From the NCBI RefSeq assembly GCF_009914755.1, contig NC_060925.1: a stretch of DNA of 64,000 bases. One strand, 5' to 3'. The notes under the pieces are model-generated. The model did not search any database. It had not been told where the DNA came from and was given only the letters and a program-made list of their open reading frames with translations. Shown here piece by piece: positions 1-64,000 of this stretch (its first letter is position 1; the number at the start of each line of letters is the position of its first letter). The translations under genes and the position numbers were made by a program. Source of the DNA: the human T2T-CHM13v2.0 reference genome, Homo sapiens.

Positions 1-43
1 AGTGTTCATTAATATCTGCAAATGCTTAGTTAATTATATTTAA

Positions 44-262
<219 letters not shown>

Positions 263-306
263 TAAATCAGGAGCACCCTCTTCTGCTGCTGTAGTGAAAT
301 GCAGGT

Positions 307-604
307 TTTTGAGTTTTTTTTGTTTGTTTGTTTTTTTGTTGTTGTTGTTTTATTTTCATTTTTCTTGAGATGGAGTCTCGCTCTCTTGCCCAGGCCTGAC
401 TGCAATGGCACGATCTCAGCTCCCTGCAACCTCCATCTCCCAGGTTCAAGCAATTCTCCTGCCTCCCGAGTAGCTGGGATTACAGGCGTGCGACACCACA
501 CCCGACTAAGTTTTGTATTTTTAGTAGAGACGGGGTTTCACCATGTTGGCCGGGCTGGTCTTGAACTCCTGACCTCAGGTGATCCACCCGCCTTGGCCTC
601 CCAA
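307..604 (-). mobile_element. Alu (AluS-like), 5'-truncated
   Basis: Reverse-orientation Alu body (gagatggagtctcgc...ccttggcctcccaa) preceded by T-rich tail. Confidence 0.9.
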
Positions 605-1235
605 GAAATGCAGTTATTTATGTTTCTTTTTTTAAGTAAATGGGGCCTTTTGGGGAAATGGGTATGTTTTCTTTGGATTCTTTTCCACTAGCTTAGTTCA
701 GTGGAGCTCTTGCCTTGGCCATTTTCTTCTTTTTTCTTACCAAACTGGCTCCCAAGGACATCTCTCCCTTTCAAAGCATTTTCTTCTCTCCCAGAAGCTA
801 TGTCTTACCATGATTACTGCCTCTGACTCCCTGTGTTTTTCAAATCCTTTCTTTTGAATTCCTCATAGAATCTACCAGGTTTTTTTTCTTTGCTCTATTT
901 TTCCACTTCAGGTAGAGCCCTCTCTTTCCAGGCTAACTCGTGATTGGTGTTTGCTATTATTTATGTACAGTGCTGACACATAGTCCATATCTGACTCTCT
1001 GCTCAGATGTGGGCTCCTGACCACACTCTGATCTAGTAGTCTTTATTTCCTCACTTACATGTAAAGGATTCTGTGCCCAAATTATGTTGTAGGCATAAAT
1101 TTGGGTGGTTTTACTTGGCTTCTTTTTATGGTAGTTTGGAAGATTTGTGGAGCAATTCTAATTTAGGTGGCTGCCATTATCCTGTGGGAACTCAACTTTA
1201 TAACATAACAAAATAAATAAGCTAGAAAAATAATA

Positions 1236-1550
1236 CAGTACTCTGCCCTTTATCTGTCGTTCCAAGACCCCCTGTGGATGCCTGAAAACACAGATAGAAC
1301 TCAACCCTATATATACTATATATACTGTGTTTTTTCCTGTACATATATACCTATGACAAAGTTTAATTTATAAAGTAGGCACAGTAAACAATAACAAAAA
1401 CAATAATAATAAAATAGAACAATTATAACAATATACTATAATAAAAGTTATGTGAATGTGGCCTCTCTCTCTCTAAAAGTATCTTATTGTACTGTACCGT
1501 GGGTAACTGAAAGCACAGAAAGTGAAGCTACAGATAACGGGGACTAACTG
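1236..1550. mobile_element. Tigger-family MITE (MER44/Tigger7-like)
   Basis: TA-flanked, degenerate CAGT...ACTG termini; internal ttccaagaccccctgtggatgcctgaaa motif. Confidence 0.65.
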
Positions 1551-1705
1551 TAAGACAAACAAAATAGAAGTGAGAGCTTGATGAAGATAAAAGTGAAAAC
1601 TAATGAGGTACCGAAGCATAATTGAAAACAATTCAAGATCGATAAAGTGATAGTGGGAGAAACATCAACATGGTAAGGCTTGAGGTAATTCATCAAAAAG
1701 GGTAG

Positions 1706-2087
1706 ATATTAGTCTGTTCTCACACTGCTATAAAAAATACCTGAGACTGGGTAATTTATAAAGAAAAGAGGTTTAATTGGCTCACGGTTCTGCAGGCTGT
1801 ACAGGAAGCATGGCATCATCTGCTTCTGGGGAGGCCTCAGGGAGCTTTCAATCACGGTGGAAGGCAAAGGGGGAGCAAGGCTGGAGCAGGAGGAAGGAGT
1901 GGGGGAGATGCCACACACTTTTTAAATGATCAGATCTCACAAGAACAAACTCACTATCAGGGGAACAGTATCAATGGGGAAATCTGCCCCCATGATACAA
2001 TCACCTCCCACCAGGCCCCACTTCCAACACTTAGGGATTACAATTCAACATGATATTTGGATGGGGACACAGATCCAAATCATATCA
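1706..2087 (-). mobile_element. MaLR solo LTR (MST-like)
   Basis: tattagtctgttctcacactgctata...ccaaatcatatca; 5-bp TSD GGTAG on both sides. Confidence 0.85.
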
Positions 2088-2580
2088 GGTAGAAACACAA
2101 AAATTAGGAAAGATGAAGGCAACAGAAACACAAACACAGAGGAGATAAGATATATTAGAATAAAATGTAAAATTATCTGCTAAAATTTTGACATGTGACA
2201 GAACTACCAATTTTCTAAGCAAATATAATCAAAATTGACTCAAGATGAAAAAAATATTAATAGGCATCTTAGAAAATATTTAAAGTTATCATAACAGGTA
2301 ACTGAGACCAGAAATCTTGGAAGGAAATCATGTTTAGAAAGAAAAATAACAGATTTTTTTTAAATTTTAAGTTTGAAGTACTTGTTTATAATGTCCAAGT
2401 AATAGAATACAGAGACCAGAACATGGGAGAGAATCTGCAGCTATAAATACAAAATTTGGAGTTCATCACCACTAAGTAAAAAGAATGCATTTCTGGTTTG
2501 CATTATCAAATACCTACGGGCAAGTGAAAAAAGAATGTGACAGTGTAGCCGATCTTACTCATTTTCACGTTTGCTTACAG

Positions 2581-2683
2581 ACAGCTGAAAAAGAGTACAT
2601 CACCCTACCAGATCACCCTTCACTTCCTTGTCAACCTGTTCTTTCTTCAGGAATAACTGATATATCTTTATTACAAACTGAAA
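2581..2683 (+). CDS. SPATA1: SPATA1 internal coding exon (TAEKEYITLPDHPSLPCQPVLSSGITDISLLQTE)
   Basis: ttacag| acceptor, |gtaagt donor; phase 1 joins next exon in frame. Confidence 0.85.
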
Positions 2684-2931
2684 GTAAGTATAGTGCAATC
2701 GTAAGTACAGATGATTCTGTGAGGTAAAGTAAATAATGTTAATGGGGAGTTACTGTTTAATGGGTATAGAGTTTCAGTTTGAGAAGATAAATAAGTTCTG
2801 GAGATGGGTGGTGGTGATGGTTTCACAACAGTGTGAATGTTGTGCCACTGAACTGTACCATTTAAAAATATTTTAAATGGTACAGTTTGTTATGTAATAT
2901 GTTCTACAACAATAAAAAAGTTAAATTATAG

Positions 2932-3270
<339 letters not shown>

Positions 3271-3307
3271 TAGTCACCAACATTATTTCATTTTAAAATA
3301 TATATTC

Positions 3308-3602
3308 TGGCCAAGCATGGTGGCTCATGCCTGTAATCCCACACTTTGGGAGGCTGAGGTGGGTGGATCACAAGGTCAGGAGTTCGAGACCAGCCTGGCC
3401 AACATGGTGAAACCCCATCTCTACTAAAAATACAAAAAAATACAAAAAAATTAGGCGTGGTGGCAGCTGCCTATAGTCCTAGCTACTTAGAAGGCTGAGG
3501 CAGGAGAATCGCTTGAACCCAGGAGACAGAGGTTGGAGTGAGCCAGTATTGCACCACTACACTCCAGCCTGAGCAACAGAGTGAGACTCCATCTCAAAAA
3601 AA
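3308..3602 (+). mobile_element. AluS
   Basis: Full Alu consensus match, A tail running into (TA)n. Confidence 0.9.
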
Positions 3603-4012
3603 TATATATATATTTATATATCATATATATATCATATATATATAATCCTAAAATATACATTTTCTATGTACGATTTAAGTACAATAATTTTGAATCCCAG
3701 ATAAATTTACCAAAAGAGTTAAACCAAAGAATATCAGCATAACTGCTTGAGCTTTACCTAGTTTCTACACATATATGAAATGCAGAAAAAACACACTATT
3801 TTATAAATCTCCTTATATATCACTCTTGGAAACTGAAATGACTCCTTTGCATTTTCCACATGGTAAATGCTATACTGTAGCAAGAAAAACAGTTTGGGAT
3901 AAAATTTATTCTTGCTGCTTTAGACATTTTTAAGTTTTACACTCCATATTTTAGGATATGAGCCATCTTTCAGCTTTGAGACATTGATGAATATGAGTTA
4001 TAATCTCTTTAG

Positions 4013-4138
4013 GAGAGAAGATTATCAAACAAATGAAACAAGTAAAGGAAGAAAGAAGGTATCTGGAAAGAAATAGAGAAGAACTAGTAAAAACGGTTGA
4101 AAAGCTATTTGAACAAAGCAAATTAAAACGATATCATG
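4013..4138 (+). CDS. SPATA1: SPATA1 coding exon (REKIIKQMKQVKEERRYLERNREELVKTVEKLFEQSKLKRYH)
   Basis: ctctttag| and |gtaaag; 126 nt, in frame with flanking exons; coiled-coil-like. Confidence 0.9.
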
Positions 4139-4438
4139 GTAAAGTTTATTACATACCTTTTATCACTATAAAGAAAACTTAAGTTTTACAGAATTGATCC
4201 TTTTAGAATAAATAATAAAGTTATAATTAATATTTACTGTTTTACTATTTTAGTTTAAGTGGTACATGATTAAGTTCAATATAGAAAACATGAAATTATT
4301 ATGCAACTCTACTTTATAGAATAAATGCTTTACATAGGGTTTAAAATTAAAACTCAAATATTTTCATAACTGAAACTCATTAACTTGTTTATTAATTCTT
4401 CTATTCATTTATCAAATGCCTATTGAATCTGGCCACTA

Positions 4439-4860
<422 letters not shown>

Positions 4861-5751
4861 CTTGATGAAAACTATGATAAAGGAATTACAAAGTTCTATG
4901 GATAGGAATACAAAGGGAGAACGCCTAAATTAGATGGAAGAGATCAAGAGAGGCTTCCAGGAAAAGTGTTGGATATGCTAGGATCTGAAGTACACTCTTG
5001 GTTCTAGGTCTTCGGGCATGCTTTTCCCTCTGCCATCTACTTCTCCTCTTACCTTGAGGTACCCTCTTCCCAGTTTACCTGCCTATTTCCTATTAGTCAG
5101 TCAAGATCACCTTATATATCACTTACTGTAGAAGCCTACTTTGAGTCCCTTGGTCTCTTCTGTACTTAATTTTTTGATATGTGTGTGTGTGTGCCTTGCT
5201 TTTAAAAGTGAATGAATGAGGGAAGTTAAGTAAGTTTTCTTGCAGTACAATTAGAAACAGTGTTGTTAGGACTGGTGGACTGATGAGGCAGGATGAAGAC
5301 AGTACATGATGGTGGCTTGAGAGTTGCTAAATTATTTGAGAGGCCTCCGTTTTGGGTTGTGTTGAGGATTATAAGGATAAAAGGTATCTATGGAATTAAG
5401 TGGTTTTATGATTCTCAATTTACAGCAAAATTGTTTCAGCACTAGAACTGATTGAAGGTTATAGACAATGTCAGGAGATACTTCTCAAGATTCTGCTTTA
5501 CAATGTGTTATCCTGAAAGTGGTGGCAATGAGTCAGCCTTGTTGTAATGTTAAAAAAGCAATTTTATCAGACAGATTTGAACAATGGACTGAAAATCACA
5601 GGACCAGGATTGTAACACCAGATCTATCTTTTACTTAGACAAGTTACTTCCCCTCTTTGTGCCTCACCCTTTCTGTTTATGAAATGGGAATGATCCATCA
5701 CTTCCTATTTCAACAGGAATATTTCAAGATAAAAGGTATGTATTGGCCATA

Positions 5752-6490
5752 AAATATTTATTGAGCCTACTATGTGCCGGGCACTGTTTTAAATGCTGGG
5801 GATACAGCAGTGAACAAGACAGACATGGCCATGCCCATAAGGAGCTTGCTTCCCTATGGGAAGAGACAGACAATAAACAAGTAAGACAATATCAGCTTTG
5901 ATCAGAGCTGAGAATTCAATTAAAAAGAGCATAGTAAAGAGTGATGAGGCAGGGAAGAGATGCTTTAGGTAGAATTTTCAGAGAAAGTATCTCTGAGAAG
6001 ATTAAGATTTGATTAATAGGGAGGCAGGCACAAAGGGAACACTAAATATCAAGGTCAAGAAATAAGAATGACATTGTGGCATTAAGGGCCTGAAATACGA
6101 CCAGTGCTGCTGAAACACTACGTAAGAAGGAATGCAGAGGGGGATAAAATCAGAAAGGTCAGCAAGGAATAAATGGGCCAAATCAAAGATTTTGGATTTT
6201 ATTCTAAGCAAGGTAGGAAGCCACTAGAGGATTTTGAGCTAGGGATTTATATGATTTTAAAAAATATTTTAGAAAGATCAGAATGACTGCTGTATAGAAT
6301 ACCCTGTACAGGGGCAAGAATGAAAGCAGACAGACCAGTTAGAAAGAGAATGCAGACTTCTTGGTAAAAGATGACATTGACTAAGGATGTAGCATTGAAG
6401 AAGGTGGAATATGCTAGATGCTAGAAGTATTTTGGCAGTAATACCGGTAGAAGTTGCTAAGGGATTGGATAATAGAGCATGAGATAAATA
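5752..6490 (-). mobile_element. L2 LINE fragment
   Basis: atatttattgagcctactatgtgccgggcactg is the reverse of the L2 3' end; boundaries approximate. Confidence 0.7.
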
Positions 6491-6759
6491 TCCAAAATCT
6501 TGAGCTAAAGTTCCATGTAGCTATATAATTTTAATTAAATCACCTTATAAAGTAGAATTTTTAAATTTGAGATTTTTGTTTCTATGATAATCTAAAAGAA
6601 AGAAACTAAACAAATTCTGGTATACTGGCATATAGTTTGTGTTCCTATTAAGTTTGTATTTAGAATCTCATTGGTATCAATGCAATTTGTTAAACTGGTA
6701 GTGTTTAATTTCTAATGATTAATTTTGGATCAGTTTTCCATAATCATGGGAAAAAGTAA

Positions 6760-6960
6760 CATACATATATTACTTTTATAGTTATATATGTTATATGTAT
6801 ATATGTTATAGTTTTATATATGTTATAGATTACTATATATAACAAGTATATATATTGCTTTTATAATATATATTACTATTCAATGTATTACTTTTAGATA
6901 TATTACTTTTATAGTAATGTATATTACTATAAAATATATATATATTACTATATTTCTATA
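6760..6960. repeat. AT-rich low-complexity (TA-rich) repeat
   Basis: Degenerate tatatattact units. Confidence 0.7.
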
Positions 6961-7128
6961 CAAGTTCTCTTATAATCCAAAAAACATTTCTTCCTCAGGT
7001 CTAATGACCTCAGTATATAAAAAAAGGAGAAGAGGAGAGAAAGAGGAAAATGGTTTAAATTGACATTAGCTCTAGGATCCTTTCCAGGATGAAAAGTTGA
7101 ATCCTTTAATACTCAAACGAAGGCCTTT

Positions 7129-7162
<34 letters not shown>

Positions 7163-7163
7163 G

Positions 7164-7342
7164 CCTACAATGGTTGGAAGAAAAAATACTTGGAAACAAA
7201 GAAAGTCACAGCATCAATGGAGGAGGTTTTAACAAAACTTCGAGAAGATTTGGAACTCTACTATAAAAAACTGCTCATGCAACTTGAAGCCAGGGAGATC
7301 AAGATGAGACCAAAGAATCTGGCAAACATCACAGACTCCAAG
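7164..7342 (+). CDS. SPATA1: SPATA1 coding exon (AYNGWKKKYLETKK...NLANITDSK)
   Basis: T29-atag| acceptor, |gtatta donor; 179 nt, in frame. Confidence 0.92.
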
Positions 7343-8002
7343 GTATTACTAAATGTATCCCCCTTCCGTTAGAGAAGTTCTGTTCAAAACACATGCTTTA
7401 TAAGTGCTAGTAGTATCACAAGATGCATTAGGCTAACTTTGACTTAAACTTGCTTAAAACAATAAAAAAACTCATGACCTTATGTAATAGGAGGAGCATT
7501 GCTGAGGAGATACAGTCAGCAGCTTAATGTTGCCTTTAAGGGGTCTGATATTTTCTTCCTATTATTTTCAGTGTTAATTTCATTGTAAGACTGCTTCTAA
7601 TAGTAGCAATAGAGTGGTCAAGGGCAAGTAGGGCTTTATATCCCCAAACAGGGAGAAACCTCTCTCTGAATCATGGAATATATAAATCTTTCCCTTTATC
7701 CTAGGTAAGGGATCAACTAGGCCTACCCCTGGATGAGAAATAGTTGCCAAGGAATGCTATATGCTGACTGACTTACAGACTAATTAGGATTTACCTCTGT
7801 ACCTGGGACAGGGTCCATTTCCTGACTCTATGGGAAAGAGGCAAATACCTGATGAAGTAGGGCAGGGGACAAACAGTGTCTGCTATAGTCCTGTTATTTG
7901 GTGGTGGTGGCGGGAGGGCTTATAACACCCAGGAATTTAAAGAAATTATGAAATTTTGATCAGTTCTTTTTTTTGAGACAGCCTTGAATCAGAGACATGA
8001 AG

Positions 8003-8013
8003 TTTATTTTATT
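8003..8013 (-). terminator. Candidate distal CTBS poly(A) signals (two overlapping AATAAA on - strand)
   Basis: tttatt at 8003-8008 and 8008-8013; assignment to CTBS is inference. Confidence 0.35.
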
Positions 8014-8809
8014 ATTAATTCCACCATATAATTAAATAACAGACAAAAAAATTCAAGAGGGCATTTAACAATTTGATTTGGGTTGGATCAATCCCACTTA
8101 TCCAAAAGTAATTTTAAAATATGTTAACTATGATTAAAAGTAAGGATTTAACTTTAGACAAGATGAAATATTAAAAGTTTATTATTTTAAATAAATTTAA
8201 TATAAAGTCCAAATAGGCTCAAGTAATGGTTTGTCCATAGTAGTTGGTACTTTTTTTTTTAGCATAGCTTATACTTTATCTTACTGTTTAATCAGTTCAA
8301 TATAAGAATTTTTTCACAAAGCCAGTTTAAAACTCTTAAATAACTTCTTTAGCGAGGACCACTATAACTCATAAACTTTTCTGGACAAAAACCAAAAAGT
8401 CTTCTTATTTTAAATAGGTTTTCTTGTATTAAATTAGTTTTTGCATATAAAATATAGTATCATATTATTAAGTATTTTAAAATAATTCTAATCTTATTCA
8501 GCTGATAAAGCATTATGACAATTTTAAAGTCTTGCTAATAACTAAGATATTATTCCTTTCATAGTAATAGTTGTTGGTTTTTACGATGCTAATTTAATGG
8601 TAACTTTAGAGAAAGTGTTCCCTAAAATGCAAGAAATCAACAGAAACAAATAGTAATTTCTCCAAAGCAATTTAGTTTACTTTACGGAATAGGTTATTTT
8701 CATGATTTACTCTTTTGATCTTTATCATTTCATAGTTTATGTTCACAAGGCAGTTAAAAATAAAAATGTTTATATGTTATACTAAATAAATATCTATCTA
8801 TCCACACAG

Positions 8810-8908
8810 AATTACCTAATAATCCAGATCACTGAGGTACAGCATGCAATTGACCAGCTTAAGAGAAAACTAGATACTGACAAAATGAAACTCATAGTAG
8901 AAGTTAAG
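8810..8908 (+). CDS. SPATA1: SPATA1 coding exon (NYLIIQITEVQHAIDQLKRKLDTDKMKLIVEVK)
   Basis: acacag| and |gtaatt; 99 nt, phase 0/0. Confidence 0.92.
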
Positions 8909-9784
8909 GTAATTTACATTTTTCCTAATCAGATTATTATAACATTTATCTTGAAATAAAATATTTTGGTGTTTTAACTTTGGGTGTCAATAATATAAGG
9001 GTAGCCAGGATTGACTGTATTAAAATTGTTACCTTAACAGTAAAGAGCATAGGTGAAAAAAAAAATGCAGGAAGAAAAACTAAACCTGTGAAAAGATACA
9101 TGATATAATAAAGCCAAAGTAAAATTTAGTAAAATTTTACTAGGAAGAATTAAAGGAAAAGGAACCTGTGAGTCAATATATTCTCAAAAAAAATTTTAAG
9201 TAGTTTTCCTGTATTAGAATTATTAAGTCTGATAAACCACTGAGCTCTCCTCTGAACTGACATTTAATTTTTTATGGGTAATCGTTTCATTTTTTCTGGT
9301 TATTTTCATATGTATTCTATTATTTAAATATGAATAATGTGTCTTCTACTAGATGTTAAGTTTCCTTCCTGGCAGAGACTATGCCTTAGTTAACTTTGTT
9401 TCTCCCATGGGACCTTTTGTATAGCAGATGCTTAGTAGAGGCTTCTGGGCATGCTCTATTTGGTGAGAATTGTGTACAACTAATTACATCATAGAAATTA
9501 TCTGTGAAGTACATATGTATTAAAAAGCTTTTTTGTTGAACAGAAAACAGAAGATTATACATTTTCATACAAGTACCCACAGCAAGGCAGGAAAATGAGA
9601 ACGATAATTATATGAATGCTCTCATTTCTTTATCAGAAACAGCTTTATGACACAGAATAATGACTGCATTCTAGAATTAGCTCTTTTTAAAAAAATTTTA
9701 AAAAGAAAAAAGAAAATCAGTACTGTCCTCGGTTTCAGATAAAAATAAAAATAAATAAAATTTAAAAATAAAAAAATAGAATTA

Positions 9785-9991
9785 GCACTGTCCAACAGAA
9801 CTTATGTGATGATAGAAATGTTCTATGCCTGCACTGTCAGATTGGTACCCACTAGCCACCTATTGATATTGAGCACTTGAAATGTAGTTTGTGTGACTGA
9901 GGAACTGAATTTTAAATTTTATTTAATTTTAGTTAATTTAAGTTTAGTAGTTACATATGGCAACTGGCTTCTACTATACTGGACAGTGCAG
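9785..9991. mobile_element. hAT MITE (MER3-like)
   Basis: Inverted termini gcactgtcca...tggacagtgc. Confidence 0.7.
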
Positions 9992-10626
9992 TTCTAGATT
10001 CTTTTTACAAGCAGCATTCTCGAGGCTAAATAAGCCCTGGTTTGGCACTGAGAAGCTTAAAACTTAAAATAGAAAAGGAAAAGAGCAGAGGATAATTTTT
10101 AACAAAATATCAGTTAAATATGCACTCAAAAAATAATTTGTTCAATGAAGGAAAACTGTCTATTCAATATATGGAGATAAAGCCAATATGTAAACTTGTA
10201 CACTTAATAATTGGGTAGGTAGGAAGGAGTAATAAAAATGCCCCCAGAGGCTTGGATTATGACTCCCCTCATGCTGTTTTCTTCTGGAAAGCATGCACAT
10301 TACTTGTAATCTTTGTATATTTTAACATTACAAATGTCACTCATGGTTTGAACTCAAATTAGAATTGTTCATACAAAAACAGTAAGGACAAGTGGAATAA
10401 GAGGAAAAAAAGAGAACAAAGTTTTCAGCTTATAGGCTGGGGGGAAAAAATCCTGTATTTAACCATAGTGCCTGATTGACACATAACAGACATTATTTAA
10501 GAAGTTTTATTGATTTCTGAATGATCTCCCCAAAACAGCACTACCTATAAGATTCAGAACTAAGGGACAAAAAAAACCCAGCCTGAGTCTCTTGCAACCA
10601 TATTTATTCAAGATAGTATAGCATAA

Positions 10627-10990
10627 GTAGTGCTTCTCAAAGTTTAATATATCATCTGAGGATCCTGTTTAAAAATGCAGGATCTGACTCAGTAGGTCTG
10701 GGTGCAGCCTGAGATTCTTCCTACCTAACAAGCTCCCAACTGATGCTAATGCTGCTGTCCACAGACAACACTTGGAATAGTAAGGGCTCTGGTACCAGGT
10801 GGTTTGAATTTGAATCCTGGCTGTACCCACTTCACTTACTAGTTTTTTATCTTGAGCAAGTTACTTAGCCTCTAAAGGTCTCCATTTCAACTGTAAAATG
10901 GGGATAAATACTAGTATCTGATTCTGTAAAATTTTTGAAAAAAAAATAAGAGACTAATACACTTAGAAGAGTGCTTGCCACAGAGTAAAC
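10627..10990. mobile_element. MER5-like element followed by MIR
   Basis: gtgcttctcaaagttt...tgactcagtaggtctggg; ttgagcaagttacttagcctct...ctgtaaaatgggga. Confidence 0.6.
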
Positions 10991-11412
10991 ACTATATTTC
11001 TGAAATATCTATTCCGTTCCTAAGGGCTAGGAATTAAGGGTTTTTTTTGTATTTTGTTTTCTTGTTGTTTTCACTATTTTCTTTACACATTGAGAACAAC
11101 AGGTTTTGAAGTTTAAGCAAAACATAAAATTCTTTCTCACTCTAGTTTTTAGAACAGTTCAATTGTATTGTCCCTATCTACTCATAAACAAGGTTACCTT
11201 ATAGCATATCTCACCAGTAGATAAGCATGCTTATTAAACAGCATTCATAATCTACACATTTACTGTAGTAATCCAGTGGGAGTTGAAAGCACTGAAGCCA
11301 AATGAGAGAAGACAGTTAAAGCGGTTACAAAAACCCTGTTTACATGACAACTATGATGTACTTTTAGAAGGGTATGATGAAGTTCATTTTTGAAAAGTAA
11401 TTCTTTTTATAG

Positions 11413-11502
11413 ATGAGAAAACAAGCAGTTTCAGATTTACGAACATTGAAAACTGAACTGGCACAGAAAAAAAAAATAATACATCTCTACAATCTCAATT
11501 AG
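11413..11502 (+). CDS. SPATA1: SPATA1 last coding exon (MRKQAVSDLRTLKTELAQKKKIIHLYNLN*)
   Basis: ttttatag| acceptor; TAG at 11500-11502 directly followed by |gtatgt donor. Confidence 0.85.
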   Translation: MRKQAVSDLRTLKTELAQKKKIIHLYNLN

Positions 11503-12377
11503 GTATGTTAATTTAAAACTTTTATTTGTAAAAAAATTTAAATATGTATTTGAACAGATTTGTTTAACCATTATTCTCCTTGGCAATGTTTTATAAAAAG
11601 CACAAGGTTTCTCTTTCTCCACTTTCCATGTGGGTATTACAAAATGTTTCAGGAAATATTAGATGTAATATAAAGCAAAATGATGAATGGTTATTTTTAA
11701 CATTCCAAGTCCTTTACATATTATTTTACAGTGCTAATTTTATAATTTTCATTTTAATAATTTAATAATAAAATTCAATAATAATTTATTTAACAATTTA
11801 AGAGCTAATATAACTAAAATCTATTTGCAAAGAATAAATGTATATTAATGAATACTAATATATTTGCATGAAAATACAGACTTCATTTAACTTAATTTGT
11901 TCATTATATCTTAATTAAAAGAAATCTGGAAATATAAAAGAATGGGGGTATTGAAGTTGCATTCTGAGCTATGATAGAGATAAGCATCTAAGAATTTAAA
12001 TTTTTTAATTCATTTATTTTAGAAATATGAAGACAACAGTGATCCAACATATACTATGAAAATGGTTTTTACTCTGTCACAAACAATTGTGTAAATAGGA
12101 AATGTAATATTCTCATAACAGATGGTTCAATCATCATGTATTCCAATTTACAGGGGCAAAATGTGCAGGGAAGCCAGGATTTATGTAAATCTAGAGTTCA
12201 AAGATACAGATTTTTAATCTGTAATTAGGAACTAATAAGGGCAGCACAATGTTGTTCTTAATTCCCTGGAGAAAGAAAACAGACTTTATTACATTTAGAA
12301 AACTTATTTGTATAAAATTGATCTTTTAGAAAGAGAACTAGTTGAGAAGCTAATCAGTGTCTTTAGATCATTAAAAG

Positions 12378-12510
12378 CACAATGCAGCTCATGCCTGTAA
12401 TCCCAGCTCTTTAGGAAGCCAAGGCAGGAGGAGTGCTTGAGCCCAGGAGTTGGAGACCCATCTGGACAACATAGCGAGACCCTGTCTCTACAAAAAATAA
12501 AAATAAAAAA
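12378..12510 (+). mobile_element. Alu left monomer (FLAM-like)
   Basis: Single Alu arm with A-rich end. Confidence 0.75.
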
Positions 12511-13251
12511 GATACATTGCAGATGTAGAAAGAAAAATTTAACCATGTAAGCAAGCTAGCCAAGAAATAAATTATATATGTCCATAAATGAAGAAATGAA
12601 TAATTAGAAGTGTGACAGTGAACAGAATCAAGTTCAACTGCAAGTTATTCCTATTATTAAAAATTTTACAAATGAGCCTCATAAAAATAATGTAGTTGGA
12701 AAATATTAGGTAGTTCTAACTTACCAATTCAAAATATTACTGTTACATTCTTCTATTTTGTGAATACATTTAATCTTCTGGATTCTTTTTAATTCTCACT
12801 CACTGTCCAAAGATTTAGTTCAAGTACCTCAGAGAACATAAATACTATATGGAGTCAGGAAGCAGAAAAATTATTTTCATCAGTTTGATGAACCTAAAGG
12901 GGAGACACTACATTGTAGGTTTTAAATTTAAGATTTATTGGAGGGTTGGGGGAAAAGTATAGCACAAACTGCTTTTCAAAGACTAGGTTTTTAAAAACTC
13001 TAAGCAAACAATTTCCACTTCAGATTATACATATTTTAAAAATCAGCATTGATTCGTGAGCATATATTTTACTATAATGAAGGGAAATATGGCATAATAA
13101 AATTCTGAAAGCAATTTTTCCCAATTAAATTATAGTGTTGAAACATCTAATAGAGGAATATTTAATAGGTAAGTTGACTTGCTTCTTGCCTTTATGTTCC
13201 TGGATACTGAGGACATTCGTGTGTATTTTTCAAATTCAAACAATCAAAACA

Positions 13252-13261
13252 TTTATTTATT
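13252..13261 (-). terminator. Proximal CTBS poly(A) signal (AATAAATAAA on - strand)
   Basis: About 120 nt downstream of the CTBS stop. Confidence 0.55.
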
Positions 13262-13376
13262 CTTTTTTTTTAGTATACGGATAACAAAAGTATATAGCAA
13301 CATAATAAAAATGCAAGAAACTAGATCTGTTGATACAGATCATCTTTCTAACTCTTAATGGTTTGACAAAAGATGT

Positions 13377-13577
13377 TCATCTCTGTAACAGCTTTGGCTT
13401 TAAGACTTCCCACATTTCTTCAGTTTGCTGTTTGGCTACAGCATCTCCAGAGTAGTCAAGACAGTTTGCATTCCACATGCCAATGCCCCGTAAGCGATAG
13501 TTTTGTATATATGTTGCCTTTAAAGAAATACTCTGAGGGTTATCATACCATACTTGATGAAAGTGGCCAGCAGGATC
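13377..13577 (-). CDS. CTBS: CTBS exon 7 (DPAGHFHQVWYDNPQSIS...KPKLLQR*)
   Basis: atag| acceptor, 201 nt to TGA; GH18 C-terminal GIGMW motif; completes a 1158-nt CDS. Confidence 0.96.
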   Translation of the reverse strand, partial: DPAGHFHQVWYDNPQSISLKATYIQNYRLRGIGMWNANCLDYSGDAVAKQQTEEMWEVLKPKLLQR

Positions 13578-14807
13578 CTATATAAATAAATTAAAATGGA
13601 GATTTTAAAGTATTTAGTACAATTCAGCACCACAGGAAAGGGAAAAATAAAAGAAGTATACAGTACAGTAAGAGGGAAAAAAGTTTCCTAAATCCAATTA
13701 TTCAAAAAGGATACAATGAAATAAAAATTTTAGGGCATAACACTTTCCTATTCTATAATTCCATGGTTCTATATTTGATACAAATGGTCCCTGACTTACA
13801 ATGGTTCAACTTACAATTTTTAGACTTTACGATGGATTTATCAGGGTATTTCGTTCATTTTCAACTTATCATATGTTTATGGGTTTATTAGGACACAATA
13901 CAATCATAAATCAAGGAACATCTGTACTTTCTAGGTATTATTGCTTATGGCACTTTTAACAATGGCAAAGATTACAGAAACGAGCCTCCTAATAGATTCT
14001 ACTTGAGCTCCTTTTCATGTCCTAAGATTCTTTCCTTGCCCTTAGCCAGTGATTATTAGCCAAGGCGTACATCTGAATCACTTGCGGAGCTTTTAAAATA
14101 CAGATTCCTGGGTCCCACACCACATGAAACCTATTGAATCAGAATTCTCCAGGGTTAATGCTAGGGCATATATTTGTTTTGTGTTTTAATGTTTCATTAG
14201 ATAATGCTGGTATGCAACCAAAGTTAAGGGGAATCAATGCTCTGGTCCTCTAAAACCAGCTTATGTGCTTTTTTGTATTCTCTGTAGTTGCTAGAAGTGT
14301 GCCTGGCTAGGAGGTCTACAGAAGATTTTGTTTATGATGAATCAGCCAAGTCAAAAGGTAATGGCAATGGAGGAGAAAAGTACATCCTTTTCTAGGTCTT
14401 ACAGATACATTCTCAGAGTCTGTTAGGTCTGCACTTTATTGGTGACTTAACATACACCTGATTATGAGCCATAAATTAGATTCTGGTCTTATGTTCACCT
14501 TCCACCCTAAAAAGTCCTTCTGCCCAGAATCAACTACCTCTATCTAGTACTAACACAGTCTCTCTCAGGCAGCACATGAGCTATTGGATAAGAGACAAAG
14601 GAAAAGGGAAAGGAGCAGATCTAGGACAAAGTGCAAAGGAAGGTGAAAAAGATAGGAGATAAAAAATAGAAAGACCTGTGACTAAAAATAATTTACTTAT
14701 TTTTATATACATCTAGGAAACTCCTTAAAGGCATTTCTGAATTAATGCCAGTAATATTTACAGCAGCACTCCTGGAATTAGAATAGTCTCTTAAGATGAC
14801 CACTTTG

Positions 14808-15220
<413 letters not shown>

Positions 15221-15615
15221 TTAACATTTTTAGAACTAGACAAAGCCATGCATGCCCTAGTAATAGTTGTGATTCATTATTAAAAGGCAACTTGTAGAAC
15301 TTGTACTTAAATATGACAGATTATTGAAGATTCAGGGGCAAACCCAAAGACATATACCTTTGAATTTTGCCATCATTCTAGCTAGTACTTTGAGCCTTTT
15401 TGATATTATTAAGAAATTCAAATGTCTCAAAATTGTAAAGGAACAAAGGGCAAAAACTAAGCACATGTAAGACTAATTTATGCATGGTTAAGGCATATTT
15501 GCTTTCCAGAATATTGAGTCCAAGATGAGCTGCTATTGCTGAAACAGCCCAATAGAGTGATTCTCTTCAAATAAGACAGAAACTTGATTCATGTTGCTAC
15601 AGAATTTTGCAATTA

Positions 15616-16303
<688 letters not shown>

Positions 16304-16354
16304 TCAATGCGCACCAAAATGTTTCCTGAATTCTGAGACCTAAAGAATGTGTTT

Positions 16355-16968
<614 letters not shown>

Positions 16969-16996
16969 ACTTTTTTTTAATTAAAAAAAAAAAAGA

Positions 16997-17286
16997 GGCC
17001 AAGTGCAGTGGCTCACACCTGTAATCCCAGCATTTTGGGAGGCCAAGGTGGGAGAATCACTTGAGGCCAGGAGTTCAAGACCAGCCTGGGCAATATAGAA
17101 AGACCCCGTCTCTACAAAAAGTAAAAAAATCAGCCTGGCATGATGGCACACGCCTATGGTCCTAGCTACTTGGTAGGCTGAGGCAGGAGGATTGCTTGAG
17201 CCCAAGAGGTCAAGGCTGCAGTGAGCCATGATTGTGCCACTGCACTCCATCCTGGGTGACAGAGCAAAACCTCGTCTAAAAAAAAA
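16997..17286 (+). mobile_element. AluJ
   Basis: Diverged Alu with J-type ggattgcttgagccc/ggctgcagtgagccatgatt. Confidence 0.85.
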
Positions 17287-17420
17287 GAAGAATGTGTTCC
17301 TGCATTTTCACATTCATTAAGGAAAAAACAAGCCACAGATTACTAAGGTCAGGATTACAAAGAAACAGTATATGGTAGTATATACTGTCCTAAGATTCTA
17401 TGTTACATATTTTTAAATTA

Positions 17421-20376
<2,956 letters not shown>

Positions 20377-21630
20377 TATATGTAATTGGTTACCATAACT
20401 TTTAACAAACCATATCCATGAAACAGTTTCTAAGAACTGCATGTTTCTAAGAATGCTGTGAAACAAGATTATATGTCAAACAATTAAACTACCTTATGTA
20501 TTACAGCACTTCTCAAACCCATTAATATAATTGTTGTTACAAATCTCCAAGAGGGGCGTACAGTATATAGTGTTTTTCTAAATATATTTGGCCATGGCAC
20601 ACGTGTGTATATTTTGCACACATGTGCATCTGTGTGTGTAATATTAACAGTTCCCAGGACAGACTAATATAAACACTGTTTAGGAAAGATAAGATTACAA
20701 TACACTCTAGTTTCACTAATAGGTATATACTTTCAGTTCCAAAGTTTAGAAAGCTCTACACTAAAGCTCTCTGTGGAGGCATACACATGTATATCAATTA
20801 TAATTTATGACATGTAGTGTGTTTGCAGTCATTTTTTTATAAATGGGTACCAGACCATTAATTAAGCATATAAATCCTTGCTGAACTTCACTTATATCAT
20901 TTTAGTACTCCTTTTAAAGTAACATAATCTGAAATAAATTCAAAGAGGATTTGTACTTAGATTTTTGAGCTGTGGAAGAGCCTTTATAATGCTAAAGGTA
21001 AATTATGAAAACTGTAACTTTTCTTTGCCATTTTGGTATAGCAATTCCTATTAAACACTACTTGACAGAATTGCTAATCACTTAGTGTATTTCTTCAGGT
21101 TTCCTTTATGTAATATTTTTGTAAGTTTTGACATTGCTTTATAATTTAATTATAAAATAAATTGAAAATGATAGTTTTTCCATTGTAAAGTCGATTATGA
21201 CACCTCTTCTGTTCTCAGCCTCATTCCTCCCTATGTAAGTCTCATCAGAATCTGTAGGCCACTTTGAAATGGAGGCTTTCAGAGATAGTAACTTATTTTG
21301 GCCCAAAACCCATTCAAAATCAACAGTCATCCTAACATAATTGTCAACTGTTACAGAAATCCTGTTTGTGATATGCACATTTTTATGGCATCATCTAAAT
21401 GACAAGTGGCCCAAGCAGAGTAGATTCACCATTAGCAAAACTCCAATTGCTCGCCAGGGAACTAAAGTTCCTGATTACAGATTCAAAGACAAGTTTACTC
21501 ATGTAAATAGCAGTCTGCATGTTATGCCCTAAAAGAAAACTGATAGAAATTCTTGATATCAAACATCTAATTATGAAAATAATTACAAAAACTAATAGAA
21601 TAAATGCTCATAACTTACGAAAAGTCTTAC

Positions 21631-21792
21631 TTTATAGTTATAATAAGGAGCCCGCTGATCTTTATCCCATAGGTTTCCAGAAATAGAACTATTTATTTGC
21701 TTCATGATCGTTTTGTAGGGCACCTGACGTCCTGCAGCGTCACTACAAGGAGCCCCCCGGAAAGGGACTTTTGCAATGGTACAAACATGATC
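21631..21792 (-). CDS. CTBS: CTBS exon 6 (DHVCTIAKVPFRGAPCSDAAG...PYYNYK)
   Basis: ttctag| and |gtaaga; 162 nt. Confidence 0.96.
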
Positions 21793-22108
21793 CTAGAAAT
21801 GCAAAAGTGCTCATGTTATATATTATCAATTATGCAATTCTTAAAAGCCAAACCAAAAATATATAAATTATTTAGAAATAAAACATATACCATAGAAAAC
21901 CTGACTATACAGAAAAAAGGTTAAAATAAATTTCATTATTAAATGAAAATGTATGATAATCATAAGCTTTCATAGAAGTAAAAATAAATAATTTTTATCT
22001 CAAACTATATTTCAGAGATTCTAAAGTTTATATATTTCTAATGAAAACAGAGAGACTCTAAAAAATATAATAGATAATAAAAATTATGTAACAAATGACT
22101 GTTCCTAC

Positions 22109-22206
22109 CTCAGACAGATTCAGGCAGGTATAATCATAACCATACCAAGGAACACCCATTACAAGTTTCTTAGGATTAATGCTCATCTTGATGTAGTCAT
22201 TATATC
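22109..22206 (-). CDS. CTBS: CTBS exon 5 (GYNDYIKMSINPKKLVMGVPWYGYDYTCLNLSE)
   Basis: actag| and |gtagga; GH18 KLVMGVPWYG motif. Confidence 0.96.
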
Positions 22207-23137
22207 CTAGTCAAGCAGGAGAGAAAAAGCATATTTGTTTCTCTTCATATGTCAATGTGTTCATACAAGCTATGCAACCGTTCAGAATCTGTTTGTAAAA
22301 ACAAGTACATTTATAAAAAACACTAATATTGTTTAATATGTTATAAAACATCCCTTAAGAACCATAAATTCTATATCTTGCTTTCTAAACCATTTCTCTT
22401 TGAATAGGAGAAAACATTCAAAACAATTAAGATCATACTGAAATAAAATATTCACAAAATCTAATTCTAGGAAGAATGACACATTTCAGGAAAGTATGCT
22501 AATTATATCTATTAATTCTAAGATATGATATACTTGATACTCTAGATTCTAAAGTTTCAAAAAAGTTTTATAAATCTTAACTTTCTAGCAGTGATGGTCT
22601 CAGAGTTTCTTAGAAAGTACAAGTGTTCCATGTTTTGCAAATATTCTGTAAGTAAGCTGGGGATAAGAAATGTGTCATCTATAGTGGGAGGAAACAAAGA
22701 GAAAAATGAACAAATCCCTGGAACTATCAGTCCTTTTCTTGCCCAATGCTGCAAAACATGTTTTTCCACCAAGACATATTCACAGATTACCTAGAATGTT
22801 CAGCTAAAAAACTTTATTACTTTTTAGAGCCTTTAATGTTATTATGTACTATTAAATAACCAAAAATGGGGTGGGGTATGTATCAGTTCCCAAACATATT
22901 GGTTTATTTAGTTTGGTTGTTGATTTATTTATGATACAAAGTATCCCTATGTTGCTCAGGCTGGCTTGAACTTCGGCCTCATGTGATCTTCCCACCTCAG
23001 CCTCCCAAGGCTTGAACCTTTTATTGATAGAACATAATTATAATGTCTTTCCTGAAACACAGTTTGGGAACCCTCAATTAATAATTACTTCGTAATTTTA
23101 ACAGAATAAGTTATTTTTCAACTTTAAATAGGTATGT

Positions 23138-23598
<461 letters not shown>

Positions 23599-24214
23599 AA
23601 AAGAACAAGCAATCTTTTATTTAGTTGACTGATGGAATACAAACCAATCCAAACTTTGAAGAGGATAATGCAAAGCCTACATCAAATGAATGACAGGTCA
23701 AAAGGACTCAAATTCTAATAGGAATATAATTTTTAATTTATCACAGATACTAAAAGAAGTTAATGCCTATCCTATTAATCATGCAATGAAGGTGCCCAAC
23801 CATATCTATCTTTGCTATTATTTAACACTGGTTATTTCAACAAAAATATCCTGTCAAATTCTAGATAAGCATGTGATTTCATGACAAGAATATCAGACCA
23901 GAAATGAGAATACCTGATTAAGCCCCAACTATATAATACTTAATAGTTATGCAATCATGAGCAGTTAATTCTTTTTATCTCATCTAGAAATATACCTATA
24001 CCACAAGATTGTTGGAAGAATTAAGTGAAAATCAAAACTTTAAAACTTTTTGTAAACTTTAAAGCTTTCAATTAAGTGATTTTTACATGTTTGAAGCAAG
24101 CCTTACAATTGAAAAACGTATACATATAACTTAGAAATACTAAAAACATCTTAATATTTTAATTTATAGAATATTATTAATATTATTAATAAATGACCAT
24201 GTTTAGAGTCTTAC

Positions 24215-24386
24215 CAGTTAATGTCTGATTATAGGGAGCATTGGCTGCTGCAATACATTCTGACCAGATCTGACTTTGTTCATCATAAGACATCACAAAG
24301 AGGAAGTCACAAGCATCTGCGATTCCAGTATAATTATAGCATCTTCTGTCTATGTTCTTTGGAGACCAAGCTACATCAAAGGTTAC
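24215..24386 (-). CDS. CTBS: CTBS exon 4 (VTFDVAWSPKNIDRRCYNYTGIADACDFLFVMSYDEQ...)
   Basis: ccacag| and |gtaaga; GH18 VMSYD motif. Confidence 0.96.
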
Positions 24387-24995
24387 CTGTGGAAAAAAAT
24401 CTTACTATTTTATGTAATATGATCACGTGTGCATATTACGTCAGATTTTTAAAATTATATATATTTTTTACCTTATACTACACAAGGAAAAGGAACTGCT
24501 TACAGTATATGAATGTAGGGTTTGACACACATAGAACTTGAACCATTCTAAGAAATATTTTTTGCTTACACTTGACTGAGTCAGACATATATTTGGACAT
24601 ACAATGACCAGGAGCAAGACACTATATAGAAGATGGCCTTCAAACTCAAAATGTCTTCAAACGCTAGGCTGGTACCTCAGCTGATTAAAAGAAGCAGGTA
24701 TAATGACAACAGGGTATGGTGATGCCCCTGAGCAACTAGAGAGTAAAGGCACACTAAAAGAATTCAAATACAAAAGTTTTTAAAATATTGTGCAGGTTAA
24801 ATATGTCACCTGTTGGCACAACCTGACTGGGTTGGGAGTTTCAGCCTGATTCACAATCACCTTATATGGTAGATTTGGCCCAATATTACAGTTAAGACAA
24901 TAGTGGTGTCTTACGGCCTACAGGTATAGATTAATCAAGTCAAAATGTTGAATAAATCATTTAAATGATCTTATTTTACGGAAATATTCAAATAA

Positions 24996-25303
<308 letters not shown>

Positions 25304-26993
25304 TTATCTTTCATTTTGAATAGTGAGCCAGCCTTCAACAAGAATGTGTCTCTTTATGTTTATTGCCTTAACCAAATATTAATTAGCCTTATTTTATACA
25401 TGTACAAATGTTCTAAAACTTCATTAAAGGTTGTTTTCCCCCCTTAATTAGGCACTCAATAAACACTGATTATTTTAAAAACTGAGATACTTTAGGTAAC
25501 ATTTTTATACTTTGAACAATTTATTCTAGCAAAACTCTTTTTAGGACTTCTTCAAAGTTCCCTTTATAATTCCGTGAATATTAGCACTTTATAATTATAA
25601 GCTTTGCTCAGTAGTTTTCCAACAAAATAAGTTATGAAATAAAATTATTACATATTTGTTCCTATTTTATCACTGCCTCTTATTACAAAATGAGAGGTAT
25701 ATTATAGTAATAGAGAAAAATAAATGACTACCTCTAAGCAAGTAAATTTCCAATCCATTTTGTAAGAGTGTTTTCACCAGGATTTTCTCTCACAGTTAAT
25801 CTCATATTTTTGAGATGGTACTATTATTATATTAGACAAGAAAGCAAAAGACTTGGGTGCTAGTGTCAGCTATCTTATAGTTAGGTCTGTATCACTGCTA
25901 AGTCAATTAAAGCATCTGAATTTTTCCCATCTATAAAAATGAGGGTGTAGAAAGAACTCTTCAAGGCATTTATTTGTAGCTCTTTAATTCTGTGACCACA
26001 ATTCTGTAAACCAAAGTTATTATCTTATTCCCAAAACTCATTCCCCCCTCTAGATTATCTAGTCATTTTTTGTTGGTTACCAGTTTAAAAACCTTGGGGC
26101 CATTTTCTGATTCTTTCTTCCCTTACTTCCAAAATCTAACCTCACGTCTCCCTTTGGGTGGCATCTCACAGTTGTTCTGCCCCTTCCTTTCCATTAATTA
26201 ATTCATTTAATATGTATTTATTGTACACCTGCTGATTTAGGATTATGTCATCATCCAAATCCAAACTAAATCCCTTGATACTGTATTGTTCAGTTAGCAG
26301 TCCTTACTCATCTTCCTTTCTCATCTAGTTTTACATACTCCTACAGAATAGTTTCCCCAAACACTATTTTACACACATAACCCATTACACACAGAATAAA
26401 ATGCACAGTCCTCAGCCTGACATTCTGGATCTTCCACAATCTGGCCTACCTTTGCAACTGTCCCTCCCACTAATTCACCTAACATGAACTTGACATGTAG
26501 CCCAAATTGTTCTCCTCACCTCTCAAGAGACAGAAAGAGATATTCCTACTGCAAGGATTTTGCTCAATCTCTTCCTCTCTGCTCTTTCACTACAGCTTAA
26601 TCAGGATTGTCAAATAGGTTGTTTCCCATATATTCCACACATCAATTCTAACCTATTAGTAATCACTATCTAGAGAATGAAGGAAAAGTTTCTGAGGCCA
26701 AAATGTGTGAGGAGGAGAAGGGGTATTGTGGCCTGTATGCCAGGTATTTGCTGTTCTTAATCTACATTGTACTCTCCTGACAAGTTGAATTCCATACTGA
26801 CAGATCTTCCCTATTTGCATAAAACCACAGAAATGTCAGTCGTCATATTGCTTATTATTTTACCAGTAATTCTCAAATTATTTTACCTGTAATTTTCAAA
26901 TTCATGATGACCAACTCTACCAGAATCACCTAGGACACTTGGCAAAAATACAGTTCTCTAAGCTCTATCCCAGACCTACTGAGTCAATCTCAG

Positions 26994-27392
26994 TGATATG
27001 GTTTGGATCTGTGTCCCCGCCCAAATCTCATGTTGAATCGTAATCCCCAATGTTGGAGGTAGGGCCTGGTAGGAGGTAACTGGATTACAGGGGCAGATTT
27101 CCCCCTCCAGTGCTGTTCTCGTGATAGAGTTCTCACAAGATCTGATTGTTTAAAAGTGTGTGGCACCTCCCCACCCTCTCTCTTTCTCCTTCTCTGGCTG
27201 TTTGAAGTGCTGATCCCGCTTTGCCTTCCACCATGACTGTAAGTTTTCCTGAGGCCTCCCAAAAGCCAAGCAGATGTCAGCATTATGCTTCCTGTATAGC
27301 CTGCAGAACCGTGAGCCAATTAAACCTATTGTCTTTATAAATTACCCAGTCTCAGGTATTTCTTTATAGCAATGTGAGAACAAACTAATACA
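26994..27392 (+). mobile_element. MaLR solo LTR (MST-like)
   Basis: tgatatggtttgg...actaataca; 5-bp TSD CTCAG. Confidence 0.88.
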
Positions 27393-28304
27393 CTCAGGAT
27401 ATTTTAAACAAGCACTCTCAGGTAATTCTGAGACAGGTTTAGGAATCACTGGTTTATAATACTCATAATGCTCTATACTGGAATACATTTTTAAGCATTC
27501 TGTTAGATATCAAGGAGCTGCACCCCGTCTTCAAAAAAACTCATTGTCTAGCCTATTACTTCTTAACTATAATCACCAATGAAACTTTTTTAAAATTGGG
27601 GGCTCTGGGATTACCCAAAACCTTTTGAAAAATCATTTCTGGGAGTGAGTTCACAGTGTGCATGTGTGTGGAAAAGTAAACACATGCTTACTTTTCCTTA
27701 AGACCTATGGTTATCTTGATATGTGGCCAAGTTTGAGGATCACTGATCTGGGTTCACATTATCCTCTGTTACCCATCTGTTGTCTGGCAAGATAGCTTGT
27801 GTTGTTACCTTCTGCTCTAATCATGTTCATTATGGCAGTGGGGAAGCACACTGCCTATTGTTATAGCTGTCACAGTTCTGTGTAGTTAGTCCTTTAAGCT
27901 TTACTGGGCCTTGGGTGCAAGTAATTCAGAGACTGTAGAGCAAGTGATACACTTCCCCAGAACTACCTCTACTCCTGGGTTGTTTCTGTCCTGCATTGGT
28001 AAAAGCTGGTTAGGCGCCCCCCTTGATTTTTGTTCTCCCATTGCCTAACACTTCTAACTGTGCTACAAGGCAAGTAGTGGGGGTAATCCCAGTGTTGTAT
28101 TTTGCTGTGAATAGAGAATAGATTTAGGGCTTTAAAATTCCTTAAATAAGAACACCAAAGGCTCCAGAAAAATTTTTTAGGAAATAAGTGCTGAAACTCT
28201 TTCCCATTGCATTACTATAAAACAAAGATTATATTAGTTATACCCTCATGAGTATATTCTGATATGGAAAATATGAGGTTTCCAAAAAATAAATGAGTTT
28301 TTAC

Positions 28305-28513
28305 CTGTGATCCCTCAATTTCACGATGGAAAGAGTCTGTAGTTTCTTTGACTAAAGCAGTTAATGCATCATATTCAGGTGATAAACAATTAACTTCTTG
28401 CTCTATATCTATATTAATTCCATCCATATATTGTGTTTTGGCCAAATTAAGTTTTTGAGCTATCCAGGATGCTCTGAAAGCAGGATCAATGATATCCTTT
28501 AAGGATACATCTC
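28305..28513 (-). CDS. CTBS: CTBS exon 3 with catalytic motif DGINIDIE
   Basis: ccacag| and |gtaaaa; 209 nt, in frame. Confidence 0.97.
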
Positions 28514-28955
28514 CTGTGGAAGAAGTATATATCTTTTGAACATGTATGCAAAAACATTTCATTATTTTGGAAGACTAAGCCCTTAACTGAAGTTTTCCAA
28601 TGGAGAAAGAATATACCAAAGTAACAGAAAGCCATTACTCATGAATCTCCAAAATAACCATTATAAATCATTAGTAAAATTGTTCTGAAGTTAGAAACAG
28701 AAATTGTGGACTATGATTAAGTAAAGGTCATAAGGCTAATTTGGCAGTTAACATTTTGCTCAAAACCATACAGTGGTTTAATTCTTTTAAAAAGATCTGT
28801 GTTTGTGAAATGAATTACACAGTATCTAAGATTAATTATAGGATCCTAACAAAAACAGATAAACATAAAAGGACTTTTTTGGAAAGTCGGGACTATAGCA
28901 AGTGATACAGATAAATTTCCCAATTGCTGCACACATAGATCTGGAAACAACATAC

Positions 28956-29094
28956 CTTTAAGTACTACTCTGGCTCCTTTTGAATGAGCGTAGCACATAA
29001 GTTCTGAGTCATATTTTCCAAATGTTGCCACAGTTGTAATCTGTGACCAATCATAAGATTTCCAAGTTTTCTGTCCAACATCAAACACAAAGAC
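28956..29094 (-). CDS. CTBS: CTBS exon 2 (VFVFDVGQKTWKSYDWSQITTVATFG...)
   Basis: tggcag| and |gtatgt; 139 nt. Confidence 0.97.
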
Positions 29095-29199
29095 CTGCCA
29101 GAACAAAGATGAGCACCATCATTTAAACCAAGAATATTATGCTGACCGTCCAAAATACCGTTCATCAAACATCACCATACACCAAACACTATGGTGGCA

Positions 29200-30560
29200 G
29201 TGAGAGTACAAGTGCATAAGACATAGGGGTCCCAAGATAATTGGTGGCAGGGGTAATTAGCCAGGCTGGGAAAGAGGGGAAGGATGGGCCAGGAAGGAAG
29301 AGTGGCAAGTGCCAAGGCCTGGAGGCAGAGACAACATGGTGGTTGCGTAACTAAATATTTAGTATGGCCGACGTCTAGAATTTGGGGAGAGAGCATTAGT
29401 GAAGGACCAGAGAGTAGTAGGCATGGATTAAATCATGAAAGGCCTCATAAGCTCTGTTGAGAAGTTAGTACTACCTTGTTTATCCTGAGGTAAAGGGAGA
29501 GAATAAAAGCATTTTTAAAAGGGGAAGGTATGCATTTTAGAAAAATATTTTCAGCTGCAGTGGGAAAAGGATTAAAGAGACACCAAAACTGGAGGCAGAA
29601 TACAGAAACTGTTGGAGGAATCCAAGTAAGAGATGATGGTGACCTCAACTAAAATTGTGGAGCAGTGGCGTTAAGTGAACAGATCTGGAAGATCCTAAGG
29701 AGGCAAAATTGACAGGACTTTGTGACTAATCGAATGAGTAATCAAAGGAGAGAAGTCTGATAATACTCAAGTTTCTGGCTACTGCAGATGGAGCCATAAA
29801 TACATTTACTGTTTTTTGTTTGTTTGGTGAAGCTAGCTTCTTAGAATAGTACCTAGGTCAAATTCTAAGGCACCTGATGTTGTGTTTCTCTGATATTTTC
29901 TTCCCACAGTTAATTCAAGAAGCACAGAAGCCTCACTGATTATTTTTATTTTATTCCAAGGCATTAATTCATTGATTTGGCAAATATTTATTGAATTTCC
30001 AATAAGGTACAAGGAGAGTATTTTGCTAGGCTCTAAGGAGATAAAGATTAATGAGAGAGACCAGGTCCAGTAAGGAGTTAACTACTTAATTACAATGGTA
30101 TTAAGGACTGTAGGGGTTACAGGGGGCCACGCCAGCATATAAAGGGGACCTGCTAGCCAGATGGTGCACGAAAACTTTTCTGAGGACTACACACTTTCGG
30201 AGTGGGCTGAAATCAGCAGAATGATGGAAGAGATATACCTATGGACAAAAGATTGCATTCTCAACTGAGGGAAGGGAAAGCCCAAAGGTCGCTACACCTC
30301 AGGAGAATTCTGAGATTCTGGAACTGAAAAAGGTCAATGTAGGTAGAGCACAGAAATCCTGCAAGTATGTGGAACTGGATAAAACCTTTAAAGTCGGTAG
30401 TGGAAAGATTAAGTAGGACTTCCAAGACCACTGAAGATGTTGTATTTTATCTTGGGATCAGTGGGAATCAATTAGAGTTTTAATTCAGGGGATATGCATT
30501 ACAAAAGAGATCACTGGGTCCTTGTGAGGGGAATGAATGAGGGAGAGACAGTGGGGATAG
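29200..30560 (-). mobile_element. L2 fragments
   Basis: Degenerate L2 purine-rich body and 3'-end motif; approximate limits. Confidence 0.5.
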
Positions 30561-31036
30561 CAGCTGTAAAAGTTAAACCAGGCATTTCTTAATTTTTTTT
30601 AATTTTTTTTAACTTTTCAGAATTAATTATGCATAACTCATTTTTTCTGCTAAGCAATTGCCTACTGAAATAATAAAAATTCATAATGTGAAATTAAGTG
30701 GCCCATTGTTTTCTGACTCATATTTCTATCAAAACTTCTATTTTAGTTCTGATAATTAAGATTCTATTTGTTTAAAAAATACTAAGAGCCTGTGATATAA
30801 CAGATATCCTTAAAAAAAAAAAAAGCTGGGTGAACTAATTGAAAATATAAGGGGAAAATGCCATGTAGTCTAGTTTTTGTGTTTGAAAAACATAGAAAAC
30901 GCCAGTAGAGAAAAAGACCATTTACCATGAAGATACAAATAAGCATAATTTTGCTTCTTTGAATAGTTGGTTTTCAAAGTGCCCACAGATATTGCCTAAC
31001 CCACTAAGTATTGGGTACTACAGTAAATCTTTCAGG

Positions 31037-31320
31037 TTTTTTTTTTTTCTCTTTTTTGAGACATAGTCTTGCTCTGTCGCCCAGGCTGGAGTGCAGTGGC
31101 GTGATCTTGGCTAACTGCAACCTTCCGCCTCCCGCTCCGCCTCCCAGGTTCAAGCGGTTCTCCTGCCTCAGCCTCCCAAGTAGTTCGGATTACATGTGCC
31201 CGCCACCACGCCCAGCTAATTTTTGTATTTTTAGTAGAGACGGGGTTTCACCATGTTGGCCAGGCTGTTCTCGAATTCCTGACCTCAAGTGATCCACCCA
31301 CCTTGGCCTCACAAAGTGCT
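31037..31320 (-). mobile_element. AluS
   Basis: Alu consensus, reverse. Confidence 0.88.
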
Positions 31321-31439
31321 TCTCAATCTCAAAAAGAGATTGAGAAAATTAAGAAATGTCTGGTTGAACTTTTACAGCTACTGTCCCCACTGCCTCTACC
31401 ACCGCGCTGGGCCTCAGATTGTATAAAACATTTTAATTG

Positions 31440-31780
31440 GGAGGCCATTATGCTGAAACAGCTCCAACTGCCTTGGATTTCCTGCTTAAGCAAACTCCAG
31501 CCCAAGGTCAACAGTGAAAGGAAACTTAAGCTTAACCTATCAGAAACTGCCAACTAACCTCTAACTAGTAATTTTCCACCAAGTCATAGCTAAATAAGGC
31601 AAACAGTCATAGCCAACCAAGTAATTATTTTCCTTTGCTTCCCTGTTCGGCCTATAAAAGCCCATGCTACTAAAGCAGACCTCTCTGAACCCCTTCTGGT
31701 TTAAGTACTGCCGATTCATAAGTTGTTCTTTGCTCAAATAAAAAAGGTTATCCTACTTTGTCTGAAGTCTTTCTTTTAAT
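31440..31780 (+). mobile_element. Probable ERV solo LTR
   Basis: LTR-like layout: ccaa boxes, TATAAAAG, ctcaaataaa; family not assigned. Confidence 0.5.
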
Positions 31781-32499
31781 AAGATGTTAGGTTTCCACAC
31801 TAGGCAGGTTCTCCATAAACACTTTCACCATTTTTATTTCTTCTCCTAAGTCATGTATATATACTTTTTTACTGGCATCTAAGTGTTCTGCCTCAGATTA
31901 ATGTACTAGATTAAGAACTAGGAATCATGCCTATTTCTACAAAAGAATCGTTCTTTGAATTAAGCCTTTGGACCTTCCTGATGTCATCCAATTCCTGCTT
32001 TCAGTCATCGAAGTGGGCAGTCAGGTGGTTTTAATATTGCTCCAGAAGGTGTTTGATTAAAGTTGCCAGAAGCCTTACAAATTGTTATGTAGATAGAAGG
32101 AAAATGTACTGAAAGCTATTTTTTTTACCACTCTTCATGGGTGGTTTTGAGGTACTTTAAAGGAAAGGGCTAGCAGGTATAGAAAACTAAAGGTAAGCAA
32201 AATACTCTGCATTCTAATGTACTGTTGGAGTGCTGAGATTCTTTCAAACGAAATCCTCGTTCCTTGGAAACATAAATGGATTATCCTACCTTGTTTGCTT
32301 TTTACACCCAGAGTGCTTCCGCAGAGGCACAGCAGGGGAATGAAAGGAGCTTGCCTTAGGAGGCAGATCTGGTTTGAACTCTCGCCTGCCTACGCAGGCA
32401 CTTACAGGCTGTGAGGCCTGAGGAGTTACTCAACTTCTCTGAGCCCGAGCTTCCTCATCTATAAATTGAAGGATCCGTAAACAGGAAGGCCCTCATCGA

Positions 32500-33060
32500 G
32501 TGGTCAAAGCTGGTTTCGGCGCCCACGGCACCTCTCCTTAGGGCTCCGTTCTACCCTAACTTCTCTTCGTGCCCTGAAGCCCAGACCTAGAGGAGCAGAG
32601 GAAGGCGCTGACCTCGAAATCTGGATGGTGGCGAATCGGGCGGCAGAGCTCAGGCTCCGGGCATGGGCAGTCGGTCCCGGCCGCGAGCCGCAGCGCCAGC
32701 AGCGCCAGCAGCGCCAGCAGCGCTAGACCCGGGACGCCGCTCGGCGGGCTAGAGACGAGGCGCCAGCGTCGAAGCTGCGGCCGGGACATAGCAGCAGGTC
32801 TAGCGGGCCGGAGTGGGTTCCTACCGCCTGGGTGGGCGGGGCCTGCTGCGCGTCGGGGCAGGAAGGGGCGGGGAGAGTCGGGAAGGGCGGGGAGGGGCGG
32901 GAGGGGCGGGGCTCCGGGGCGGGCGTGGGAGGTCGGGCTTCGAGCGTCCCCGGGCGCTACAGGTGGGTGAAGTTAAGTGGCTGCTGGAGCGTCTCGGGGG
33001 ACAGCCAGTGTCTGCGGCGCCGAGAGGGCCGTTCGTGGACTCAAATGGGTATCACCCCTA
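32500..33060. promoter_or_regulatory. CTBS CpG island / TATA-less promoter with GC boxes
   Basis: High GC and CpG density around exon 1; several GGGCGG boxes at about 32834-32925. Confidence 0.9.
32613..32789 (-). CDS. CTBS: CTBS exon 1: di-N-acetylchitobiase (lysosomal GH18) signal peptide and N-terminus
   Basis: MSRPQLRRWRLVSS...LALLALLALLALRLAAG...PDFE, |gtcagc donor; seven exons splice to 385 aa. Confidence 0.97.
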
Positions 33061-34170
33061 CCGTTTATAGTCCTCCCAATAGTCTGCATCTCGTTTTGTC
33101 GTGGCTGGTCGTGTACTCCTTGTGGAGTCTGAAGGTACAAGGGGATCCCCAAAATGGAGAAGTGGGTGTCTTTGGAAGGGCCTACTGAGTAACATGGTTG
33201 GAGTGGCCAAAAGACTTTGTTTTTCTTTTGCTACTCAAAAGAAAGCTGGAATACCAAAAATTTTTACTTACGGATATCAGGTCTTAGTTAAGATCGTGGT
33301 TTGAATTCAAGCATCTAATTTTGCCTACTCTCCTGTTAAAAATCAAGTTTAACAACCTAAACACAAGGACAAAGAGATAACAGCAACAAAATGTTGGAAG
33401 CTGGAGAGCACAAGTATGAGTATGAGAGGTAAATCGGAAAAGGGGGAGATTAGTCAAAGGCTGCTCAAGGACTCTGATCGCTAGATCCTTTTTCCAGCTT
33501 CATGTCTCTGGGCAGCTGCCCCTCTTTCCCACCACGGGCTCCCACCCCGGCTGAATTCCCTGAAGGGGATAAATTCTCTGCTGAGTGGGTATTCCACCTA
33601 AAACGGAGAATAAGTGGCTTTATGCCTACTGAAAACTGAAACCCCTCGCTATCTGATTAACCTAAGAGGCTGAGCAAAGATACTGACATCGGGTTTTCTG
33701 GACAAATCATACACCCAGATCACCCTACAGTGAAATTCAAAGTTAAAAGCACCAGCTATCTACTTGGAGCTTCCTCTCTTTGTACTTTTTAATTTTTACT
33801 TTTAATCATGGACAGCAACCAAAAAAATCCAATAGTGTAGAAAGAAGGGACCCAAACAACAGACAAAGGAATATGGAGGAAGCAGATGCTGCAGGGAGAA
33901 CACTTTTAAAAATTCTCATAATAGCCCCAGAAAAATAAGAGAAGATGAAGCCACAACAGGGTGCAATAAAAGGGGTAGGGGATTTTTAAAAGTTAATAGA
34001 AATAAGAAAGAAGTGAAAAAACTATTAGTAGAAGATAACACTGAGGAATGTAGAGCAAAAACTCTGAAAGATAAGAAAATTGGAAAACGCAGTACAGAGG
34101 GGATGAAATAAATAATTCTTAAAGGTGCTTGAGAAGCAGCGTAGTACAAATAAGAAGAAATAAGTAATTT

Positions 34171-34894
<724 letters not shown>

Positions 34895-35239
34895 TCAGAT
34901 AACAGTATTTAAAAATAACAAATAATACAGCAATTTAAAAATGCAAATAAAAATACGGCAAGAGCACTGTCAACATAGCATTACATCGTATTATTATAAT
35001 TAATCTAGAGATTATTTGAAGTACAGGAGGATGTGCATAGATTATGCCATTTTATATAAGGGACTTGAGCATCCATGGATTTTGGTATCTGGGAGTCCTG
35101 GAACCAATCCCTCATGATACTGAAATGTAACTATGTTTTTAACATGAATGGTTGCACTGAATCAAGTTTTCAAGGAAAAGAGCCTTCTGACTCATAGAAT
35201 CAGACTGTATTCTGTGACACAGAAGAAAACACATATCTA

Positions 35240-35570
35240 CCTGTGTTAGGGATCCCTAAGATCACCTCCAGGTTCAGTGATGCACTAAAAGAACTCATAG
35301 GACTCAGTTGTACTCACAGTTAAGATTTATTACAGCAGAAGAATATGAAGCAAAAGAGCAAAGGGAAAAAGTGCACAGGAAGAAGACAGGAGGAGGCCAA
35401 GCACAAGCATCACGTTGTAACATGTGTGAAGGGCTGTCTGCCATGGAAGCTCATTAGAGACTCAGGGAACAGCAGGAACACTCCCAAATCCACCTACAGG
35501 CCAACCTTCAGGAAGCAGGCCTTTCTAAAGATCGCAGTCTTAGGCCTGTTACGGTAACTCTTTTCTGCAT
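35240..35570. mobile_element. LTR fragment (MER21-like)
   Basis: tgttagggatccctaagatcacctccaggttcagtgat...ggactcag. Confidence 0.55.
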
Positions 35571-36379
35571 ACTAACCAAATGAGGAATTCCTACATATTT
35601 GTATTGAATTTTATATTGGTGCTGTACATTCTATGGGCTTTGACAAATGTATAATGATGTGTATCCAGCATTATAGTATCATACAGAATAGTTTCACTGC
35701 CCTCAAAATTATCTGTGCTCTACCTATTCATTCCTCTCTCCTTGCTAACCACTGGCATCCACAGATTTTTACACTGTCTCCATAGTTTTGCCTTTTCCAG
35801 AATGTCACATAGTTGGAATCTTACAGTATATAGCTTTTCAGATTGGCTTCCTTCACTTAGTAATACGCATTTATGGTTCCTCCATGTCCCTTCATGGCTT
35901 GATTGCTCATTTCTTTTTAGCACTGAATAATACTTCATTGTTGGGACGTACTACAGTTAATCCAATCCTGCAGCATCTGCTTCCTCCATATTCCTTTGTC
36001 TGTTGTTTGGGTCCCTTCCTTCTACATTATTGGATTTTCTTGGTTGCTGTCCATGATTAAAAGTAAAAATTAAAAAGTACAAAGAGAGGAAGCTCCAAGT
36101 AGATAGCTGGTGCTTTTAACTTTGAATTTCACTGTAGGGTGATCTGGGTGTATGATTTGTCCAGAAAACCACTGATGTATCTATTCACCTACTGAATGGA
36201 TTTTGTGTTATCACTTTTTTGAATTTCACTGTAGGGTGATCTGGGTGTATGATTTGTCCAGAAAAACCCCTGATGTCAATATCCATTCACCTACTGAAGG
36301 ACATCTTGGTTGCTTTCAAGTTTTGAAAATTATGAATAAAGCTGCTATAAACATTCATGTGCAAGTTTTGTGTTATCAC

Positions 36380-37071
<692 letters not shown>

Positions 37072-37079
37072 CTAACACT

Positions 37080-38880
37080 GTACGTCCATCTAGTTGATCC
37101 ATTGATTCATGGTAGCATGCCATAGAGCAAATAACAAATATACAATAGCTACATAAAATATAAAAAATTTAGGAATAAATATAATGTGCAAGAATGTAAG
37201 ACCTCTACATAGAAAAGTATATATTTAATAAAGTATAAAACATTATTGAAATGTTAGAAGATGTAAGCAAATAAAACATGAAATATTTGTTGGGGGAGGA
37301 GGATTGTTGTTTTGTTTCATTTTTCTTTTTTCTGTTTAGTTTTGGTGGAATTTGATAAGCTGATTCTAAAATATATAAGAAAATATAAAAATAGTTGTGA
37401 CATTGCTCAAGAACAAGGTGGGAAGTCTTCTACATATTCTCAAGACTTAAAAAGATTAAGTAATAAATTCCACTCACTATTGGTGCAAGCATAAACAAAT
37501 GAACCAATGGCACAGAGTTGAGAACTCACAAAAGATCCATGTGTATACACTTGATTAATGACAAAGGAATCACTGCAGAGCAGCAGAAAAAAGATAATGT
37601 TGTGACAACTGGATATTAATATGGAAAAAACCTGAAACTTGACCTCTACCTCACACCATATACAAACAACTCTAGGTGATTTCTAGACTTAAATGTAAAA
37701 GGCAAAACAACAAAGTTATCAGAAAATAATATAGAGAATATTTCATGATCTCTAGAGAATAAACCCTTACATGAAGCCCGAAAAGTATTAACTACAAAGG
37801 GAAAAAATCAATACATTTGGCTACTCAATATTTAAGAACTGTTTATCAAAAAACACAAGAGAGTAAAAAGCCACAGTATGGAACAAGGTATTATTTGTAA
37901 AATATATAACCAACAATGGACTGGTGTGAAGAATATATAAAGAACTCATATAAATTCAAAGAAAAAAGTAATCTAGAGGAAAATGGCTAGGAAATCAGAA
38001 CACTTTACAAAAGAGGATATCTGTATGTTCAATAAACATATGAAAAGATGCTTAATCTTGGTAACCAGGGAAATGTGAACTAAAACCACAATTAGATACC
38101 ACTACATACTCATTGGAATGGCTAAAATTAAAAAGACTGGTAATACCAGCTATTGACAAGGATGTGAAACAACAGAAACTTTATACATGGCTGATGGTAG
38201 AGTATAAAATAATCATTTTGAAAAATAGTTTGGCATTATTTACTGAACTTTAAGATACACATCCTCTACGAACCAGCAGCTCTGCTTCATGGAAATGAAT
38301 GAATGTATGTGCTCCACATAGAAACATGGTATCCCTTAAATGCAGAAAAGGCATTAGATAAAATTCAGTATTGGTTCACCAAAAAAATTCTTAGTAAATT
38401 GAGAATAGAAGGAACAATAGAAAAAGAACCCAAATCATTTTGTAAACATCATACTCAATGGGGATATCATAATAGCATTCCCCTTAAAATCAAGAACAAG
38501 TAAAGGTGCTCATTATCACCACTTCTAATCAGTATTGTACTTACCAGTGAACACAAGTGAAAGAAAGAAAAGGCATAAACATTGAAAAGAAAGAAATAGT
38601 CATTATTCACCAAAGATAAAAATAACTACATAGAAAACCTAAAAGATAAAAGAATCCTTAATAAATTACTAGATGTAAGAGTTTAGCAAGGTCGCTATAT
38701 ATTAAGTCAACCTAAATCAATTGCACTACAAACCGAAATAAAATTAATATTAAAAAGATACTATTTATAATAGCTAAATATATGTGGAACTTAGGGACAA
38801 ATATGACATGTCTATCTGTGCAAATGTTTATGGAGAAAATCCTAAAACTTACTGAAAGACGTTAAAGAAGACCTAAGTAC
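37080..38880 (+). mobile_element. Old L1M ORF2 fragments
   Basis: Decayed L1 ORF2 motifs (ttgataagctgattctaaaat; acctcacaccatatac; NAEKALDKIQ). Confidence 0.75.
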
Positions 38881-40625
38881 ATTTTTAAACATTTATTTAT
38901 AATTTTTTTTTTAATTTTTCTTTTCTGAGAGAAATGGGAAGAAAACCTTTGGAAGGTTTTAAGCAGGGAAGTAGCTTAGTCTGATTTACATTTTTAAAAG
39001 ATCATTCTGACTGGTGTATGAAAGATGATTACAGAGAGGCTTGTGGAAGAGACCAGATAAGCTATTGGAGTGCAGGTGCAGGGCTAATATTTAGCTGGCA
39101 AATACTGGTACTGTGGCCTGGATTCTTTATGGCCAACATTTGCTGACTGGATGCAGTTGGTTGGCACCATGCTGTGCCATTAGCAGTTGTTAAATATTTT
39201 GATTATTTCTCAGCGTTCCCATGAGATTTCAAGGTGGCTCAAACCAGGCTGGCAGCAGTTGTCATCTGGATATGTTGGCTGATAAAGGATATCTTCTGTA
39301 GGAACAGGTGGGAAGACTCGCTGATGTGGTAGATGTGGGGGTTGGAGGAAAGAATAATCAAAGAAAGCAATGATGTTGTCTGTCTTCTCCACTAGCCTGT
39401 GCACTGCTTGAGAGCAGAGATGATCCCGGTGCAGTTTTATCCCCAGCACCTATCCCTCTACCTGCCACTAAGAGGGTAAAAACATTCCTGCTGAATGAAA
39501 TTGCTACATGGGGACATGAGTGCAGATGTAGAGGTGTCAGTGTGGTCTAAGAGTGAGCACTATAAGATAAGAAAAAACAAGCAAGAATCAAGCCCTTTAT
39601 ATGTAGTCTAAATAGGACCAAGATCTCAGATGACCATCCCAGTAGGAGTCGGGTAGAAAGTTAGTGGAATTTTTATTTTGTTTTGTAGAGATGGAGGTCT
39701 CACTATGTTTCCCAGGCTGGTCTCAAATTCCTCCTGGCCTCAAGCAATCCTCCATCCTCATCCTCCCAAAGCACTAGATGTGAGCCACTGCAGCTGGCCA
39801 ATTAGTGGCATTTGACCAAGGAAAAGTTTGAGGATGAAAAGCACTGGGACCTCAGACAGGAGCTGTGAGAGATTCAGTCCCCTGGGACAGTGGGTTACAG
39901 GGGTCAGGAAGCCCAACTCCTGAGGAACAATTCAGAAAATTAATTTCAGAAATAATGGCTTAAGGAATGGAAAATAGTATCAGGAATGCTAACAAAGTGG
40001 GTCAGAGTGAAAAAAGTGGCAATGCTGACCTGATAATGGAGGAGCCACACTGGCTGATAATGGAGGAGCAACACTGGCTGAATCCTATGCCTAAGTGTTC
40101 ATGACATCAAGACCTTCTTATGCACCTTGCCTAGGAAGGATTTCTTCCACTGCCTAGGACAGAACTGAGCATAACGCATGAGATTTAAGGAAGCCCAGCT
40201 GCTGGGGTAGATAGAGGCTCAGGGAGTGAGGAAAGCCAGGTGGCCTTTTCACCTATCAGCTGTCTCCTCATCCCAGGAGCCTGCAAGAACCGAGACGGTG
40301 ATTTATAACCACTTGCTTAGTATCCCCCAGACTCAACACAGTGCTTGGCACACAATAAGTGCTTAATAAGTTTTTACTTTTTGTAAAATTTAAAGATTTT
40401 TGAAATTCAAAATTTATTGGGTTTGGCACATTTAAGGTCATTCTTTTCCAAATCTCAAAATGGGATGTTAGAAAACCTTAAAATTGATGGGACGACATTA
40501 TTTTCACATTACCAAATATCCAGTTAAATATGTTTTGTGATTTCCCAGTAAAAAACAAAATAAATTAAAGACAAAATAAATTTAAATAAAGTTAGCTCAG
40601 AGGTCCAAACTCATGGATTACAAAT

Positions 40626-40732
40626 TCACGTGGAGCATTGCGTTTTCCTACCGGAATGTGATGTGTGAGCACCGATGTTTCCACCAGATCCTCCGGCTTG
40701 TGGATTACTCCATTCATCAACACCAGTGGATC
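40626..40732 (-). pseudogene. Vitellogenin terminal exon remnant
   Basis: ttcttttcttctag| then ...HKPEDLVE(T)/IGAHTSHSGRKTQCST* versus recalled chicken VTG2 QKSEDMQDTVDAHTTCSCENEECST*; frameshifted; TGA at 40626-40628. Confidence 0.85.
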
Positions 40733-41485
40733 CTAGAAGAAAAGAACATTTTGAAAGTGACTTTGTGTCTTTGGGGATGCTCTTCTTTAAACATCAGTAG
40801 GAATAAACATTCTCTTTATGGCTATAAAGGAAATTAAACACCACAGACCCCAGAAAATAATAACAATTAAAATACTAATTACAACATGAGTTTACATTTA
40901 TTTTAACACCCCCCAAACACCAATAAAAATTTAAAAGATGTAAATTCTCTTCCCAGAACCAATTATCAAAACAAAGATTTCACTTTAGCTCTCTTAGGAG
41001 AAGATAATACTTAAGCTAACTAGAAACAAGAATGAATTAATATATTTCTACTTTTGGTAGATTTGAAAAGTGTAGTTTGAAATACAGTTTCTGAGAGAAA
41101 ACTGGATTTATTTTCCTCATTCTGGAGTCTTCTTTGTGGTTGTTGGTATCACCATTCTTTCATATTCTTAAGCTCAGTGCCTAGAGAGAATTTTGGGTTT
41201 TGTTTTGTTTAACTTTTTCCTCTCCATTACCTGCTATGATGCTAATTCAAATCCTTCTTAGTTGGTAGTAATGGCCATGTAAGGCAGGGATGATTCTCAA
41301 CCCTGTTTTACAGATAATCAAGCTAAGCACACAGGATGACTGCCCAAGAAGCAAGTGACCGCAATGGTGAAGCTGGGCCTCCACCCTGCCGTCTGGCTGA
41401 CTTCAAGGCCTGCACAGCCTCTTAAGCCGCATCCTGCTTGCTGCCTCCAAGCTTTCCTGACTGCAGCCTTTTCTCCAGTCACTTT

Positions 41486-42072
41486 TGATAGAGGAGTTAA
41501 GAAGAAATTACTTAGGCAGATAGTGAGGGTATGGAAGTCCTCGGTAAGGTTTTCCTTTTAATGAAAAGCAGCCCCAAATCATTTTCCTTTCTAACAAACA
41601 GCAGCCTGTAAAATCAAGCTGCAGACATAGATGCCGGCAGTTGTGCCAATCATGTTCAGAATGGTGGCTCCCTTCTCCCTTCTCTGCCAGCCATATGTAC
41701 AGTAAGGAGCAGACAACATGGCTCGGGCCAAGGGTAAAGTTGATTTGCATAATAAGATTAGGGTGGGGCCCACCAGCCTTCCCCTGCACTATGTAAACAT
41801 CACGCCTGACTGAACCAATCTGTGAGCCCTATGTAAATCAGACAATGCCTTCTCAAGCCTGACTATAAAATCCTGTGAGTCCACTGCCAGCCAGTCTTTC
41901 CTCTGGGAAGCCCCTCTCTCTCCCTAGAGAGAGCTGGTTTCCTTTCTCCTTTCTTTTTCTTTTGCATATTAAACTTCCACTCCTAAACTCCTCATGTGTG
42001 TCCCTATCCTAAATTTTCTTGGTGCGAGACAATGAACCATGGGTATTCACCCCACACAACGTAGCCTCTTCA
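41486..42072 (+). mobile_element. ERV1 solo LTR (MER61-like)
   Basis: TG...CA termini, 4-bp TSD CTTT, CCAAT, TATAAAA and ATTAAA signals. Confidence 0.85.
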
Positions 42073-42474
42073 CTTTCTTCTTAAATTTACCCAGACTGAC
42101 CTTTCTAATTCCCTGAGGCCACTTCTCATTTTCCTGCTTCAGAACCAGCAGGAACTCCTGAGTGAAGTCCGAATTCCTCTGCCGGACTTTTACCATTTCT
42201 CTGTGATCTGGCCTAATGTGGACAAGTCTGTATTTCCGCGCTGCAGGCCCTTCTCTGCAGCGGGGTGGTCAGCACTTGGCCTCCTTTGTGTCTCAAGCTG
42301 CGAGGCTCCCTCCCCCTTCAGCCTCTTGGCTTCACTCTAGTTTCAGTCTTCTGTGCTTTATCGTTTCTCATGCTGCACTCAGGCGCCTCCCTACAACTTC
42401 AGAGACTTAACTGACCTCTAAATTCTTTTATATGTGTCAGTCTTAGCTCCCCCAAAAGAGGCTCAGAGCCTATA

Positions 42475-42765
42475 CAGCAGTCGTTCTTAAAATGTAGTCC
42501 CTGACCTGAAGCATCAGTGTCACCTACGTGCCAGTTAGATGCACATCTTGGTCTTCACCCCAGATGTTCTGAATGAAGAATACTCTCAAACCTGAGCATG
42601 CATTAGAATTTCCTGAAGGGCTTGCCAAACCCAGATGACGGGGCCCACCCTTACAGTCTCTGATACAGTAGGACCAGAGTGAGGCCAGAAAAATTTGCAT
42701 TTCTAAAAGGTTTCCAGGCAATGCTGATGCAGCTAATCTAGGGACCACACTCTGAGAACCCCTGC
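42475..42765. mobile_element. Nested MER5-like hAT MITEs
   Basis: cagcagtcgttcttaaa...tttgcatttctaaaaggtttccagg...tctgagaacccctg. Confidence 0.65.
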
Positions 42766-43209
42766 TATAGAACTTAGCAGGAAGCTTGCCTCAGTTTAAT
42801 TAGAACAGAATATTTCAGTGGTTTTCCATCCAAAATCTGATTTCTGTTTCAAAGATTGATTATAGACTGCTGGGATGACACCTCAGGTTTGAATCTAGGT
42901 GGAATTCCCACATATTGAAATGTTTTTAGAGGCTGGGTGGTGTAAGTATTCTAATGCAGGTGTCAGCTGGGGGCAGACAGATTAAAAGTACAATGTAAAA
43001 TGTAGAGCAGTGGACTCTGTTCCAAGTATGTAACATCCTTTTACTGATTTCATTCTCAAAACAACCTATGAGGCAGTTTCCATTATTATCATTTCTGGTT
43101 TACAAACGAACAGGCACCAGAGCTTAAATAAAAGAAGATTTCATATGGGTAGTAAGGTTAGAGCTAGGATTTGAACTGTGGCAATGTAGCTCCAAAGTCC
43201 ATGAATTTG

Positions 43210-43696
<487 letters not shown>

Positions 43697-43722
43697 TAAC
43701 CACAGTAGCTCTTGGTAGATGG

Positions 43723-44470
43723 TGATGCAGGATCTTTGCTCCTTAGCTTAGCTAAAACCTGGGTTCTTGTCCCATGACCAGGAAAAATTAGGTAGTGGAC
43801 ACGTTAAAAGGTGAGAGAGCAGAATTTATTAAAAGAAAGCTGTCAGCGGCCAGGTGCATTGGCCCACGCCTATAATCCCAGTACTTTGGAAAGCTGAGGT
43901 AGGCAGATCACTTGAGGTCAGGAATTCGAAACTAGCCTGACCAACATGTTGAAACCCCGTCTCTACTAAAAATACAAAAATTAGGCATGGTGGCACACAC
44001 CTGTAATCCCAGCTACTCAGGAGGCTGAGGCAGGAGAATCACTTGAACCCAGGAGGCAGAGGTTGCAATGAGCCAAGACTGCGCCACTGCACTCCAGCCT
44101 GAGTGACAGAGTGAGACTCCATCTGAAAAAAAAAAAAAAAAAAAAAAAGGAAAGAAAGCTCTGAACAAAAAAGAGGGCATCCTGCAAACAGGCTTCCACC
44201 TCACAGATTGAATACCAGACCACCAGACCACCAGACCACCACACATGAGCTGAAGAGTCCAGGCTCCTCTCCACTGCACAAGGCACACATTCCTGGGAGC
44301 TCCACCCCACTCTTCCAGTGCACAGGTGGGCCCCCAGTCCATTGTGGGCATGCCCAGACAAGGCCCTGGGCAGATTCCCTCATCTGCACAAAAGCATCTG
44401 ACATAAACACTTGTGAGGTGGGTTGGAGATTCTCCAGGTACCCTTCCTTAGCTGCCTCCTGCATCTATCA
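43723..44470. mobile_element. ERV1-type solo LTR (MER48-like) with internal Alu (about 43848-44148)
   Basis: TG...CA termini, near-TSD atgg/gtgg; family tentative. Confidence 0.65.
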
Positions 44471-45449
44471 GTGGTAATTTATGTTAGATAACATGCCTAT
44501 GCCTACAGTCTGTTTTACTAAGATGGAGAAAACGGTTACCATTAGGGTGACTCTGGTAATTACTGCTTCCCCTGAGCTAACATGCCTTAATGCTTTCTGT
44601 GCATTAATGTCACCACTCTGACACAACCTAACACTCTGTCAGCAGCATGAGCCAGGATGGCTTCCAGAATCTCCATGGGCTGTCCTCACCACACCTTTGA
44701 ATAGCAGCTCTCAAAGTCTCACCTTACATCCATCTTTCCCTCCCTATAAAAAGTGCTTTTCAGCCTTTGCTTGGGTCTTCCAGTATAACAAGCTCACCAT
44801 GTCACTAAGCAGTCAAGCCTATTTTAAGGGAACTAATAATTACACAATAGCTTTTTTACCTTGAGCTGGAAATTGTCTACAGTAACTCGAATTGGTCTTG
44901 ACTCAACCTCTTGGGGACCCTGAGAACAACTATGATCCTCTTTCCACATGGTACTCTTTCTGTATTTGATGATAAACAGCCAATATTGCCTCCTCCTTTG
45001 CTTCCCAAATCTTTCCTTCCCTAGGCTACATAAATCAATTTCCATCTGTTGTCGCTGATATAACATAATTTCCTTTTCACCATCCCATCCTCAACCATCC
45101 CACCCACATCCCTTTTAGATGAGCTCAGAGGATCTGGTGCAAAGATAATCTGTACAGTGCAGGTCAGGCATGATCTGGTCCATGCAGCATACAGCAGAAT
45201 TGCTGCCTCGTATTAGCTGACATGCTTTAATGCTTTCTGGGCATTAATGATTTCTTAGCTTTCTGGGCAGCCATACTCCTGTTGGCTCATTATAAATTCA
45301 TAATCAATGAAGCCCCTTGCTATGTCAAGTTGACAAGAAGTATTGTTCAACCAGATCTCTTTCAATTTACCTTTTACCCATGCAGCAAACTTGTTTAAGA
45401 AATGACTGTACATTCATCCCTTGAAATTATGTCTTATTTCAACGAGTCC

Positions 45450-45526
45450 ATCCTGAATGCAAAGACTCAGAGACGATGTGTCTTTGTGTACTCCAATTAG
45501 GGAAGTTTAGAAAACAAGCTGACAAC
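45450..45526 (-). pseudogene. Vitellogenin penultimate-exon (about exon 34) 5' remnant
   Basis: tgtttacag|GT TGT CAG CTT (xCQL), then F.(K)LEYT and ES; compare recalled ACKLHRSFVKLEKT...DSKCYS. Confidence 0.45.
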
Positions 45527-45631
45527 CTGTAAACATAACACTTCGAAATGGCTTTTGTTGGCATGGATGACCACTGAAAATGTATCCACTTAGCAGCTGC
45601 CAAATAATGGAAACTAACACAGACTGAGACT

Positions 45632-45768
45632 GCCCTGGCGGCCAGGCCTTCTTGCTGGTATGCCAGGATTGGCTGAAGTGAGAAGCCACTGGAATCCTCT
45701 TGACAGGCTATATGTAGCTCATCTTTATGACTTTTTGCCACAGTTCACACACTGGGAGGACAGTCACA
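45632..45768 (-). pseudogene. Vitellogenin vWD exon (about exon 33) remnant
   Basis: CGK...TYSLSRGF...ASHFSQSW/IPA versus recalled CGK...EYRMPNGY...AVSFGHSWIL. Confidence 0.55.
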
Positions 45769-45781
45769 ATATTTCATTTGG

Positions 45782-46505
<724 letters not shown>

Positions 46506-47734
46506 GTATCCATGCACCAGCCACCTTGGAATGTCAGTTTCTTCCACAGGGCTCAAGACTCTGGGGAGTCAGGAACAGGACTGTCCTGTATTCTGGTTGA
46601 TTTTAAAATATTAGAATTTTGCTTTAATTGCCATATAGACTATGATGATAGTGAAGTTGATGGTGATGCCAACTGTGGTGAGGACAGTCATGGTAGTGGC
46701 AATTAAGAACTGCATTTCAGTAATGTGCACAATAGTATAATGATGGCCTAAAAGAACTGCCAGGCTTCAATGTGCTCCACATGTTTCTGCAGCCAGAAAC
46801 ATATATCCTCATAAGGCAGGGGTTAGGTCAATTAATCAGACTTAATTTTACAGAGAGATAACATGTCTGCAAATAACATTTCTGGTTCTTAGTGTATTGA
46901 TCTTTATCATCCTACAATTCCATTGGTATTGGTACTGCACTTTCAGTACCTTTAATTTCGGACAGAATCAAAATACTTGAATTATACTCCAGGTCAAGTC
47001 TTTAACAGCTATATGGCCCTAGGAAAATTACCTTACCTCACTGGTTATTGAAAAGAGGAAAGATAGAAAGAAATTGGTGTTCTAGATTATGCATTCATTT
47101 CTGGATTCAGTTTGCATAAGTCAGTCCTTCTGAGGCTCACAACTTGGGGTAACTGAGGAAGTCAAGGTAATGCAAGGTCAGGTCCAGGGCAGTAGTCATT
47201 GCAATCTTGCCCGCTGTGCCCCTACCTGACATTGCACCTAAGTCTCAAGTGGGATTTTTATAGACTGCAAAATCTAAGACAACTTATACACCCATTTCAC
47301 TACAGGGAGTCCACAGATGTATCTGTTTCCTGTAAACTAGTGGCACACATTCTTCCCTCAACTACTCAGGAGAAATCTTGTCAGCGCATGAAATGTGTTG
47401 TATAAATTCAGTGATAAACTGGTGAAGGACCCCGCTATATTCACCAAAAGAACGTTGCTCAGGAAAGTTAACTTGCTCTCTTAGCATAAAAGTAGGCATT
47501 TGAGATATTGGCAACTCAAGGAACAAGAGTGACATTTCCCTTAATATCTGTTGCTATTAATGATATAATAATGATCACAAACAATATTATTAATAATTAA
47601 AAATGTCATTTTTTCATCCATACCAAAGAGATTTTTTGTTATTTGGTTCTCATTAATTAGATATATAATTTAAATGGGCCCTATTTCCCATCCTCTTAAA
47701 TCTGTGAATAACCACCATATGGTAAGGTACTTAC

Positions 47735-47880
47735 CTTGCAAGGATGAACAACTGGACTTTATCAAATAAACCTGGGCCAAATGATGCAAATCATGCTGTA
47801 TATGGTTCCAATACTGGGTTTTGCTCAGTTCCTCTGCTTTCCAAAAGGAGTCTACCTGCCTTCAGAGTCCTTCATGTGAT
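47735..47880 (-). pseudogene. Vitellogenin late exon (about exon 29) remnant
   Basis: KAGRLLL versus recalled KAVRLPL; ends TTG CAA G|gtaagt (phase-1 donor as expected). Confidence 0.4.
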
Positions 47881-47884
47881 CATT

Positions 47885-53870
<5,986 letters not shown>

Positions 53871-53939
53871 GCAACAAAAAACCTTTCCTAAAGATTTGAT
53901 CTTACATCAAGTAAACCCCAATTATTTTTGAGGAGTGCG

Positions 53940-54412
53940 TCTTCCTTCAAAATAACAGATTATACTCTCAAAGCTTTAAAAATAAAACACCCACACTCAT
54001 ACACACAAACTGTGTCAGAGAAACATTTCCAGACTGTTAGTGGCACTTCTGTAAATTCTGTGAAAAGATTTTGTGTCCTATTATATTCTTGAAAAATATT
54101 TTGGTTTTTTAGGATTCAAAAAATGAAAGGTTTCAAAAGCAAAGACAGTAGCAAAAGCGGCAGCAGGTCAGTGACACCTCGAGCTCTGACACAGCAGCAG
54201 CAGCTGCCACCTCAACAGCAGCCTCCATGGCCACGAACTTGTGTTATGTGAAACATAATTTTCCATATAAAATTATATTTAATATTTAAAAATAATAGAG
54301 ACATGATAGGGAATATTAGAATCCAATTTTTCTACTTGAATTTTTCTTTTTCATTATAGAGCCCCATGTTATGGTTGAGCATGAGAAAAATGGTTTCATA
54401 TTAACAGTCCCT
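53940..54412. mobile_element. Probable hAT DNA transposon fragment
   Basis: Ends ...aacagtccctg, resembling a hAT terminus; family not assigned. Confidence 0.35.
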
Positions 54413-54829
54413 GATTACAGCATTGAACTTTATGATGAAAAACCATGCAAGGTCCTCCTTCCTGTACTACTTTAGTCCAAATAACCATCACCTCTCTTTG
54501 GGCTGGCTGTAATAGCCTTCTATTTGAACCTCTTATTCCCTCAAAGCAGCCAGAAGTATCTTTCAAAATCATAAATCAAATCTTACCACTTTCCAGGTGG
54601 GTGTGGTTGTGCACCCCTGTAGTCTCAGCTACTGAGGAGTCTGAGGCAGGAGACTCATTTGAACCTTGGAGTTCTAGTCCAGCCTGGGCAACATAGAGAG
54701 ACCTCATCTCAAAAAATTGAAACAAATAACAAAAACAGAAACGAAAAATGAAAAAAAAATCTTACCACTTTCCATCACATTCCAAATTAAATACAGAGTC
54801 CTTACCGTGGCCTCTAATGCTCTTAAACT

Positions 54830-55090
54830 CTGGCAGGTCTGGTGTCTGGTGAGGGTCCAGTTTCTGCTCCCAAATGGCACCTTTGTGCCACATCCTCACA
54901 TGGCAGAAGGCTGAAGGGCAAAGAGGGTTCAAACCATGTGTGAAGGCTATTCTTTAAGGGCTTTAATCCCATCCATGAGGGAGCAGTCCTCATGACCGGA
55001 TCACCTCCTAAAGACCCCACCTCTTAATAGGATTGCTTTGGAGATTAAGTTCCAACATGAATCTTGGAGAGGACACTTTCCAATCATAAT
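54830..55090 (-). mobile_element. MaLR LTR fragment
   Basis: catcctcacatggcagaagg...taatcccatccatgagggagcagtcctcatgacc. Confidence 0.7.
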
Positions 55091-55396
55091 AATGAGGAAA
55101 AATGAATACTTTAGTAACAATTTCTTTGGGCCACAGACACAAATCAACCGATTTGACCACGTTTTTCCAATGAAATGACAACCTTAAATTGATCATTTGT
55201 GATGTCAGGTAGTCATTTTGGGATATTTATTTCTTGCAATAACCTTTTGATGGAGTTATTATGACTCCCATTTTACAAACGATACAACTGAAGCCTAAAC
55301 AGGCAAAATGACTTTTTCATAGTCACACAGCTAATAGCGGTAGAGCTGAAAATGAAAATCTCCTGATCCTTGATGTTCTACCATCCCGGGTCCTAC

Positions 55397-55539
55397 TTTA
55401 ATTGGGAAATGGCAACCTCATTCAGCTCAGTGAAGGCTGGGTCACTTGCTAGGTTACAACTTCAGTGATCAGGGCACTTCAGTGGCTCTTCAGAGTTCAT
55501 TTGTATATAAGTGAAGCTCTCCCTTTTGTAGACTTCTCT
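55397..55539 (-). pseudogene. Vitellogenin exon 6 remnant
   Basis: acacag| EKSTKGRASLIYK*...SALITEVVT*QVTQ/FTELNEVAISQL AA|gtagga versus recalled ERLTKGTTAFSYK...GTLITDVSSRQVYQISPFNEPTGVAVMEAR; phase-2 donor conserved. Confidence 0.85.
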
Positions 55540-56323
55540 CTGTGTAAGTACAAACCAACCAGAGGCATGGCTATTGCTTTCCTGTCACTTAGGAATGAAA
55601 TTAATGACTCCTTTATGTCCCATGCCAGGCAATCATCTCAATAGTTTGTGCAAGCTTAGCTTATCTACACAATATCAAACAGGCAATCACAGTTCTCCCA
55701 TGATGCCAGGCAAAACAGAACTTTGTTTCTCCTACATAAAAGAGCACAACATCACAGGTTTAAAACCTCTCACCCTCAGTTTCATCTCACTATTATTGTG
55801 TTAAACATGCTTAATGAAAAATCTGGGCTGGGTTCTTTTCTGTCTTCCCACAATGAAAGTCACAGGAATGGAAACTCGGTTCCAAATGTTTCCATGTGGA
55901 AATGAAGTTGAGAGAAAGCAGTCTCATAAGTATGTGTTAAGTGCCTGTGGAAGCAGAGTCTCATGTTAGACGCAGTGACATTCAGGAACAAATCAGAACA
56001 CATATTCTTGGCCTCCTGAGCTATCATTGTTGTTTGAAGAATGGAGCATTTACCATCTAATAAAAAAGTGAAAGCCTAACACACAAAATCAATTTTAAGA
56101 CAAAGGCTAGGACTTCTCAATTTAGAAGAGGAGATACTTGAATTTTTCTCACACATCATCCCTCACCAGGGCTCCTGAGTAGAACATCTCAGACAACGTA
56201 GGACATAATTTGAAAAGTACTGATCAAATCAGTACAGCACTGATTAAAGAGCAGGTATTGAGTGCCACGCCCATTGGGTGTTGATCCAGGGAAGAAGCTG
56301 GGAGCCCTAGTCTTGGAACCCAC

Positions 56324-56471
56324 CTGAGGATAGCCTAGAATGTCGTTCATGTACATAGTCTTCAACCTTTTTTTGCAAGGGCTGAGGTCCCTGGTCTTGT
56401 TCACAATCATCCTGCTGTACTTTTGGTCTTCTTGGATGGCATATCTGGTGGGCAAACTCCAAAACTGCCAA
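56324..56471 (-). pseudogene. Vitellogenin exon 5 remnant
   Basis: ctcttgtttgcag| GSFGVC/TRYAIQEDQKYSRMIVNKTRDLSPC versus recalled GIGGICHARYVIQEDRKNSRIYVTRTVDLNNC; 3' limit uncertain by about 9 nt. Confidence 0.92.
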
Positions 56472-56555
56472 CTGCAAACAAGAGAGAGAACAATCCCTCT
56501 GTCATCTGGCCATCCTACCCCGCAGCTGAGGGGAGTGTCAGCGAACCTGGAGCAC

Positions 56556-56778
56556 CTCCCGCAGTTCACAGACTAGTTATGTTTTCTTGATGGTCACATG
56601 CAGCATGTGGAGGATACTACAGAATATGTTGATGATGGTTTTCAACATCTTTTCAGAAGCATAAAATTTCCAGCCTTCCGTGGTATGTTTAAATTTCACA
56701 GGGTCAGAGAGGTGGGCTGCCATCATAGCGGTTTGGGGGCCAGAAACATTTATATTTATTAATTTGAGGAGATCAAAT
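56556..56778 (-). pseudogene. Vitellogenin exon 4 remnant
   Basis: cttctag| I*SPQINKYKCFWP...PVKF...YASE...NIFCSILHMLHVTIKKT*LVCELRE|gt versus recalled VRSPQVEEYNGVWP...FKF...YAPE...NIVRGILNMFQMTIKKSQNVYELQE; 84-nt GT-AG intron to exon 5. Confidence 0.93.
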
Positions 56779-57274
56779 CTAGAAGCAAGATTATGGGAAA
56801 TGCTAACATTTTTCAAACAAAAGCGTTCGAAAGAAAATATGAGAAAACATCCTTAGTGTTTGAGAATTGTTTTTTAGTTTACTCTAGCAGTCTGTTTATT
56901 CTTTCATCCTATAAATATGTAGCAAGTATCTGCCTTGTGTTAAGTCCTGTAATGTGCTAAACGTTGGGATCACTTTCAAAGAGCTGGATGAGGTTTCCAT
57001 GATGTCATACCACCTTGAAGATTTTCCAGGCCATTTAAGGCCTTCACTTACTGTAATTTCTCCCCAATTCCCCTCCACTCCATTTCTGAAAAAATACAAG
57101 CCTTTGGGAAATCCACCAGACCTGGGCAGAAGCCTAATTACCCTTTTGGAGACTCCCCAGGGGCTCCAGTGGTCCTCATTGTTTTGATCTCAGCCTCCTG
57201 ACCTGGTTTAGAAGCAAACCTGGAGTTGCATGGGGTAGCATTTTATCATCTGCAGGTAGAGATCTGGCTAGTTG

Positions 57275-57412
57275 CTTGCATATGAGAAAAAGAGAACTGA
57301 GAGAGCCAATTTCAAATTGAGTTGGCAGAAACCAGTGTGCAGGAAGAACTATTCTGGCAGTTTTTAAATGACTTCCAAAGTATTTTGCATTTGAGAGAGC
57401 AACTAAACTGGT
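57275..57412 (-). pseudogene. Vitellogenin exon 3 remnant
   Basis: KYFGSHLK/LPE*FFLHTGFCQLNLKLALS versus recalled NYEGSMLNGL(P/Q)(E/D)...AGVRLSSKLEIS; splice sites degenerate. Confidence 0.65.
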
Positions 57413-58104
57413 AAAAGAAACACTTGGATTGCACGGAATTGACTCAAGTGTAAAATAATATGGCTAATTTTCTCTTTTGATTTGGGATGATTGATGGAGT
57501 TGTGTGGAGGAGTGTGGGCAGAGAGAGCGTCTTTCTCTCCTTTCCCTGCCCTCCCACCAGTTCCACCTTACAGGACCTCTCTGGGCTCCCTTTAGGAATG
57601 CTATATAGACTTAGCTCTCCCTGCAAACTTGGGGGCGAGTCTCCTCCAGTGTTAACTCTGAAAAATTCAGGAGAGCATGAGTGTTTTAAGACCACAGGCT
57701 TTCTGATGTGTGACTCAGATCTGTGTTTAAAAGAGTCCATAACCCTAGAAGATTCTGATCATGATGGAAGAAGAATTTGCACTGTTCTCACTGATTAGAC
57801 ATGGAAAATCATTAGTTTCGCTTCTAGGGAAGAATTTAAACAATTGACAAAGCTATAGATTTTGCAGTCACAGCAGGGAGAAAGTGGAGGAAAAACATTT
57901 AAACAAGCAAAATTATTGATAAGAAATGGGCCCCTGTCTGGTTTCTATAACTTAGTTCTTCTGACTCATAGATGTTATAAAAAGCATCCTGCCTGAGTCA
58001 GAAATTTATTTTGGAGATATTACAGCTGCTCCCTTCCTGTTGAAAGGCATTTGTGAAAAAACTGTATATGACTAAAGACTTATATCAGCATTAGAAATGG
58101 TCGA

Positions 58105-58376
58105 GGCTAGGTGTACCCGTTATACTAGCACTTTGGGAGACCAAGGTGGATCACCTGAGGCCAGGAGTTCAAGACCAGCATGGGCAACATGGCAAAACCT
58201 CGTCTCTACAAACAAACACCCCAAAAAAGAAAAATTAGCCAGGCATAGTAGCACACACCTGTAGTCTCAGCTGCTCAAGAGTGAGGTGAGAAATTCACTT
58301 GAGCCCGGGAGATCAAGGCTGCAGTGAGCCATGATGGTACCACTGGGCAACAGAGTAAGACCCTGTCAAAAAAAAA
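58105..58376 (+). mobile_element. AluJ
   Basis: Diverged Alu. Confidence 0.8.
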
Positions 58377-59566
58377 GGAAGGAAGGAAGGAAGGAAAGGG
58401 AAAAATGGTCCAGAAGAAAGGTGAAAGTACAAAACAGAAGTGTGGGCCCTCTGGCTATTATCAATACTCAGAAAACTGCCTGTTCAAGAATTAGGCCAAT
58501 TCCTGTTATATATCCAAGAGCTTGAACTATAGTCAATGGATGTTCTATATTTGTTTAGAATGATTGGTTGAGTGAGGAATTTCTTAAGAATAAGATTTGT
58601 TTATGCTCCCAGGGCTTGACAAGCCCCATTTTCATCTCAGGTCTCTAAACAAATTTTAAATGTAGACATAAACAATGGACAATTCATTATAGTATGCTCC
58701 ATTATAGTACTTGATACACAGGTAGATAAATCCTGTTCTAAGGAGCAGACAAACAGACGAGGAAAGTTAAAACATACAGCTCTAGGAATTGTACTTTACT
58801 TAAGCCTCAATTTAGACAAATTAGACTATGTTAGTTCAGTTAGGAACAATAATATATTCTCATCACATGTGAATCTTCTGTAAGCTGTTTTGAAATAGAA
58901 GGTTAATAAAAGCTTAGAGGCCTAAGCATTCAATTCTGTTCTGGGATTTTCAACACTTACTATTTTTACTGGAACCCTTCATATGGGGTTTTCTTAAGAC
59001 ATTTTGGTGGTAGTAGAGGTGGTGAAATTAAGGCAAAAAAGAAAAACAAGTTGCTATTTCATTATAGGGGTGGGGACAGAACAAGGCTGAAGGGGCAGGG
59101 ACCAGGGGTGAGGAAATGGGGCAGACAATGACCACTCATTGAGAACATTTTGGTTAAAAAAATGCCAATAATAGCACACAAATGGAGTAGGTGGGTAGTG
59201 TGACTCGGGGAACTCTGTGTGTTGAAGGTTTGACTTAAAACTATGCCCAACAGGAAGAGCATGGGGCTGGGGCTGGGGCAGGTTTGGGGGTTGGGAGGCA
59301 GAGGCGTTGTGGGGAAACACTGAAGGCTGAAGATGTCTGGAAGAGGGTGATTCCCGAGGAAATGAAGTCATGAGATGCAGGGCACGGGTGGAAGCTTTAA
59401 TCCTGTGATCAGGGAAAAGGAGCAGCTTGTGGGGAAAGGCTTGGTCTTAGAGGCTGGGAACCCAGCACAGGCCTGCACTGTTTGCCCAACAGATCACCCA
59501 AAACGCACTTGGACTCAACTCAAGTGTCTTCCCTTCTGAAGCTCTGTGCCCTTAGAATCCAGTTTG

Positions 59567-60209
<643 letters not shown>

Positions 60210-60317
60210 CATTGTTTTTAAATTACAAAGTCTACACCGGTGAGCTAGCATGTGAAGCCCAGTTCTGTTTCTCACCATTTTCCTCTAACCAATCCTACCC
60301 ACTATGCTCTGGCCTCC

Positions 60318-60503
60318 CAGTGGTTTCAGAGTATGGTCCCTGGACTAGCAACATGAGTATCACCTGAGAACTTGTTTAAAATGCAAAGTTTCAGGCCCTA
60401 CTTTAGATTTAATGAATCAGACACTCTGGAGGAGGGATCCAGCAATCTGCTTCTTAACAAGGCTTCCAGGGCCTTCAGGTGCAGGCTCAAGTTTGAGAAC
60501 CAC
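60318..60503. mobile_element. MER5A-like MITE
   Basis: cagtggtttc...tttgagaaccactg termini. Confidence 0.75.
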
Positions 60504-61189
60504 TGGGCAGGTTCTGCTGAACTACTGGCTCTTCCCTACGCTCCACTGTATGACATCTCCATGCCTTTGCGCATGCTGTTCTCTCTGACCAAAAGTCTTT
60601 TCTCCCTTCCATTCCTGTTTTTTAAAAGTTAAATCAAGGATTATTCCCTCTATAATTCCTTTCCTGTTCAGCTCTTTCTTTCCTGATTATGGTGACTGCT
60701 ACTGTCACCCTTGCATCCACGGAAACGAGTGAAAATGTCTATCATTCATAGGCCATGCTTTGTTGTCCTCATGGTTTATGTGTCTGCTTCCTCAAAAGAC
60801 AGCAAGCTCCCCAAGGTAGTGACCATATTTGTCCTGGCACAGTGCTGGGGCTCAGAAAATGTTTGTTGCGTTGACATGTTACTGAAAAGCAAAGTGCAGA
60901 GAGGGGAGGGAAGAAAAGGGAAAGTGAAGAGTGTGCAAACGATCAACAACTACCACAATTAGAAAAGCTGGCACTGATTGAGTTCTATCTGTGTGATAGG
61001 TTCTGTGCTAATGCTTCGCAGGGACTGTGTCATTTAATCTTCCCAACAATTCTGTAGGTTTGATTATCCTCAATTAACAAGAGATGGAAATTAAGGCATA
61101 GAGAAGTTATAGAATGTACCCAAGTTGCCCCTTGGTGTACATAGTAGAGCCAAGATTCACACACACAGTTTTCCTCCAGGGTCTATGCT

Positions 61190-61466
61190 TTTTTTTGTTT
61201 TTCTGTTTTTTTGCTTTTTGAGGCAGGGTCTCACTCTGTAGCCCAGGCTAGAGTGCATTGCATGATCATGGTTCACTGCAGCCTCGACCTCCTGAGCTCA
61301 AGTAATCCTCTTGTCTCAGTTTCCCAAGCAGGTAGGACCACAGGTGCCACCACACCTGGCTAATCTTTAAATTATTTGCAGAGAAGGGGTCTCACTTTGC
61401 TGCCCAGGCTGATCTCAAACTCCTGGCCTCAAGTGATCCTCCTGCCTCTGTCTCCCAAAGTGGTGG
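61190..61466 (-). mobile_element. AluJ interrupted by ERV insertion
   Basis: Alu stops at cccaaagtggtgg where the LTR begins. Confidence 0.8.
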
Positions 61467-64000
61467 TGTTATATGAGATAGAAAGAAATTATTTAGGTAG
61501 ACAGTTAGGGTAAAGTGAGTCCCAGCAGAAGACTTTCCTTCTAACAAAAAGTAGCTCAGAAATAGCTCCCTTTCTAACCTCATGCAGTTCAAAGAAATCA
61601 CTTCTAACAAAGAACAGCCCGAAAGATCAGGCTGTAAAAACACAGATAAACAACTCAGGCTCAGGAGATGGGGAGTCTCCTAGGTAATCACCAAACTTCA
61701 CACTTATACAATGGACCCCAGTAAAAACAGTGGGCCTTAATAAGCACATTCCTTTCCTTTTAGGCACACTAAGATAGGGAAGCTAAAAGTGGACTGGGGG
61801 GAGATGCCAGCAGCTGCAGGAAGATGTCTGGGAACAGACACAGAAATTCTCCCTCCCAGATAAGCAAAACAAAGCAGCACAAAGCAGCGCAGACTAAGAG
61901 TCTGTCTACATGATCAAGGAGTGAGGTGAGAGCTGATAGAAAACTCTACTCTATGCACATAGCACACCTGGTTCCAACTAAATCTTTGGGCCTCAGTAAG
62001 ATAAGACACCCCCTCCTCACTAGCCCATTTATAAAAACCCTGACATTTTTACTACAACTTGGCAACCCACTCAGGATCCCTCTCTGTGACAGAGAGCTGT
62101 TCTTTCCTTTTGCCTATTAAACTCCTGCTCCAGTCTCACTCTGTGTATGTGTGTCTGCGACTTCAATTTCCTTGGCCATGAGACCAACAACCTTGGTATT
62201 TACCCCAGACAATGAGGCTACTTCATTTGGGGGGCCCGTCCAGGATTTGAAGGTGAAATCATTGGAAGAGTGAGTAAAGGAGTGGACTCTCTACTTTCAT
62301 TTCCGAGGCTTCTCGTCCCCAGTTTTTATTCTCTCAAAGAACTATAAAAAAATCGGGCATCTGTCAGCTAATTAATGAGTCACAAGGGCTAGCCGCTAAT
62401 CTTAAAGACTCAGATGTGAAGCTTGCTGGGGAGGACTTAGTCAATCCTCCAGTGCCCTCAGGGTGCTGGGAACGTTGGCTCTGTCCAAACCAGTTTCCTT
62501 TCACTTTGCCATCACATGGGGCTGGAATAGGTCCTGGGGCAACTGAGGATTTCTGGCCAGGGCTACACCCTGGTGTTGTCCAAAGGCTCCTGGACTGACA
62601 CCAGCCTCCGACTGCCTGACTGGGTGTCGGCCACAAGATTGCCAAGCTTTCCTATTGCAAATCTTATTTTCCTCCTTTCCTTTCCGAGGTCACCATGTCT
62701 CCCATCCCCTCTCTGTACACAATGCTGCGGGAATTTTTATAGCCCAGAGAAATAATTCAGTTAGGCAGGCTTAGCAACCACCTTGGCAACCAGAAATGCA
62801 GGTCAAGGGGATTGCTGTTTTTGTGACTTTCTACCGACAGGGGGATTTCGTGATCCAGATCTGAAAGACTATTTAACTCCTAATGATAGCACTTCCTGGG
62901 GTTGGGTAGAAGGTTATCTCCCCACCAATGAACATCCCTCTCTCCACCTAGGCTGTTTCTTTTCCCATGTGAAGAACCAGCACTACCCAGCCGGACTGCA
63001 TAGTCCCTCTATGAGGCGAATTAACTTTCTCCTGCTAGGAGGCATGCTGTAGGAATGGCCTGCCACATGTCAGACTTCCCTCTCTGTCCATACGGAGGCC
63101 AAGTTACTGCCTGGTATTTCAAAGCTTGCAGCGTCACCTAGTGGAATAGGAATCCTTTCCATCGGCAACCTCGTCTGCCCTTTGCCAAAAGCCTCTAGCT
63201 TTCCACTTTTTCTCCCTTTTACATCCCTCTAAAAGAGATCAAACCTTATGTACCTCTGAGAGTGGGAGAACTCTGCTTTCAGCAGTGAGGAAAAAAATGT
63301 CCTCCAAAACCAAATTTTTGTCTCAATACTCTCTCCATTAGCAGAAAGGCTGCCATTTGACCCTTACATTCTCTTGAGACACCTATTCTGCTTGCAACTA
63401 GTATTTCGTCTAAATAGAAAGGGGATTTTATGTTTGGAAGTTAACTGGAACCACCATCTAAACATAAATTCTCTAGTCTGGTCCATAATAGCAGAGTATA
63501 AAGCTCAGCCCAGTACACTCCCTCCATTAAGGGGCCTTGCTTAAATGCAACTGTTACATAATCTCTCCTGATACCCATTCATCAAGGAGTCACACAGATC
63601 ACACAAGTCTGAGAGGTCAAAGGGCAATTATCAGGCAAAGGACTAAGGTCACATGGGTAAGCGTGACTATCCCCATTACTTAGCTCCTCTGGGACCATGG
63701 TTTGAAGGTCACACCTGCAACCATGGGGAGGCACACACTGTGCTGGGACCCAGGGACCAAGGAGAGAGAACAGTCAGGGGGACACTCCCACTGTCATCCC
63801 CTCCACCCTGGGTCACACCAAAAAGAACAAGGAGACTGAGGGATGCCTCTCCTCTTGTCTCTTTTCCAGGATGGGTAGCAAGTCATTTTGGCTTGCACTC
63901 TGCTGGAGTACATTTTGAACTCCTTTGACACCCAAACTCTGAAGAAAAAGTGGCTCATTTTCTGTTGCACAAGGGTGTGGCCTTCTTACCCTCTCAGGAA
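61467..64000 (+). mobile_element. ERV1 provirus 5' part (HUERS-P3/LTR9-like): LTR about 61467-62225, tRNA-Pro PBS 62228-62246, leader, start of decayed gag
   Basis: TG...CA LTR; PBS tggggggcccgtccaggat; gag matrix-like [22 protein letters not shown] at about 63925-63990. Confidence 0.85.

What the first reader, a model, noticed from the sequence alone, without database searches (positions are those of the whole stretch)
40413..40732. Vitellogenin terminal exon with original stop codon and possible poly(A) signal
Seen: a strong acceptor (ttcttttcttctag) is followed by K.EDL.E...AHT......CST-TGA, and an AATAAA lies about 210 nt further on (40413-40418, - strand). Two of the three recalled terminal cysteines are lost (H, G). 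Inference: this is the 3' end of the VTG gene closest to CTBS; the CST* ending matches my recollection of chicken VTG2.
Basis: partly seen in the sequence, partly recalled or inferred. Interest (0 to 1): 0.8.

Follow-up and report, generated by a model that had tools for sequence, protein, structure and literature searches.

The report
Likely relic of vitellogenin's last exon
This stretch of human chromosome 1 looks like the decayed final exon of an egg-yolk (vitellogenin) gene that mammals lost; dead yolk-gene fragments at this locus are already in print, so it adds detail rather than a discovery.

Summary
There is a 12-pyrimidine acceptor ending at 40733, a 107-nt block ending in TGA (40628-40626), and an AATAAA at 40418-40413. 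The quoted peptide spans two reading frames that overlap by one base at 40670, so it needs a 1-nt frameshift.

The block looks like an exon. This acceptor type occurs 9 times per strand in 64 kb. GC is 0.505 against 0.28-0.31 in the flanks, and there are 5 CpGs. The AATAAA is weak evidence.

The decisive test, alignment to a real vitellogenin last exon, could not be run, because no tool returned a vitellogenin C-terminus.

Indirect support is good. A vitellogenin exon relic lies 15.6 kb upstream on the same strand, at 56324-56470. It matches Pfam Vitellogenin_N at E 1.7e-4, and its profile matches lamprey lipovitellin residues 142-180 at E 1e-5. It is now part of the last exon of LINC01461.

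By published synteny the gene is more likely VIT3 than VTG2. Human VIT remnants at this locus were reported in 2008.

Verdict: probably real (about 0.7), an already known kind, low interest.

The parts
40733..40746 (-). Splice acceptor: 12 pyrimidines followed by AG (ttcttttcttctag)
   Evidence: Read. The Y12-AG pattern occurs 9 times on the minus strand of the whole window, and this is one of them.
40626..40732 (-). Candidate last coding exon of a vitellogenin pseudogene (107 nt). It is open in two frames that overlap by one base at 40670, and it ends in TGA at 40628-40626.
   Evidence: GC 0.505, 5 CpGs, CpG o/e 0.74. No Pfam family and no PDB relative. Only a self-match in the human genome. 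Homology to vitellogenin could not be tested with a tool-given sequence.
40413..40625 (-). Putative relic 3' UTR, ending at the first minus-strand AATAAA (40418-40413)
   Evidence: AT-rich (GC 0.282). The AATAAA alone is weak evidence, at about 1 per 840 nt per strand.
56324..56471 (-). Verified vitellogenin N-terminal exon relic on the same strand. Acceptor tgtttcag-type site at 56480-56472 and donor cag|gtgggt at 56324|56323. RefSeq annotates 56339-56471 as the last exon of LINC01461.
   Evidence: Pfam Vitellogenin_N positions 144-177, E 1.7e-4, 20.7 bits, below the 24-bit cut-off. It is the only chr1 match in a genome-wide PF01347 search. The profile of six mammalian copies hits lamprey lipovitellin 1lsh_A residues 142-180 at E 1e-5, with the next hit at E 0.42. 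Orthologous ORFs occur in felids and primates. Splice sites were read.

Best explanation
The segment 40413-40746 (minus strand) is the non-functional relic of the last exon of a vitellogenin gene, most likely VIT3, the member of the VIT2/VIT3 pair on the CTBS side. What survives is the last intron's acceptor, about 35 codons, the original stop codon, and about 210 nt of 3' UTR up to a poly(A) signal.

It belongs to the same dead gene as the N-terminal exon relic at 56324-56470. That gene ran on the minus strand from beyond 56.5 kb down to about 40.4 kb. In the human copy the reading frame is broken by a 1-nt loss at about 40670. Nothing is translated, and the segment has no yolk function.

Shown here: the sequence features, their rarity, and the vitellogenin identity of the upstream exon.

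Inferred: that the 107-nt block descends from the vitellogenin last exon, and that the gene is VIT3.
For: - All features are present as described.
- The build is exon-like. The Y12-AG acceptor is 1 of 9 on this strand in 64 kb. GC steps from 0.306 to 0.505 to 0.282, exactly at the acceptor and the stop. There are 5 CpGs, a count reached by 0.3% of 107-nt windows.
- A vitellogenin exon relic lies on the same strand 15.6 kb upstream: Pfam Vitellogenin_N at E 1.7e-4 and lipovitellin 1lsh_A residues 142-180 at E 1e-5.
- The interval lies between CTBS and SSX2IP (hub annotation). This is the published syntenic home of VIT2/VIT3 (Finn 2009; Brawand 2008).
- It is not a young repeat or a duplication. 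DNA and protein searches of the whole human genome return only the segment itself, apart from three weak protein hits with E of 0.29 or more elsewhere.
- There is no Rfam family at E up to 1 of any note and no local repeat over it.
This holds only if the recollection is right.
It differs at two other positions.
Against: - No alignment to any real vitellogenin last exon was made. Three word-indexed protein searches and one exhaustive HMMER search returned no true vitellogenin.
- Of 374 minus-strand ORFs scanned against Pfam, only the 56.4-kb exon hit a vitellogenin family. The set was 244 ORFs of 30 aa or more from 40271-63998 and 130 ORFs of 20-29 aa from 40700-58500. In particular, no VWD match lies upstream of the candidate exon.
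- Genome-wide searches with PF00094, PF09175 and PF09172 found nothing in the window.
- No C-G-x-C-G motif and no serine-rich (phosvitin-like) tract occurs on the minus strand.
- High CpG retention is unexpected for DNA that has drifted neutrally for about 100 million years.
- The genome DNA search cannot exclude an ancient repeat. A MIR-like control segment (42960-43200) also returned only itself.
Confidence: 0.7

Rival explanations
1. The block is an exon, or former exon, of a non-coding transcript on the minus strand and has no vitellogenin ancestry. The resemblance to a vitellogenin C-terminus is then a post-hoc match picked from memory.
For: - The exon-like features (acceptor, GC step, AATAAA) say 'exon', not 'vitellogenin'.
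- A minus-strand lncRNA unit (LINC01461 in the hub annotation) and felid predicted transcripts run through this region. They splice from about 85 kb into the 56.4-kb exon.
- No tool-based homology was obtained.
Against: - No annotated transcript uses this acceptor (hub table).
- The felid downstream exons do not map here at E up to 1.
- The block sits at the right strand, side and distance relative to the verified vitellogenin exon.
- If the recalled match is accurate it is very unlikely by chance.
Confidence: 0.17
2. The block is part of an ancient interspersed repeat, or of a conserved non-coding (regulatory) element. Its CpG and GC content would then reflect constraint or germline hypomethylation rather than a coding past.
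For: - The CpG observed/expected ratio of 0.74 is unusual for old neutral DNA.
- The genome DNA search is blind to ancient repeats, as the MIR-like control shows.
- The hub list names only the longest masked stretches, so a short masked stretch here cannot be ruled out.
Against: - Ancient repeats are normally CpG-poor.
- The block is bounded exactly by an acceptor and a stop codon, and it is open in two frames.
- No RefSeq functional element is listed at 40.4-40.8 kb (hub table).
- By eye it does not resemble the MIR-like sequence seen at about 43.0-43.15 kb.
Confidence: 0.08
3. The segment is a real vitellogenin last-exon relic, but of VIT2 (the chicken VTG2 orthologue), rather than VIT3.
For:
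- Only one relic gene is detectable in the whole 33-104 kb interval. No second copy of either exon was found, so position alone does not settle which paralogue survived.
Against: - Finn 2009 places Ssx2ip next to chicken vtgII, which puts VIT3 on the CTBS side.
- VIT2 and VIT3 are tandem duplicates from the early amniote ancestor, so similarity to VTG2 is expected for either.
Confidence: 0.2

Closest known systems
Human and dog VIT1-VIT3 coding remnants (Brawand, Wahli & Kaessmann 2008, PMC2267819; read: abstract, section 7, passages)
   Same: Same kind of object and same locus. These are decayed vitellogenin coding fragments with frameshifts, in the region syntenic to chicken VIT2/VIT3.
   Different: That paper judged the human VIT2/3 matches too short for significance or possibly spurious. 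Which exons it found is shown only in PDF Figure S1, which I could not read, so I cannot say whether this exon or the 56.4-kb exon is among them.
Last coding exon and 3' UTR of bird and reptile vitellogenin genes (chicken VTG2, VTG3)
   Same: Proposed ancestry: an acceptor, a short cysteine-bearing C-terminal peptide, the stop codon, and a short 3' UTR with AATAAA.
   Different: The human copy has a 1-nt frameshift and, by recollection only, has lost two cysteine codons. No tool-given bird sequence was available, so the comparison is untested.
Opossum and wallaby VIT1-3 pseudogenes and the platypus VIT1 pseudogene (Brawand 2008; Zhou et al. 2021, PMC8081666, passages)
   Same: Unitary pseudogenes of the same family, left at the ancestral locus.
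   Different: Marsupial relics cover many of the 35-36 exons. In human I could detect one exon firmly and one candidate.
Non-coding RNAs that reuse exons of dead protein-coding genes (for example Xist and Lnx3; recalled, no call)
   Same: The 56.4-kb vitellogenin exon keeps its acceptor and is annotated as part of a LINC01461 exon. Felid predicted transcripts use both of its splice sites.
   Different: No transcript is known to use the candidate last exon, and no function is known for LINC01461. One listing was found, a ceRNA network paper that I did not read.

Membership tests
Vertebrate vitellogenin (VIT/VTG) gene relic | Lies in the interval syntenic to the VIT2/VIT3 cluster (between CTBS and SSX2IP) | tested here: met
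   The hub annotation places CTBS at 7989-32814 and SSX2IP at 102101-155018. Finn 2009 places Ssx2ip next to vtgII in all vertebrates. Brawand 2008 found human remnants in the syntenic regions.
Vertebrate vitellogenin (VIT/VTG) gene relic | Significant sequence similarity of the segment itself to a vitellogenin last exon | not testable with these tools
   No vitellogenin C-terminus could be retrieved. Pfam and PDB have nothing for this part. Only recollection supports the similarity.
Vertebrate vitellogenin (VIT/VTG) gene relic | Same strand as, and colinear with, other vitellogenin exon relics | tested here: met
   The N-terminal exon relic at 56324-56470 (minus) is 15.6 kb upstream. It matches Vitellogenin_N at E 1.7e-4 and lipovitellin residues 142-180 at E 1e-5.
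Vertebrate vitellogenin (VIT/VTG) gene relic | Relics of the intervening domains (Vit_open_b-sht, Vit_b-sht_shell, phosvitin serine tract, VWD) lie between the two exons | tested here: not met
   Of 374 minus-strand ORFs, 0 hit these families. Genome-wide family searches were empty for the window. No CGxCG motif or serine-rich tract was found. ORF-based scans miss frameshifted fragments, so this is weak negative evidence.
Terminal coding exon (generic) | Strong acceptor, an open frame into a stop codon, and a poly(A) signal within a few hundred nt | tested here: met
   The acceptor and the GC/CpG step are rare. The AATAAA is not.
Interspersed repeat | Other copies exist elsewhere in the genome | tested here: inconclusive
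   Only a self-hit was found. A MIR-like control also gave only a self-hit, so ancient repeats are not excluded.

The most novel reading that the evidence does not exclude
The two surviving vitellogenin exon relics may have been kept because a minus-strand non-coding transcription unit took over the dead gene's splice and polyadenylation signals. That unit is LINC01461 in human and the 'uncharacterized LOC' transcripts in felids.

The last-exon relic, with its intact acceptor, its AATAAA and its unusual CpG retention, would then be under constraint as an RNA-processing or regulatory element more than 100 million years after yolk-gene death.
Probability: 0.12. Interest if true: 0.5.

Novelty: already known. 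Interest (0 to 1): 0.25.

Why it matters
Vitellogenin relics in placental mammals are textbook evidence for the shift from yolk to lactation and placentation.

A last exon that still carries its original stop codon, together with a firmly supported N-terminal exon, would give two fixed landmarks. These could be used to delimit the human VIT3 pseudogene and to compare shared frameshifts across eutherians, and so to date the inactivation. The 2008 study could not do this with confidence for VIT2/3 in human.

This is an incremental refinement of a known story.

Tried and rejected
**Searches for a real vitellogenin sequence (all failed)**
- The word-indexed protein search with the exon translation P0001, 'longer' lengths, scored none of its 2 candidates.
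- The same search with the N-terminal exon P0003 returned 2 primate ORFs.
- With the 6-sequence profile A1 it returned 9 of 71 candidates, all mammalian ORFs over the same pseudo-exon.
- The exhaustive HMMER search with P0003 gave 7 hits at E up to 0.001. Six are mammalian pseudo-exon ORFs and one (P0006) is an unrelated repeat protein.
- The ESM Atlas on P0001 gave a best score of 0.78 to bacterial hypotheticals, which is uninformative.
- PDB searches with P0001 and P0002 gave one chance hit at E 1.5 and none.

**Literature**
- PMC362406 is not held.

**Other attempts**
- An alignment query is not accepted for this genome, so I used a single felid protein.
- Earlier findings were not available.
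- I looked for paralogous copies of either exon in 33-104 kb, fetching 64-104 kb as L032-L035. None was found.

**Lead rejected**
- A cysteine-proline-alanine-aspartate string at about 42960-42980 resembled, by recollection, the region before the vitellogenin C-terminus. It lies at the tail of a MIR-like repeat and has no donor site, so I rejected it.

Full report
**Observation**

On the minus strand the window reads ttcttttcttctag (40746-40733), followed by a 107-nt block that ends in TGA at 40628-40626. The first minus-strand AATAAA after that stop is at 40418-40413, 208 nt further on.

The frame starting at 40732 gives DPLVLMNGVIHKPEDLVETSV... (P0001). The frame starting at 40733 gives ...GAHTSHSGRKTQCST-stop (P0002). 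Codon 21 of the first frame and codon 22 of the second share base 40670. One missing base would therefore turn the block into 35 codons plus a stop. Both frames are open across the block, and the third frame is closed.

**Is it more than chance?**

- A run of 12 pyrimidines directly before AG occurs 9 times on the minus strand of the 64-kb window, about once per 7.5 kb per strand.
- The block has GC 0.505, against 0.306 in the 268 nt upstream and 0.282 in the 213 nt downstream.
- It holds 5 CpGs, an observed/expected ratio of 0.74 against 0.17 for 33-64 kb. Only 0.3% of 107-nt windows in 33-64 kb have 5 or more CpGs. These fall in three blocks: 33000-33140, 40589-40735 and 42156-42276.
- The build is therefore exon-like beyond chance.
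- The AATAAA is not informative by itself. There are 153 in the window against 100.5 expected, about one per 840 nt per strand.

**Is it vitellogenin?**

The decisive test is alignment to a real vitellogenin last exon, and I could not run it.

- Pfam has no family for either frame, and the PDB has nothing.
- Three searches of the 5.8-billion-protein index and one exhaustive HMMER search of 1.84 billion representatives returned no true vitellogenin.
- What remains is recollection. That shows why memory is only a lead.
- If 11 of 24 residues plus the aligned stop are truly shared, about 0.003-0.005 such matches would be expected by chance on this strand of 33-64 kb, allowing one frameshift.

**Context: a verified vitellogenin exon upstream**

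A genome-wide six-frame search of the human assembly with Pfam Vitellogenin_N gave 17 exon-level matches. They lie on contig 2 near 21.06 Mb and contig 4 near 102.9 Mb (the positions of APOB and MTTP, from recall), on contig 16 near 11.5 Mb, and one on chromosome 1, inside this window at 56351-56452 on the minus strand.

- The exon is 56324-56470 (P0003, 49 codons, no stop). It has an acceptor at 56480-56472 and a cag|gtgggt donor at 56324|56323.
- Scanned alone, it matches Vitellogenin_N positions 144-177 at E 1.7e-4 and 20.7 bits, below the 24-bit curated cut-off.
- A profile of six mammalian copies (alignment A1) hits lamprey lipovitellin 1lsh_A residues 142-180 at E 1e-5. The next hit has E 0.42.
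- Orthologous ORFs come from primates and felids.
- A felid copy finds only this one place in the human genome, at 56% identity and E 1.9e-16.

A vitellogenin relic on the minus strand is therefore established, and the candidate last exon lies 15.6 kb downstream of it. From recall, that is a plausible distance for a gene of about 20 kb.

**Negative results**

- Of 374 minus-strand ORFs scanned against Pfam, only the 56.4-kb exon hit a vitellogenin family. The set was 244 ORFs of 30 aa or more from 40271-63998 and 130 ORFs of 20-29 aa from 40700-58500.
- Genome-wide searches with VWD, Vit_b-sht_shell and Vit_open_b-sht gave nothing in the window.
- There is no C-G-x-C-G motif and no serine-rich tract on the minus strand.
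- No second copy of either exon exists between 33 and 104 kb.
- ORF-based scans miss frameshifted fragments, so these negatives are weak. They still mean that the candidate exon stands without detectable neighbours.

**Repeat check**

DNA and protein searches of the whole genome with the segment return only itself, apart from three weak protein hits with E of 0.29 or more elsewhere. A MIR-like control segment at 42960-43200 also returned only itself. Young repeats and duplications are therefore excluded, but ancient repeats are not. Rfam and a local repeat search add nothing.

**Which gene?**

- Brawand et al. [quoted passage not shown] - Finn et al. 2009 (PMC2632621, passages) place Ssx2ip next to chicken vtgII.
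- The CTBS-side relic is therefore more likely VIT3 than VTG2 (inference).
- Biscotti et al. 2018 (PMC6185446, passages) describe human vtg genes simply as absent.
- Zhou et al. 2021 (PMC8081666, passages) show the synteny map with human.
- I found no paper naming this exon. Searches and the LINC01461 search 42 turned up none. Figure S1 of Brawand et al., a PDF I could not open, may show it.

**Mechanism and verdict**

The most likely reading (about 0.7) is a dead last exon with no present yolk function. It keeps its acceptor, stop codon and poly(A) signal, and its frame is broken by a 1-nt loss.

Rival readings, each rated on its own (they are not exclusive and do not sum with the 0.7):
- An exon-like piece of a non-coding transcript with no vitellogenin ancestry (0.17).
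- An ancient repeat or a constrained non-coding element (0.08).
- Given that it is vitellogenin, the VIT2 orthologue rather than VIT3 (0.2).

The kind of object and the locus are already published, so novelty is low. The one oddity is the CpG retention, which neutral decay does not explain.

Noticed in passing
window 56324-56480 (minus): A vitellogenin N-terminal exon relic is annotated as part of the last exon of the lncRNA LINC01461 (56339-56471). The lncRNA exon begins exactly at the ancient acceptor. Felid predicted 'uncharacterized LOC' proteins splice into and out of the orthologous exon, from first exons that map to about 84.9-85.1 kb in window coordinates. Relative to felids, human carries a 12-nt in-frame deletion. 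The human frame is open for 127 codons.
   Followed up: yes
window 40626-40732: CpG observed/expected is 0.74 (5 CpGs in 107 nt) in a supposedly neutral relic about 100 million years old, against 0.17 regionally. This is unexplained. Constraint or germline hypomethylation is possible.
   Followed up: partly
window 42156-42276: A second small CpG-dense block (5 or more CpGs per 107 nt) lies just beyond the last exon of LOC105378819. It shows no vitellogenin-like translation and no Pfam hit.
   Followed up: partly
window 59586-59681 (minus): A 32-aa ORF matches the first 23 positions of Pfam DUF5559 (PF17714) at E 4.8e-5 and 23.8 bits, just under the 25-bit cut-off. This is the strongest non-vitellogenin hit among the 374 ORFs scanned.
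   Followed up: no
G000:C16:11513029-11552399 (loci L011, L017, L021, L023, L025): Seven exon-level matches to Vitellogenin_N (3) and Vit_open_b-sht (4) lie on contig 16. Six have no internal stop and one weak match (E 3.2) has a TAG. Open frames run from 77 to 226 aa. This would be a third large-lipid-transfer-type gene in the human genome besides those at the APOB and MTTP positions. I did not identify it.
   Followed up: no
window 42975-43150 (minus): A MIR-like ancient repeat, recognised by eye. Its translated tail gives a short string that can be mistaken for the region before the vitellogenin C-terminus.
   Followed up: yes

What the first reader, a model, noticed from the sequence alone, without database searches (positions are those of the whole stretch)
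55397..57412. Four consecutive fossil vitellogenin (egg-yolk) exons hidden upstream of CTBS
Seen: on the - strand four segments translate, allowing frameshifts, into exon-like blocks at 57275-57412, 56556-56778, 56324-56471 and 55397-55539. Key peptides are SPQ..Y...WP, VTIKKT*LVCELRE, RYAIQED and ALITEV...QV.Q..F.E, with nonsense changes at 56773 (TGA) and 56577 (TAA). Established (recalled): these motifs and intron positions match lipovitellin-1 exons 3-6 of vertebrate vitellogenin; VTG2/VTG3 lie between SSX2IP and CTBS in chicken; therian mammals lost these genes (Brawand, Wahli and Kaessmann 2008 reported remnants). Inference: this is the orthologous unprocessed pseudogene. The gene loss is known, but this exon-level map may be more complete than current annotation.
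Basis: partly seen in the sequence, partly recalled or inferred. Interest (0 to 1): 0.93.

Follow-up and report, generated by a model that had tools for sequence, protein, structure and literature searches.

The report
Fossil egg-yolk gene exons, human
Two neighbouring stretches upstream of human CTBS are decayed exons of an egg-yolk (vitellogenin) gene that placental mammals lost, and one is now reused as an exon of the non-coding RNA LINC01461; the loss was already known, so this confirms and sharpens old work.

Summary
Two of the four claimed blocks are real vitellogenin fossils. Block 56556-56778 and exon 56324-56471 (minus strand, 84-nt intron, AG/GT borders) hit Pfam Vitellogenin_N colinearly: profile 77-135 (E 0.037) and 144-177 (E 1.7e-4). 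A profile of exon-5 copies from five mammalian sequences hits lamprey lipovitellin 1LSH at E 9.2e-6. In blind grids, 0 of 333 other windows hit a vitellogenin family.

Block 55397-55539 has the quoted peptide and AG/GT borders but no statistical support. Block 57275-57412 has no support at all. The peptide 'SPQ..Y...WP' lies in the second block.

The segment is single-copy. Exon 5 is no better conserved than its flanking intron. It is exactly the internal 148-nt exon of the lincRNA that Hezroni et al. 2017 list as a fossil of a lost coding gene. It shares its acceptor with the LINC01461 terminal exon. Felid gene models splice it at the same borders.

Brawand et al. 2008 already reported human VIT remnants here, without significance. 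This is an incremental refinement of known work.

The parts
56556..56778 (-). It reads I*SPQINKYKCFWPPNRY, then in another frame ...AHLSDPVKFKHTTEGWKFYASEKMLKTIINIFCSILHMLHVTIKKT*LVCELRE. It has two in-frame stops and at least one frameshift.
   Evidence: Borders are AG|...|GT. The read-through 56556-56741 hits only Vitellogenin_N, profile 77-135, E 0.037, 13 bits. The blind grid window 56451-56900 hits the same model at 78-136, E 0.16.
56773..56775 (-). In-frame TGA, second codon of the fossil exon
56577..56579 (-). In-frame TAA between ...VTIKKT and LVCELRE
56472..56555 (-). 84-nt intron between the two confirmed fossil exons (gt...ag)
56324..56471 (-). It reads xGSFGVC in one frame, then after a frameshift TRYAIQEDQKYSRMIVNKTRDLSPCKKRLKTMYMNDILGYPQ. 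It is still spliced as an RNA exon.
   Evidence: Pfam Vitellogenin_N 144-177, E 1.7e-4, 20.7 bits. It is the only match outside three LLTP gene loci in a genome-wide six-frame scan. Profile A2 hits 1LSH_A residues 142-180, E 9.2e-6. It equals the 148-nt internal exon of Hezroni's TCONS_00018292. Felid models map to 56473-56324.
56339..56471 (-). Terminal exon of LINC01461 (NR_125761.1). It uses the fossil exon's acceptor.
   Evidence: Annotation table supplied with the finding. The acceptor AG at 56473-56472 is confirmed. There is no AATAAA/ATTAAA in the 80 nt before the annotated end.
55397..55539 (-). It reads REKSTKGRASLIYK*TLKSH*SALITEVVT*QVTQ..., then in another frame ...PAFTELNEVAISQLK. 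Unconfirmed.
   Evidence: AG|...|GT borders, same strand, 784 nt downstream. No hit in Pfam or the PDB. The resemblance to vitellogenin is recalled only.
57275..57412 (-). Not supported.
   Evidence: No canonical splice sites at the quoted ends. No Pfam hit in any frame. 0 of 57 grid windows over 56.8-59.5 kb hit a vitellogenin family.

Best explanation
Window 56324-56778 (minus strand) holds two consecutive, intron-separated exons of a unitary (unprocessed) vitellogenin pseudogene. By position it is most likely the CTBS-side copy, VIT3/vtgIII, of the ancestral tandem pair next to SSX2IP. It encodes nothing: stops and frameshifts break both exons, and they drift at the same rate as the neighbouring intron. 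The one thing still working is splicing. The second exon keeps its ancestral acceptor and donor, and is incorporated into non-coding transcripts (LINC01461/XLOC_002805 in human, predicted 'uncharacterized protein' models in cats). Shown here: vitellogenin origin of the two exons, the disablements, single copy, and reuse of the splice sites. Inferred: the VIT3 assignment, neutral decay, and that 55397-55539 is the next exon.
For: Each read-through piece has Vitellogenin_N as its only Pfam hit, at adjacent colinear profile positions: 77-135 (E 0.037) and 144-177 (E 1.7e-4). In blind grids on the same strand the model was hit in exactly the 2 of 6 control windows that carry these exons in frame. 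It was hit in 0 of 333 other windows (150, 126, 57). 39 of those 333 had weak hits, all to unrelated families. The plus strand gave 0 of 3 frames. In the genome-wide six-frame scan all 17 matches lie in chr2 (8), chr4 (5), chr16 (3) and this exon (1). The profile of 5 mammalian copies hits lamprey lipovitellin 1LSH_A 142-180 at E 9.2e-6, with the next hit at 0.52. Borders are AG/GT with an 84-nt intron. The chr2 LLTP exon (APOB by recall) covers profile 137-184 and places its Cys at exon residue 7, as the fossil does. The 2,016 bp are single-copy. Hezroni's table gives synteny through ssx2ip and flags significant similarity to X. tropicalis transcripts. Identity in the exon against the flanking intron is 0.42/0.43, 0.49/0.56, 0.49/0.46 and 0.80/0.82.
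Against: Both Pfam scores are below the gathering cut-off of 24 bits. E 0.037 for the first exon is no better than the unrelated noise hits (best 0.013-0.026), so only the family identity and colinearity carry weight. Single-sequence searches against the PDB found nothing for either exon. The other mammalian copies fail Pfam on their own: 0 of 9 at E<=0.1, with the trimmed P0005 part at E 0.11 and the felid part giving nothing. No true vitellogenin turned up in the large protein searches. So no frameshift-aware alignment to a bird, reptile or monotreme vitellogenin was possible. The fossil-APOB comparison is not significant (hhalign E 0.13; BLASTP none). The five rows of profile A2 all descend from one fossil and are not independent evidence.
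Confidence: 0.9

Rival explanations
1. The fossil exon survives because it is functional as RNA or DNA. LINC01461 would be a vitellogenin-derived lncRNA under selection, or the segment a regulatory element, and the retained splice sites would reflect that function rather than luck.
For: Both ancestral splice sites are used in human transcript models (RefSeq table). They are also used in gene models of 5 felid species, two orders apart. Hezroni et al. selected the lncRNA as one with sequence similarity to lncRNAs of other species.
Against: The exon is no better conserved than the adjoining intron in 4 of 4 comparisons. Hezroni's table gives 'Conservation beyond first exon' = 0 for this lncRNA. 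The only paper naming LINC01461 is a list-type ceRNA study (listing only). No expression or constraint data were available here.
Confidence: 0.1
2. The two blocks are relics of a different member of the large lipid transfer protein superfamily (APOB-, MTP- or apolipophorin-like), not of vitellogenin.
For: The Pfam model hit is the superfamily-wide Vitellogenin_N. A third human locus of this superfamily on chr16 has a very similar exon / short spacer / exon layout and a KTKDL..C motif.
Against: The only significant structure hit is lipovitellin. A profile of 7 apolipophorin-like proteins finds nothing near 56 kb among 4,074 six-frame windows. The same proteins singly touch exon 5 only at E 9-15 (3 of 7), against 0.30 for reversed controls. 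APOB comparisons are not significant. The locus is syntenic with the gene next to ssx2ip, which Finn et al. 2009 say is vtgII in chicken.
Confidence: 0.04
3. Chance resemblance in neutral intergenic DNA.
For: Individual scores are weak and below curated cut-offs. About 1 window in 9 of this region gets some weak Pfam hit (39 of 333).
Against: None of those noise hits fell on a vitellogenin family. The two positives are adjacent, on the same strand, colinear on the model and splice-bounded. The profile hit to lipovitellin has E 9.2e-6. There is an independent published similarity to a Xenopus gene.
Confidence: 0.01

Closest known systems
Human/dog VIT1-VIT3 pseudogene remnants of Brawand, Wahli and Kaessmann 2008 (PMC2267819; abstract and passages read; Figure S1 is a PDF and could not be read)
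   Same: The same phenomenon, and very probably the same DNA: vitellogenin coding remnants with stops and frameshifts in the region syntenic to chicken VIT2/VIT3. The paper says 'mainly from VIT1 and VIT3'.
   Different: [quoted passage not shown] Here two exons get independent support through protein-family and structure-sequence searches with blind controls. Exact borders, disablements and the lncRNA overlap are also given. I could not see which exons their Figure S1 shows.
lncRNAs derived from 'genes with lost coding potential' (Hezroni et al. 2017, PMC5577775; passages and supplementary files 3 and 4 read)
   Same: Their first table row, XLOC_002805 (hg19 chr1:85062132-85086749, minus strand), is this locus. 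It is one of only 11 human lncRNAs with significant similarity to the lost gene (X. tropicalis transcripts; ssx2ip anchor). Its 148-nt internal exon is the fossil exon, base for base.
   Different: The paper and its supplements never name vitellogenin (0 occurrences) or LINC01461. They do not say which exon carries the similarity.
Lamprey lipovitellin, PDB 1LSH chain A
   Same: Residues 142-180 align with the fossil exon profile: TrYAIQed...KTrdvspc..Kv against TTYVVQEG...KTKDLNNCDHKV.
   Different: It is an intact, solved protein from a jawless fish. Only 39 residues align, and the other fossil blocks do not reach it.
Exon of the chr2 LLTP gene (APOB by my recall of its position and sequence), G000:C2:21070319-21070474
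   Same: It has the same place on the Pfam model (137-184 against 144-177) and a similar size (156 against 148 nt). The Cys is at the 7th exon residue and an RDL..C motif follows. This suggests shared intron positions.
   Different: It is a functional exon of another family branch. Direct similarity is not significant.

Membership tests
Unitary (unprocessed) vitellogenin pseudogene | Significant sequence similarity to a vitellogenin/lipovitellin protein | tested here: met
   Profile of exon-5 copies against the PDB: 1LSH_A lipovitellin at E 9.2e-6, next hit 0.52. Met for exon 5 only.
Unitary (unprocessed) vitellogenin pseudogene | Match to Pfam Vitellogenin_N at or above the gathering score (24 bits) | tested here: not met
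   Best scores are 20.7 bits (exon 5) and 13 bits (preceding exon). Single decayed exons cover 34-59 of 590 model positions, so the cut-off for whole domains is not a fair bar. The claim is descent from, not membership as, a working protein.
Unitary (unprocessed) vitellogenin pseudogene | Several exons, colinear on the protein, same strand, separated by introns with splice signals (not a retrocopy) | tested here: met
   Two exons: profile 77-135 then 144-177, an 84-nt gt...ag intron, AG/GT at all four borders. A third (55397-55539) has borders but no similarity score. The claimed fourth fails.
Unitary (unprocessed) vitellogenin pseudogene | Disabling mutations in the reading frame | tested here: met
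   TGA 56775-56773 and TAA 56579-56577; frame changes inside both exons.
Unitary (unprocessed) vitellogenin pseudogene | Position syntenic with the functional gene of egg-laying vertebrates | tested here: inconclusive
The window lies between CTBS and SSX2IP (supplied annotation). Hezroni's table uses ssx2ip as the synteny anchor in lizard and Xenopus. Finn 2009 states that Ssx2ip adjoins vtgII in chicken.
Unitary (unprocessed) vitellogenin pseudogene | No intact paralogue or other copy; not a repeat | tested here: met
   Only a self-match for the 2,016 bp in the genome. No second copy of any fossil peptide in the 102-kb CTBS-SSX2IP interval, best non-self E 0.25.
Unitary (unprocessed) vitellogenin pseudogene | Closer to vitellogenin than to other LLTP branches | tested here: inconclusive
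   Lipovitellin is the only significant structure hit. The apolipophorin-like profile and the APOB exon give nothing significant. No phylogeny was possible without vitellogenin sequences.
lncRNA derived from a lost protein-coding gene (Hezroni class) | An annotated lncRNA exon overlaps the coding remnant and reuses its splice sites | tested here: met
   The LINC01461 exon 56339-56471 starts at the fossil acceptor (supplied table). The 148-nt block of TCONS_00018292 equals 56324-56471. The offset was checked on two other exons of the model: the 149-nt one lands on an AG...GT segment with shift 0, and the 86-nt one follows an AG.
lncRNA derived from a lost protein-coding gene (Hezroni class) | Evidence that the RNA is functional or constrained | tested here: not met
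   Identity in the exon equals identity in the flanking intron in 4 of 4 mammalian copies. This is a crude test on translated sequence.

The most novel reading that the evidence does not exclude
A single vitellogenin exon has stayed in continuous use as a spliced exon, with both ancestral splice sites, in transcripts of primates and carnivores since before those orders split. By my recollection this is the exon that encodes the receptor-binding loop of real vitellogenins. LINC01461 would then be a vitellogenin-derived lncRNA kept for a function of its own, for example regulating CTBS or SSX2IP, and not transcriptional noise over a fossil.
Probability: 0.08. Interest if true: 0.5.

Novelty: already known. 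Interest (0 to 1): 0.27.

Why it matters
The loss of the yolk genes is a textbook example of molecular vestiges in the human genome, but the 2008 report could not show significance for the human VIT2/VIT3 region. Here two exons in that region get exact borders, a list of disablements and blind controls. This ties together two published observations that were never linked by name: the Brawand remnants and Hezroni's unnamed lncRNA fossil. It shows that LINC01461 is built partly on a vitellogenin exon. In practice the locus deserves a pseudogene annotation. The felid 'uncharacterized protein' models that translate the fossil exon are probably mis-called coding genes. None of this changes what is known about mammalian reproduction.

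Tried and rejected
1. Obtaining real vitellogenin sequences for a frameshift-aware alignment failed. The word-indexed search with the human exon found no candidate sharing three words. The search with the five-copy profile found 8 hits among 79 candidates, all mammalian copies of the fossil. The exhaustive HMMER search found 10 hits, 9 of them mammalian copies and 1 unrelated. PDB chain ids are not retrievable as proteins. I did not type the lamprey stretch shown, because it is not a stored sequence.

2. Single-sequence PDB searches gave 0 hits each: the exon-5 ORF, block 4, block 6 and the felid downstream exon.

3. The idea that felid models splice exon 5 to block 6 is rejected. Their downstream exon has no match in the human interval at E<0.01 and no Pfam or PDB hit.

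4. The idea that the upstream 149/152-nt lncRNA exon (ext 77108-77256) is a fossil of the second vitellogenin copy found no vitellogenin-like reading (by eye only).

5. A second fossil copy in the interval was not found.

6. Further exons between CTBS and block 6: 0 of 276 windows. Upstream of block 4: 0 of 57. Sensitivity is limited, because block 6 itself is invisible to Pfam.

7. The chr16-type LLTP proteins used as comparators, singly and as a profile, were uninformative.

8. The APOB exon comparison was not significant.

9. The receptor-binding motif I recalled was not found in the searchable papers, so that link stays a recollection.

The genome search does not take alignments.

11. Literature searches for a later exon-level map and for LINC01461 found none. 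The supplements of two other lncRNA-relic papers lack the locus.

Full report
WHAT IS IN THE SEQUENCE. Reading 5' to 3' on that strand, a 223-nt segment (56778-56556) follows a pyrimidine tract and AG. It opens I-TGA-SPQINKYKCFWPPNRY, changes frame, continues ...AHLSDPVKFKHTTEGWKFYASEKMLKTIINIFCSILHMLHVTIKKT-TAA-LVCELRE, and ends at a GT. After an 84-nt gt...ag intron comes a 148-nt segment (56471-56324). It reads xGSFGVC in one frame and TRYAIQEDQKYSRMIVNKTRDLSPCKKRLKTMYMNDILGYPQ in another, and is again bounded AG|...|GT. A third AG|...|GT segment lies 784 nt further on (55539-55397, 143 nt). It reads REKSTKGRASLIYK*TLKSH*SALITEVVT*QVTQ and then, in another frame, PAFTELNEVAISQLK. The motif 'SPQ..Y...WP' attributed to the series lies at 56704-56772, inside the second block.

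ARE THE TWO CENTRAL BLOCKS VITELLOGENIN? Each was read through with X at its stops and scanned alone against Pfam's 24,736 models. Each has a single hit, to the same model, Vitellogenin_N. The first block hits profile positions 77-135 (E 0.037, 13 bits) and the second hits 144-177 (E 1.7e-4, 20.7 bits) (earlier searches had found the second). The hits are adjacent and colinear, in the order the DNA gives. Both are below the curated cut-off of 24 bits, as expected for single decayed exons that cover a tenth of the model.

An exhaustive HMMER search of 1.84 billion cluster representatives with the ORF holding the second exon returned no vitellogenin. It did return nine short predicted 'proteins' from the same locus of other mammals. 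Sources name five felid species. A profile of five copies of the exon (alignment A2) was searched against all PDB sequences. It hit lamprey lipovitellin 1LSH chain A, residues 142-180, at E 9.2e-6, and the next hit had E 0.52. In a six-frame scan of the whole assembly with the Pfam model, all 17 matches fell in four places. Eight were on chr2 and five on chr4, which are APOB and MTTP by my recall of their positions. Three were on chr16, and one was this exon.

CONTROLS. I cut the minus strand into read-through windows and scanned them blind. There were 150 windows of 90 residues and 126 of 150 residues between the CTBS promoter and 55400. Together these cover all three frames, with windows more than 60% masked skipped. 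A further 57 windows of 90 residues covered 56.8-59.5 kb. None of these 333 windows hit any vitellogenin-related family. Thirty-nine had a weak hit to something unrelated (17, 13 and 9 windows; best E-values 0.015, 0.026 and 0.013). So E 0.037 alone is noise-level, and what counts is the family and the colinearity.

Six control windows on the same grid over 56149-56900 gave Vitellogenin_N in exactly the two that carry the exons in frame, and nothing in the other four. The plus strand gave nothing. The 2,016-bp segment has only its self-match in the genome, so it is not a repeat.

BLOCKS ONE AND FOUR OF THE CLAIM. The block at 55397-55539 has proper borders and lies where the next exon should be. 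But Pfam and the PDB give nothing, and its resemblance to vitellogenin rests on my memory of bird sequences, which I may not enter. I rate it likely (about 0.6) but unshown. The block at 57275-57412 has no splice sites, no family hit in any frame, and no alternative candidate nearby. I rate it about 0.2.

DECAY. Four mammalian copies that read through from the exon into the intron can be compared with human on both sides of the border. Identity is 0.42, 0.49, 0.49 and 0.80 in the exon, and 0.43, 0.56, 0.46 and 0.82 in the flank. The exon is therefore no better kept than its surroundings, which fits neutral drift. Ancestral exon length and the exact number of frameshifts cannot be fixed without a reference. 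The two frame changes in the 148-nt exon would be explained by two single-base losses from a 150-nt exon with phase 0 at both ends. That fits the chr2 LLTP exon of 156 nt, which covers profile 137-184 and has its Cys at exon residue 7 like the fossil. This is inference, and the direct comparison is not significant.

THE RNA CONNECTION. The supplied RefSeq table gives the terminal exon of LINC01461 as 56339-56471. Its 5' border is the fossil acceptor. Hezroni et al. 2017 (supplementary files 3 and 4) list lincRNA XLOC_002805 at hg19 chr1:85062132-85086749, minus strand. It is one of the 11 human lncRNAs with significant similarity to a 'gene with lost coding potential'. Here that means transcripts of X. 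tropicalis, and synteny in lizard and Xenopus anchored on ssx2ip. Their model TCONS_00018292 has blocks of 86, 148, 149 and 310 nt.

Placing the 148-nt block on 56324-56471 puts the 149-nt block exactly on an AG...GT segment (77108-77256, shift 0) and puts the 86-nt block behind an AG. The equation therefore holds: the fossil exon is an internal exon of that RNA, with both ancestral sites in use. The felid models join different upstream exons to the same first residue and leave the exon after the same Q. They map to human 56473-56324 at about 1e-12, and their first exons map 28 kb upstream on the same strand.

WHAT IS NEW. Brawand et al. [quoted passage not shown] Their Figure S1 could not be read. 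Finn et al. 2009 (passages) place Ssx2ip next to chicken vtgII. The fossil lies 22.6 kb from the CTBS start and 44.7 kb from SSX2IP, which makes it the VIT3 side. That is an inference from position. Neither 'vitellogenin' nor 'LINC01461' occurs in Hezroni's text or supplements. My searches found no later exon-level map. So the gene loss, the remnants and the lncRNA-fossil status are each in print.

LIMITS. No tetrapod vitellogenin sequence could be obtained. The decisive alignment is therefore still to be done, and exon numbers are recalled, not tested. The scan for further exons is only as sensitive as Pfam on 90-150-residue windows, which misses even the plausible third exon.

Noticed in passing
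G000:C16:11527982-11552399 (loci L002, L008); ORF L002:1402-2082 minus strand: A third human locus matches Vitellogenin_N: 46.3 bits over profile 82-172 in an open 226-residue frame, plus two more exon-like matches, one with a TAG. The frame reads an exon-4-like stretch, about 26 in-frame codons, then ...[24 protein letters not shown], the same layout as the fossil. Its relatives are mammalian proteins that sources name 'apolipophorins-like', 'vitellogenin domain-containing protein' or 'vitellogenin-like' (rabbit, Weddell seal, goat, narwhal, dog, woodrat, wombat; 982-1881 residues for the longer ones). Whether the human copy is intact over its whole length was not examined.
   Followed up: partly
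P0007, P0008, P0010, P0011, P0012 (felid records named); human counterpart 56324-56473: Felid entries called 'uncharacterized protein LOC...' or 'hypothetical protein' translate the fossil vitellogenin exon in the post-frameshift frame, between unrelated low-complexity exons. No Pfam domain was found in the three scanned, P0007, P0008 and P0010. They look like non-coding transcripts mis-called as coding.
   Followed up: partly
window 56060-56569 minus strand; P0013, P0001: Public protein collections hold 147-170-residue 'proteins' that are simply the stop-to-stop frame running from intron 4 through the fossil exon into intron 5 (97% and 81% identical to the human translation). These are spurious ORF calls.
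   Followed up: no
window 56339 (annotated 3' end of LINC01461) and 54825-54910: There is no AATAAA/ATTAAA in the 80 nt before the RefSeq end at 56339, which lies 15 nt short of the fossil donor. Hezroni's model instead splices on to an 86-nt exon at 54825-54910, which also lacks such a signal in its last 60 nt. The RefSeq model may be a truncated cDNA.
   Followed up: partly
ext 84948-85117 (about 21 kb beyond the window end, minus strand; locus L015): The first exons of the felid models match human DNA here (E about 5e-9, with a stop in the human reading). This is upstream of the LINC01461 start at 79408, so the felid transcripts start further upstream than the annotated human lncRNA does.
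   Followed up: no
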